A stretch of 64,000 nt of DNA from Laetmonice hystrix (taxonomy: Eukaryota): assembly GCA_965235115.1 (NCBI GenBank), contig OZ249436.1:23500001-23564000 (forward strand), read 5' to 3'. The position numbers were made by a program, and so were the translations under genes. Position 1 is the stretch's first letter, and each line of letters begins with the position of its first letter. Under the pieces are notes generated by a model. The model ran no database searches and was not told the DNA's origin. It saw only the letters and a program-made list of their open reading frames with translations. This document shows positions 1 through 64,000 of the stretch, piece after piece.

Positions 1-496
1 GTTGCTGAAGAGCTCCGTAGTAGGATAAGCCAAACCCGTTTGGCCCAAATAGTCTTCAGCGACCGAGCCGAGGTGCACATCCCATTCGTAGATGATGACG
101 CCACGCAGAGAGGCCGTTCTTTTAATGTAAGCGTGGATGAAACGCCCTACTTTGGGTCGACGACGAATATTTCGGGTGCATTGCTAACAGCTGTCGAACT
201 ATTACAGAGTCAGTCCCGCTTATCAATGGAACAACGGCTTATAATGCTTATCACGGATGGTCAGGCCAATGTGGACACAGCCCGGACACTGACGTCCGCG
301 GCGGAAGCTCGCCGTGTAGCCCAGGTTTTTGCAGTGGGAGTCACAGATTCGGTGGATATAACGGAGCTGCGTGCGATCGTCAATGAAGTTCCTAATGCGC
401 GAAACAGCAGGGTGATCACTGTAGACGACTTCAAGGGTTTGACACAGAGGACTGGAGACGTTATCAGGGTCGTTTGCCCCACTCAACCGCCACCTG
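1..496 (+). CDS. Exon (5' end outside window) of a vWA-vWA-collagen extracellular matrix protein; vWA domain 1
   Basis: Frame is open from base 1 (VAEELRSRISQTRLAQIVFSD...GSTTNISGAL...LIMLITDG...VFAVGV...VVCPTQPP) with typical vWA strand/helix motifs. It ends at a phase-1 donor G|GTGAGT at 497. Confidence 0.9.
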
Positions 497-740
497 GTGA
501 GTGAAACTAATGGTACCTAAACAGTCGACCTGCCCGTTAATGCCTCGGCTAGAAAGATACGCAGATAAAAGTTATGATACAGGGCCTACGTCTTTGCCCT
601 TTCCCGGACCTTTTGTTTGCCTCCACTCACCCCCCCCCCCCCTCCCCCGCCGTAAAGTTTTAAGAGTGACGTCGCCACTGGGTTGTAGTGCATGATTAAG
701 AGAGCTCATAAGGCCTAAGTGCGTTTCTTCTACTTTTCAG

Positions 741-880
741 TTGTATGCAATTCCAGGGCAAACATAGTGTTTGTGTCAGATTCGTCAGGAAGCGTGGTTG
801 ATCTAGGGTTGTGGCAGTTTATCCTTCGAGTTCAAGCCGACATCGTGGAACGACTAATTATAGGCCCACAACATTTCCAG
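741..880 (+). CDS. Exon: start of vWA domain 2 with MIDAS DxSxS motif
   Basis: Acceptor TTTTCAG ends at 740 and phase 1 matches. Reads VVCNSRANIVFVSDSSGSVVDLGLWQFILRVQADIVERLIIGPQHFQ; phase-0 donor CAG|GTTTGG. Missing from the ORF track. Confidence 0.9.
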
Positions 881-1021
881 GTTTGGCCTTAGGCTTATTG
901 GGCTCTATTTTACTGTCTACATTCACGGTGTATTCTTGAAAACTCTACTCTATTTGGCCTATACGTCTTGGATGAAGATACGGATGGCACAGCTAAGAAT
1001 CGGTGTCTATCGTGTTTTCAG

Positions 1022-1290
1022 GTTGCTTCTATACAGTTTAGCGACCAGGCGACAGTGAACTTCGGCCTTAACCGGTTTCTGACTCAAGTCTCGCTGGTAC
1101 GCGCTATCCTGGCCACAAACTTCACGAACGTGGGCCTGACAACACGAGCTTCCGGTCTGATCGCAGCCAGCGACCTTCTGGCGTCTCACGAAACGGCCCG
1201 GACGCTGAGAGACGTTCCCAACATCGTCTTGCTCATCACTGACGGTTTCTCGGACCAGGCCACCGAGGACTTCTTGGACGCCGCTAGGAG
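1022..1290 (+). CDS. Exon: core of vWA domain 2
   Basis: Acceptor TTTTCAG ends at 1021. Reads VASIQFSDQATVNFGL...GLTTRASGL...VPNIVLLITDGFSD...DAAR; phase-2 donor AG|GTACGA. Confidence 0.9.
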
Positions 1291-3398
1291 GTACGACTGG
1301 TGGCACTTTGCGAGTTCTAAGTGCCCTTAATCCATCTTCTGGTTTTTAGTTGCATTTATTGTAGTTATGTAGGCGTTATGTGCCTAGTCAACATATGATT
1401 TTCAAGAGAATTTTTTCAACCCGGAATCCATATTCTACAGGGTGCATAAACAAAGGATAGGCTACACTCAGAAAAATTAACCAGAAACGAACCTTTCATC
1501 GTTTTCAGCAAATCCGTCCATTAGTAGATGAAGGTTTCACGCATTTATTAACATCACGATCATGTACAGCATGTCACGCCTGTGTGAACAGGGGCCAGTT
1601 TAGTAAAGACAAAAATGCAAGGTTTAAAACAGGATAAGAGAACAGAGGAGGGAAATTTAACATGTGCTGTGTTTACTACAAATTCCTTGGAAAAGAAAAA
1701 GTGTTAGTCCTCCACATGACCGCCATTTCTTTACACACATCTTTGCACCCTCCCCAGCATATCTTCCGAAGCGGCCAGATGATCACCCTGGCAGTTAGAA
1801 CACTTTGCAGTGTTCTGACAGGTGTTGCCGAAACAAACCTATGGCCGCATCAAAGGATATGCTCTACTCTGACATGGCAAATCACAGTAACTCCTATTTT
1901 GGTGATTTTGAGTTTTCTTCAAATACATACATCACTAGAAATGATGGACGTTAGGCTGTGCATGGATAGCGCAACAATTAAGTTGAGCCGGTGCGGTTGT
2001 GACGTCTTGGATTGTGACGTGCTGGCCTGCACTGCAGTCTAGACTGAGCCTACTCAGCTCCTCGGGGACGTCACGCCTAGGCGTAATGCATTTAAAGGGC
2101 TAAAATTAGGGATTTTGTACAAAATATTAAATTACATTTATTATTTTATAATAATAAAACCCCCCTAAACAAATAGTACTATGTGAAAATAGTAATCATT
2201 AAAATTTTGATCTGTCATTTTTACACTTTTGTACGCCAGTATTTTATCATGCGTTTTCCCATAGGATTCAATAGAAAAAAAAGAAAAAACGGGATATAGG
2301 AAATATATCGTGAAAATGACTTTTCACTTTTTTCTTAAGTTTTTTGTCATTTATTGTGATTAATACTGCAGTTGTATATTATATAAAATGTAAATGCATG
2401 GGAAGCCATGTATTTGTTTTCAGAGGTCATATATGTCATGAATGCATAATACTCCCATTGTACAGTATGACCTTGACCCCTAAATAATTAAAGTGCTATA
2501 ATTTCCTGAATAATGATCCGATTTTGATGATCTTGGGCTCTACAGCTTTGTTTTAAAGATATCTATACAGTGCATCAATAAAACAGCTCTTACATTATTA
2601 AGTCCAATTTTCGTTTTCAAGGTCATTTGAAGGACATTTCAGGTCATTTCTTTTTTTATGGAAAAAAATGTCTTAATTGATAACAAGATTAAATCACTTT
2701 AGGTTGTGAACCTTTGTGAAGTAAGAAACAAAGTTATTGAGCAATATCCGTCATTTCTAGTGATACATTCTCTTGGCACCACAAGCGTTATTCTAAGAGA
2801 TATGCTGTGGCAGATCACAGTATCTCCACAAACACTGAAGTCAGTGCAATGTCAGAACACAGTAATTTTTACAAGTTGCTGTGTTTTGACATGACACGTA
2901 CTGAATAAGGTGGAGTTACTGTTCTTTATAATGACAACGTTATAGTGTGTTATAATGTGTCTTACGTTTCGACGTCACAATAAACACTATTTGACCCAGT
3001 CACATAAACTGGAAGGTTCTTTGCAGCTTTAGACCTGAATGTTTAGCCGCATGGCACTGAGACGGGGCAAATTAATTCTTGATCTTGCCTTGAAGAAGAT
3101 CGATGAGCCTAGTATTGCAAGTATTGCAAAATACTCACATCTACAACTTTAAAGGGGCATATTATGAGGAAACGTGAAAAATCTCTATTTCAAAGAACTT
3201 TTGCTGTTTTCATGAAGAGATCCTTCATTAAAGGCAATCGCGCCATTTTAGATCTGACGTTGAAAAAGCTTAGATATTGGGCAGAAGTGAAGATCTATAT
3301 CTCTACTTTACAAAAACATGAAAAAATTATATGGTCACCGTGGAAACCTGAGAGTGACAGCACTGCCACCTTGTGGCCCGTTTGGAAATCAGGTAGGA

Positions 3399-4990
3399 CT
3401 ACACAGAAAATCTCAGCGGGCAAAAACTACTCAAATATTCGTCAATCTGAGTAGTTTTGCCTACTCAATCCAAGTACCTCAAAAGGAGTAGTTTTGGGTA
3501 CTCAAATCTTCCTGTCTGACGAAGGTAAACTCGTCAATTCGTCAAACATTCGTCAGAAACTCGTCATCATTTGTAAATAGGTGTTATAATTTCTTTTCTT
3601 TTCTGAACCAAGAGAACGCCGTCCAGTACTGTAAAGGGGGACTTATATGCCTGAAACAGAGGGCGTCATTTTTATGGATTACGTGTAAATACAAAGGAAT
3701 TAAGCAAAATCAACTTTGAAGAAAAAAAGAAATACAAAACATGTCTTTTTCAGATAGATTTTAATGTAGGCCTATTGCAAAGGTCACATCCATTCAGTAT
3801 CCAGTCACGATACCCACGAACGTAACTGATAAGAAGTGAAATGGCCATGATGTTGTCTGGCCATTTCTAGGACGAATAAACCTTTCGTCTCAAGCCACGA
3901 CAGGCCTCCCAGCCCATTTAAAGTACACTGGAATCAAAGCAAAAATTATCCCTTGGAGGAACAAACCTTTTTGTCTCCTACCATGACAGACCTCCCAGCA
4001 CATTAAAAGGAAAATCTTGATTACAAAAATAGGTACACAATTATCCTGGTTTCATTTTGAGGCTGCCTCGAGTTCATTGCAACCTATAATTAATCTGATA
4101 TTTACTATTGTTAATCTATAATTCTATATTTATAATCTATATCTATAATTCTATATTTAATTTTATATTTAATTTTATATTTAATTATATACTTAATTCT
4201 ATACTTAAGGTTCATATAATTAATTCTATAACTAATCTATAATTCTATATTCTATATTTAATTATTATTATATCTACATTTTTGTATATTTATTATATCT
4301 ATATTTATATTATATTTATATTTAATTAATAAATCTTCTATTTCTATTCCTATTCTAATTTCTAATTAATCTGTTGATCATTGCAAGGATCACACCTGGC
4401 TCAAACAGTGAAAACCAGATAAGCAGATGTCGCTTGACCTACCTACACCACATCGTACACGTAACATGGTCCTCATGGTCGTGAATCGTGATGGCTCACT
4501 GTCACAAGGTTGCCTTATCATGAACGGGTATAAATAAAAAATATCATCATATGTGATACGTTATTTCATCTTTCGTTAATATATCTCTAGTCTGTTTGCT
4601 CCAAGAAGAGCTCGACCTCGGCCTCATTAAAGCTCTGACCTGCCCCCCTCCTCCCATCTACCCACAGCTGGCGTATCACAAGTCATCACCGCCTGTCATT
4701 CAAGAATATGACCAAATTCCACGTGGTTCTGTATTACCCCAAATGAAGTAATAGCTTTAATGAGGCCGAGGTCGAGCTCTTCTTAGAGTGAACAGTCTAT
4801 AGAGAGGTTCAACTACTTACCTCTCATGTAGATCTAGGCCTCCGAAGTTCGATCTCTGAGGTTCGACCTGCTCTTCGCGACTTTTTCATGCACGCTTTTG
4901 AAAATGTTCAAACTTACCGTTAAAAGCGTATTCCATGTAACCCTTAAAATTCGTCAAAACCCTTTATAACTACTCAGATTGACGAATATT
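3399..4990. mobile_element. Unclassified insertion in K1 copy 1 with subterminal inverted repeats and an AT-rich core
   Basis: Absent from K1 copy 2. AATATTCGTCAATCTGAGTAGTT (~3433) is the reverse complement of AACTACTCAGATTGACGAATATT (~4969-4990). AT-rich low-complexity stretch at ~4090-4370. Confidence 0.55.
4588..4799. mobile_element. Small MITE with ~45-bp TIRs (TAGTCTG...CAGTCTA)
   Basis: AAGAGCTCGACCTCGGCCTCATTAAAGCT has a perfect inverted copy at ~4753-4781. Confidence 0.65.
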
Positions 4991-5946
4991 GTTATTTATT
5001 CACAATTATAAACCACTTGACGACACCAGTTCAATCAGGAGACATGGATTAATGAAAATACACCAAAGAAATAAAAAAATGCAGGTTTTGGGGTGTTTCC
5101 AGGATACATATAATTCAACTGAAAAGTTATTTTTCGGCAGTCAGATCGGGAAATCGCGTACCAAAAAAAATTCAACGTTGCCAAGTTTTCAAAATTGCAG
5201 CAGCGTATGCCTGAAAGGCTGCGTTATCATATGCACACAAAAAAAATAGGGGTCACCATGGTTATTTTTTCAGTAACACGCTCCCTTTACCCCCGAGTTT
5301 GGCCCAAAACTGATTTTTTTACACGTCAAATGTAGGAATTTCTATTTTTATGCAAAATAGACACCCTAGTTATATCAAATGCTAAAATCCTTTCAAATAT
5401 TCACCGTTTGAAGATATGAATATGAAAAGGTACAAATATATAACAAATTTCATGTAATATGTCTCCATCAGTGCTACATAGATTATAGCAGATATAATGT
5501 GCCCATATTTTACTCTGCTTTGATATACTACTAATCATCCTGCTTCACCCTGTACGCATATTTCACTACATAAGTAATGGAAAAACAGATCCAAAGATTC
5601 TCCAAAGATTACTGAGACAAGTGCGACTTTGAGGGGCAGCACTTGGCATTTCACGTAGGGTATAGGGCCTCCTGGCCAGGCCCTCTGGCAGCGTGTTCGA
5701 CCAGCGGTGACCCAGTCACGCGATATGAGCCGTAGATGGCTGAGGAGTTACGGGCCCGACTTGCTCGCAAACAACCGGGCCGTGTGGACGTTATATTCGT
5801 CCAATAATCATAATCAAGGTCGGAATAGAAATTTAATAACCGTTGCACTCTGAAAATATCGATTTCATGCTTAGTGGAAGAAGTTTAGTATTAAAACGAA
5901 GGCCACAAAGTTGCGATAATGGACCTCTTCGCAGAGCGTCGCCGGG

Positions 5947-6196
5947 ATGCGATTCCCCCCCCCCCCCCAAACAGGTTTGCCATGACGCTTGGAGTCAAAT
6001 TGTTCAAAAAGGGTTAGAGTTAGGGTTAGAGTTAGGGATAGCATAGGTTATTAACTCTTAGGGATTTACGGTTAGTTAGGGATAAGGATAGTGATATTCC
6101 AACACAGTTGAGAGCAGCTAGGCTAACTGTCACGTGCGTCCTACTCGGCATTTGATTGGACAAAATGGCAAACCTGTTTGGGGAAAAAAGATGCCA
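5947..6196. mobile_element. Small insertion with subterminal inverted repeats and a TTAGGG-like core
   Basis: Flanked by CCGGG direct repeats (5942-5946, 6197-6201) and absent from K1 copy 2. Contains the CCCCAAACAGGTTTGCCAT / ATGGCAAACCTGTTTGGGG inverted pair and GGGTTAGAGTTAGGGTTAGAGTTAGGG at ~6011. Confidence 0.65.
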
Positions 6197-7126
6197 CCGG
6201 GCCAGGGTCACTACAGCTGGGGTGGTTTCTGATGTTTCCGAAAAGCCTACATTCCTTACACAGCTTCTTGGGAATTTCTGTAAATTTTCCCCTCTTCACT
6301 TTCACTTTATAAACCTTCCTTTCTGCTTCGCAGGCATATTCAGTCGTATAGATGGTAACACCTTTGCTTATAAGGTCGAAGTCGGTCGCCAAACAAAAAT
6401 ACCGCGCAGCAGCAACTGACTTGAGTGGTACAAAACACGTATACCGGGCACGGCTACACTCGCTTAACATGCGCAACGACGATGCACATAAACAAACGGC
6501 GCAATTGCCTTTAAAATTGCTTGGTAAACAAAGACAGACTTACCAGTTTCATTTTGCGTGAGAAATCGAAGTTTATGAAGCTCCCTTGCCCGCTTCTCCA
6601 CAGATTTCGTATAAAATATTTTTTGGGTGGCATTCTGATGCTGGATGATCGAGTGCAACTGCTGAATTGTTTACAACTAAGCGAAGCACGTCACTATAAG
6701 CAGAGAGTGCACACGCAGGATGTGACACAGTATGCAATTACACAGGTTGATGGGAGGTTGTCTACCAAATTATGGCGGGAGATGTGCTATCGGGAGAAAT
6801 CTAGGCGTTTGGACGTATAGAACCTACTTGTGCTGCATATGCAGCGAAGACACGTCAGAGGACAAAATGCTGTGGTAGGATTATTTACTTGGATCCCTAG
6901 TACATGGTCATGTTGGATAATTGCCGGAAATCCTCCAAAAGGTGTTCCATAGCATGCCGCTTTAAACCCCTCCCCTTCAAAATACAGTGTAAATTCCATG
7001 TATTTAGCATGGCTTAGCCACATAACAAAGTTAGGGTATCAATAACGTAGGCTATTATGTAAATGTAGGTTATATAGTGCTGCTATGAACATAGATCTAT
7101 GGATAGGTTTCATAATCTCTCGTTAA

Positions 7127-7283
7127 ACCTTTCCAGTCGTATTGAAAGTCTCACATGTTTCCTATAATATCAAACTTGCTTAAATAAAATCTATGGACTT
7201 TTTCCCCCTATGAATTTTTGTGTGTAATTTTGTCTGAAAATCGCCCAGCCCCCTGGCAGGGTACAGGGCTAGACTGGAAAGGG
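7127..7283. mobile_element. piggyBac-like MITE
   Basis: TTAA|ACCTTTCCAGTC ... GACTGGAAAGGG|TTAA. Confidence 0.6.
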
Positions 7284-7764
7284 TTAACCTGCTTTATCAT
7301 TAATGCCAATGTATTTTGAATGGGGATTTTAGATAACACAGCGACAAACTAATGTTAATTGTGAAATGCACCCCTGGGGCCATTTTGTTCTTCTTTTCTG
7401 CAGACCATGAGCAAAGCTGCGCTTCTGAGCACCATTTTACTGCTCATGGACATGGTAGAAGCCACAAATAGTGGGACATTTGGGAGTACGATCTACATAT
7501 GAGTACGATAACCAAGACCCCAATAATAATAATGAAATAATAATATAAAAAAACAGGCCAGCAAGTCTATGCTAAGAAGTTAATGAACTAGTTGCTATTC
7601 GTAGACTTAATACAATGAATTCACTTGTCCGTGCATTACTAGGGAAACCACTGCAGTTAGCTTAGAATTTATTTTGTCAGTAGCAAATATAGTTAGCGTG
7701 TGTGTCTACTTATAAAAGGCAATGTCCTTCCTCATAAAAATTCCAATTGGTCCATTTTCTATAA

Positions 7765-9405
7765 CGACGGTTGACCGCCATAAGGTCCCAAGCGCACTTG
7801 TGCCCATATTGAGATTTTAACACTTATGAGCAGCACTGCAGCTGGGCTATCATTTCTCAAAATATGGTTTGGATACGTTGAATAATCATGGAGTTATGAC
7901 CCAGATACCAAAGGGCATAAGTGCTCATGAGCCCTTCTGGAGTGTACCATGAACACGCTGAGGCTGTCTATAACGGAACAAATTGTTGTGGGCACGGCCC
8001 CCCCGGCCCATCTATATTAATGTCTTTTATTAGTATATTAATTGTTCATTGTATTTTCATCATGTATTTTATGTATTGTATTATTGTAGATCTATATCAA
8101 TTGTATATCAGCCAATTATTATATTGTAATGTATATATTAGCGGTAGTATTTAGAGTGTGTGTATGATGGAAACCTATACTGGCCTCCTCCATGTATTCC
8201 GGTAAGTCGAGTATCGAGGATGTGGGAGAAGAGGGAGCGGCGAACGGGAAGTATCGGATAGGCTGGCATGAGTTGACACGCAATAGCCGTCCCGTTCCCC
8301 TGGTCACTTGCCGGGAGGTCCTACAGTTAACTGGGGGTCATGACCGACCCCCGAAGCGCTGGCCTCCTGGCGATAGGAAGTGCCAGACGGATCCTGCGGG
8401 GAGGAGTCGCGTTGTGGTCAAGCCGCTTACCCGGTTGCTTCCCGTACATCCTGCGTCTCTCCGGGGTCATGGCCGGGCGCTGACACGCAGACGAACGGCT
8501 TTGGCCTGCAGGGGGTGACGTAAGGGTATACCCATCCCCACGGTGGGCCCGGGTGTCCGGCTGGTTGGCAGTGATTGACAGCTGCCAGTATGGGCACGGC
8601 TGGGAAGGACCGGATGGAGGAGGACCAATAAATAGGGGACCCATCATGTAGTAAAGTTAGATTTAGATTTTGCAGAGATTTGGTCGGATCAGTTCTGAGC
8701 TCCGCTCAGTTCTGAGAAGATATCATGAAGAGATTAGATTTGGATTTCAATTCGGATCAGTCCTGAGTTCAGCTCAGTTCTGAGTTGGATAGTTAGTACA
8801 GAGAGTTGGTAGGCGAGAGTCTTGAGGATGCGCTTGTAGTTGAAGATTCGAGAATACAACCATCACCGAAAACCAACTCGTTATGTTGTGATTAGGGGAC
8901 TGCAACATAATGCTTATATGTCCTTCTGGTTGGTAAATATTGCCATGCTTCAGCATGTTTCTGTATTCTACAAGGTAGCTGGTGCGTTTGTATCTTTATG
9001 GCACAATAAGAATCAATATACATTGTATACAGAATCTATTGCCTGTGCCACAAGGGAGCAAGTGCAATTGATACCTTCTGGCACGTTTCTATAAACTGGC
9101 ATATTCACTGATGGGGTAAGCCAAAAGGGCACACTGGTATATGTACCTTTCTGGCACCTCAGATCTCTGCTCATATGCATCTCTAACGTGCCCATAAGGG
9201 AACAAGTGTTATAATTATTAATAAATCAGCAAATATTTATGAAACACAGGTGACTGGATAGCCTGACATCTGGAATTATCGAAAGGTTTATAACTTTGCA
9301 AACAACAGGTAATAAAGTAGTGATTTGGTGAAGATATTATAGTTTTTCCCATTTTACTCAAAACAGCAAAAAATCACTTATGACCTTATGAGCGGTCAAC
9401 CGTCC
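7765..9405. mobile_element. Non-autonomous TIR element with 4-bp TSD (Sola-like, tentative)
   Basis: ATAA|CGACGGTTGACCGCCATAAGGTC ... GACCTTATGAGCGGTCAACCGTCC|ATAA, with degenerate internal repeats ending CCTTCTGG. Confidence 0.6.
7984..8907. mobile_element. Probable solo LTR (~924 bp) nested in the Sola-like element
   Basis: TGTTG...CAACA termini with AAAT/TAAT flanks. Removing it restores a host repeat unit (GGAACAAAT-GCTTATATGTCCTTCTGG). Short internal TCAGTTCTGAG repeats. Confidence 0.6.
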
Positions 9406-9721
9406 ATAAGGACCTACCTGTTCAGCATTTTCTTATGCATTGCCGATATTTATTGAAGTGTAGGATATTATCAGAAATCTGTGCCCTTTGATGCCACAAA
9501 CAAGACGTGGTTTCTGGGAATCTATATTTGAAAATGAAGCGGCAGAGGATCTGGTTCATGTTAACTAGTAAGGAACTTGCAGAAACTGATAACAACCAGA
9601 AACTTCTTCACTTCTCTTCATTTTTGAGGTTGATACTGTTATTTATCATGGCCTGCCACAAAGGAGATGTTCAGCCATTTCATGTCAAAACACAGTCCCT
9701 AATACCCCAGTCACACAGGAG

Positions 9722-10081
9722 TGTTAGGGACAGACACTTAGTTCAAAGAGAGTGCGCAAGACGGCGCCACTGTCGGCGTTTTTAGAACGGTTGTAGCTCT
9801 TTTGCCTTTTTTAATAGCGAGAAATGGGCGGAAGTAGAATAGGCGAACACGTGTGTGGGGCCAGAATAACGGGTCAACGTTGTTGAACCACACAAACGCA
9901 CTCTCTCTCTCAAACTCAAGGATCAAAGCCTACGGGAAGGTGAAGCATAAGAACTCAAGCCAAGGAACATGTAAGAATTAGCGAATAAACAGCTGTGAGT
10001 ATCAACCGTTGACGAGACTAGCCTATTTACTTCGCCTAACGTTAGGGATGGGAATGTGATCGCGGCCAGGCGTCACCTACA
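9722..10081 (+). repeat. 5' LTR (360 bp)
   Basis: Direct repeat of 16301-16662 with about ten differences by eye; AATAAA at 9984-9989. Confidence 0.95.
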
Positions 10082-10156
10082 GTTCAACAACGACCTACAA
10101 GTGCGGGCATTTAAGGATTCAAGCGTCGTGTCTGCAAGGCCACTAGAGGATTAATC

Positions 10157-13100
10157 ATGGATGCTGCGACACATCTAACAGGTGCTGAAAATGCAGAGAC
10201 ATTGTTCAGGAAAAGAAATGCGGTAAAGGACGATTTAGCTGAAGTGATAGTTAGCATAAGGAGTCAAGTCGCTAGGAGGCAGACAGTGCCACGAGGTGAG
10301 GTTTCAACCTTTCATGAACTCTGTGACAAGTTAGAGGGGGGTTAATTTAATGTATCATACTACAATCTCAGATGAAAAGGGGCGAGAAGACTCAGAGACT
10401 TTCATTAAGGTTTTGACTGAAGAAATAAACCGAGTTACATGGACATTAATAAACAACAAAGTGATGATGTGTCTTCAGTAAGTTCAGCAAGCCAGATTTC
10501 CCGTAAAACTGTTTTAAGTGACAAAGCCAGATTGGCAGGAAGGCATGCTGCATTGAAACTTGCCCAGGGTAAACTGGCGGAGAGGCAAGAAATAGAGAAG
10601 CTAGAGCTTCAGATACGGCAGAAAAAGGAGCACTTACAGCTAGAGATAGCTTTGGCAGAGGTGCAAGCTGCTCACGAGGTGTACGAGGAGGAGGATTGTG
10701 CCAGTGACCATCACACAGCTGCAGGATCATACCGATCACCAACAGCAGGACAGGCCATGGGGGCTACAGGTGCAGCTTCAGCAGTAAATCCAAGGGCAGT
10801 TGTGAGTGGAGGAAACAATGCAAACATTGAGGTGCAAGCTGCACACGAGGCGTACGAGGAGAAGGGCCGTGCCAGTGACCATAACACAGTTGCAGGATCC
10901 TACCGATCACCAACAACAGGACAGGCCATGGGGGCTACAGGTGCAGCTAGAACAGTAAATGCGAGGACAGCTGTGAGTGGAGGAAACAATGTGAACATTG
11001 AAAGTGGTAAACAGGCGAATGAGGCTGACAGTACAGGTCCAGGTGAGGTGACATTTCGATCTCCATATCATGTAACAGCTGCGGTGGCAGAAGATGAGGC
11101 AAAAGCAAGTACAGAACTGTTAACGCTCATTGGTCAAGGGCAAAAGCAACAACAAATGCTGATTGATGTGATGCAGCTACCCAAGGTTGAGTTAATGGAG
11201 TATGATGGTGACCCCATAAAATTCAATCTGTTTATGAAACAATTTGAAACAAGTGTGAACCATGCTACTGTGCCAGACAGATGTAAGTTAACCAGGTTGT
11301 TGAGATACTGTACTGGCAAAGCAAGAAGGGTAATCGAGTGTTGTGCTATAATGGGTTCTTCTGCGGGTTACAAAACAGCAATCAGGTTGTTGCATGAAAG
11401 GTTTGGTAACAAGTACAACATAGCTGAAGCCTGGGTTAATATGTTAGCCGAAGGAGCTGGAACTACAAGACTTAGCAGATGATATGAGAAGTTGTGTAGA
11501 AAGTCTAAGAGCTACAGGGTTACTCAATGAGGTGGGAACACAGAGAGTGTTGGTAAAGATTGTTGAAAGGTTACCTATGTACCTAAGGAACAGGTGGTTG
11601 AAGGAAGTCCATGGCATAAAGAAAAGGTATGACAGGTTACCAGGTATTGGTGAGTTGGTACAATTCATTGCTGATGCAGCTGAGGAATGTAATGATCCAG
11701 TATATGGTAACATTACGGGTACCGGTAACAGTAAGCCTGAGTACAGGCGTGGTGTAGTTAGGTCAGGTGCGTCATTCCACACCTCAATAGAAGACAAAGA
11801 AAAGGGTAATGATGTCAAAAAAACGGTAGTTGAACAAACCTGTGTGGTATGTAAGGGGAAGCATTGGCTCATGCAATGTGAGCAATTTAGAGCCATGACA
11901 CCTGAAGAAAGAGTGGGGTTGGCTAAAAGGCACCGATTGTGTTTTAATTGTTTGAAGGTAGGTCATGTAGGTCAAAGGTGTAGGCTTGACAGGACTTGCA
12001 TAGTGGATGGTTGTGGGCGAAAACACACAAAATATTTGCATCTTACACAAGGGGCAACACTGCCAACACGGCAGAGAGACAACGGAACACAACAGGATAC
12101 GACTGCATCTACGACAACAGAGGCTGTCTCGTGTAGTAATTCAGCAGGCAAGTCAAAGATAACCTTGCCAGTGGTGGTGGTTAAGGTACAGATACCTGGT
12201 GGAGACCCTGTCATGACATATGCTTTGCTTGATAGCGGATCGACTAGTTCGTTTTGCACGGAGGATCTAGCCCTTCAGTTAGGGGTAGAGGGTGAAAAAC
12301 GTTCGTTGTTGTTGTCTACTTTAGAAGACATACAGAAACCTATCAAAACATCAGCTATAGACCTAGAGGTAGCGGCAGCTGGGGAGGATCAGTTTTACAA
12401 GATGCCAAGCGTCTTCACAAGAAATGTGATACCAGTGAGTGCATGCCACATTGCAAGGCCTAATGAGTTATCGAAGTGGCCACATCTTCGGGACCTTCCT
12501 CTTCTGCAAATGGACAAGGCGGGGGTGTCAATCTTGATAGGTCAGGACAATCCAAACTTGCTGGTGCCCTGTGAAGTTCGCTGTGCAGGGCAAGGGGAAC
12601 TGTATGCTATCAAGACCGTTCTGGGTTGGGTTGTTAGTGGTCCACTACGTGAGGGTGGACAAGGTGTTGTTACATCACAGTTTATCAATGTAGACACACA
12701 TCTGGACAAGCAGGTAGAAAGGTTTTGGGCAGTGGAAAGTAGCGAATGGCTAAATGAAGAAACCCAATGTATGTCAATTAATGATCACAGGGTTATGAAG
12801 CTATGGGAAGACTCAAAGATGGAAACCCAAACCTGCCGAATAACAGGGAAATGGCAAGAACAAGACTACAGATGTTAGGGAAGCGTCTGACGAGAGACAA
12901 GGAGCTCCATGAACGGTATAAAGGGGAAGTTGAAGACATGATATCAAACGGTTATGCCGAACAGGTGTGCGATACGGAAAGAGGGGAGTCAGGAGGAATA
13001 TGGTATCTTCCTCATCATCCGGTTCTGAATCCCAAGAAGCCAGATAAATGCAGAATCGTGTTCGATTGCGCTGCTACATTTGGTGGAACGTCGTTAAACC

Positions 13101-15997
13101 AGCAGGTACTCCAAGGTCCGGATGTAACAAACAGTTTAGTGGGAGTGCTGTTGCGCTTTCGTGAAGGGAAGGTAGCAGTAATGGCAGATGTCCAATCGAT
13201 GTTTCACCAGGTGAAGGTACCTGCAGCTCAGAGAGATGTATTACGTTTCCTATGGTGGGAAAACGGGGATCCTGGAGGGCAGTTGGTGGAGTATCGTTTA
13301 ACTGTTCATCTGTTTGGGGGCACATGGAGTCCCGCGTGTTGTAATCACTTCCTGCAGCAAACAGCGGAGGACAATGCAGAGTTGTATGGTGAGCACATCG
13401 TAAAAGCAGTAAGGGAAAACTTCTATGTCGATGATTATCTCCAGTCGGTATCAACCATAGAAGAAGCATGTTATCAGGTTGTGGGATTGAGGTCTATCCT
13501 GCAACGTGGAGGGTTTCAGTTGAAGAAGTGGATAAGTAATGACAGGAAGGTCTTAGCAGAAATTCCGTCGGACGAGAGAGCCAGGGTGATGAAAGGGATT
13601 GTTTTAAATCATGATGAGTTACCAGCAGACAGAGCTTTAGGACTGCATTGGAGTGTGGAGGACGACACTTTGGGGTTTGCAATCATGGAAAAGGATCGTC
13701 CCATGACAAGGCGAGGAATCTTAAGCATCATCAGTTCGCTGTACGACCCACTTGGAATGGCTTCTCCCTTTGTGGTTAAAGCAAAGCTAATATTGCAAGC
13801 ATTGACACGGCAACGGCTTGGATGGGATGAGCCCATATCAGAGGCACAGATGACGCAGTGGAAGTCTTGGCTTGAAGATCTCTTGACTCTAGATAAGTTC
13901 AAAGTCCCATGGTGCATCATGAACACAGCTCATTGAAACCTTGTGAAAATGCAATTACATCATTTCTCGGATGCATCAGAGGCTGCGTATGGAGTTGCAT
14001 CGTACATTTGTACAGAAGATCAAGAGGGACGCGTACATGCGGCACTGGTATTCAGCAAGTCGCACCTCGCTCCGATAAAAAGAATGACTATACCACGATT
14101 GGAATTGGCAGCCGCAGCGCTTGCTGCGAGGATCGACAAAATGTTGAGGTGAGAGTTGCGCCTGGACATAGAGAGTTCTCATTTCTGGACAGATAGCCAG
14201 ATCGTCCTGCGATACATCAAGAATGTAACCAAGTGGTTTCGAGCATACGTGGGGAACCGTGTGTCAGTCATCCGTGGCTGTTCGAGTGTTCAGAACTGGC
14301 ACCATGTGGAGTCTCAGGACAACCCTGCAGATGATATCTCCAGAGGGATGACGGCGAGCCGGCTCATGAAGTCCCAGCAGTGGTACGAAGGACCGAGCTT
14401 CCACCTGGGAGGACAGAATGAATGGCCAACTGGAGCAGATACAGGAGAGATACCTGAGGATGACACAGAAGTGAAGAAAGAAACAGTCATGAACGTTATT
14501 ACTGAAGACGAAGGAGGAGGAACAGATGTGATAGACAAGTTAATTGAAAGACATTCTTCATGACTGAAAGAGTCGGTCGCATGGATCCTCAGAGTTAAGC
14601 AGGAATTGCGAAGAAGAGCTGCCGGGGAAGAAAGGAAGTCATGTACAGAAAGCCATATGACAGTGAAGGAGTTGGATAAAGCAGAGGAGGCAACTATTCG
14701 CTACATTCAGGAACGTCACTTCTCCAGGGAGATAGAGGACATGAAAAAGGGAAGAAGACATAAGCTACAGAACCTGAATCCATACCTCAACCTGCATGGT
14801 CTGTTAGTAGTTGGAGGCAGACTGTGGAATGCAACGGTCGACGAGAACGTAAAACATCCTGTCATATTACCAAAAAATTGTTGGATCAACACACTGATTG
14901 CGAGGGAAGTGCACGAAGAGGCGAGGCATGTAGGGAGAGAACATGTACTTTCAATCCTGAGGCAAAGGTACTGGATGGTTGGTGCAAGGTTAACAGTTAG
15001 AAAGGTACTGCGGAATTGCGTTGTCTGCAAAAGATTTAGGATGAATCCTAGTAGCCAGTTGATAGCGGATCTGCCAGAAGATCGTGTGACGCCACACTAC
15101 TGCTCCATTCAAGAACGTGGGAGTCGACTGTTTGGTCCAATTCTAGTCAAGCACGGGCGTACCCAACTGAAGAGGTACGGATGCCTCTTCACCTGTCTCC
15201 AAACGCGGGCGGTTCACATAGAAATTTTGACTTCCATGGACACAGACTCTTTCATAAACGGGATGCGCAGATTTATGTGTAGAAGGGGTGTTCCAGCTAA
15301 AATCCGAAGTGACAATGGGTCAAACTTTGTAGGCGCCGAGAGGGAATTGAAACGGGCGTTAGACGATTAGAACCAAAGAAGCATAGAAGGATTCCTGAAG
15401 CAGCGTGGCACGGAATGGTTGTTCAACACGCCCTTGGCATCACATCATGGAGGCGCTTGGGAGCGATTGATCCGTTCAGTGAGGAAGGCCTTAATGGTTT
15501 CCAGGGAACAAGTTCTAACAGAAGAGAGCCTAGCAACCTTCATGTGTGAAGCTGAAGCAGTTGTAAATAGTCGACCCATTACAATGGTGTCAGATGATGC
15601 TGCTGACTTAGAGGCGTTGATGCAGAGTCATCTGTTGTTGCTGAGGAGTGGACCAACGTTAGACCCAGGAGAGTTTCAGGAAAAGAACGTGTACAGGATA
15701 AGGTGGCGACAAGTACAATATCTTGCTGACGTTTTTTGGAGGAGATGGACGAGTGAATATTTGCCGCTACTACAGCAAAGAACAAAATGGAAACAGAAGA
15801 TGCGGAATCTTACAGTAGGAGATGTAGTTCTGCACATAGATACAGGTCAGCGGGGAGGATGGCAACTGGGATGGGTCACTGAGGTGTTTCCCAGTACAGA
15901 CGGTTTAGTCAGAAGTGTCCGTGTCAAGACACAGTTCTCATCATTTGTCCGTCCAGTAACGAAGCTTAGCTTGTTGGAAGGCGTCGCAGAAGAGTAA
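10157..15997 (+). pseudogene. gag-pol: BEL/Pao gag-pol polyprotein broken by frameshifts and stops
   Basis: Three zinc knuckles (CVVCKGKHWLMQC, CFNCLKVGHVGQRC, CIVDGCGRKHTKYLH); protease LLDSGS; RT YLPHHPV/IVFD/FYVDD; RNase H HHFSDAS/WTDS/NPAD; integrase SDNGSNF and GGAWE. Spread over about eight ORF fragments. Confidence 0.93.
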
Positions 15998-16300
15998 AGG
16001 TTACACTGAGTAAGTGTAGGCCTATTTAAATTGAAGTATAACGAAGTGGCAACAGGTTTGGTCATTAGTGTTAGTTTGAATTAAAGACACCACTCGTCAA
16101 TGACAGAGTATAGTATACGTATATGGATGTGAAAGACTGGTTGTATTGTTAAGTTACCTTATGAGAGCATAATTTACAGAAGGCTTGCTATGACATGGCA
16201 TGCTTTACACATTGTATCGATTATCAAGGGTCGTTCAGAGTTAAGTCTGTCCATTTGTTCATATTTGTATTAAATGGTGTGTTTATTTAATGGGGGGCGG

Positions 16301-16662
16301 TGTTACGGACAGACACTTAGTTCAAAGAAAGTGCGCAAGACGGCGCCACTGTCGGCGTGGTTAGAACGGTTGTAGCTCTTTTGCCTTTTTTAATAGTGAG
16401 AAATGGGCGGAAGTAGAATAGGCGAACACGTGTGTGGGGCCAGAATAACCGGTCAACGTTGTTGAACCACACAAACGCACTCTCTCTCTCTCAAACTCAA
16501 GGATCAAAGCCTACGGGAAGGTGAAACATAAGAACTCAAGCCAAGGAACATGTAAGAATTAGCGAATAAACAGCTGTGAGTATCAACCGTTGACGAGACT
16601 AGCCTATTTACTTCGCCTAACGTTAGGGATGGAAATGTGATCGCGGCCAGGCGTCACCTACA
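16301..16662 (+). repeat. 3' LTR (362 bp)
   Basis: Direct repeat of the 5' LTR, preceded by the PPT and followed by the TSD AGGAG. Confidence 0.95.
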
Positions 16663-16771
16663 AGGAGGTACGACCTATTGCCGACTTCTGACAACCACTG
16701 GTCGGTAGTTGGTTGGCAGAGGTTGTATACAGGCTTTAGGCAGTCTGTAAAAGGTTACCAGTGTTCGCTTA

Positions 16772-17653
16772 TAACCCCATTCCACTTAGGCCGATCGACC
16801 CCGATCTGGAGAACGGGAACGATCGTATTTGGAACGGTTTTAGAACGGGGCCAGATCGGGATGATCGTAAATGGAACTCCTTCGATCCTGGTTGATTGGG
16901 GAGATCGTATAGATCGGGACGGAATTTTGAACATGTTCTTGAACATGTTCAAAATTTCGTCCCGATCAATACGATCTGAACTGATTGTGAATACAGCGTG
17001 AATGCAGCGTAGTCCAATCGGAATGATCGTACTTAGAACGGCTTGGTTGTAGTTAGAACGGATTGAACGGCTGCGTCGTTGCAGCAGGAGGATGATGTTG
17101 TCCCGTTTCGACGACGATCTTTACCCATCGGTCCCGCTTCAATACCGATCCATGTTGATCCATTGTTGTCTTCGACAATACTGATGATCGTAGCAAATCC
17201 GGGCCTATTTATATGGATCGCGACCTGAAATCTGCTTTTTAGTCGGGTTAAAGACAGGAATGGAGCGTGGTTACATCTGTTTGGTCGGGAATGACGTAGT
17301 TGAAACGGCAACAGATCTGCACCATCGGCGTTGGATCAGTTTTCGATCGGCGGCGATCGGGAATGCATGTCTAAGAGCGGCGGCAATGGGAAATGCAGCG
17401 TGGTTACAGCGTACGCGAGCGGCAACACAGCGGCTCCAAACGGCTTCGATCGGGTCTTCAGGGAACAGATCTACCCACAATGAGCGTGGTTACAGCGTAT
17501 TGATCGTAATCAGAGCGTACTTAAGACGTACTTAGGACGTGGATACAGCGTAGTTGACCTTTTTTTGGCCAAAGTGTCCCGATCGCTCCCGACCTGGGAA
17601 TCGGGGCTAATCGGGGCCAATCGGGGCCGATCGGCCTAAGTGGAATGGGGGTA
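16772..17653. mobile_element. Harbinger-like MITE family B, copy 1
   Basis: TIRs CCCCATTCCACTTAGGCCGATCG / CGATCGGCCTAAGTGGAATGGGG; near-identical copy at 40321-41162. Confidence 0.8.
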
Positions 17654-17989
17654 TAAGTGGTTGTTCGAGCATTTTGGTCGGCTGGAGGTTTATGCTGCTG
17701 CTTAGAAAAACCTCTGCCGAACAAACTGGTCGGGAAAAGGTTTTTCTTGTCTTTACTCGCCCAATTAAATTTATGGCAAGTTTGGGGATGTTGGTCGGCA
17801 GTGGTTGTCGTTGGTCGCAGCTTTTTTTGGATTGCCAGAGGTCGGCAGTTGCTCGTACCTCCTGTGTGACTGGGGTCTAAGGTTTAAGCCTAACTAGCCA
17901 TAACTGTGGCTCCAACCACAGTGGATCCCATCCCCCTCAAATGACGTTATAAGAAGCGTGAAGCTTCAGGTCAAAGTTGTAAACAGCTC

Positions 17990-19260
17990 ACTAGTCAGAT
18001 CATTTCGGTTATCAACGCCTTGGTCTAACTTCAACCATTTACAAGAAAATATGGATGACATGATTATGACGTCATCGGTCACATGACCTAAAACTATAGT
18101 GTCCAAAGCAAGAGCACACATATTTATGACTTCCTATTAGTGTTTTATAGCAACTATGACTCCAACCTTAACCATTTACATGTGATAGCCTTGATAAAAT
18201 ATCGATGGTATCTTTATGATGTCATAGGTCACGTGATCTAAAAATTAACGGTGTCAATTGAGGGAGCATATTTGACTTCCTATCCGTGTGTAATGTTAAT
18301 AACTCTACTCTAACGGCTCTACCTTCAACCGTTTACAAGTGATAGCCCTGAGAAAATACAGAAGGCATAAACAGCTCATTAGTCCACTTCAACTATGTAC
18401 AAGAAAATAAGGATTGCATTATTATGACGTCATAGGTCACATCACCTAAAAATATGGTGTCAAAAGTAAGAACACATGGAACTTCTTATTAGCTTATTAT
18501 CGAAACTATGGCTCTAACTTGAACCATTTAGAACTTATAGCACTGATACGGATGTCATCCTTATGACGTCATACGTCATGTGGCTTAAAATATTATAATG
18601 TCAAAGAGAAGAGCACATATGATTTCTTATTTGTGTGTAACAGTAACTATGGCTTTAACTTCAAACCTTTACAAGTTATATCCCTAAGCAAATATCCATG
18701 ACATCCTTCCGACCCCATAGGACAGGTGATCTAAACCATGGTATCAAACATAAGAGAACATGACTTTCTATGAATTTTTAATAGTAACTATGGCTCTAAC
18801 TTGAAACATTTACATGTTATAGCCCTGAGCAAATATCGATGTCATCATGTCATAGGGCAATAAAAATAATGGTGCTAAATGAAACTATATATGACTTCCT
18901 ATTGGTGTTTCATAGTAACTATGGCTCTAAGTTCAACCATTTACAAGTTATAACTCTTAGAAAACATTGACGTGATCCTTATGACGTCATAGGCCACGTG
19001 ACCTAAAATAATGATGCCAAATAAAAGAGCATATATAACTTACTATTCGTGTTCAATAATAACCAGAGGCGTATCTGGCATGGTTTACAAGTTATCGCCC
19101 TGAAAAACTATAGATGACATCGTTATGACGTCATAGGTCACGTGACCTTAAAAATAATGGTGCAAAATGAAAGAGTATATGACCTCCTATTAGTGTTTCA
19201 TAGTACCTATGGGTCTGACTTCAACCATTTACAAGTTACGTCAAAGGTCACGTGACCTAC
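17990..19260. repeat. Degenerate tandem array of a ~140-145-bp unit, about 9 copies
   Basis: Recurrent TATGACGTCATAGGTCACGTGACCTAAAA...ATGACTTCCTATT...AACTATGGCTCTAACTTCAACCATTTACAAG, for example at ~18065, 18423, 18562, 18980 and 19124. Confidence 0.85.
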
Positions 19261-19558
19261 AAATTAATGAGGCCAAATGTGACCTGTGACCCAGTCCTTA
19301 AGAAGGGCAAAGGTCATCAGCAAAATGTTGATAAAAAAGTAATGAGGAACGATTCCTTTTCGAGGATCTGAGAGATAATTGTCCTATTCATATTTGTTTG
19401 TTCTTGACAGTTGACAGTGTGAAGTGCTTTTTGACGTGTATAACACGTCATAACTCGGAAGCATGACGGTCCATAACGTACTGATTGATATGGAGAGGTA
19501 GTCATGACATGGTTAACCTTCCCTGCAAGTTTCATCCAGATACCTTGAAAAGGCCATT

Positions 19559-20203
19559 GGGCCGAATGAATAAAAAAAAAGTAAATACTTTTTACTTCAA
19601 ATTTCAAGCAATTACTACCATCTGTTTGAATAAAAATGTAGCAAATACTTTTACTATGAAGTCTTTACCCCAAGTAAAAGTACAAAGTAACTGCCGACTT
19701 TGCTTTTGCTCCAAAACAAGCACATGCTTCCTTCGATATGAATAATAGAGAGTAACTGCTTGGTTATTCGGAGCAAATGCTAAAATTTTTTAAGGTAGCT
19801 CCATAGCTACCTTGACTTTTGAAGCAGTTGCACATGTTACTATTTGCTGCTGAAAGATCGGTGAAATAGCAGCTTACATGCAATTGGTGAGGAAGATCAA
19901 AGTATATAGGGTACGGGGAAGGACATTAGAAGACTCATACCCTCAAGAATACAGATTTGTTCAAGGGAATGTAGAGTGGTTGGGAGAACATTTAGTATTT
20001 AGATTTTTTTGATTTAGTAGGGGACAAGTGAATAGACAAGGACTCGCAGAAGTTATCCTTAAGATGACAAAATAATTAATTTTAAGTAGCTTGCACAAGG
20101 CTGCAAACGCTTATTAACAAAAATTAAATACTAAACCGAATATCATAACTCAATCTGATTAGTACAGGTATAACTCACATATAATATTTATTTATATTAT
20201 TAA

Positions 20204-20249
<46 letters not shown>

Positions 20250-20900
20250 TAAATTGTTTAAATTATTTTTTATTATTTTTTATTAAATTAATTAATTATT
20301 TATTTATTTACTTTAATTTTCTCTCTTTTTTTACTTTTTTACTTTTTAAAAACTTTATTATATTTTATATATATATATTATGTTTTATTGTTATTATTTT
20401 TATTTATAATTCCTCTTTTAACTTACCGGTTTATTTATTCAGTTTGTTTTTTATTTTATAAAATATTTGATATATTTTTTATTATTATTTATATTTTTAT
20501 TTAACGTTTTTTATTTCTTCGTCTTCTGAGGCCATTGCTATTGCTTGTGAATGCACTACTAAAAAACTGAGGTTGCCACAGCTGCTTAGGCCTACTAAGG
20601 GTGAATGAAGGGTAGTTCCAGAGCTCAGACAGCAGAGAAAACTGACCCGACTGCATCAAGGGCCAATGGAAATGTGCCATAAATGGCTAACCATTGCATA
20701 TTCAGCCCGAGTGCTGCTGACCTCAAGATTGTAAACAAGTATTTGCTTCTTGAGCAAAAGCATGTGCTTTTAAGGAAAAGGTAATGTTTATTCATATGGA
20801 ATCAGCCTTTTGCTTTTACTTCACAGTATTTACTTCAAGAACATGCTTTTACTTTTTGCTTCTACTATGAGTATTTACTTCGTTTTTATTCATTCGGCCC
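19559..20900. mobile_element. PIF/Harbinger-like non-autonomous element with an AT-rich/(ATT)n core
   Basis: ATT|GGGCCGAATGAATAAAAA ... TTTTTATTCATTCGGCCC|ATT, a 3-bp TSD; (ATT)n run at ~20205-20250. Confidence 0.75.
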
Positions 20901-21927
20901 ATTGTTGTGCTTCACTTGTGAGTATCAATAGCTAAATGTGTAACATACCCGTCAGCTGTACATCATGGGTTCGAATCCCACTATGAAAAAGTATTTTTTA
21001 TCAGATACCTTTCGTATTGTAAACGTCCAAATGCAAATTTTCATTTTTAGAAAAACTATTGAGCTATATATATTTTTTTCAATTTGATGGTCACTCATGA
21101 CCTAAAAGAGGGGCTCTGTGGCCCTTTCACCAGAAATCGATCTGACCTAGTTCTCCGTAAGGTCAAAGGTCAAATCAAAGGGCAGATTTAGGCAACACCA
21201 TTGCCTGATTATAATGGCATGAGGCGTTTTTTAAATTCCCAATATGAGCTTTAAAAAAGGGCCTCAATGCTTAAAACTGGCAATTATCTTAATCGGCTCC
21301 CTTAATAGGCCTACCAAGTATTGGTATCTTGAATAATGAGCGAGATATGATGCTAAAGTAAATGACTACACCTACAGGAATAATAATACAGAAAACGAAA
21401 CCATACAATTTTAAGATCCCATCCCCTGGATAAGGGATGAGATAATAATAGGAAAGACGAAACTCGACAATCCCACCCACTTGGTGGGGGATGGGATAAT
21501 AATAGGGAAGATGAAACCAAACAAGAACAAAATCCCATTTACTCGGATAATAATAGGGAAGATGAAACCACACAACAACAAAATAATGATAGTGTAGCCA
21601 AACGCATACAAAAACAATAATAATGAATCAACATATTTCCAAGAAGGGATAATGAAATTGTGAAACCTTCGTCTACCATTATGTCTGGACGGATTTGCTG
21701 CAAACAATGAAAGGTTCATTTCTAATTTGTTTTCTGAGTGTATACCTTTTTTGATACAGCCTGTATTGGGTCCATTCGACATGCATCTGCTACAGTTTTA
21801 CATGTAATATTATTATGTTGCCCTATGTTCCCAGGGAAATGTAGGGTATATCCTTCACTATAATATTCGTTTTAGGATGAGAACAGACGAAATGACCCAC
21901 ATCCCCTTTCATGTTAACATTTTGCAG

Positions 21928-22106
21928 ACTAGTATCCATGGAGACGAGGTTAGTCGTTCTCGGCATGGATCAGAACATCGACAACCTTAGGAGGATTTTG
22001 CCCAATTCGCAGAATATCCGAACTGTGTCAAGTTTTAGGAACATTCCAGAAACCATCGTGATAGAGCTCGCCGATATCATATGCAATATTGCCAGGTCCC
22101 AGCCAG
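21928..22106 (+). CDS. Exon: C-terminal part of vWA domain 2, after a 20.6-kb intron
   Basis: Acceptor TTTGCAG ends at 21927; phase 2 completes the Arg codon from the 1290 donor. Reads LVSMETRLVVLGMDQNIDNLRRILPNSQNIRTVSSFRNIP...LADIICNIARSQP, supplying the last vWA strand/helix and closing Cys. Donor G|GTAAGG. Confidence 0.85.
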
Positions 22107-22694
22107 GTAAGGGGAAGTGGGTTTTGTCTGTTTGTTTGTTTTTCAAAAGCATGAACTTTGAAGTCCAAAACTACCGTGCCTACCGAGGGGGAGGAGGGTC
22201 ACTTGTGTTCCGTTTAGGTTTACAGGTGTCTTTTGGGAGAAATAACCTCAGAAATAACTTTCCATCATTCAAGCAACATTTTTCACTAATTTCTTTAGGC
22301 CTGAGTGTCAGTTTGCCATGACTGTAGGTAGGTCCGTGCCATTTGGTAATAGAACAAAACTGCTTAATGGGTCGGCTACTCCTTCGTTTTCTGCTCCTCT
22401 TGCAAAAAGTGTTATGATTGTCTGATGTCCTCCTGCCATAAAAAACTACATCAGGGTGATGCTTCAGCTTTCGGGCGATTTTCTTTTACATATGCCAACA
22501 TTTGAAATACCTGTTTGATCTGTTCCCATGGATTTATAAGTTCATATCAGTTTCGTCTTTTATTGATATGTCAATACGGCATCTATGGCGTGATATTAAC
22601 AGGTCAAGGTTCAAAGATCACCTCTCAGTTATTACCAAGCGTTTCTTGGAGGAGCAAACAGGCGCTATATCGATGCTGTGTTTATTTGCGGTAG

Positions 22695-22835
22695 GTCTGC
22701 CCGGCCCCCCAGGCGCACCCGGCAGGCCCGGTAGGCCCGGACCTCCAGGTCCCCGTGGACTGACTGGCGCTGCAGGCCCGGGACCCCCCGGCCCTCGTGG
22801 ACCGAACGGGACCCCAGGGTCCCCGGGACCTTCTG
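22695..22835 (+). CDS. Collagen triple-helix exon 1 (141 nt)
   Basis: AG acceptor at 22693-22694, phase 1. Reads [47 protein letters not shown]; donor G|GTGAGT. Confidence 0.9.
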
Positions 22836-23021
22836 GTGAGTTTACACATGCCGGTCAGGCGGCTCCCTATAACGTGAAATCTTTCTAAGCTCTATGATAT
22901 CATCTGAGGCTCACTTTTGTTTGTTTGTTTGGAACCCTAGATAAAATGTTAAAATAGAAACTAGTTAAATCATGTAGGGATGATTCAGAGGTCTCTGATA
23001 GCAAGAATACCCCTTTGACAG

Positions 23022-23129
23022 GAGCTCCTGGCTTCCCCGGACGACCCGCAAGGACTGGAGCCACAGGACCGCGAGGGCTGATCGGGAACCCTGGATCGCG
23101 GGGCTTCCCTGGAGGAACTGGAGTCCCCG
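23022..23129 (+). CDS. Collagen exon 2 (108 nt)
   Basis: Acceptor TTTGACAG. Reads GAPGFPGRPARTGATGPRGLIGNPGSRGFPGGTGVP; donor G|GTTAGT. Confidence 0.88.
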
Positions 23130-23409
23130 GTTAGTAGTCGTAGTATATACAAAACAGGATGTTACTAGTGATTTACCTGCAGCGTGCGCAAATACCAGGC
23201 CATGCAATGTGCATCAAATAATAAGTATTTAGTGTATAGCTAATGCTAGACCTGCAAAATGCAGAATCACGAGACAGACCAAGGGGCAGTCTGTTATACT
23301 TGTTACATGCACCAAACCAATCATGTGTGATGTGTGAATCAGCCATTGTGTGTGGGTGATCTTTATGGTTGCAGTTAACCATCGGTGGTTAACCGGTGCC
23401 AACCCATAC

Positions 23410-23689
23410 CAGGGCCGGATCCAGGATTCTTAGAAAGGGGGGGCGTAGCCCCTGGAGAAGATTGCGAGCGCCGAAGGCGCAAAGCCCCAGGGGGGGTCTG
23501 GGGGACCTCCCCCCGAAAAAATTGAAAATTCATGTTTGTCAGATGCATTTTCCCATCATCTGAGAAAAGAACTGTTCCTTTTTTTCAGGGGGCAAAGAAC
23601 TGGTAAAATTCCAGTCTAAAAAATCATTACTCTGCCAAAAATAGGGGGGCGTACGCCCCCCACGCCCCCCCCCCCTGGATCCGGCCCTG
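23410..23689. mobile_element. hAT-like MITE with 5-bp TSD
   Basis: CATAC|CAGGGCCGGATCCAGG ... CCTGGATCCGGCCCTG|CATAC. Confidence 0.75.
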
Positions 23690-24199
23690 CATACTATATA
23701 GAAAAGGCAGTTGAAAGAGAAATCGATTACTGGAAAGACATCTACATATATGCACGCGATCTGTGGTTAAGAGCAGATAAGCCCCAGTCTCACCAAAGTC
23801 GATTGTACGACGTTCTATGCCGTTCTATCAAGGTCTGAAATATAGTTTAAGTCGTGATTAATCGTAAAGAAATCATGACAACCCGAAGATCTAGCTACGA
23901 ATCTATCATGTTCTATCCCGACATCGCCCTGACCTTGCCTACCGCGCAACGACTAAAACAACGTTCACTGCCGACTTTTTTGAATTTGGTGGCCAGTCAA
24001 ATGACCTAAAAGTTGGGTTCTATGGCCGTCATACCAGAAATCAGTCATATCTCTTGCAGTTTTCAACAGATCTTTATGAAACTAGTTGGGCTTAAAGAAG
24101 GGGGGGATATTGAGCCAAATTTATGCAATTTTCTCCTGCGACGTCACTGTTATGTGCTGCGACTTCATCCATGTATTTTAGATAGGAACTTAGTACCGC

Positions 24200-24650
24200 T
24201 TCAGTTGTGAGTCTCAATAGCCGATTGGGTTACATCCCCGTCAGACAGGTTGTATATCTGGGTTCGAATCCCACTATGGAATTTTTTTTTCAATTTGAGG
24301 GTGACTCATAGGACCGAAAAGGGGGGCTCTGTGGCCATTTTACCAGAAATCAATCATATCTTTTGCTGTTTTCAAGAGATCTTTATGAAAGTGTGCTTTT
24401 AAAGCAGGTTGGATGTTGACCCAAATTTTAGCACACAATATTATTGAACTACAAACTATTCTGAAAACCAACCCCACAGCTGACCGCTGACTCAGGGAGA
24501 ATACTCCTTCCAATGAGTTCCCATACACTGTGGGGTTTAGCCCAATTTGGTTTAAATTTGTTGATATAAATTACTTGACCTAGAAGTTTCACTATTTCAA
24601 GGGTTCTGACCACACAACTGAATGCAAGTAAAATATGTGGGCTGGTTCCT
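24200..24650 (+). mobile_element. Dispersed repeat with tRNA-derived (SINE-like) A/B boxes; related copies at ~20905-21140 and ~63340-63920
   Basis: A-box-like TAGCCGATTGG (24218-24228) and B-box GGTTCGAATCC (24261-24271) at tRNA-like spacing; three homologous copies. Confidence 0.55.
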
Positions 24651-26048
24651 TAAAGGGATGGAAAACACTTACGGCAAATAAGGTTTCGTAGACCGGATGA
24701 AACACCAGCATTTACCTCAGGGCAATAAATGACACAATTACGCTGTCTGAATGAAGTAATGAAAGGCAATCGCGCCATTTTAGTTCTGACGTTGAAAAAG
24801 CTTAGATATTTGGTAGAAGTGAAGATCTATATCTCTACTTTACAAAAACATGAAAAAAATATATGGTTACCGTGGAAACCTGAAAGTGACAGCACTGCCA
24901 CCTTGTGGCCAATTTGGAAATCAGGTAAAAGTAACAAAAACTACATAATTCAGTTTTTTGTATCTATTCGCAATCATAAATCACTTGACGACACCAGTTT
25001 AATCAGGAGACATGGATTAATGAAAATACACCAAAGAAATACAAAAAATGCAGGTTTTGGGGTGTTTCCAGGATACATATACTTCAACCGAAAAGTTAAT
25101 TTTTCGGCAGTCAGATCAGGAAATCGTGTACCAAAAAAATTCAACGTTGACAATTCTTCAAAATTGCAGCAGCGTATGCCGGAAGGGCTGCGTTATCATA
25201 TGCACACACAAAAAATAGGGGTCACCGTGCTTATTTTTTTAGTAACACGCTCTGTTTACCCCCGAGTTTGGCCAAAAACTGAATTTTTACACGTCAAATG
25301 TAGGAATTTCTATTTAAATGCAAAATAGACACCCTAGTTATATCAAAATGCTAAAATCCTTTCAAATATTTACCGTTTGAAGATATGAATATGAAAAGGT
25401 ACAAATATATAACAAATTTCATGTAATATGTCTCCATCAGTGCAACTGTATAGCAGATAAAATGTGCCCATATTTTACTCTGCTTTGATATAGGCCCTAC
25501 TACTAACCATCCTGCTTCACTCTGTAGGGCTACACATTATTTCAGTACATAAGTAATGGAAAAAAAGATTCAAAGGTTCTCCAAAGATTACTGAGACAAG
25601 TGCGACTTTGAGGTGGAAACACTTTTCTATATACCACAGCGCTTGGCATTTCACGTAGAGTATAGGGCCTACTGGCCATGCGGCCCTCTCGCAGCGCGTT
25701 CGACCAACGGTGACCCAGTCACGCGATGGGCCGCGGATGGCTGACGGAGCTACGGGCCTGACTAAAGCCCCAGTCCCACCAAAGCCGAATTAGCTACGAC
25801 GTGTCACGATCTGATAAATCGTGTAGAATCGGGAAAGGTCCTAACTCGGTCGTAGAGTAGTCTTGATAGATCCTCATAGGTCGCGACAATTTTGAACTGT
25901 TCAAAACAATCGGCATTGGTCGGGAAAAAGCTCAGATCGGGGCTATATCGTAGGTCAAACGTTGATCAGTCGGGAATATAGTCGGGGGACAATCGGGATA
26001 GTTCGTTGTTCAGTCCTGGTTTATCGTAGGACAATTGCCAGAAAATTA

Positions 26049-26723
26049 AGCCCCAGTCCCACCAAAGCCGATTTTACTACGTTCCATGCCGTTCTATCAA
26101 GATCTAAAATGTATTTTAAGTCGTGATGAATCGTGATGAAATAATAACAACCCGAAGACCTAGCTACGAATTGTCACGTTCAACGGCGACTGGGCAACGG
26201 TTTTCCAAAGATCTCTCAACGATCACGCTACGTGCTATCATGTTCTATCTCGACATCCCCCCGACCGTCCCGACCGAGAAACAACTGCCGACCTATGCAG
26301 ATTGAGCTACGTCATATCAAGAACCCGACCCGATGTTTGACCAAGGATGTAGCAACGTTCTATGCCGTCTGAGCCCCAGCCGAGCTACGACCTGTCCCGA
26401 TGACGTCAGGGCTAGATCTAGGAAATGTCTGGCGATTGTCCTACGATCAACCAGGACTGAACAACGAACTATCCCGATTTTCGCACGACTATTCCCGACT
26501 GAGCAACGTTTGACCTACGGTATATCCCCGATTTGAGCTTTTTCCCGACCAATGCCGATTGTTTTGAACAGTTTAAAATTGTCGGGGTGCAATCGTGGCC
26601 TATCCCGACCTATGAGGATCTATCAAGACTACTGTACGACCGAGTTAGGACCTTTCCCGATTCTACACGATTTATCAGATCGTGACACGTCGTAGCTAAT
26701 TCGGCTTTGGTGGGACTGGGGTT
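26049..26723. mobile_element. Family C copy nested, inverted, inside another family C copy
   Basis: TTA TSD at 26046-26048 and 26724-26726, with the same TIRs. Confidence 0.8.
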
Positions 26724-26741
26724 TTAGCCCTGATCTAGACC

Positions 26742-27650
26742 CAGGGCTGGAATTTCCCACTCGTCCGGCTGCCCGAGACGAGTAAGTTTCGGTCCGGACG
26801 AGTAAGTCTAGCCCAGTATCTCGTCCGCCGGCCGAGTAACTATTTTGGTTAGGCCTACTGTTGTTTAAAGGGGGTGACCTTTTGGCGGCTCAATCTTTCT
26901 CCAGTGCAGTAACAACAGCGGGGGTCATTTGGCTGGCTCAGCTGACCCCGGCCCCTGTGTTTCAACTGGCCACCTGTGTGTCGCCAGAGTGCTCCTTTTG
27001 TTCATGTGTTGTTGTTTGTTCAGTGTGTGTCCTGAGTGGCTGTCGCAGCATCAGCATGGCCCAGCTACACTTATCTCTGAGCCAGGTAATCTGCCGACAT
27101 GCATCGCAACTGGAAACACGCCCCCCCCCCCCACCAACCAGCATCGTCCCCAAAGCGCCGATTGAATGATGAAAAAAGACATGACAGGGACGCCTGTGGA
27201 ATCAGCATGGCCGCAGAAGGCCAGACACAAGGCCTTATGGCCCACGTCATAGAGAAATTCAAAGTCCTGAAAACAACGCCTGTTCTTCTCTGGTGGAGAC
27301 AAATAGCGACTTTTTTGGAAAACCTTGAGAGGGGCTTTGACATGTGATTCAATTTGCTGTCCTAATTAACTGAAGCGCAAATCTGAAAAGCATTCAGTGG
27401 TCCATGAAGCCCATATATATGCTCAAGTTTATTAAACGTTTTTATGTATGACAGAGGTGTATGTGATTGCAAATAACTTGACTGGCTTGTAAATTACGAC
27501 TGTTTAATTAAAGCATAATACTCATCGACCATGCCTATTATCTTAAATTCTCTCTGAAATCCGGGCAAGTAACTTCTGATCTGGGCAAGTAACTTTTTCA
27601 GGCTACTTGCCCGACGGGCAAGTAGCCTAAAATTTGAAATTCCAGCCCTG
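26742..27650. mobile_element. hAT-like non-autonomous element with 6-bp TSD
   Basis: TAGACC|CAGGGCTGGAATTT ... AAATTCCAGCCCTG|TAGACC; the empty site is visible in the sister copy at ~32230-32250. Confidence 0.8.
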
Positions 27651-29917
27651 TAGACCTGATGTCATCGGGACAGGTCTTAGCTCGGCTGGGGCACGGCATA
27701 GAACGTTGCTACATCGTTTGTCAATCTTGGTATAGGTCGCCATACATCGGGCCGGGATCTTGATAGGTCGAAGCTCAATCTGCATAGGTCGGCAGTGAAC
27801 GTTGCTTTAGTCCTTGCGCTGTCGGGAAGGTCAGGCCGATGTCGGGATAGAACATGATAGATTCGTAGCTAGGTCTTCGGGTGTTCATGATTTCATCACG
27901 ATTCATCACGACTTAAACTAAATTTCAGATCTTGATAGAACGGCATAGAACGTCGTACAGTCGGCTTTGGTGGGACTGGGGCTTTACTCGTAAACAACCG
28001 GACCGTGTGGACGTTATATTTGTCCAATAATCATAATCAAGGTCGGAATAGAAATTTAATTACCGTTGCTCTCTGAAAATATCGATTTCATGCTCAGTGG
28101 AAGAAGTTTAGTATTAAAACGAAGGCTGCAAAGTTGCGATAACGGACCTCTTCGGAGAGCGTCGCCCGGCCAGAGTCACTACAGCTGGGGTGGTTTCTGA
28201 TGTTTCCGAAGAGCCTACATTCCTAACACCGCTTCTCGAAATTTCTGTAAATTTTTCCCTCGTCACTTTCTCTGATTGCTTTATAAACCTTCCTTTATGC
28301 TTCGCAGGCATATTCAGTCGTATACATGGGAACACTCCTGCTTATAAATAAGGTCGAAGTCGGCCGCCAAACAAAAATACTATGCAGCGGGAACTGACTT
28401 GAGTGGTGCAAAACACATATACCGGTGGTTCTGCTTGTGTGTTCATTACCTCAGACGTTTACAAACGTTGGGACTCCAAACATCATGTAGACAAGGTTTG
28501 TGAGCAGAGTAACACGTAATGTTACGCAATACGCCGCGGTGTGCAGCATTCGGCTCCAATGAACACACATGAAGGTCAAGGTAAGAACCAGCGGCGTCAC
28601 ATATCGGGCGGTTACACGTTAATTACTTCATTAAGACAATGCAATTGTGGCATTTATTGCCCTGAGGTAAATGCTGGTGTTTCATTTGGTCTACGAAACC
28701 TTATTTGCCGTGGGTGTTGTCCCTGCCTTTAATACATAAAAGATGCCCTGGATTGCAGATTGAGCTTCGTCCTATCAAGATCCTGGCCTGATTTATGCCG
28801 ACCTATACCCAGGCATGTCAGTGTTTCCGAGATCCGCCCAATTTCCGAGAATTGAAATTGGCACAAATCCGAGGAATAAAAGCCTAGCTAGGCCTAATTC
28901 AGAGCCCAAAAATATAGCATCCAGCACATTTTTGCTGACACCGTGCACACCTAGATATCTTCCATCAATACCGTGCCGTCCTGGGCACCCTCACCGGCCT
29001 CGGAAGGGCAGAGGAAGACATTGGCGTCAAGACGTGCTTCTGTTTACAAAGTTTCGGCGTCAGCGGAGAACTTTGCATCCGCTAAAAATCTACGGAGTGA
29101 AAGGCGTCTATCTGCTCTGCAATTGGCTATAAATACATGACAATTCAGTTGATATTATTATTTCCTCCAATGAGAACGCGTCGTTTATTCCCTCCCCTAT
29201 ATGCAAACACAAATGTCATGACTCATGGCGCCGACTGATGGATGGTGGTGCGACTTCGAGCGTGTTGATCCACGGGATCCATGCATTCATCTGGGTGTTA
29301 CCCAAAATCTAAGCCGAAGGAATGGAAAAGTCTACGTGAAAAAAATCTATTTGGCCTAGTTGAGGGGACGAGAGGTGGTGTAGGTTTGATACCTAGGATA
29401 AGCAAATCAGTCATGTGCACTAGTCGGCTGGCGGGCGTCTGGCTGACAGTGCCAGGAGAGGCGGTGTCGCTGCCTGGGTGAGCGTTCGGAAAACCTCGGC
29501 CCAACTTCCGGTCGCTTCGCTGTAGTTGTGCTCGGACACCCCTCGACGCATTGATATACATGGATTCCATGTATTGCCCCCGTGCGCAATGACACCACAC
29601 TGGCACAGGTAGTGAGATGCCGGCAAAAATTGAGTCCCTTATATATATAGTGGGTAGAGCCTCTATTAATGGTGTTAGTAAACTCATATAGACCAGATAT
29701 CATTATAAAGTTGTTGTTACGTTAACAACTTTGACCAAACATAGATTAATCGAATAAAATGACCCGGCAACTTCGCGACAGCTCTGCAGGGCCGCACGGC
29801 TGGCTCCCGGTGGGGATAGCTAGGACGGCCCGGCGGTCCGCGGGCTCCGAGTCGCCCTGGCTCATAATATTGAACCACTTTGAGTATGGATTTGCCGTAT
29901 TATTTACCTTGATTTGA

Positions 29918-30100
29918 CAGGGGTCCGTTCCACTAACGAAAGACGTCTTTAGCAAAGACGTCTTTGCCTTTGGAAAGACGTCTTTGCGGCGCCAATGTTA
30001 AAGAATAGGAGCTTAGTGGAACACCCGTCGCCGCAAAGACCTCTTTGGGCTCAGCGACCATTTCAAAGACGTCTTTCGGGCTTAGTGGAACGGACCCCTG
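29918..30100. mobile_element. Small Harbinger-like MITE
   Basis: Perfect TIR CAGGGGTCCGTTCCACTAA / TTAGTGGAACGGACCCCTG; internal AAAGACGTCTTT palindromes. Confidence 0.7.
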
Positions 30101-30899
30101 GATTCAACACAAGGGTGTTCAACATAACGCTTAACATGAGAGTCAAGTCGTCAAAATGAACCGTCACAATCGGCGTAAAATGAAAGAAGTCAATGTTCAA
30201 ACCGTCACAGAAAAACGGGTGTTACGATGAATTCAACGGTGGCGTGTAACGGTTTGACAGGCTACCTTGATTCGATCCTCTTATCACACGGATCATACAT
30301 GCTAAATAAGGGAATAGCCCACAAATTCGGTTTCAGTTTTTTGCCAACTATTAACGAAGAAAGCCGTCTATTGACACTGTGTGTAATGACAGCACCACAG
30401 CCCTACACAGCCCAGACACTGGCCGTTGTTTACATGGGACGCTACGACAATAGTGCGCTGACCCCATCTGACCCAATATGGCGACCTCCGATTGGTATCC
30501 GAGTCTCTCTACATCGTAAAGGGCTCGGTGTTCCGAATGCCTGGGTGAGGTGTGAGTTGCTGGGGGAAAACATTGCAAAATACGCCTTGCAGATCAGACA
30601 ACCCAGACCTTGCCATTAACAGTCTGCCCCAAGTCTGGAGCAGTGTTTACGTCCATCCAGCCTAAGATGGCGACCAACTGAAAGTGAAAAAATAATTGAG
30701 GATTTTAATTTTATTTTAATTTAAATTTTAATTCTCCCGGGTTGAAAACCTTCAAAAATGAATTTTTTTTTTTTTCAGTTAAAATGGGGGGGGGGGGGGG
30801 GGTGTTACCCATGTATTACAGCTGCCAAAAAGTTTCAGAGAATTTTGGTCTGAGCCACTGACAGGGCCTGTATACCAAGCCGGGGGGGGGGGGGGGGGG

Positions 30900-31835
30900 G
30901 TTATTTGCAGTTTCGAGGCCAAAAGGTCTGAAGGTGGTTTTAGATGCCAACTGTTGTGCCTCACCTGGATCTGACTGTCTTACAAGTTGAAACTGCTGGA
31001 TTTGGGTGTGAGGCATCATTTTAGGAGAATTCGCCAATTTTCAAAATGCGGAAATAATGACCCTGAATAATGGGGGGGGGGGGGGGTAGGGTAACATAAA
31101 CGCTTACAGAGGACGTGTATTTCATCATATTTTTGCAAATGATATGGCCACGTGACATTTTGACCTCTGGTGACCTTGATAATTAATATACACATATAAA
31201 TCATATATCATCTAAAAGTACTTTCTGTGGGCTTTCGAATGCTATCTCATTTGGAAAAATATGATAAGTACACGTGAACTGATTTGCAAACATCTGGGAG
31301 GACTGGTTTTCGGTAAATCTTCGAAATATGTTTTTTTTTCAGGAATTTACAGAAAATCAACGAATTTTTCAACTTTGTTGAAACTTTCCCAAAAACTTCC
31401 ATATAATGCTACAAAAAAACTATAAGAGATTGTTCAAAGAGAAATTCTCTCTCCCCATAGGTGGATGACAATGAGCATATGTCGAGATTTCAGCAAATCC
31501 TCTAAGCGATATCATGGCCACATGACCTTTTGGCCTGTGGTGACCTTGATAATTAATATACACATACAATACATATATCATCTAAAAATACTTTGTTTGG
31601 GCTTTCAAATGATATCTCATTTGCAAAAATATGATGAAATACACGTTCTCTATAAGCGTTATTATTATTCAGGGTCATTATTTTCGCATTTTGAAAATTG
31701 GCGAATTCTCCTAAAATGATGCCTCACACCCAGATCCAGCAGTTTCAACTTGTAAGACACTCAGATCCAGGTGAGGCACAACATTTCACATCTAAAACCA
31801 TCTTCAGACCTTTTGGCCTCAAAACTGCAAATAAA
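30900..31835. mobile_element. Foldback element with ~240-bp inverted arms
   Basis: 30900-31145 is the reverse complement of ~31610-31835; internal direct repeat ~31141-31260 vs ~31510-31640. Confidence 0.7.
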
Positions 31836-31846
31836 CCACCCCTGGC

Positions 31847-32148
31847 CAGGGTTTCCGGCAGAAAAAATATTTAGGGTACGGACCAGAGGAGGGGTTAGGG
31901 TTAGGGTTAGCCTAACCCGTAACCTTAACCCTAACTGCTGTTACAAATATGTGAATTAATCAAATAAAGACTGCATATACTGTACAAGATTGTATTTGAT
32001 TCCTTCAAGTTGCTCAAGGCATCATCAGGAGGTTTTTATCACTTCATGTAAAAATGGTTACCCAACGATTTTGAGGGTACGGATCCGTACCCTGGAAAAA
32101 TTTAAGGGTACGGAATTTTACTTATTTTACCCTCTGGCGAAAACCCTG
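31847..32148. mobile_element. hAT-like MITE with 5-bp TSD containing head-to-head TTAGGG repeats
   Basis: CTGGC|CAGGGTTTCCG ... CGAAAACCCTG|CTGGC. Confidence 0.7.
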
Positions 32149-33229
32149 CTGGCTCCCGGACTAATTGACCAACGATGTAGCAACGTTCTATGCCGTGCCC
32201 CAAACCGATCTACCACCTGTCCCGATGACGTCAGGTCTAGATCAGGGCTAGATCTGTGGTAGCCCCAGTCCCACCAAAGCTCAAATCGGGGATATACCAT
32301 ACTTCAAACGTTGCTCAGTCGGGAATAGTCCCGGGGGACAATCGGGATAGTTTGTTGTTCAGTCCTGTTTGATCGTAGGACAACTGCTAGAAATCCCAAA
32401 GATCGGTTGGCAGAAAACGTTGCTGAGTCTTTGCTCAGTCGGGAAGGTCGGGGCGATGTCGGGATAGAACATGATACTAGCACGCAGCGTGATCGTTGAG
32501 AGATCTTTGGAAAACCATTGCCTAATCGCCGTTAAACGTGACAAATCGTATCTTCTTTGGGTTGTCATTATTTCATAACGATTCATCATGACTTAAAATA
32601 AATTTCATATCTTGATAGAATGGCATAGAACGCAGTAAAATCGGCTTTGGTGGTACTGGGGCTTAATTTTCTGGGAACTGTCCTACGATAAACCAGGACT
32701 GAACAACAAACTATCACGATTGTTCCACGACTATTCCCGACTGAGCAACGTTTGACCTACGATATTGTCCCGATTTGAGCTTTTCCCCCGACCAATGCCG
32801 ATTGTTTTGAACAGTTCAAAATGGTCCCGACCTATGAGGATCTATCAAGACTAGGCCTACTCTACGACTGAGTTATGACCTTTCCCGATTCTACACGATT
32901 TATCAGATCGTGACATATCGTAGCTAATTCGGCTTTGGTGGGACTGGGGCTTTACTGTTGAGTAGTGATGTAAGCGCAGTGGCGCTTAGAGCCCCCTCTT
33001 CTGGGTTTAAGAATGAAAAGGGTTTCCGGAAAAGACAAGGAGTCGTGGTCTGCCTGTTCCACGCGTGGTTCGTTCGAGGAACATTTGGTGCCCAGACCCG
33101 GGAGTCCTTTTGTGGAACCAGAAAAAACGGTCCGGATGAAGTTGTGGAAACCCCTGTAGGCCTGGGGCCAAGTGAAAAGAAGTGGAATCGTAGGCCTAGC
33201 GTGTCGGTGCCACATGTTGAGCAATAATC

Positions 33230-33610
33230 CGCTGGAATGGGAGACTCGAGACGCATGCGCAACGGCACATTCCAGTAATATCCGCGTGGCGGCAGCACTG
33301 TCACCCCGGTCCTGTCTTCTGCACATTAGCATGACTTTATATAGGGCGACGAATTGCTAATCTGTGGCAGGATGCATTTAGACTATTTGTTATGAAAATT
33401 AATAACTCGATAGGCTCCGCCATGTTGAATAGCTCCTAAACGCACCATAATATTTCATAACAAATAGCACTACGGCACCCAGCTATAGATTAGCATTTCG
33501 TCGTCCTATCTAACGTCATACTAATGTGTCGCCATACGGGACCAAGGGGATAGTGCTGCCGCCACGCGGAAAAGAGGGGAACTCCATTATTTCGAGTCTC
33601 CCATTGGGAT
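33230..33610. repeat. Degenerate long palindrome (foldback MITE remnant)
   Basis: Inverted pairs AATGGGAGACTCGA/TCGAGTCTCCCATT, CCGCGTGGCGGCAGCACT/AGTGCTGCCGCCACGCGG and CTATTTGTTATGAAA/TTTCATAACAAATAG. Confidence 0.65.
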
Positions 33611-34604
33611 GGGCCCAAGCTAAAGACAGTAGGATGAGTAGCAGTCTTTGTTATATTACCGGTGCATGGAAGCTGAGTATGAGTTGGACACAGCCTATAG
33701 ACTTTGAGAGCTTGACAGTTTTGGTAGACAACGGTGCACAGAATTCGGAAGTTGTGCAACAACAAGTTATAGGAGTTGCGGGTAGTGGGGGACTTGGCAA
33801 GTTTGAGGTGTATCCAGTCTAGACAGAGTATCCGTCTCTGTACTACCGTATACAGAGACGGACGCCACGCAGTGCAAGTTCCTGGTGTGTTCGGTCAAAT
33901 CATCCAACCACCATGAAAACCCCTCCCCTGCCCATATGTATATCTGGACTGAATACTAATAAACACGCTTAAAGTAACTTATCTCACTTATTTCAAAGTT
34001 TGGAAAGCACGACGAGACATAATAAGGGCAGCACAAAGTCTGGAATCGACGAATTTCGCTCTCTGCCTATCGTGGCCATTTTGACCTCCCGGGTCAGGGA
34101 GTAGCCTGGTACCCTGCCTAACAGACGTGTCCGCTATGTTACGACATACGTAGAGCAGGGGACCTTGCTAGGTCAGAGAGATGCATGCTGGGACATAAAC
34201 AGGCAACGGAAGCCGCAGCTGTACGTTACTTCGGAATTTGATGTTTTATCCTTAAAATACTTGTCGACCAACTAAAAGAAGACGTTGCCGGTGATAAATG
34301 GATGCCGGCGAGTTGATCGGTAGTCCTACTTGAATTTGCGCTGCCACTGGCACACCAATTTTTAACATTGAGTGGTCGTCCTCACTGGCTGAGGCTTACT
34401 ACGTAGGCTATATCCAGTCTAGACTATGGCAAGTCACATTGAGGATGGAAATGGACATCTCCAGGTTGAAGTTACTTCCTTAGATGTTGGACTGCCATCA
34501 ACATTACACCAGAAGGAATACGGATCGTTATCCTCGGACCATGGATATAGTGACAGAATCTGATGGTGATCACCCACCACCCGTGATCACCCACCACCTT
34601 ATTC

Positions 34605-34775
34605 CCCTCCTCTCTTCTTCTCCCCCTCCCTCTCCTCCTTCTCCTCCTTCTCTTCCTCCTCCTTCTTCTTCTTCTTCTTCTTCTTCTTCTTCTTCTTCTT
34701 TTGCTTCTTCTTCTTCTTCTTCTTCTTCTTCTTCTTCTTCTGCTTCTTCTTCTTCTTCTGCTTCTTCTTCTCTCC
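34605..34775. repeat. (CCT)n/(CTT)n polypyrimidine microsatellite
   Basis: Directly visible triplet repeat. Confidence 0.95.
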
Positions 34776-35556
34776 ACCACGACATGGGCAAGAGCCAAGC
34801 CATTTTCAGCAGTATTAACCTTGAGTGCTGCGATAGCATGCATTTATAAGCATCAGTATTCTACCACTATTTGTCTGGTCCATGGTTCTTGTTGTTGTAG
34901 ATGTATATTGACTCCGCAAGAGTCAGAATGGAATAATTTTAGGGTCATTGATTGCCAGGGTGTAAATGCATTTTGTCGGGAGTTTTGTGCTGAAAACGCT
35001 TGAGTTCTTGAAAGCTCTTACTGCATCCTACTGGATCTTACTGGAATCGTATCATAATCATCCAGGATCTTGGAACTTCGTATAGATAAGCAAACAGTCA
35101 GTGACTCCATGCAAGTTGAGGGCTGACCTTGCTGCGACAAAAATGACATAAATTTGACATAACGCTTGATCGATTTTGATGAAATAAAGACTATATCTCA
35201 TGTAAGAAGATTCCCCGACAGGTTTTGGGGAAACATAGATTCTGAAGTTCTGAAGTCTTTTTTTTTTGGGGGGGGGGGGGGGGGGGTGGAGGGGCACCCT
35301 GTATTCTAATTTGTCAGCACTTCCTATGGAACGTATGAACCTTTAAATATGTTTGATTGGAGTAGCACGTAGTATGTACTCCAATGGTGAAGAGAATGTT
35401 GAGTATTACTGTATGCAAAGTGTGAGTTGTACACAGTTTGTAGTCCTTCACAGCTTATAGACTTTGATACCTTGACAGATAATGCTTGGAGCCCCCCTTC
35501 TGGATTGGCGTAGTAGCGCTTAGAGCGCCCGCTTCTGGTTTTTCAAGAAAAATAAA

Positions 35557-36200
35557 TACACAGGAACGACCGAGTGTGTGATACGGGATTCTGTATCAGA
35601 CGAGGCGGCAAGCGCGGAGTAATATCAGCACGAGTGCGAAGCACGAGTGCTGATGTGCCACCGAGTCTGATACAGAATCCCGTTATCACACAAGAGTTTG
35701 TTCCTGTATTTATTATACCTTTTTCATATATTAATTAATGGTAATATAATATTTAAGTTGGATTAATTGTTTCTAACTTAGTAAAAATGCCCTGTATTGC
35801 TGACTATTTTATGTGACGCGATTACAACATTGTGACATAACTATGACGATGAATTATGGCGTAGGTCATTTTGACGACATCGTTCATGGTAACAATTCAA
35901 CAAAAGGATTGTGACGTAAGGTAACAGTGGAACAAATGAATTGTGACGTAGGTATTAAAACACGCACTCTCCGTTCATTGGTGGAAAAATGAGTTCGGGT
36001 CAGATCTGGGTCAGTAAACAGTGGTGATACAGGAGTAGGCCAAACACAAATCACATGGTACAAATGCTGAATGTTTATTGGTGCAAAACTGGGTCGCACT
36101 ATTTTTGGTCAGTGGACAGGGGTAGGCCTTAATACAGATATTTTTATTACACTAGTAGCTCAGCCAATCAGCGCTCGTTATTTAGTGCAAAGGTATAATA
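35557..36200. mobile_element. Inserted element with a long 5' hairpin, unclassified (possibly Crypton-type non-autonomous)
   Basis: Interrupts a repeat seen uninterrupted at ~32980-33060. Arms TGTGTGATACGGGATTCTGTATCAGAC / GTCTGATACAGAATCCCGTTATCACACA surround CAGCACGAGTGCGAAGCACGAGTGCTG; second inverted pair TTTATTATACCTTT / AAAGGTATAATAAA. Confidence 0.5.
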
Positions 36201-36375
36201 AAAGGGGCTTCCGGAAAAGAAAAGAAAAGATGGAGTCGTGGTCGGTCCGTTCCACAGATTGAACCGTGGCAAGTTACGAGCATGGATGTGTGGGTAACAG
36301 CTACTGTTCAAAGACCTTTCACAGAGCCTCACAATAGTCTCACCCTCGATGTACTTGGACCCATTTTTTATTTAG

Positions 36376-36555
36376 GTTCCCCTGGTTTCAACGGAGCACC
36401 GGGAAGTGACGGCCGCCCCGGCACAACAGGAATCCCCGGGGGACGTGGACCCACCGGAGTATCAGGCCTACCAGGAGCACCTGGCCAGACGGGCCTCACG
36501 GGGGACCCTGGACGTGAGGGGGCCACTGGTCCGTCAGGACTACCAGGCATACCAG
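36376..36555 (+). CDS. Collagen exon 3 (180 nt)
   Basis: Acceptor TTATTTAG; 20 perfect Gly-X-Y triplets GSPGFN...GLPGIP; donor G|GTATAT. Confidence 0.9.
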
Positions 36556-36871
36556 GTATATATAGCAGCTGAAACCTGAACGTTGTTAAGTAAACTTTAT
36601 TAAAATGGAGTATGTAGGCCTACAAGTGTTATCACAGGAGTGGGTGATACAAATGAATCACGGAATTTATTTATTACTGACTTCTCAATATATTGCATGG
36701 GGACCATACTTCCATTCCCTGATTCTTATGGCAGTGAAATACATTATGTCTACGGTGCGGAATGATAAATCGACATTCCGACAGATAATGCATTCAACAA
36801 AACCCACCGGTCCATTTTAAACACGTAGCTTTGCAAAAACAATATTTCAAAATTAACTCCTTAAGGTAAGA

Positions 36872-37958
36872 GTGAATCAAGGTATATTCCGTTAATTCGT
36901 TTTACTATCCTAAAGTTATGAAAATAAAATAGGAAAAAGAACTATTTTCCTTTTTTTCTATATAAAACCCCACAAAAGGAAATGGGAAATAGGTTTCAAC
37001 CTCTGTTTACCTATTTCCTATTTTAGTATAGGAAATGAATTCCAACGTCCGTTTGTGCATGTGCGTTTTAAACATCCTTGAAGTCAAAGGAAATAGAAAA
37101 TTGCTTTCAACTTCCGCTTACCTATTTCCCATATTCATATAGGAAATGGGGTTCAAGTAGGCCAAATTCCACCTGTGATAAAATACTGTCACTAGAAGAG
37201 TTTGCGGGAGGCATCTGACAAATGCTAAATGATGGTAAATCATATGCAAAGATGTTTTACATCTAGTATAAAGGGGGTCTTTGGAGGCAAATATAATTGA
37301 TGATGGGCATGCCTAGTCGAGTTGGCCTCGAGGTTACCATGCTACCAGTGCTGACAAATAGGCTGAGGACTAAGCCTGGTGGTTTAATTGACATGGTCTT
37401 GAATGTCACAAGTATAGTGGAAATATGGAGAGCCATAGGCCTAGCAGGGCCGTACGCAGCCTAAAATTGCTGGGGGGGGAGCAGACCTAGGTTCGGAAGG
37501 GCACTTGCTCGTTTCGTCATGATTACTGGGGGGGGGGGTAGCGCAGCTGCCAAACTGCTCCCCCTCCCGCTAGGTACGGCCTGGCCGCCGAAATATAGGC
37601 CTATGGCGATCCTTCAAAGTATACCTTGGCGACTTCCGAATGTTAAAGTGAAAATAGGTAAAGGGTCGCTGAAATGCATTTACTATACATAATAGGAAGT
37701 AGGTCAATAAAATTCAAAGCCATTTCCTATTTCCTTTTGTGGACGTTTAGAGAGAAAATAGGAAAAAAGTTCCCTACAAACTATTTACCGGTACTACAGG
37801 AAATAGAAAATAGGTAAACATGAACCCAAACCGCTTTCTAAATTCTTTTTTTAAGTTTTCAAATAGGAAATAGGAAATGAGTTGCGTTTTACTATTTTCA
37901 AATCTAATTGTTAAAATAGGAAAACGAAATAACGGTAGACTCTATATACCTTGATTCA
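36872..37958. mobile_element. Degenerate foldback element with a small CAGGGCCGTAC...GTACGGCCTG MITE (37445-37583) near its centre
   Basis: TGAATCAAGGTATAT / ATATACCTTGATTCA ends; many ATAGGAAA/TTTCCTAT motifs. Confidence 0.55.
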
Positions 37959-38049
37959 ATCCAGACTGTTTCCTTCACACAAAAATTGTGCTATGGCGAC
38001 ACATGGTTTCCTTCGGTAATTAGTAATTGATGGGAGTAATTGTGGACAG

Positions 38050-38193
38050 GTTCGCCGGGATCACTGGGCCCGCGTGGTCCATTGGGCGGACTCGGACGGA
38101 GGGGGCCGACAGGAGGTATCGGCGCCACGGGACTCGACGGCCTACCCGGCGTGAATGGACGACCGGGCTTCGAGGGTGAAACCGGCGCTACAG
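38050..38193 (+). CDS. Collagen exon 4 (144 nt)
   Basis: Acceptor GGACAG with a weak pyrimidine tract; 16 triplets GSPGSL...GETGAT; donor G|GTATAG. Confidence 0.85.
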
Positions 38194-38556
38194 GTATAGG
38201 CCTAGTAGTGGGGAGGTTTAGCTGAGATATTCAAACCTTCTGTGCATTTTTTGATGAAAGCACCCAATTTGGCAGAGCATAACATATTATGAACAGAGCA
38301 AGCCCAACTACCCCCTGACGCCGTCCAAAATGGCCACCACTGTAAGAGGTATGCATTGCATTGTGCGAGTAGCACCCCTCACACGGATGTTAATGAAGAA
38401 TGAGAATATAGTGAAGGTGGTGTTCATGATAGCGACTTCATACTTTTATTCCATCGACGTAGAATTACACTGCTGGTGTTGCGACTCTCTGACTCTATAT
38501 GTACCCAAAAGCTAGAGAGCAGAAAACTCAATGTTACAGTTAAACTAAGGGGTATA

Positions 38557-39557
38557 TCGGGTGGGCCTAAACATTTTGGAACACTCTTTTCTTGACTGTA
38601 ACTTCTATAATTTTTAGCCCAATATCATAATATTTGGAACATGATATCATTTATTGGGGCATGTGGTACAAATTTTAGATAAATAGGTCAAAAATGTATA
38701 AAAATAAGGTCATTTTAAAAACTGCAAGTCAAAAAGTGCAATGAGGGACCAGTCGTCCTCGGCATAGTCGATCCCGCTCTGTCTGGAACACTCTTTACTT
38801 GACTATAGCTTCTACAATTTTCATAGTTTGTCACTGATATTTAGGGCATCATGTTATATGGTTAATAGCATTTTGTAGTGAAATTTTTAGGCAGGTATGC
38901 TAGAAACTCTTTATGTGGAAACAAATCAAACATCACATGTTGAAAAATGCAATGCCGGAGAGCCATGTAAGCTGAAAGGAAATAAGGTGATTGATGTGAC
39001 CCCATCCTGTTCACTGTTCACACACAGGCCTTAGCCTTTTTTCGAATATCCCGGCTGACTTCCTGACTTCTTCTAGACTAATTCCCTCCCACCTTTCCCT
39101 AATTTTCCCCTTCAGTTCGTTCTCGGCAAATTTTTGTTTGCGACCTTTATACACTTTTTCAGACAGGGAATCCCAAATGGTGTAATTCATGGGGTTTAAG
39201 TTGGGACCGGCCACCAGTTTTTGGCAGGGGGCATTTCATGCATTGACGTCACGTTATTCAGACACAGTGGCAACAACCCTGCCTTTATTGGGACACACAC
39301 CAAGAAAACTACCTCATTCAACGCGATGGGACTTAGGGCAGTTTCCCGCTTAAAAGACGTGCGGCTTCACACTAATGACCCTGGTCCGGCATTGCCATTT
39401 TTGACAAGAATTTTAAAAAATGGCCCCATTTGTAGACGTTTTGACCTATTTATCTAAGACTTGCACCACCGACTCCAAATAACCAGATCATATCATGTCC
39501 CAAATATTATGCCATTGCGGTAAAAAAAAGTGTTCCGAAATGTTTTGGCCCACCCGA
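38557..39557 (-). mobile_element. Internally deleted Tc1/mariner-superfamily transposon
   Basis: TA|TCGGGTGGGCC ... GGCCCACCCGA|TA. A minus-strand remnant at 39011-39214 (PNLNPMNYTIWDSLSEKVY...KIRERW...KRLRPVCEQ) resembles a transposase C-terminus of the SPDLNP.D..IW type. Confidence 0.8.
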
Positions 39558-39829
39558 TATATTGGAAGTCGGGGTGCCAGTAGTACATCACAGAGAGCCA
39601 ATCAAAACGATACACTTATACAAAACCATATTCCCTACATGGAGGTGACTAGACACCGGCATGATGTCAGAGGGACGCTCAGGGGTATACATCCTCTACT
39701 CCTTTACCAGCATGCCCATAAATCAGGGTAAACCATAACATCGGAATGACCGTATGTAGATATAATGGAGTTGCTTAGGGATGTACACGTCATCCAGACT
39801 AAAGTCCATCGTGTAGAATATTATTATAC

Positions 39830-40130
39830 ACATGTTTATTATCCCATTCCCCTGGAAGGGGAATGGGATTTTGAAATTGTCGATGATAGTGTACACTATT
39901 ATTATCTCATTCCCCTGGAAGGGGAATGGGATTTTGAAATTGTCGATGATAGTGTACACTATTATTATCTCATTCCCCTGGAAGGGGAATGGGATTTTGA
40001 AATTGTCGATGTTAGTGCACACTATTATTATTATTATCCCATTCCCCTGGAAGGGGAAGGGGATTTTGAAATTGTCGATGTGTACACTATTATTATTATC
40101 CCATCCCCCATGGAAGGGGATGAGATCTTA
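39830..40130. repeat. 58-bp minisatellite, about 5 units, each with a hairpin; inverted relative at ~21400-21575
   Basis: Unit TATTATC(C/T)CATTCCCCTGGAAGGGGAATGGGATTTTGAAATTGTCGATGATAGTGTACAC. Confidence 0.9.
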
Positions 40131-40320
40131 TAGTTGTATGGTTTCGTCTTCCGTATTATTACTATTCCTGTAAGTAGTAGTTGTAGTAGTTGCATTTGTG
40201 CATACAGCTCAGTCATTTATAAAGATATCCAAATGAAACTTGGCAGGAACATTCACCATGGGAGAGAGAATCGACCCATATAATTATTACGTCATATAAC
40301 GTCACGTAATAACGTCATAA

Positions 40321-41162
40321 CATTCCACTTAGGCCGATCGACCCCGATCTGGAGAACGGGAACAATCGTATTTAGAACGATTCTGGAACGGGGCCAGATC
40401 GGGATGATCGTAAATGGAACTCCTTCGATCATGGTCGGTCGGGGAGATCAAATAGATCGGGACGGAATTTTGAACATGTTCAAAATTTCGTCCCGATCTA
40501 TACGATCTGAACTGATCATGAATACAGCGTGAATGCAGCGTAGTCCGATCGGAATGATCGTACTTAGAACGGCTTGGTCGTAGTTAGAACGGATTGATCG
40601 TGATGACAGCGTCGTTGCAGCGGGAAGATTATGTTGTCCCGTTTCGACGACGATCGTTACCGATCGGTCCCGCTTCAATGCCGATCCATGTTGATCCATG
40701 GCTGTCTTCGACGATACTGATGATCGTAGCAAATCGGGGCCTATATTTATATGGATTGCGACCTGAAATCTGCTTTTTAGTCGGGTTAAAGACAGGAATG
40801 GAGCGTAGTTACATCGGTTTGGTCGGGAATGACGTAGTTGAAACGGCAACAGATCGGCACCATCGGCGTTGGATCAGTTTTCAATCGGCGGCGATCGGGA
40901 ACTGCAGCGTGGTTACAGCGTACGCGAGCGGCAACACAGCGGCTCCAAACGGCTTCGATCGGGTCTTCAGGGAACTGACCTACCCACGATGAGCGTGGTT
41001 ACAGCGTATTGATCGTAATCGGAGCGTACTTAAAACGTACTTAGGACGTGGATACAGCGTAGATGACCTTTTTTGGGCCAAAGTGTCCCGATCGCTCCCG
41101 ACCTGGGCATCGGGGCTAATCGGGGCCAATCAGGGCCGATTGGCCTAAGTGGAATGGGGGCA
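40321..41162. mobile_element. Harbinger-like MITE family B, copy 2 (left tip clipped)
   Basis: Colinear with 16772-17653. Confidence 0.8.
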
Positions 41163-44100
41163 TAAAGTAACAATTTGCCATGAGCCTGGAACTAAACCCG
41201 TATGGCCCTTCGTAGCCTCATAGGTGTGCACTGTTAATAGTTAGGCTAATGTTGTCACTTTAGGCCAGTTGTCAGTTTCCTGTCAGACCTGACCAAATAG
41301 TTGTCAACAGTGCCTGGAATTGCGACCGCACTAGGGGCCACAGCTAGCACGTGCTAGTGTTTTTTAAACACATGGCCATATGCAAGTACATCTGTTATAA
41401 AGTGCATAGAGTCAGGTATACTACTGATTGTTCTATTCTTTTTCTCGAAAACCGTGTGCCTCAGGATCTAAAACTTCAAAACTCAAGCGAGGACTCTACT
41501 GAGTTAGCAAATACCGAAAAGAAATGTTAGCAAGGGTGAATACATCTGTTCTAAAACTGTAATTGGACACATTGAACTGTTAAGTTGTATGTGTAATGCT
41601 ATCATTTATGTATACATGTAATACTAAATTATATAGGAAAGCATTTGTCAGTGTCAATTGTGATGTGCCCAGACAAAATTAAGTGCCGGGCGGTAGTTTT
41701 TCGCTAGCACCGAAGGCGCAAGGCCCCTGGCTAGGGCCGAGAGAGAGTTACGTAAGTGCTGGTGATAAGGGCCGGCCGGACGGTTGTAATTACTCTTCCC
41801 TTCCTCCCAGTCAGGGTGGGGTTGGAGGAATGCGATTGTGTATTCAGATGTGTATTCAATGTGTATTCAATGCCTTTGAACTGTAGGTGTAACTGGCTAA
41901 TGCATTTGTTTTTTGAATCTGACATATGGAGAGCTGAAAAAATCAATACAATTGATTGTTGGCTGTGGAGTTCAAGTGACACGACAAACTTTAAATTAAT
42001 AAGGTCAGCTGCACTTAATTGCTTTCAGCCTGAGCCAACAGTCTATTGTGGATGACATTCGCATCTATTGTCCTTGCAGTATCCTGCGGATCTCAATAAG
42101 TGAGACTCCTCCCCTTGCCTCAAATATTAGTAGGGAGCGTGCTATGGGGGTGATAACATATCATTTGATATTTTATCCATTTAACCTGTTGTAGGGTAGG
42201 CACAGCTTGAGGTTTCTTGTGGTATATTATCTATTGTACGTTTGTCTCGGCTTCGACCACTATGCACCACTGAACAAGCGCATATAACACATGATGACAT
42301 GGCAGCAGGGCAGAAGCTGTCAATCATAGAAGCCGGTCAAAGGATGGCCAGCTAATTGGCCGTGGGCAACGTGCCAATGACGGCCCGCCCGCCAGTGACC
42401 ATTGTCCATCCTTTTAGACTGGGACGGGGAAACCCGTGAAGGAGGGGACATAATAGGGGCACCAATAGAAAGTCTAGGGAAGAAGGAGGAGAGAAAGGAT
42501 ACTATAGTTGACGATGAGGAACATTTAGACATTGACCGCGTGGTGCATATTAGATGGGTCGAAGAAGACATTATGTGCCTTATTGTTTCAAAACTCAAGA
42601 AACGACTCTACTAACTTATTCTCCCAACTACCAAAAACAAATGTGAACGGAATATAGCTGTAGGAAAGAAAAAATAGCTATAGGAAAGAAAAATTTGATT
42701 GCCGGGCGTAGTCTTGCGCTAGCACCGAAGGGCCCGCCTGGCGCTGGCCGGCCCGCCTGGCGCTGGTCGGCGTGGGCACATCCCTCTATATATCCCCACT
42801 CTTTCTTTTTGAAGAATTGGCAAAAGTTATTGTTAGGCTAACTCAAAATACAGCTACGGGCCCAGAATTTTCGACAGAGGGGTCTCGGAAATCGAAATGA
42901 AAATGAAAATCGATGTTGATAGATCGACAATATTATTGAAACAGCTATAACTCTGAAAGGGGGCCAGGTAGAGCTATGGTTACTATTGAAGCCATAATAG
43001 GAACATGTTCTTTCAAAAGATACCAAAATCTATTATGTAGGGCGACGTATTACGTGACAATGACGTCACTGATAGATGACCAATATTAATTATTGAGGTA
43101 ATAATATGCTCTTTCGATCTACGGGCCTATCGATGACATGGAGGTAGTCTAACATGATAATGGATCTATGATTTTCATTGCCAGGGGATGGGATACAAGA
43201 TGTTGGACCTAGCCACATCCACGCTAGTTATACCTGTTGTAGTTGTAGTAGTAACAATGTTCGATTCCTCAGTTGTTTCTTACAGGGTGAGTCAAGAAAA
43301 GACTGTACACTTTGAAAATGGCTATTGTCTTAAAATGTACCAATATTATACTGGGGAAAAAAATTACGCAACAGCATTCAAAGCCAAATATCTCTTCACA
43401 GAGCATCGGTCAAACGAATGGTGCGACTTTGGGATGATCATTGTGTATCTTCGCCGATAATCGGCGAAGGTGCACCGGAGCTACCCCGAATTTGAAACAC
43501 CATCGGGGAATATCCCCGTAGATTAGGGGAAGCATCGGTGAGTACTTGCGAACCATCCCTGGTGCCTCCCCAACAACCCTTCCCCGAGGCACCAGGGATG
43601 GTTCGCAGTTGAATAACATTACGACCCAGGCACCTGATAATTCCTAACCATTCCAACCAGCTATGCACATGCATGTGTTAGGTGGCATTCAGGTTTCATA
43701 TTGATAATAAAAAATATTTTCTAAATGGACATTACCCCTTTTTCGTCCCGGTACATTGACCCTGGGATGTGTTACTATTGACATCCGTTCTCTCGTTTCA
43801 GCTATTTTGGTCTGCATAATATAGGAAACATTGAGGTATGTGTCGATATAATTGGAGGCCCTCTACTTCAGTGGGGCTTTTAGTGAACACCAATAATATG
43901 AAAAATGTTACAATTATCCCCGGTCTCCCCTACTTTTCAATTTAAGTATCCACGTTACGTATTTTCGCAAATTGCCAGTTTTATATTTCATAATGGGAAG
44001 TTAGCGCAGACCCTTATAAGATAGGTGCGCGTTAATTCAACAACTTTAGAGCCAGACAACGTGCGCTATGAACGCATAGTGCGTTGCGTTATTAGTTATG

Positions 44101-44698
44101 CAACACATAACCTCAAATGAGGCTATTTGCGCATCTGCGTTAATAACGCAGCTGCGTTATTAGTTATGAAACGGGGCCCTGGTTTATACCCGGGGTCAGG
44201 TCAAGGGTCACTCAAACGGCAGTACCCAGGGTGTGGCAGAGGTTGAATGAAGTGAACGATCTCTGTCCGGAGAGTGCTGCCAGCCAGTACCTGGCCTAAC
44301 ATAGTGGATGCGTCTGGTAGGCAGGGCACCAGGCTACGACAGCAAAACATCGTTCCAGCAAGAAATCAACGATGGGCTTTATGCAACAGAATCTACGCCA
44401 TGTCGTTACCATTGTCTTTAGGTCAAGAAACATCTACCCATTTTTCGTTCTTGTACAGTCGTTGATTATGCAATAGGCCCCTGGGGTGTCAAAGATCTGC
44501 CAGGAGCTCATCTCATGCTTTTGCAAGAAACTTATGCAGCAAGAGGCCCAAATGCAAGAGGGTACAGCCAGCATGCACAGCACTTTGTGCTTGTAATGGG
44601 GTGTGCTCGCAGAACTAAACAATTTTGCCATAATAAATGTTAATTTTCCATGTAATTGAAATATATATGTTAATTAGCATGAAAAGTTTCCTTATACA

Positions 44699-44987
44699 CA
44701 TGGGTGTAGACAAGTTTATAAATTGGGGGGGGGGGGGGGCTAAGAGGTGCAGCAGCTAGCATTAGCCAGTTATGCGCCAGGGTCCGGGGTCCTCCCAGAT
44801 TTTTTTTTAAAATTTGGAAGGCCATAAACGCCATTTCACGGCATAAGATCATACTTACAATTATTTGACTTTATTGCCTCGGCTTTGCGCTTCCTTTTAC
44901 TTTCTCTTCGAGTCCTTCCTAAACATTTGGGGGGAGGGGGTAACCCCAGCCCCCTCCCGCCCCCCCCCCCCATTGTTTACGCCCATG
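44699..44987. mobile_element. hAT-like MITE with 5-bp TSD
   Basis: ATACA|CATGGGTGTAGACAA ... TTGTTTACGCCCATG|ATACA. Confidence 0.7.
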
Positions 44988-45385
44988 ATACATGCAATTA
45001 ACATCTATGATGAGGATGTTTGGCATGTGTGCGTCCCAAAACATTGATTTTAACTTCGAAACTTTTTTGCTCTACTGGGTGTCCAGTGGATAGTCATTTT
45101 GGGAAATGGCCGCTGCAGGCAGGAGGCAGTCGGGCGATGGCCCACCCAAGTCCGCTGGGCTACCTCTGTGCCAAATTGGATGCTTTTATAAAAAAAAAAG
45201 CACAATATGCAATATGTTAGGGTAATCGCTCCACTATAGGCCCTATAGCCTTCATGCCTTCCCATTGAGCTGTATCATTTGCGCCCTGTTATGTCTGCCC
45301 CCCCCCCCCCCGATGATCAACTGCTAGGAAACCATGTACAAACCCTTTCTGTAATTTTATGTCTGTTTTTAGAACAAGTCATTAA

Positions 45386-45831
45386 AGGGAGGGAAAACCC
45401 ACACGGCAAATAAGGTTTCGTAGACCAAATGAAACACCAGCATTTACCTCAGGGCAATAAATGCCACAATTACGTTGTCTGAATGAAGTAATTAACGTGT
45501 AACCGCCCGATGGGTGACGCCGCTGGTTCTTACCTTGACCTGCTTGTGTGCTCATCAGAGCCGAATGCTGCACACCACGGCATATTGCGTAAAGTTACCT
45601 GTTACTCACGGACCTTGTCTACACGATGTTTGGTGTCCCAACGTTTGTAAACGTCCGGGGTGATGAACATACAAGCAGGGCAAGGTAAGAACCAGCGGCG
45701 TCACACATCGGGCAGTTACACGTTAATTACTTCATTCAGACAACGGAATTGGGGCATTTTTTGCCCTAAGGTAAATGCTGGTGTTTTATTTGGTCTACGA
45801 AACCTTATTTGCCGTGTGAGTTTCCGTCCCT
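45386..45831. mobile_element. Kolobok-like foldback MITE K2, intact copy
   Basis: TTAA on both sides and ~160-bp inverted arms; ends ~110 bp upstream of collagen exon 5. Confidence 0.85.
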
Positions 45832-45940
45832 TTAAGCGGTCGAATAAGCCTATTAAGTATGTGCGGAGTTACTTCCTAGTACCATCTTTGGAGGCTCAAT
45901 TCTTATCATGACATTGGCCTCTTCTATTACTGCCCTCTAG

Positions 45941-46048
45941 GTCCGTTCGGTACACCAGGCAGAGATGGCACCCCGGGGTCAACTGGGGTCCCGGGGTCAC
46001 GTGGTCTGCCTGGACCAGATGGCCCTCAAGGAGCGACCGGAGTGCCAG
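45941..46048 (+). CDS. Collagen exon 5 (108 nt)
   Basis: Acceptor CCCTCTAG. Reads GPFGTPGRDGTPGSTGVPGSRGLPGPDGPQGATGVP; donor G|GTGTGT. Missing from the ORF track. Confidence 0.88.
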
Positions 46049-46576
46049 GTGTGTGACGTCAAAATAAGCAGACGATGACCATGAACGCCATGTTTATATT
46101 ATTTTGATGAATACGTTATTAGTAGATATTTTGCCTGTTGTACATTATAAAGGCAATAATTGTTTTTCCTAACTTGGTTCTACTCTGTCTGTTCTCCTAT
46201 ATGTGGCGGGAAAGTTAACATAATGACTCAAAATTTGTAACAGAAAAATATGTACATCAGCATGTAGGCCTCATAATATTGCAACTTTATGTTTATGATA
46301 ATTTCTTAATGACACTAAGGACGCATTTTTAAACGACTCCTGTTTATTTCACATTACGTAAAGAGAGACTGTGTTTTTCACGCAGTAGAAAAAACATACA
46401 AATCATCAGCTGAGTATGATGATATGATTGGAAGCAGGCCATTGCCATATACACATGTTACTATACCCATCGGGAACACAGGATCTGGTTTCGTTTGAGC
46501 CCAGTGAAATTTTAAGAAGCACATGGACTTCATCAAATTGTCACGTGGATTTATTTTCTGCCTGATATAATTGAAG

Positions 46577-46720
46577 GTGTTGGGGGCCTCCCTGGTGGGC
46601 CTGGCAATAACGGACCCCGTGGCCCCCCTGGATCACCAGGTGGGAACGGTGAACAGGGACGACGAGGTGTACCGGGTTCAGAAGGACGGCCGGGCGTTGA
46701 CGGCTTCCCAGGGCAAACAG
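46577..46720 (+). CDS. Collagen exon 6 (144 nt)
   Basis: AAG acceptor; 16 triplets GVGGLPGGP...GFPGQT; donor G|GTTGGT. Confidence 0.85.
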
Positions 46721-47059
46721 GTTGGTCAACTCTTTATATACGGCGGCCACACCAGGCCGTTCATTTCACGTGTCATGGTCTCACTTTGATATTGTGCGAT
46801 ACGGGAGTTTTATTTTGTTGGTATAGCGACAATTGTTTGAACAGCATTTAATATGCGAAAATCCAAAAATCATTACATGTAGGTCCCCAAAATGAAACGT
46901 TGCACAAAATATAATCCACATACACTCATTGCCAAAACGTAAAGGATTAGTAGTAATCCTACTGTTGGTTAGTAGATAAATTACTTTAAAGATAATTTGT
47001 ATATGGAGTTCACTCTGGTGGAATTAAAAATTTAATTGACAACTAATTGTATATATATA

Positions 47060-47903
47060 TCGGGTGGATAAAAAAACGCCCCGAACTTTAAACTTTAATA
47101 TCTCAAAAACTATGCATTATAATTCAATAAAATTTCTCTTGCTATCACTTCATGATATTATCTCTGGTATGTTAAAGTCCCAGCTCAATAGCTTTGATAT
47201 TAATCCCGTTAAAAACAAAAATCAGTGTCTAAAAACGCAATGCCGGAATTAGGTCAAATATCATGCAGCTGCCAGGTGTCCAATTTGACACCTGTTTGAT
47301 GCACCGCATTGTACCTTGGGTAAAAAAAACAATATTTAGTTTTTGCATGCTTTACAATATGTATAATGTTGTTGACCACTAGATATAATAAAATATGTGC
47401 TATTCCTAGTACTTTTAGAGAAAACAGATGTTTAATGTGCCAAACCCTACAGAGAAACTGCAACATTAGGATGATATGACTGTAACGAGAAGTTCAAGGG
47501 AAATCGTATCATTATCACAATTGGCAACACATTCAGAACGTTGCGTATTTCCCAATGTTGGGAAGATATTTCCCTATCAGATATCGGGAAGTGCATTGGC
47601 TCATGGAAAAAGAGACTGAGAGCAGTATAGAGTGAAAACGGGGGACCGATTGACCACCTACTCTACTGTGAGGCCAGGGACTCTGGGTGCGGCTACAACT
47701 CGCTTTAGCCCGGCATTGCGCTTTTGTACAATGATTTTTGTTTTTAGCCCCACAGAAATATTATCCAAGCTATTGAGTTGTAACATTAAGAACTAAGAGA
47801 CAACATCGTGAAGTGATATTAAGAAAAAATTCATTGAATTACAATCATTACTTTTTGAAATATTGAAGTTTAAAGTTCGGGGCGTTTTTTTTTATCCACC
47901 CGA
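47060..47903. mobile_element. Tc1/mariner-type MITE inserted into a DIRS ITR
   Basis: TA|TCGGGTGGATAAAAAAACGCCCCGAACTTTAAACTT with an inverted copy ending at 47903|TA; absent from the other ITR. Confidence 0.85.
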
Positions 47904-48103
47904 TATATCTTGCCACTGATAATGATCAGTGGTCAACACCTAGCGGTCAGTGGACCGCCACTACTCCAGCGCCCTCTGGTGGGTCAAAGGTCATTGACCC
48001 TGAGGGTCAAAGGTCATTGGCCCTACACCCTATCAATCACTGTAGTGACGCCAGCATAACGCGAACAGTGGGGAGGCGGGAGGGAATCCATGTTATGGTG
48101 GTA

Positions 48104-48197
48104 AGTAATTTATCTACTAACCAACAGTAGGATTACTACTAATCCTTTACAGTTGGTGTCGCAGATGAAATTACTTACCACCATAACTAAATGAGAT
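48104..48197. other. DIRS internal complementary region (ICR)
   Basis: 48104-48150 is the exact reverse complement of 46939-46985; 48152-48197 is the reverse complement of 59679-59724 with 2 mismatches. Confidence 0.9.
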
Positions 48198-49046
48198 GAT
48201 TGCTAAGCTCGGAAGGAGGGTTTGCGTAATGATTATCAGGTTCTAATCACCCGAAATGTAGTTGTCCGGGTGAAGAACTGCCTTTGTGACCCATGCCAGG
48301 TCTGGACTGGGGCTCAACTACAACTCCCCCCACCAACTTTTTTGGGCAATCTCAGTGTTCCTAGACAGTGAGATAGTGTATAAGGTGCAACCATTACCTT
48401 GAGAGTTTTCAACTTACCAAAATAGTGTTTAGTTAAGATTCAAGTGAGACACGCCACCTCACTGTCACTGATGAGTTCCAATTTCCCGATTATTCCATGA
48501 CACGTGAACTGCACACAACACTAGCATCCAGAATGAATGCCGATTAATACTCTTATTCATCTAACTGCACTTTTGGGACTCCACTTAAATGAAAACTAAG
48601 CTCGTGGGTTGACTATTGTCTGAGCCACGACTAGAGTTCCCAAGCTGTATAAGCTGTCTGTCTGTTGGCCCATCTGGCGCAAATATATAACTTTGTGAAA
48701 ATTGTCTCACCTCTCCAAAAGGCTGATGTCAACAATAGGTATCCCATAGAAATAGGCCCAAGATGCAGAAAATTGTGACTGGAGAGACGTCACCTAATTT
48801 CCTATTATCATAAGAAATGAGAAGTCGAGATGTTCCTTCTCTGATACTTTTCGTTGCATACAGCTACACTCTTAACGCCCTAACGCGACAGAGCACACAT
48901 TCTTGACCCTTTGTTTCCTTGATTCTTGATTCTTGATCTTTATCGGGACGATGACTGGCAGAACAATCTCAAAGGGAGATTGTGACGGGTCTTGATTCTT
49001 TGTCAGAAATTCCGGTACAAAGAACAATCATACCCAAGTACCCAAA

Positions 49047-49766
49047 GTGGAGGCCTTGATTGGGTCCAAGGATGCTCTATCACCGGATGACAACAAAATC
49101 AGCCAGGTTGTGGAGGAGACTGCCAACCTCATTGTGGCAGGGGTAACCGACCGCTTGGACGGTCTTGTACCTCAGAGTCAACAACAAATGAAAGCAACAT
49201 ATAGTGAAGTTGTTAGTGGTGTCTCCAGAATAACCGGTGTTGTCACCAGAACGTCCAAACTTCCATCAAGTGTATCGGGCGACGCAGAGGCGGGTCCTTC
49301 GAGGACTTACTGCAGCCAGATTACAGTAGAGGAGTATCTTGACAGAGAAAAGCGCAAGCTAAACCTAGTAGTCCATGGTTTACCAGAGAGTAGTGACGCT
49401 AAGCAGGATGAGGGGCGGTTCCTGGGCCTAGTCAAGGACGAATTTGACATAGACAACCTTGAGATCAACAAGGTCTTCAGGATTGGCCGGAAAGTTGACG
49501 ACAAGACGAGACCTTTGCTGGTCCAACACCCAGACATTGACACGAAAAGGCAGATCCTTAGGCATTCTAAATCGATAAGGAGTAGGGAGGCCTGGAGTAA
49601 TGTTTACATTTCACCAGACATAACATTGATGGAACGTGAGGAAGGGAAGAAGCTGAGAGATGAGCTCCGTAGGAGGAGGAATGATGGGGAAGAAGTCATC
49701 ATTAGGAGAGGCAAAATAGTGCCCGCCACGGCTCAGAAAAATGCCGGCGAACCAGGACAGCACTGA
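49047..49766 (+). pseudogene. LINE ORF1 (C-terminal part open)
   Basis: DREKRKLNLVVHGLPES, VFRIGRK, RPLLV and VYISPDITLMERE motifs typical of CR1/L2-group ORF1. Confidence 0.8.
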
Positions 49767-49799
49767 CTGAATAAGCAAAGCCGCACGGATAATAGGGAG

Positions 49800-52657
49800 C
49801 TGGATATTTTCTACACAAATGCTGACCAATTCTTAAACAAAAGGGAGGATTTACTTGCAGCCATAGCAGGAGACGAACCTGACATTATTGCAATTACAGA
49901 GGTGATCCCTAAAGCACAAACTAACATTATTGAGCGAGCACTCTTGAATATACCGGGCTACACTGCATATGTAAACTTTGATATGGATAGTCCCAGGCTA
50001 GGGAGCCAAGGCATGAGAGGAATTTTAATCTACACCAAGCTGGGTCTGCAAGTATCTGAAATCAGTCTTAAATCTAACTTTGCCAAAAGTCTATGGATCG
50101 AGATTGCGCTAAGGAATTCGATGTCGCTTACTGTAGGATGTATTTACCGGAGCCCCTCTAGCAGTGATCGCAATAATGAACTACTGAATGACATGATTAA
50201 GGACATAGCAGGTGCAAGCTCAGGCATTGTAATTATGATTTTAATATGAAGGAAATTGACTGGGAATACTCAACCTCTACAGCTTCTGACCAGCACCACT
50301 CCAGTAAATTCATAAACGCAATCCAGGACTGTTTCCTGTACCAACATGTACGTAAACCCACACGATTTAGACATGGCCAGGAGCTCAGCATCTTAGATTT
50401 GATACTCAGTAATGAGGAAGGGCTAGTTAGGGACAGTAAGTACTACCCCAGCCTATGGAAGAGTGACCATATATGCCTCAGATTTCGAGTCATCTGTCAA
50501 CCAAAACACACTAAGCCACGTCCCAGACTCCTGCTCAATCGGGGCAACTATCAGAAAATGAAGGACGGACTCAGGACTATCCAATGGGATGAAGAGCTGG
50601 CCAACCTACCCGTTCAAGAAACATGGGAATGCCTAAATAGCCATCTCACCAAATTGGTAACTGAATGCATACCTACATCACGGAAAGTTAGTGGCTTCAA
50701 GCAGGTTTACACCACTAAGAACTAGGAAAAGAGCACTGTGGCATATTTACTGCGCCTCAAATTCCGAGAAGGACCACAAAAATTATAAGCAGACCAGGAA
50801 TAAGCTGCGGACCATGACGCATAACCTCAGACGAGGCTATGAACAAAAGCTTTTCAGCAGTATGAAGGCCAACCCAAAAAGCTTCTGGAGGTATGTGAAC
50901 AGCAGGCTCAAATCGAAGGGTGGTATTGCTGACTTAGTTGATGAGGACGGCTCACCGGTATCATCAAATAACGACAAGGCCGAACTACTAAACAGATTCT
51001 TTACCAGTGTTTTTACAGTAGAGGACATAAGTAACATACCAACTATGACTAGCAAAACAGTACATAAACCACTCAGCAAGATACCCATCGACGAGACCAT
51101 CGTAAGAGCCAAACTGGAGAAACTTCTATCGGCTAAATCCCCAGGCCCGGACAAATGGCACCCTAGATGGCTAAAGGAAGTAGCCGAAGTTATTGCAACT
51201 CCACTAGCAGAACTTTATAGACGGACATTATATGATGAGGACTTCCCAACTGCCTGGAGAGAGGGGAACATAACGCCTATATTCAAGAAGGGTCTCAAAA
51301 GTGAACCTGGAAACTACCGCCCAGTCAGCTTGACAGCCATCGCATCGAAGGTCATGGAGTCGATAGTGAGAGATTGTATCGTCGACCACATGTCCGCCAA
51401 TCATCTTTTTGCCGAAGAACAATATGGGTTTGTCCCAGGCCGCGCATGTGTGACCCAATTACTAGCGACGCTTGAGGAGTGGACAGCAACCTTGGAAGAC
51501 GGTCAACCTCTGGACGTGGTATATCTCGATTTCAGTAAGGCATTTGACTCCGTCCCACACGAGCGTCTGGCTGTAAAGCTAGAAGCATATGGTATACAGG
51601 GCGAGTGTGTTAAATGGATTAGAAAATTCTTGAGCTGCCGAAGGCAGCTGGTCGTGGTCGAAGGCTGTTACTCTACATGGGAACCGGTCACCAGTGGAAT
51701 TCCTCAAGGCTCCGTATTAGGCCCGATTCTTTTTGTAATATACATTAACGACCTCCCAGACATGGTGGAAAGTCCCTCAAAAATCTTCGCTGATGACACT
51801 AAAATGTATCACCCAGTACCGAATGTAAATGAATCCCGTTCCCTCCAACAGGACATTAACAAGTTAAGCAACTGATCACACGAATGGCAACTTCCTTTCA
51901 ACACCTCAAAATGTAAGGTAATACCAACCACCACTTTGACTATACCATGGGTGGGCTCGTTCTTGGGTCCACCGGGGAGGAAAAAGACCTGGGAGTGATT
52001 GTCGACACGGATCTGAAGTTCCACAAGCACACAACTAAAACAGTGAGTAAAGCAAACCAAATTCTAGGCATGATTAGGAAATCGTTCACAAACCTGGATA
52101 TAGTCAGCCTTCCACTACTGTATAAAACCTTCGTCAGACCGCATCTCGAATACGGTAACGCAATCTGGGGCCCACACTTCAAAGGCGACCAACTGCGGGT
52201 GGAACGAGTGCAGAGAAGGGCTACTAAGCTCATCACCCAGCTGAAAGACTTTCCCTATGAAGAAAGGCTTAAACAGCTAAATCTCCCTAGCCTATACCAC
52301 CGGCGAAGAAGAGGGGACATGATACAAGTGTTCAAAATCATGAAGGGGATAGATAGGGTTCAAGCCGACCATTTTTTCAAGCCACAAACCCGAACTACCA
52401 GAGGGCATCATATGAAGATCCACAAGCCACATGCTAAGAAGCTAGTCCGGCGCCAATTCTTCTCAACTAGGGTCATTAACGACTGGAACCAGCTCCCGGA
52501 TAACGTCGTAGATGCTGAGACACTAAACTCCTTCAAAGCACGTCTGGACAGGCACTGGGTCGATTGCCAGTGCCTGATAGTAACTAATAGACTACCTGAC
52601 ATCACACGGTTAAACTACAGTAACGACCAGTTTTTAGATCGGGGTCAACACGCTTAG
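49800..52657 (+). pseudogene. LINE ORF2 (APE endonuclease + reverse transcriptase), frameshifted
   Basis: Motifs YTNAD, IIAITE, GCIYRSP, LDLIL, SDH; KSPGPD, NYRPVSLT, YLDFSKAFD, GIPQGSVLGP, FADD; CR1-type C-terminus VRPHLEY...ERVQRRATK...TRGH...FKARLD. Confidence 0.9.
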
Positions 52658-53274
52658 CCTTATTCCCCCTGAACTTCATACTTCATACTTCAAGTAGCCT
52701 CGACCGAATGTAATAACGGAATCATCACCTCCTAGAGCGTTTGTGTCTGATCACTTGCGTCCCGAAGCAAGAGCAACCAAGAAACCCGTTTTTAGCGTCT
52801 ATTTTTTCATGTTGGCTACAAGTAAAGGTTCAAACGGTTCTCTCCCAAGACAGCCTAGTGCAATGGATAAATAACAAGCAGGTGATCCCTGCAGTTTCAC
52901 CGGACTCTCGAGTCCAACATTTCTAAACAGATCACATATGGCGGGATTCAATCCAATGGTCGAACCGTCGCTGGCCTTAGCAGTTTGAGAATTGCCGATC
53001 AGTGGGTGACACTGCTAAGCATTTATTGAGCAGATAGAGGTAGAACTCTGCCAGTGCCTCTATAGACGGTGACGAATGATCGTCGTTTTGACTAGCCTAA
53101 TTCACAAGATTTCCCATTTGGCTTGGTAAACTGACCTACTGGAACAGCGATGTTTTCTAGACATTCGTTCTGCTGCCTCCTAGGAAAATCCCCTTTCACG
53201 GCATCTCGTCCAGACAATCTGAATGCGTGTAGCTGATACACCTGGGGATTGGGATTCAAGCTTTACCTTTTGGC

Positions 53275-54945
53275 TCAACAGATCCTGTCTCTCTGGTTAT
53301 TTCCTCCGTCGTTCCCGGAGAAATTGAAAAATGAGGGGAACCCAGACCTGGTTCGGCCACCAAGGAACAAAGGTAAACTGGTCAACTGTATTGGTGGTGG
53401 AAACGCGTAGGCCTGAAATTTGCCCCAGCTGTGGGACCATGCATCCACTGCAACAGCTTGTGGATGCGGGAAGGGAGTCATGAACAGTAGCAAGTTGCAT
53501 CTCTGGAATGGCAAACAAGTTTATTTGAGGTGTTCCCCCAAATGGAACAACTCCCGGACCACTTCTCGATTGAGGGCCCAATCTGAAGAGAGGAGGCGGA
53601 ATTCCCGGGATAAGGCATCGGGCTTGTAGTTCCGGTTGCCTTGTATATGTGCCACGAGAAGAGCAACCTGGTGATTCCTGCACCCCAGAGGATCTCCCAC
53701 GTCAACTTGAAGAGGGAAACTGACTAACAAATAGTTGACTGCCACTGATAGTCTGAATGCACCTGAATGACTATCTTATTTGTCACCAAATGCTGTCACT
53801 GTTCTAAGGCTAGTTTTATTGCCAACAACTCCAACTGACTGATGTGCAGATTTTTCTGGTCTGACGTCCATACGCCCCTGACTTTCAGAATTTGAAGATG
53901 AGCTCCCCAACTCCGGCTCGATGCGTCGGTAAACACATGCAGGTCTGGAGTCGGATTGCGGAAAGACAACCTTCCGTTAATTTGACTATTGCAGCCACCA
54001 ACTCTCAGAATTATTACTGATCAGGGAATCAGTACTGGTTTGCCTACGGGTTGGAGATGTGGTCTCCATGTGCTTAGCCAGGCAATTTGGAGAGGCCTCA
54101 AATGTAGGCGACCTAACTGCATTGCCAAACTGCCCGAATTGAGAAACCTTAAAATTGAAGCCACATTCGATCCAGAGCTGTCCTCAGAGATAGGAATTTG
54201 GGGAATACAGTCAGACCTCGTTTATCCGATCAGCTTGGTGCCCATTAAAATGTGTTCGGATTGTGAAATATATGGATTACTGAATCATTTTAAATAGAAA
54301 ATGGTAGAAGAGGTTACCGGAAAGTGTCTTCGGATTGTGAGGTATACGGATTACAGAAGCACGGATTAACGAGGTCTGACTGGATATATCGCAGTTTCCT
54401 GCCCCAGTCCTCCGTCAGAAAAACTTTCATACATGTCATACCCCTCTTGAACCCTAGATATAGAAACACCTGGGCGGTGTCAGGGAACATTTGGGTATAT
54501 TGGCTGTCAACTCCAATCTTACTAGGTTGCGCATAAATAGAGCCACTTGATTGAAAGTTGGGCCCAGTTGGCTTGCCTCAGACGGCAATCGTTGAGGTAC
54601 TGGTGAAGTAACATGCCCAGCTTGCGACCCAAGGCTCCCACTGGTGCCAACATTTTGTGAAAACACGTGGGGCTGATGTCAGTCCAAAGGGAAGTACTGC
54701 AAACTAGTACCCTTCTTTGTTTGACATTGTTAGCCGAAGAAAACGCAGGTGATGAGAATAATTGGTACATGCAGATACGCATCCTGTAAATCGATCCTTA
54801 TAGTCCAGTCTCCCTTTCGTAAGTTCTGGGCTACTGACCGAACCGTTTCCATGAGAAACGGCTCTTTTACCGGGTAAATGTTTTGAACACAGGTCTCAAC
54901 CTTCGGTCTCTTTAGGAACTGTGAACACTCCGCAACACCCATGAT
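53275..54945 (-). pseudogene. DIRS pol remnant: RT, RNase H and adenine-methyltransferase-like domain
   Basis: Fragments METVRSVAQNLRKGDWTIRIDLQDAYLHVPI (RT); VFTDASSRSWGAHL and AHIQGNRNYKPDALSR (RNase H); PHPQAVAVDAWSHSW..FQAYAFPP and VPWWPNQVW (MT). Many frameshifts. Confidence 0.85.
54208..54382. mobile_element. pogo/Tigger-like MITE (175 bp), copy 1, inside DIRS pol
   Basis: TA|CAGTCAGACCTCG ... CGAGGTCTGACTG; near-identical to 61815-61989. Confidence 0.8.
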
Positions 54946-55995
54946 CTGAGCTGTCTATGAGTTGTTGCCAACGGAGTTGAGCGTTTTGCAGCCGGAGTCC
55001 GACTGGCAACCACATCAAAGGCTCCTCCATCCAAGCAGGTAATTTCCAAATTTAAGCCTCCAGTCTCCCGACCTCTAGGCCTATAAGGGATTCACCCCTA
55101 CACCATCTGGGGAGTCGTGATCCCTAGTATCTGCGCCCTCTGGTGGAAGATCCAAACTTCCTGTGGTGGCCGGCATTTCGAAAGCCGGCTGAGGGCCCAC
55201 GACCCTCCTGGGGTTCGACCCCCATTACCTCTCTGACCTCGAAATCTGCCTCTCTGGCCGACTTCGATTGGGAACTCGAGGGTCGAGTAGGTGTTGCAGG
55301 GGCTGTGACGTCATCACAGTGTGCAGCTCGAGTAGAATTTGCAGGCGAAGACGCTCAAACCAATGAATCGTGCATGGCGGGGTTTCTGAATCACTTTCAT
55401 TGCATGGGAGGGATTATTTCGTTTCTGATCCTATCCCATGTATGGGTGTAGGCAGAACTGAGATGGGGGGGGGGGTGCCCAACCATAATATTAGTAATTT
55501 AGGGCGCGCTGCCGAAAGTAGTATCTCGCTCCCTCGCCAGAGGGCGGACGTGTAGTAGTCGCCCCTCTCATTCCACTTCCGGCTTAGACAGCTATTACAA
55601 TCAGCGGTCCGTCGTGAAGGCCTAGGCCTACTGCCAGTCCGTAATTTTATTCAGTGTATAGTCTTACAAAGTCCGAAATGCCGAGCCCGTGTTGTGTGAC
55701 AACCGCAGGAGTTCTTTCAAATTTCTAAAAACTTAGGAGGATTTGGCGTGTCAACATCAGTCATCAGCGATCTGTCACTGTCGTGTCAGTGTCAAATTCA
55801 GGAGAGGAGGGCAGATCCGAAGACGATTAAGGTTGTCATCTCGTCATGTCTGTGAAGATCACTCAAAGAAAGACTTCGTGGAAACGTTGATGGGTGGGTA
55901 TTTTGTCGTCCCAGTTGCCAGCAAACAGGCCTATCACGAGGCAAACCCCCGACTAACAAGTTTCTTGGCAAGGAAACCTGGGCAATTTCTTGCCG

Positions 55996-56658
55996 GGCGT
56001 GACTCACACGATCAAGGGTATTTACTATTGACTCAATATTTGTGCATACAGGAGCAAGTTTTCATTCTTGCCGCAGACATGGTAGGGTCTGTAGGGCTGT
56101 ATGTGGGTAAGGTCAAATCTGAAAGTTAATTAAGTTAATTAATTAATTAGTTAGTTAATTAATTAATTAATTAAGTTAATTAGTTAATTAAGTGTTAACA
56201 CCAGGTGTTAAGAAAGTGTTTCATATACAAGAATTGTTTCGTAAATACAAGAATTCACCTCCTGCTGGGTGTTTCATTAACACCGTTTTAACACGTACTT
56301 AATGCCAGAGTAACACCTGACTAACACCTAGGAAACATTCCGACCCAGTTTCACTGTCTCAAATTGGAGGAATAGGCCTGAGATCTCACCTCACCTCGTG
56401 TTTCCAGTGTACTCTGGGGTCCTTCAAGTCCAGCAATATATTGCTGAATTTAGAACACGGTTCTATTACGTCAATATTGCGCAATTTATTGTCGACTAAC
56501 CTTCACACGGGATTCCCACGGAACAACAAGAATATTGGTCAATATTGCTCAATATTCGTTGTCAATATTGAGCAAGAACCTTGACGGGCATATCACACAC
56601 AACAAGTTCCTTGAGTCAAGAAAACTTGACAAGATTTCTTGATCGTGGGAGCCGGGCC
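55996..56658. mobile_element. Harbinger-like MITE inside DIRS, with an AT-rich (TTAA)n insert
   Basis: GGCGTGACTCACACGATCAAG vs the inverted right end GGCCCGGCTCCCACGATCAAG. Confidence 0.55.
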
Positions 56659-58219
56659 TTAGATTTTGCACTGCAGTGTTGCGTTCAACGTGGGCAAAAC
56701 TCTGAACACTAACTTTTTACAGTGCAAAATCTTGCGCTCTCTACTGCGACAGTCGAAGGGAAATATATTCTACACGTTGATGGTTCTAGGGATCCTCGCT
56801 TACGCAATGGCACCGCAAACCATAAATCTTGCCTTCCTGAAGACTTGCTTCTCGTCAGGTTTTGTGAAGCTACCGCTGGCGTGTTGACATCTTGCCTTTG
56901 CCAGAATGTGTTAAACCCCACCTCAGAGGGGGTTTCCCTCACTGGAAGGCGCCGCCCTCATTTACAGGGCAAATCGACTATCCAGTGTGTTAGATGACGT
57001 CACAGCCCCTGCAACACCTACTCGACCCTCGAGTTCCCAATCGAAGTCGGCCTCTGATGGAGGTCAGATCTGAGCCAATATTGCCTTCCCTTGTTAGGAT
57101 CTGAAACATGAAACTTACGTTCTCTGCAGCTGGGAAGCTGGCCTGTAAACAAGGTATGGCGTGGCAGAGGAAGCTATCTCAGAGCATAACCCTAGATGAC
57201 TCAATATATACAGCATAGGCTAATTCGATCGAATGTCGTAAGGCTGGTAGCCCTGAAGTCATCGGCTGCTGGGTCAGTTCGAAATTTCCCTCTTGAACTG
57301 CCGCCGTCTGCAGCAATTGCTGAGGACATTGACAGTCTTGTCTTATTGTCCAGGGCCAGCCACACAGAAGGTGCTGATAGTGTGGGTTTTGATACTGGCT
57401 ACTAAAGCTCAATTGCTATCAGTATTGATAGTGATGCTGATAGCACTATCAACCTTCTGTGTGGCCGGCACTGATTCATAATAAGCGCCTGCCGAGAAAT
57501 TAAAATCTGAGCTGGCTCTTGAATTTTACTTATTCCGCATCAGGATGTAAAGTTGGTTCTGACCGCGGAGGACCCGCATGTAGCTCATAATTTACGGAGA
57601 GCTTTTACCACTGGCTCCTCTCCCTTAAAGACCGATTGGAAAATGTTTGCCTTTGGGCAAGACAGTGGTTCCGGGTCTTCAGTACGAATCTTCTCTCAGA
57701 GGAAGAGAGAGTTGATTCAGATTGCAGATTAATCTCCCAATATGGCAATTAGGCAGAGTCAGGTTTAACCTGTTCCGAAATACCCAAGTCAACAAGCCAA
57801 CAAGCCCACTGGCTTGAGCCAGTATGAGTTCTGCAACTGCCAGAGCATCAAGCCCATCTTCTTGCCTCGGCAAGAGTCGGTCTTCCCCGCCTTCGTTTGA
57901 GGAGCGGTCGGAATTTTAACCGTGGATGGAGACATGGAAATTCTACCTTAGCTTGAATTCCCGAATTTCTTTTTTGTAAGTTCATGAGCAGGCAAAGAGG
58001 GCTATAGCCATTCCTATCTTAATAGGAAGGCCTAGCGTAATTAGATGGGTTCATGAGACTTCGCCTGGGAGACCAGAATCGGGACTTTTGATCGAGCATG
58101 CAACATTGACACACTGGTAAAGCAGCCCAAATAAATGCCTGGCCGCGGCTCACGGGCCTTTGATCAACTGCCCGTCTGCCACTGACGAGGCCTGCCAGAC
58201 GGACCAGCCATAGTAAACC

Positions 58220-58850
58220 GAGGCTCTCTAGCCTGTTGCCAACTGTCATGTCCGTCAAACGACCCAGCGGCCATTAGAGGTTCTCGGACCCGTGGTCTAC
58301 TGTTCGTCTGCCGTTGACCCAGTCCGGTGGAGGGACCAGCATCAAGGTTGTGGCTCTCGAGCCCGATACTTTTGGTTTTCAGGTTCTCGAACCCGTGGCC
58401 TACCATTCGTGTGTCGTTGGCTTAATCCGAAGGATAGACCAGCAATTGCATCGGCATACCGATGCACTCGAGCCCGAGGCCGACTGCCATGTCCGTCAAA
58501 CGATCCAGCGGTCATTAGAGGTTCTCGAACCTGTGGCCTAACTGTTCGTCTGTCGTTGACCCGGTCCGCTGGACGACCAGCGTCATGGTCGGCCATCTGT
58601 GGCTCTCGAGCCCGTGGCCGACTGCCATGTCCGTCAAATGACCCAGCGTCAACAGCGGCCATTAGAGGTTCTCGAACCCTTGGCCCTGTTCTTCTGTGAT
58701 TTTGCCGGTCTGCTGGACGGACCAGCGTCAAGGTCGGCCATCTGTGGCTCTCGAGCCCAGGGCTGATACTTTTGCCTCGTTGACCCGGCCCGTCAGACGG
58801 GCCCGAGTCGTGGTCGGCCAAGTTCAGGTTCTGGAACCTGTGACCGATCA
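58220..58850. repeat. Degenerate GC-rich tandem repeats in the 5' (gag-side) part of DIRS
   Basis: Recurrent GAGGTTCTCGAACC(C/T)GTGGCCT, TGTGGCTCTCGAGCCC and CATGTCCGTCAAA subunits. Confidence 0.75.
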
Positions 58851-60663
58851 ACAGACCAAAGTTGCTTAGCTGAACCCGTTTGCAACGAGCATCAGCTGAA
58901 GTGGATATTGACCCTGAAATTCAACAAACATTTCATATATTTGAACAGGGGAAAACATTCTACAGTTCTCTCTGAACTACCACGAGTTTCAGAGGGGTTA
59001 TTATTTCAACCCGATATTCCAGAACTACCGAGTTTCTCTCTGAAGATAGGAAGGCTGAGATTCTAGTTTTTTCCATTTATCCTGGGACCAAACAGAAAAA
59101 CTTTTCATGGTTGATTAAATCACAATCACGGCAAAAGACACCCTGGACATGATCGTCCCAATAGGACTTTTGTGCTTGCAACTGGCCAAGTTACGAATGC
59201 TGAAACACAATGCAGACGACTACTGAGACCTTAGCAACTGGTTGACCTTAGCAACTGCTTGGCAACGGTAAACAAACGTCGTTTGAAGCTGTCAATTCGC
59301 TTACAAACTCACTGGTTGAATAATAACCACACCTACCTTAGTACGCACCGTTCTCAGGGAGGTTGAGGTAGACAGGAAATACCTTACCAGAGTGTTAATT
59401 CTCCTTAACAAATCGTTCCCCAGGTAAGGCAATCCCGCGTAGTGCAACACACATGTTCGCTCCTTGCCTGGCGGAACTACAGTGATTGATATTGGGTGTA
59501 GGACCAATGACCTTTGACCCTCAGGGTCAAAGACCTTTGACCCACCAGAGGGCGCTGGAGTAGTGGCGGTCCACTGACCGCTAGGTGTTGACCACTGATC
59601 ATTATCAGTGGCAAGATATATACAATTAGTTGTCAATTAAATTTTTAATTCCGCCAGAGTGAACTCCTTATACAAATTATCTCATTTAGTTATGGCGGTA
59701 AGTAATTTCATCTGTGACACCAACAATAAGTTCTGATAAAACAGATATATATATTGATTTTTCACTTAAAAAAGCAGGTAAATAACAATTTTATTCAGGA
59801 GCATAATCATCTTGTATACATTTAATTAGATTCATAATATTGTATTTATAATCTATAAAGCAGTAAATAGCAGAAAACGGTGAAACCTGTATTATAGACT
59901 GTTATCAAAATACTGCCAGACCTCATACTGACATCATAAGAGACGTGTATGTTAGGGAATACTGGTTGGTGTATTCCTTGTTATAACTTCTTTTCGAAAG
60001 CTTTTCTTATACTTTGTATCAATGTTGCATTTTTAGTTTTTAATATGTGGCCGTTTTTCATCTCAGTCAGTATAGGTGAAAATTTGCTTTATTATTTTCT
60101 AATCATTACATGTAGTTTGTTGTTGAGAGCGTGACAAGATTGTATTTTAATCATGTAGTATTCGTCCAAGTTTACCGATTCTGAATGAAAACTGACTGCT
60201 CTCGAGTCTCATGTGCCAAATGACCTCAGTTGACCTACATAGCTTGCGGACAAATAGTGTGCGCTTTTGTCTGACATGTTCGTCAGGGACAGAACAACCG
60301 GTAGCCACCTAAACATTTCCGTCTAGACAACACATGTCAACAAGTTTTGTTTCTAAATTTTGAAGGGTCACTTGAATTATATGCATCAAATAGACCAACT
60401 CCAAATCACAACTAATGTCTTCATCATATCGTTTATGTTTATGAATACATTGATATACACCTTTGATCAGACATTGGCCCTAAATATTATAAAAGGTTGC
60501 CAAGATTTGGAAATGTAAACAAAGTTACTGTATTATGGCATCTATGTTTCTTAGATATGGGGCAATATCAGAAAAAATGTTTACGTTTTGTTAATGTATG
60601 TGTGCCTTAAGTATTGAGATTACGTAAACACAATATTTCTGAAACCATAATGTTTTGCTCCAG

Positions 60664-60771
60664 GCGCTCCTGGTCTTCCTGGAGGGCAAGGGGGGCCTGG
60701 CCTCCGCGGATTTGACGGCTTGGAAGGAGCAACCGGTCCACCTGGTGCACCAGGTCTACCAGGACTTCAAG
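60664..60771 (+). CDS. Collagen exon 7 (108 nt); gene continues beyond the window
   Basis: Acceptor TTGCTCCAG. Reads [36 protein letters not shown]; donor G|GTAAGC. Confidence 0.9.
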
Positions 60772-61286
60772 GTAAGCCTTTGTAAACCCACCCATTGTAA
60801 AACATGCAATCAGCTTTTCGGGAGATTCGCATGTATCTCCCTAAACACTATGTCCCGGCTGTCCATGTCATTTCTTACTTTTGTATCTAGACAGTGTGTA
60901 ATCTTCATGCCCCAACGCAGCGTTCCAGCTGTTTGAGGATTGAATTCACATAAAGAATAGCGTAGACCCATAGCTGTAGGTCATTGTTTGATAGTCAAGT
61001 TTCTTTGTAATTTGACATGGTCTCCAGAAGATCACCAGTCGTGGCGGGTCACAGCTGACCTGGTAACCCAAGCGCGTTACATTTATTTATTGTATCTTGT
61101 CTGTGTTATGGTGACCTGGTTATCACAAATCTGGTCCAGTGACCATAACACAGCGTCGAACCATCCCGCATTCAGCCAACTTGCGCTACCATTCATTCAA
61201 GAAGGGCGGGCAAATAGTCTCGGGTAATTACCGTAAAGTTCGATTCTATATCTGCCACAACACCAACAGTATTGATAAGTAAGGTA

Positions 61287-61803
61287 CGGGGTGGTCCAAA
61301 AAATGTTACCAAGTAATAATTGTTGTCATTTCCAGGAAAATGGATATTTTTCTCTCAATTTCAGGTGAACCATAGTTGGCGCTTCAAATTTTTATCTACC
61401 AGCATTTTAGGAGGGACTTTTCAGGAAGAAATGAACCTACTAGCCTTATAGTTAGGCATCTCCTGGACAAATTCAGGGAAACAGAAGTGTTCTGGATAAA
61501 AACAAAAGTCACAGTGGCCGGCAACGGTCTGCTAAGATGGAAAACAAAATGGAGATTATGAGACAACGTTTGGCGGAATCATCAAAGAAATCAGGAGGCA
61601 AACACCTCGATTTTTGATTTCACAGAGTAGGCCTCAACAATCTTGACCTTCTCCTGCACTGAATATCGAGTTTCTGGATCCATTAATGCTGGTAAATCAA
61701 CTTTGAAGCTCCAATTATGGTTCACCTGAAATTGAAAGAACAATGTCTATTTTCCTGGAAATGACAACAATTTACAATAGGTAACATTTTTTTGAGCACC
61801 CTG
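61287..61803 (+). mobile_element. Tc1/mariner deletion derivative
   Basis: TA|CGGGGTGGTCCAAAAAATGTTACC ... GGTAACATTTTTTTGAGCACCCTG|TA; the internal peptide FRRDFSGRNEPTSLIVRHLLDKFRET resembles a transposase N-terminal HTH region. Confidence 0.7.
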
Positions 61804-61814
61804 TATATAAAGTA

Positions 61815-61989
61815 CAGTCAGACCCTGTTTATCCGAACAGCTTGGTGCCCATTAAAATGTGTTCGGATTGTGAAATATATGGATTACTGAATCATTTTAA
61901 ATAGAAAATGGTAGAAGAGGTTACCAGAAAGTGTGTTCGGATTGTGAGGTATACGGATTACAGAAGCACGGATTAACGAGGACTGACTG
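61815..61989. mobile_element. pogo/Tigger-like MITE (175 bp), copy 2
   Basis: TA|CAGTCAGACC ... GACTGACTG|TA. Confidence 0.8.
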
Positions 61990-62189
61990 TACTTCGTTTG
62001 GCCATATTCACTACCAGGGTTTATTCGAACATAGTTGAATGCCAACAGTTAAAAACTAGCATAACAGATCGCAAAGCGATACTGGGATCCCATTCACCTC
62101 GAGCATTGCTTTTGCAATGGGGTAAGTATGTGGGTGAATCTTTCTGCATACAAGTTCCCTGTCAAGGTAGATCAGATTAAAAATAACTT

Positions 62190-63330
62190 TAACCATTTTC
62201 AAGTAATATGGCTGAGAAAATGCTGTATACATCGTAATATCATAGGTCACATGACCTGAACAAAATAATGGTGTGACACAAAAGAGCATATAATACTTTC
62301 TAGTATAATATTAATGTTTGATAATAACATATGCCTCTAAAACCAACAATTTACCAGTTACAACCCTGGAAAAATATAGGTGACGTCGTTATGACGTCAT
62401 ACGTCATGTGACCTCAAAAATACAGGTGCATAATGAAAGACCATCGATGAGTTTCTATTAGTGTACTGTTTAATGGTAACTCTAGCTCTATCTTTAACCA
62501 TTGACAAGTTATAGCACTGAGAAAATATCAATAACATCCTTTTTTAGCCCTTACAAACTATAGGGTACCTCCCTGTGGTTTTAATAAGTAACAGTTCAAT
62601 CCAGCATGAGCATGTCAGAAAGTATGGCTTTGTGGCTTCCATCGGAAGGGTCCGGGGTTCAATCCCGGGACAAGTCACTTTTTTTTTTATTGTTTTTCCC
62701 TCTCCAAATTTTTAAAAATGGTCACGTGACCTAAAAAAAATCTATAATAAAAGAGCTTCCTATCTGTCTTCAATAGTCACTTAAGGCCTATCTGGCTCTG
62801 TTTCTAACATATTGCCATGAATGTGTGAATTGACCCATGTACCAAATTTCAAGGGCTCATGTTTGGCTTTAACTTCACCCATTTACAAATTACAGCCCTC
62901 ACAAAGTATAGGTTCACTGCCTGTGGTAATCAGCACCATTTCAATCCAGTTTGAGCATGTCAGACAGTGTGGCTTGGTGGCAAGATGTGTGACTACCATG
63001 GAAAGGACCTGAGTTCAATCCCGGGTCTGGTCACGTTATTAATTTTTTTGATTTTTCCAGTCTAATTTTAAAAAATGGTCACGTGACCTAAAAATTATAT
63101 AATAGAACAGCATAATATATGAATTCCTATCTGTCTTCAATAGTAACTTAAGGTCTATCTGGCTCTGTTTCTAAGATATTGCCATGAATGTGTTAATTGA
63201 CCCACGTACCAAAGTTCAAGGGCTCATATTTAGGTCAAAATGGGGGAGATCAAAATTCTGTGTCCGTAACTTTTTGAAACTCCCCATGTAGTCTCCCTAA
63301 ACTCAATTTTGACTCAATTCGACTAAAGTT
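62190..63330. repeat. Related copies of the ~140-bp unit interleaved with tRNA-like fragments
   Basis: Same TGACGTCAT/GGTCACGTGACCTAAAA motifs; internal duplication ~62700-62870 vs ~63050-63230. Confidence 0.65.
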
Positions 63331-64000
63331 CTGGAGCGTGAAGTTGCAACTTCATCCATCTATTTTAGATATGATCTTAATACCGCTTCAATTGTGAGTC
63401 TCAATAGCTGAATGTGTAATATACCCGTCAAACATGCTGTAGATCATGGGTTCGTATCCCACTATGTAAAAGTATTTTTTATCAGATACTTTTCGTATTG
63501 TAAATGTCCAAATGCAAATTTTCATTTTTAGTAAAACTATTGAGCTATATATATTTTTTTTTCAATTTGATGGTCACTCATAGGACCTAAAAGAGGGGCT
63601 CTGTGACCCTTTCACAAGAAATCAATTATATCTCTTGCGGTTTTCAACAGATCTTTATGAAACTAGTTGTGCTTTTAAAGCAGTTAGGATGTTGACCCAA
63701 ATTTTAGCACACAATATTATTGAACTACATATTATTCTGAAAACCAACCCCACAGCTGAACGCTGACTCACTCCTTCCAATGAGTTCCCATACACTGTGG
63801 GGTTTAGCCCAATATGGTTTAAATATGTTGATATAAGTTACGTGACCTAAAAGTTTCACTATTTCAAGGGCTCTGACCACACAACTGAGTGCAAGTAAAA
63901 TATGTGGGCTGGTTCCTTAGTATATTTTTTTACCAATATGTTACTGATGAATTTTGACCTTCGTAAGGACTGGGTCACAGGTCACATCTCAGATAAATGT

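Follow-up and report, generated by a model that had tools for sequence, protein, structure and literature searches.

How does an LTR retrotransposon begin reverse transcription when the bases that follow its 5' LTR do not look like the complement of a tRNA 3' end? The question is raised by an element in the window (the whole stretch of 64,000 nucleotides analyzed here), in which the putative primer-binding site (PBS) adjoining the 5' LTR can pair perfectly with a segment inside that LTR. Our results indicate that this is a BEL/Pao (Belpaoviridae) LTR retrotransposon that probably uses its own RNA, in the manner of Tf1, to prime the minus DNA strand. The features of the element and its immediate flanks are as follows.

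9722-16662, + strand: BEL/Pao LTR retrotransposon, whole element, recognized by its LTR pair, target-site duplication (TSD) and Pfam domains
9717..9721, + strand: 5' copy of the TSD AGGAG, matching 16663-16667
9722..10081, + strand: 5' LTR of 360 bp, TGTTA...CTACA, aligning with 16301-16662 at 96-97% identity
9874..9876, + strand: TCA, the closest initiator-like CA, with A9876 as the predicted transcript start by analogy with families that have a YAG at this place (see below)
9878..9888, + strand: LTR-internal arm CGTTGTTGAAC, the proposed self-primer near the 5' end of R, an exact reverse complement of 10082-10092
9984..9989, + strand: AATAAA poly(A) signal, from the sequence, with the end of R expected about 10-30 nt downstream
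10082..10092, + strand: putative PBS GTTCAACAACG, adjoining the LTR and not of the tRNA type, proposed from its complementarity to the LTR arm
10439..11482, + strand: gag ORF (DUF1759), from Pfam
12803..13936, + strand: pol fragment with RT and the start of the Peptidase_A17 (Pao) model, from Pfam
14606..15997, + strand: integrase fragments Integrase_H2C2, rve and DUF5641 in two ORFs, from Pfam
16292..16300, + strand: G-rich tract GGGGGGCGG adjoining the 3' LTR, a presumed polypurine tract from its sequence and its likeness to tracts elsewhere
16301..16662, + strand: 3' LTR of 362 bp, TGTTA...CTACA, from the LTR alignment
16457..16467, + strand: 3' LTR copy of the primer segment, the same 11-mer
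16663..16667, + strand: 3' copy of the TSD AGGAG, matching 9717-9721

The element was assigned to BEL/Pao because of its Pfam domains DUF1759, Peptidase_A17, RVT_1, rve, Integrase_H2C2 and DUF5641. On the + strand these follow one another as DUF1759, RVT_1 with Peptidase_A17, Integrase_H2C2/rve and DUF5641, in agreement with the BEL/Pao order PR-RT-RH-IN, and the 360/362-bp LTRs have the TG...CA ends and the short TSD (AGGAG) of that group. Pfam matched no chromodomain in the window element, only BEL/Pao families. The presumed polypurine tract is resembled by tracts of the form GGGGCCGG(G/A)A in other families. The reading frame of pol is interrupted, which leaves several ORFs. The gag ORF contains a 171-nt tandem duplication at 10658-10999, the units of which are 89% identical.

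The sequences GTTCAACAACG (10082-10092) and CGTTGTTGAAC (9878-9888) are perfect reverse complements of each other, and TGG is absent from the first 8 nt after the window 5' LTR. The pairing cannot be extended into the LTR because A10081 faces C9889, and it therefore halts exactly at the LTR edge. The complementarity, the lack of an initial TGG and the halt of the pairing at the LTR edge had been described in an earlier note on this DNA, together with the conservation of the 11-mer in the 3' LTR (16457-16467), and all of the coordinates hold. The note had also placed the 11-mer about 100 nt before the AATAAA, and the distance measured from the end of the arm is 96 nt. Its estimate for a chance match of an anchored 11-mer, about 350/4^11, amounts to roughly 8e-5, and none of 500 shuffles of the post-LTR bases gave 11 bp. 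When unanchored duplex energy was compared with that of shuffles, shuffles were as good in 2/300 cases for the window element and 7/300 for family L038, both of them significant results, and the measure was not significant for families L040 (252/300) and L042 (171/300). This measure was replaced by the anchored helix length with a cross-family control. The note had further suggested folding the 5' leader. The LTR arm at 9878-9888 is paired in the minimum free energy (MFE) fold, with a pair probability of at least 0.96. For the leader as a whole, the stability does not exceed that of shuffled sequences (z = 0.94).

A search for copies of the window family in the genome (627 Mb, 35 contigs) identified one further full copy (contig C19, TSD GACGG) and one truncated LTR (contig C4). 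The C19 copy carries an identical PBS and LTR 11-mer, so that the complementarity, the loss of which in sister copies the note had regarded as evidence against self-priming, is retained. In the C4 fragment, a single base of the arm, the final one, is changed, and no PBS is present. As both full copies are identical at the PBS and the arm, the window family is uninformative on co-variation, and we therefore sampled other families. With LTRs that are 96-97% identical, split ORFs and two copies, the window family is old and broken and may be inert now. The final seven bases of its LTR, ACCTACA (10075-10081), reappear at 10093-10099, immediately after the 11-nt PBS; the PBS also lies between these 7-nt direct repeats in the C19 sister copy, and the arrangement is inconsistent in other families.

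An RT-region search of the genome gave 109 scored matches among 434 candidates, with 40-53% identity to the window element. From these, 23 BEL/Pao elements were picked by hand so as to vary in identity, E-value and open-frame length, and they are thus not a random sample. The elements were compared as separate 5' and 3' pieces, and LTR ends were set where the match between the 5' and 3' LTRs stops, plus the TSD where both flanks were seen. Junctions were resolved for 17 of the elements, which together with the window family constitute the 18 families discussed below. The remaining elements were left out for the following reasons: no LTR pair was present in the compared pieces of L036/37, L054/55, L080/81 and L082/83, L044/45 (C3:27.65-27.66 Mb) had an 852-nt periodic structure at both ends so that its LTR ends could not be set, and L062/63 had a 3' LTR cut after 256 nt, without a TSD and without a poly(A) signal. 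No helix was found at the false LTR end of L062/63. The 5' piece of the same element reads ...TTACA|GTCAACT, with tttcAGTTGAC about 120 nt upstream, a post hoc observation that was not counted. For 15 of the 17 other families, the two LTRs of the element show 99.6-100% identity across the compared overlap (just 23-55 nt in two), and elements with a PBS complementary to their own LTR have therefore inserted recently.

In 16 of the 18 families, the post-LTR bases form a perfect Watson-Crick helix of 7-15 bp with the LTR of the same element. The helices measure 11, 12, 7, 7, 8, 9, 9, 10, 10, 8, 15, 15, 13, 8, 9 and 7 bp, and they begin 0 nt from the LTR end in 11 families, 2 nt in three, 3 nt in one and 4 nt in one, so that 5 of the 16 start 2-4 nt past the LTR and not at its edge. 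Five of the 18 families have only 5-7 bp. Families L086 and L087 have 5 bp at offset 0, with the homologous motif AGTTCAC/AGTTTAC; their longest matches (6 and 8 bp) are located elsewhere and look like chance. The mean length of the best helix is 9.56 bp when each PBS is compared with its own LTR and 5.90 bp in 306 cross-family pairs, 6 of which reach 9 bp. For control bases 31-60 after the LTR, the mean is 5.40 bp (15 families). The helix lengths sum to 172, compared with a permutation mean of 109.9 (standard deviation, 6.2), and none of 50,000 permutations reached 172, a comparison in which the sampled families are related and thus not fully independent. The sequences of the arms vary among families, with complementarity kept by matched substitutions and matched indels, as in the compensated pairs AGTTTCAC/GTGAAACT, AGTTTTCAC/GTGAAAACT, AGTTTTTCAC/GTGAAAAACT, AGCTTCAC/GTGAAGCT, AGTTTTAC/GTAAAACT and CAGAGTTTAC/GTAAACTCTG. 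The co-variation between post-LTR and LTR-internal sequences in related BEL families, which had been proposed as a test, is thus positive.

The pattern was replicated outside this genome. A profile of eight RT regions was run against public metagenome contigs and identified 79 BEL/Pao loci, 27 of which have a direct repeat around the RT match; the 10 with a 3' LTR and flank were analyzed, with L093 excluded because it retains a single base of 3' flank. Their own helices measure 10, 11, 7, 8, 6, 7, 8, 6, 9 and 7 bp, with a mean of 7.9 bp compared with 5.89 bp in 90 cross pairs, and 5 of 50,000 permutations reached the observed sum. The metagenome element L104 carries CGTTTGTTAAC/GTTAACAAACG, a compensated variant of the window pair, and in L141 the pair tttcAGTTTTTAC/GTAAAAACT was found again. 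These results bear on the possibility that the complementarity in the window is a chance match in a single element. As many windows were scanned, some events with a probability of 1 in 10,000 are to be expected, but the pattern extends to 16 of 18 families and to metagenome contigs, with permutations matching it in 0/50,000 and 5/50,000 cases, which makes coincidence scarcely credible. The suggestion in the earlier note that the element self-primes in the way of Tf1 is supported by the co-variation in the 16 families and the 10 metagenome elements, and remains a reading of their sequences.

The same data can be set against the possibility that a host RNA is the primer (a half-tRNA or a fragment from within a tRNA, such as copia and Ty5 use, or some other small RNA) and that the copy in the LTR is incidental. 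Mature tRNAs end in CCA, and copia and Ty5 are primed by half-tRNAs, with PBSs that likewise do not start with TGG. Half-tRNA PBSs are known in Ty1/copia lineages, and those of the plant Osser/Bianca lineages, which also lack the starting TGG, match an internal tRNA segment that is common to whole lineages, according to the sections consulted of PMC6317226. Priming by a host RNA predicts PBSs that are shared among families and do not co-vary with the LTR, whereas the PBS observed here differs in nearly every family and yet matches the family's own LTR. None of 19 elements from this genome and none of 10 metagenome elements (0/29) has a TGG among the 8 nt that follow the LTR, and no tRNA genes lie within the window. 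In addition, the genome contains 164 occurrences of the window 11-mer and 388 of a reversed control, which indicates that no multicopy gene carries it. Its sole cluster, at 7.19-7.37 Mb on C4, is a tandem repeat that matched neither a tRNA nor an Rfam family. On the comparison of the PBS sequences, which carries the most weight, together with the counts of the 11-mer and the tRNA search of the window, we regard a host primer as distinctly unlikely. The cluster itself (L084) comprises some 35 copies of the 11-mer on one strand, at intervals of about 850 or 1,750 bp, and one unit of it was checked for tRNA and Rfam matches.

A different function for the helix must also be considered, namely, that it is a long-range structure that closes R-U5 for packaging, dimerization, translation control or strand transfer, while some other, unrecognized primer is used. 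The MFE fold of the R-U5-PBS RNA contains the helix in all 15 leaders tested, an outcome that is favored by the cutting of the RNA at the arm start. In the Tf1 mechanism, priming also requires a further leader structure, a U5-IR-like stem-loop; the leaders studied here were folded singly, and they are too diverged for an alignment. Such a structural role would also be consistent with the helices of 5-7 bp, which are short for a primer in some families, and cleavage and extension of the arm are predictions at this stage. Against this, the helix is anchored at the boundary between the LTR and the internal region (directly at it in 11 of 16 families and no more than 4 nt from it in the others), the position that defines a PBS, and no alternative PBS with a TGG is present in the 29 elements. 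Moreover, the Watson-Crick runs are perfect for up to 15 bp, and G:U pairs extend the own-site helix in just 2 of 18 families, which fits templated copying better than structural selection alone. A purely structural helix is thus rather unlikely, and self-priming is the reading that we develop below.

If the arm is a primer taken from the 5' end of the transcript, it should lie at the start of R. In each of the 16 families with a helix, the next AATAAA or ATTAAA follows the LTR arm at a distance of 18-169 nt, and neither motif occurs within 60 nt upstream of the arm. The arm is thus upstream of the poly(A) signal, which places it where R should begin and not at the end of R. This also argues against pairing of the PBS with element RNA at the cleavage/poly(A) site, which would provide a primer derived from the 3' end and which we consider very improbable on these distances. 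Transcription initiation at the arm is further suggested by sequence motifs. The helix start falls within -2 to +1 relative to the A of a YAG in 11 of 18 families (background, 13.5%), and in six families the helix begins exactly at this A (e.g., tttcAGTTTT); we take TCAGTT to resemble the arthropod initiator. In the window family, the helix does not start at a YAG, and no TATA box was seen at -30. Its nearest CA, at 9875-9876, is 2 nt upstream of the arm, and transcription is accordingly predicted to start "at or just before 9878," as in the earlier note. By motif and position, the LTR arm is predicted to be the start of R. The distance from the start of the arm to the end of the LTR, corresponding to R and U5, is 90-243 nt. 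The arm ends in AC in 15 of 16 families and in AT in L066, and the base that follows is G in 9 of 16. The sequence ...AC|GG at the arm end, which is frequent among the 18 LTRs, may indicate where the primer is cut or that a downstream promoter element is present. With an arm of 7-15 bp as the rule, the transcript start becomes predictable and testable for each family.

In Tf1, the primer is the first 11 nt of the mRNA, which pair over 11 bp and are freed by an RNase H cut. We infer transcript start, primer cleavage and priming for the elements described here along the same lines. Transcription would begin at an initiator-type site of the LTR, at 9878 or immediately upstream. The leading nucleotides of the resulting RNA, CGUUGUUGAAC, would then pair with 10082-10092 after U5, either by folding back or in trans with a second RNA. 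Cleavage after ...AAC (9888|9889) would release a 3' OH that abuts the final base of U5. C9888, at the 3' end of the arm RNA, pairs with G10082, the neighbor of the last U5 base, so that the primer would be extended first across U5 and then across R. Extension by reverse transcriptase through U5 and R would yield the strong-stop DNA, which would be transferred to the R at the 3' end. In the general retroviral scheme, the primer is copied during plus-strand synthesis. If this applies here, plus-strand strong-stop synthesis would copy the attached primer, and the PBS would be re-templated from the 5' end of R in every cycle. Re-templating in each cycle would keep drifting arms perfectly Watson-Crick, without G:U pairs and with matched indels included.

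Self-priming of this type is known from the Tf1/sushi group, in which the PBS next to the 5' LTR complements a 5' segment of the element's own mRNA, which is the primer; self-priming was shown for Tf1 and has been implicated from fungi to vertebrates within this group (both from the part consulted of PMC4600332). Tf1 and Tf2 of Schizosaccharomyces pombe, Tj1 of S. japonicus and the Tf1/sushi chromoviruses (Metaviridae) share with our elements the lack of a tRNA PBS and the presence of an LTR-adjacent PBS that is complementary to another part of the same element. The elements studied here differ in being BEL/Pao (Peptidase_A17, DUF1759 and DUF5641), without a chromodomain match, and in being known from sequence alone. 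They also differ in the helix, which measures 7-15 bp, may be separated from the LTR by a spacer of 0-4 nt and, in 11 of 18 families, has its arm at an initiator-like YAG. The window element, which most likely works like Tf1, lies outside the Tf1/sushi group. Self-priming has also been predicted for the plant Tcn1 chromoviruses and for the TAR lineage of Ty1/copia (Houba and Osr-1), according to the sections consulted of PMC6317226. As in the present case, the proposal outside yeast was derived from sequence. The Tcn1 and TAR elements belong to the plant Gypsy and Copia superfamilies, and BEL/Pao would add a third superfamily, in animals.

The ICTV profile states that Belpaoviridae are primed by a tRNA, Arg or Gly (PMC8742986), and the part consulted of PMC4580426 gives a tRNA-Tyr PBS for the BEL/Pao element Achilles. 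Canonical tRNA-primed BEL/Pao elements have the same protein domains, TG...CA LTRs and 5-bp TSD as the elements described here, which, unlike them, lack a tRNA-type PBS in all 29 cases. A PBS matching a tRNA 3' end is part of the ICTV description of BEL/Pao, where it is not a criterion of membership. Unlike the half-tRNA lineages, each family has a PBS that matches its own LTR. A literature search, from whose reach several older subscription papers were excluded, found no report of self-priming in BEL/Pao, and the terms PBS, tRNA and priming occur 0 times in PMC3118150, PMC554778 and PMC2996953. What we propose is thus a known mechanism in a superfamily for which it has not yet been described.

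We lean, with less confidence than for the window element, toward the broader view that a large, recently active clade of Belpaoviridae in several animal hosts normally starts reverse transcription with a primer taken from the 5' end of the transcript itself, with the primer set by an initiator-type start and the PBS copied anew in each cycle. If the whole clade self-primes, the description of Belpaoviridae as tRNA primed is incomplete. BEL/Pao would then be the third LTR-retrotransposon superfamily with tRNA-independent priming, and self-priming would have arisen or persisted in all three. If so, annotation pipelines that seek tRNA PBSs would miss or mislabel such elements, and defenses directed against tRNA-type PBSs, such as the 3'-tRNA fragments treated in the part consulted of PMC7472051, would be blind to them. 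It would also bear on the question of whether hairpin priming or self-priming came before tRNA priming, which is discussed in the part consulted of PMC3601003.

Other repeats were encountered in the course of the analysis. Two further pairs of direct repeats in the window (54206/61813 and 26423/32665) were considered and found not to be LTR pairs, and with no other LTR pair present, the window provides no internal control with a tRNA PBS. The units at 54206-54382 and 61813-61989 are 177 nt long, 97% alike and MITE-like, with the inverted ends CAGTCAGACC...GGTCTGACTG. In a comparison with the Atlas, the nearest clusters were mostly from Arthropoda, with one from Cnidaria, which gives no more than a hint on the host. 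Elsewhere in the genome, BEL/Pao RT matches occur at regular spacing, with 11 in a row about 7.37 kb apart at C11:21.63-21.70 Mb, three spaced by 8.06 kb at C8:27.217-27.234 Mb and three spaced by 6.67 kb at C5:37.852-37.866 Mb. These look like head-to-tail arrays of whole elements and not like dispersed insertions.
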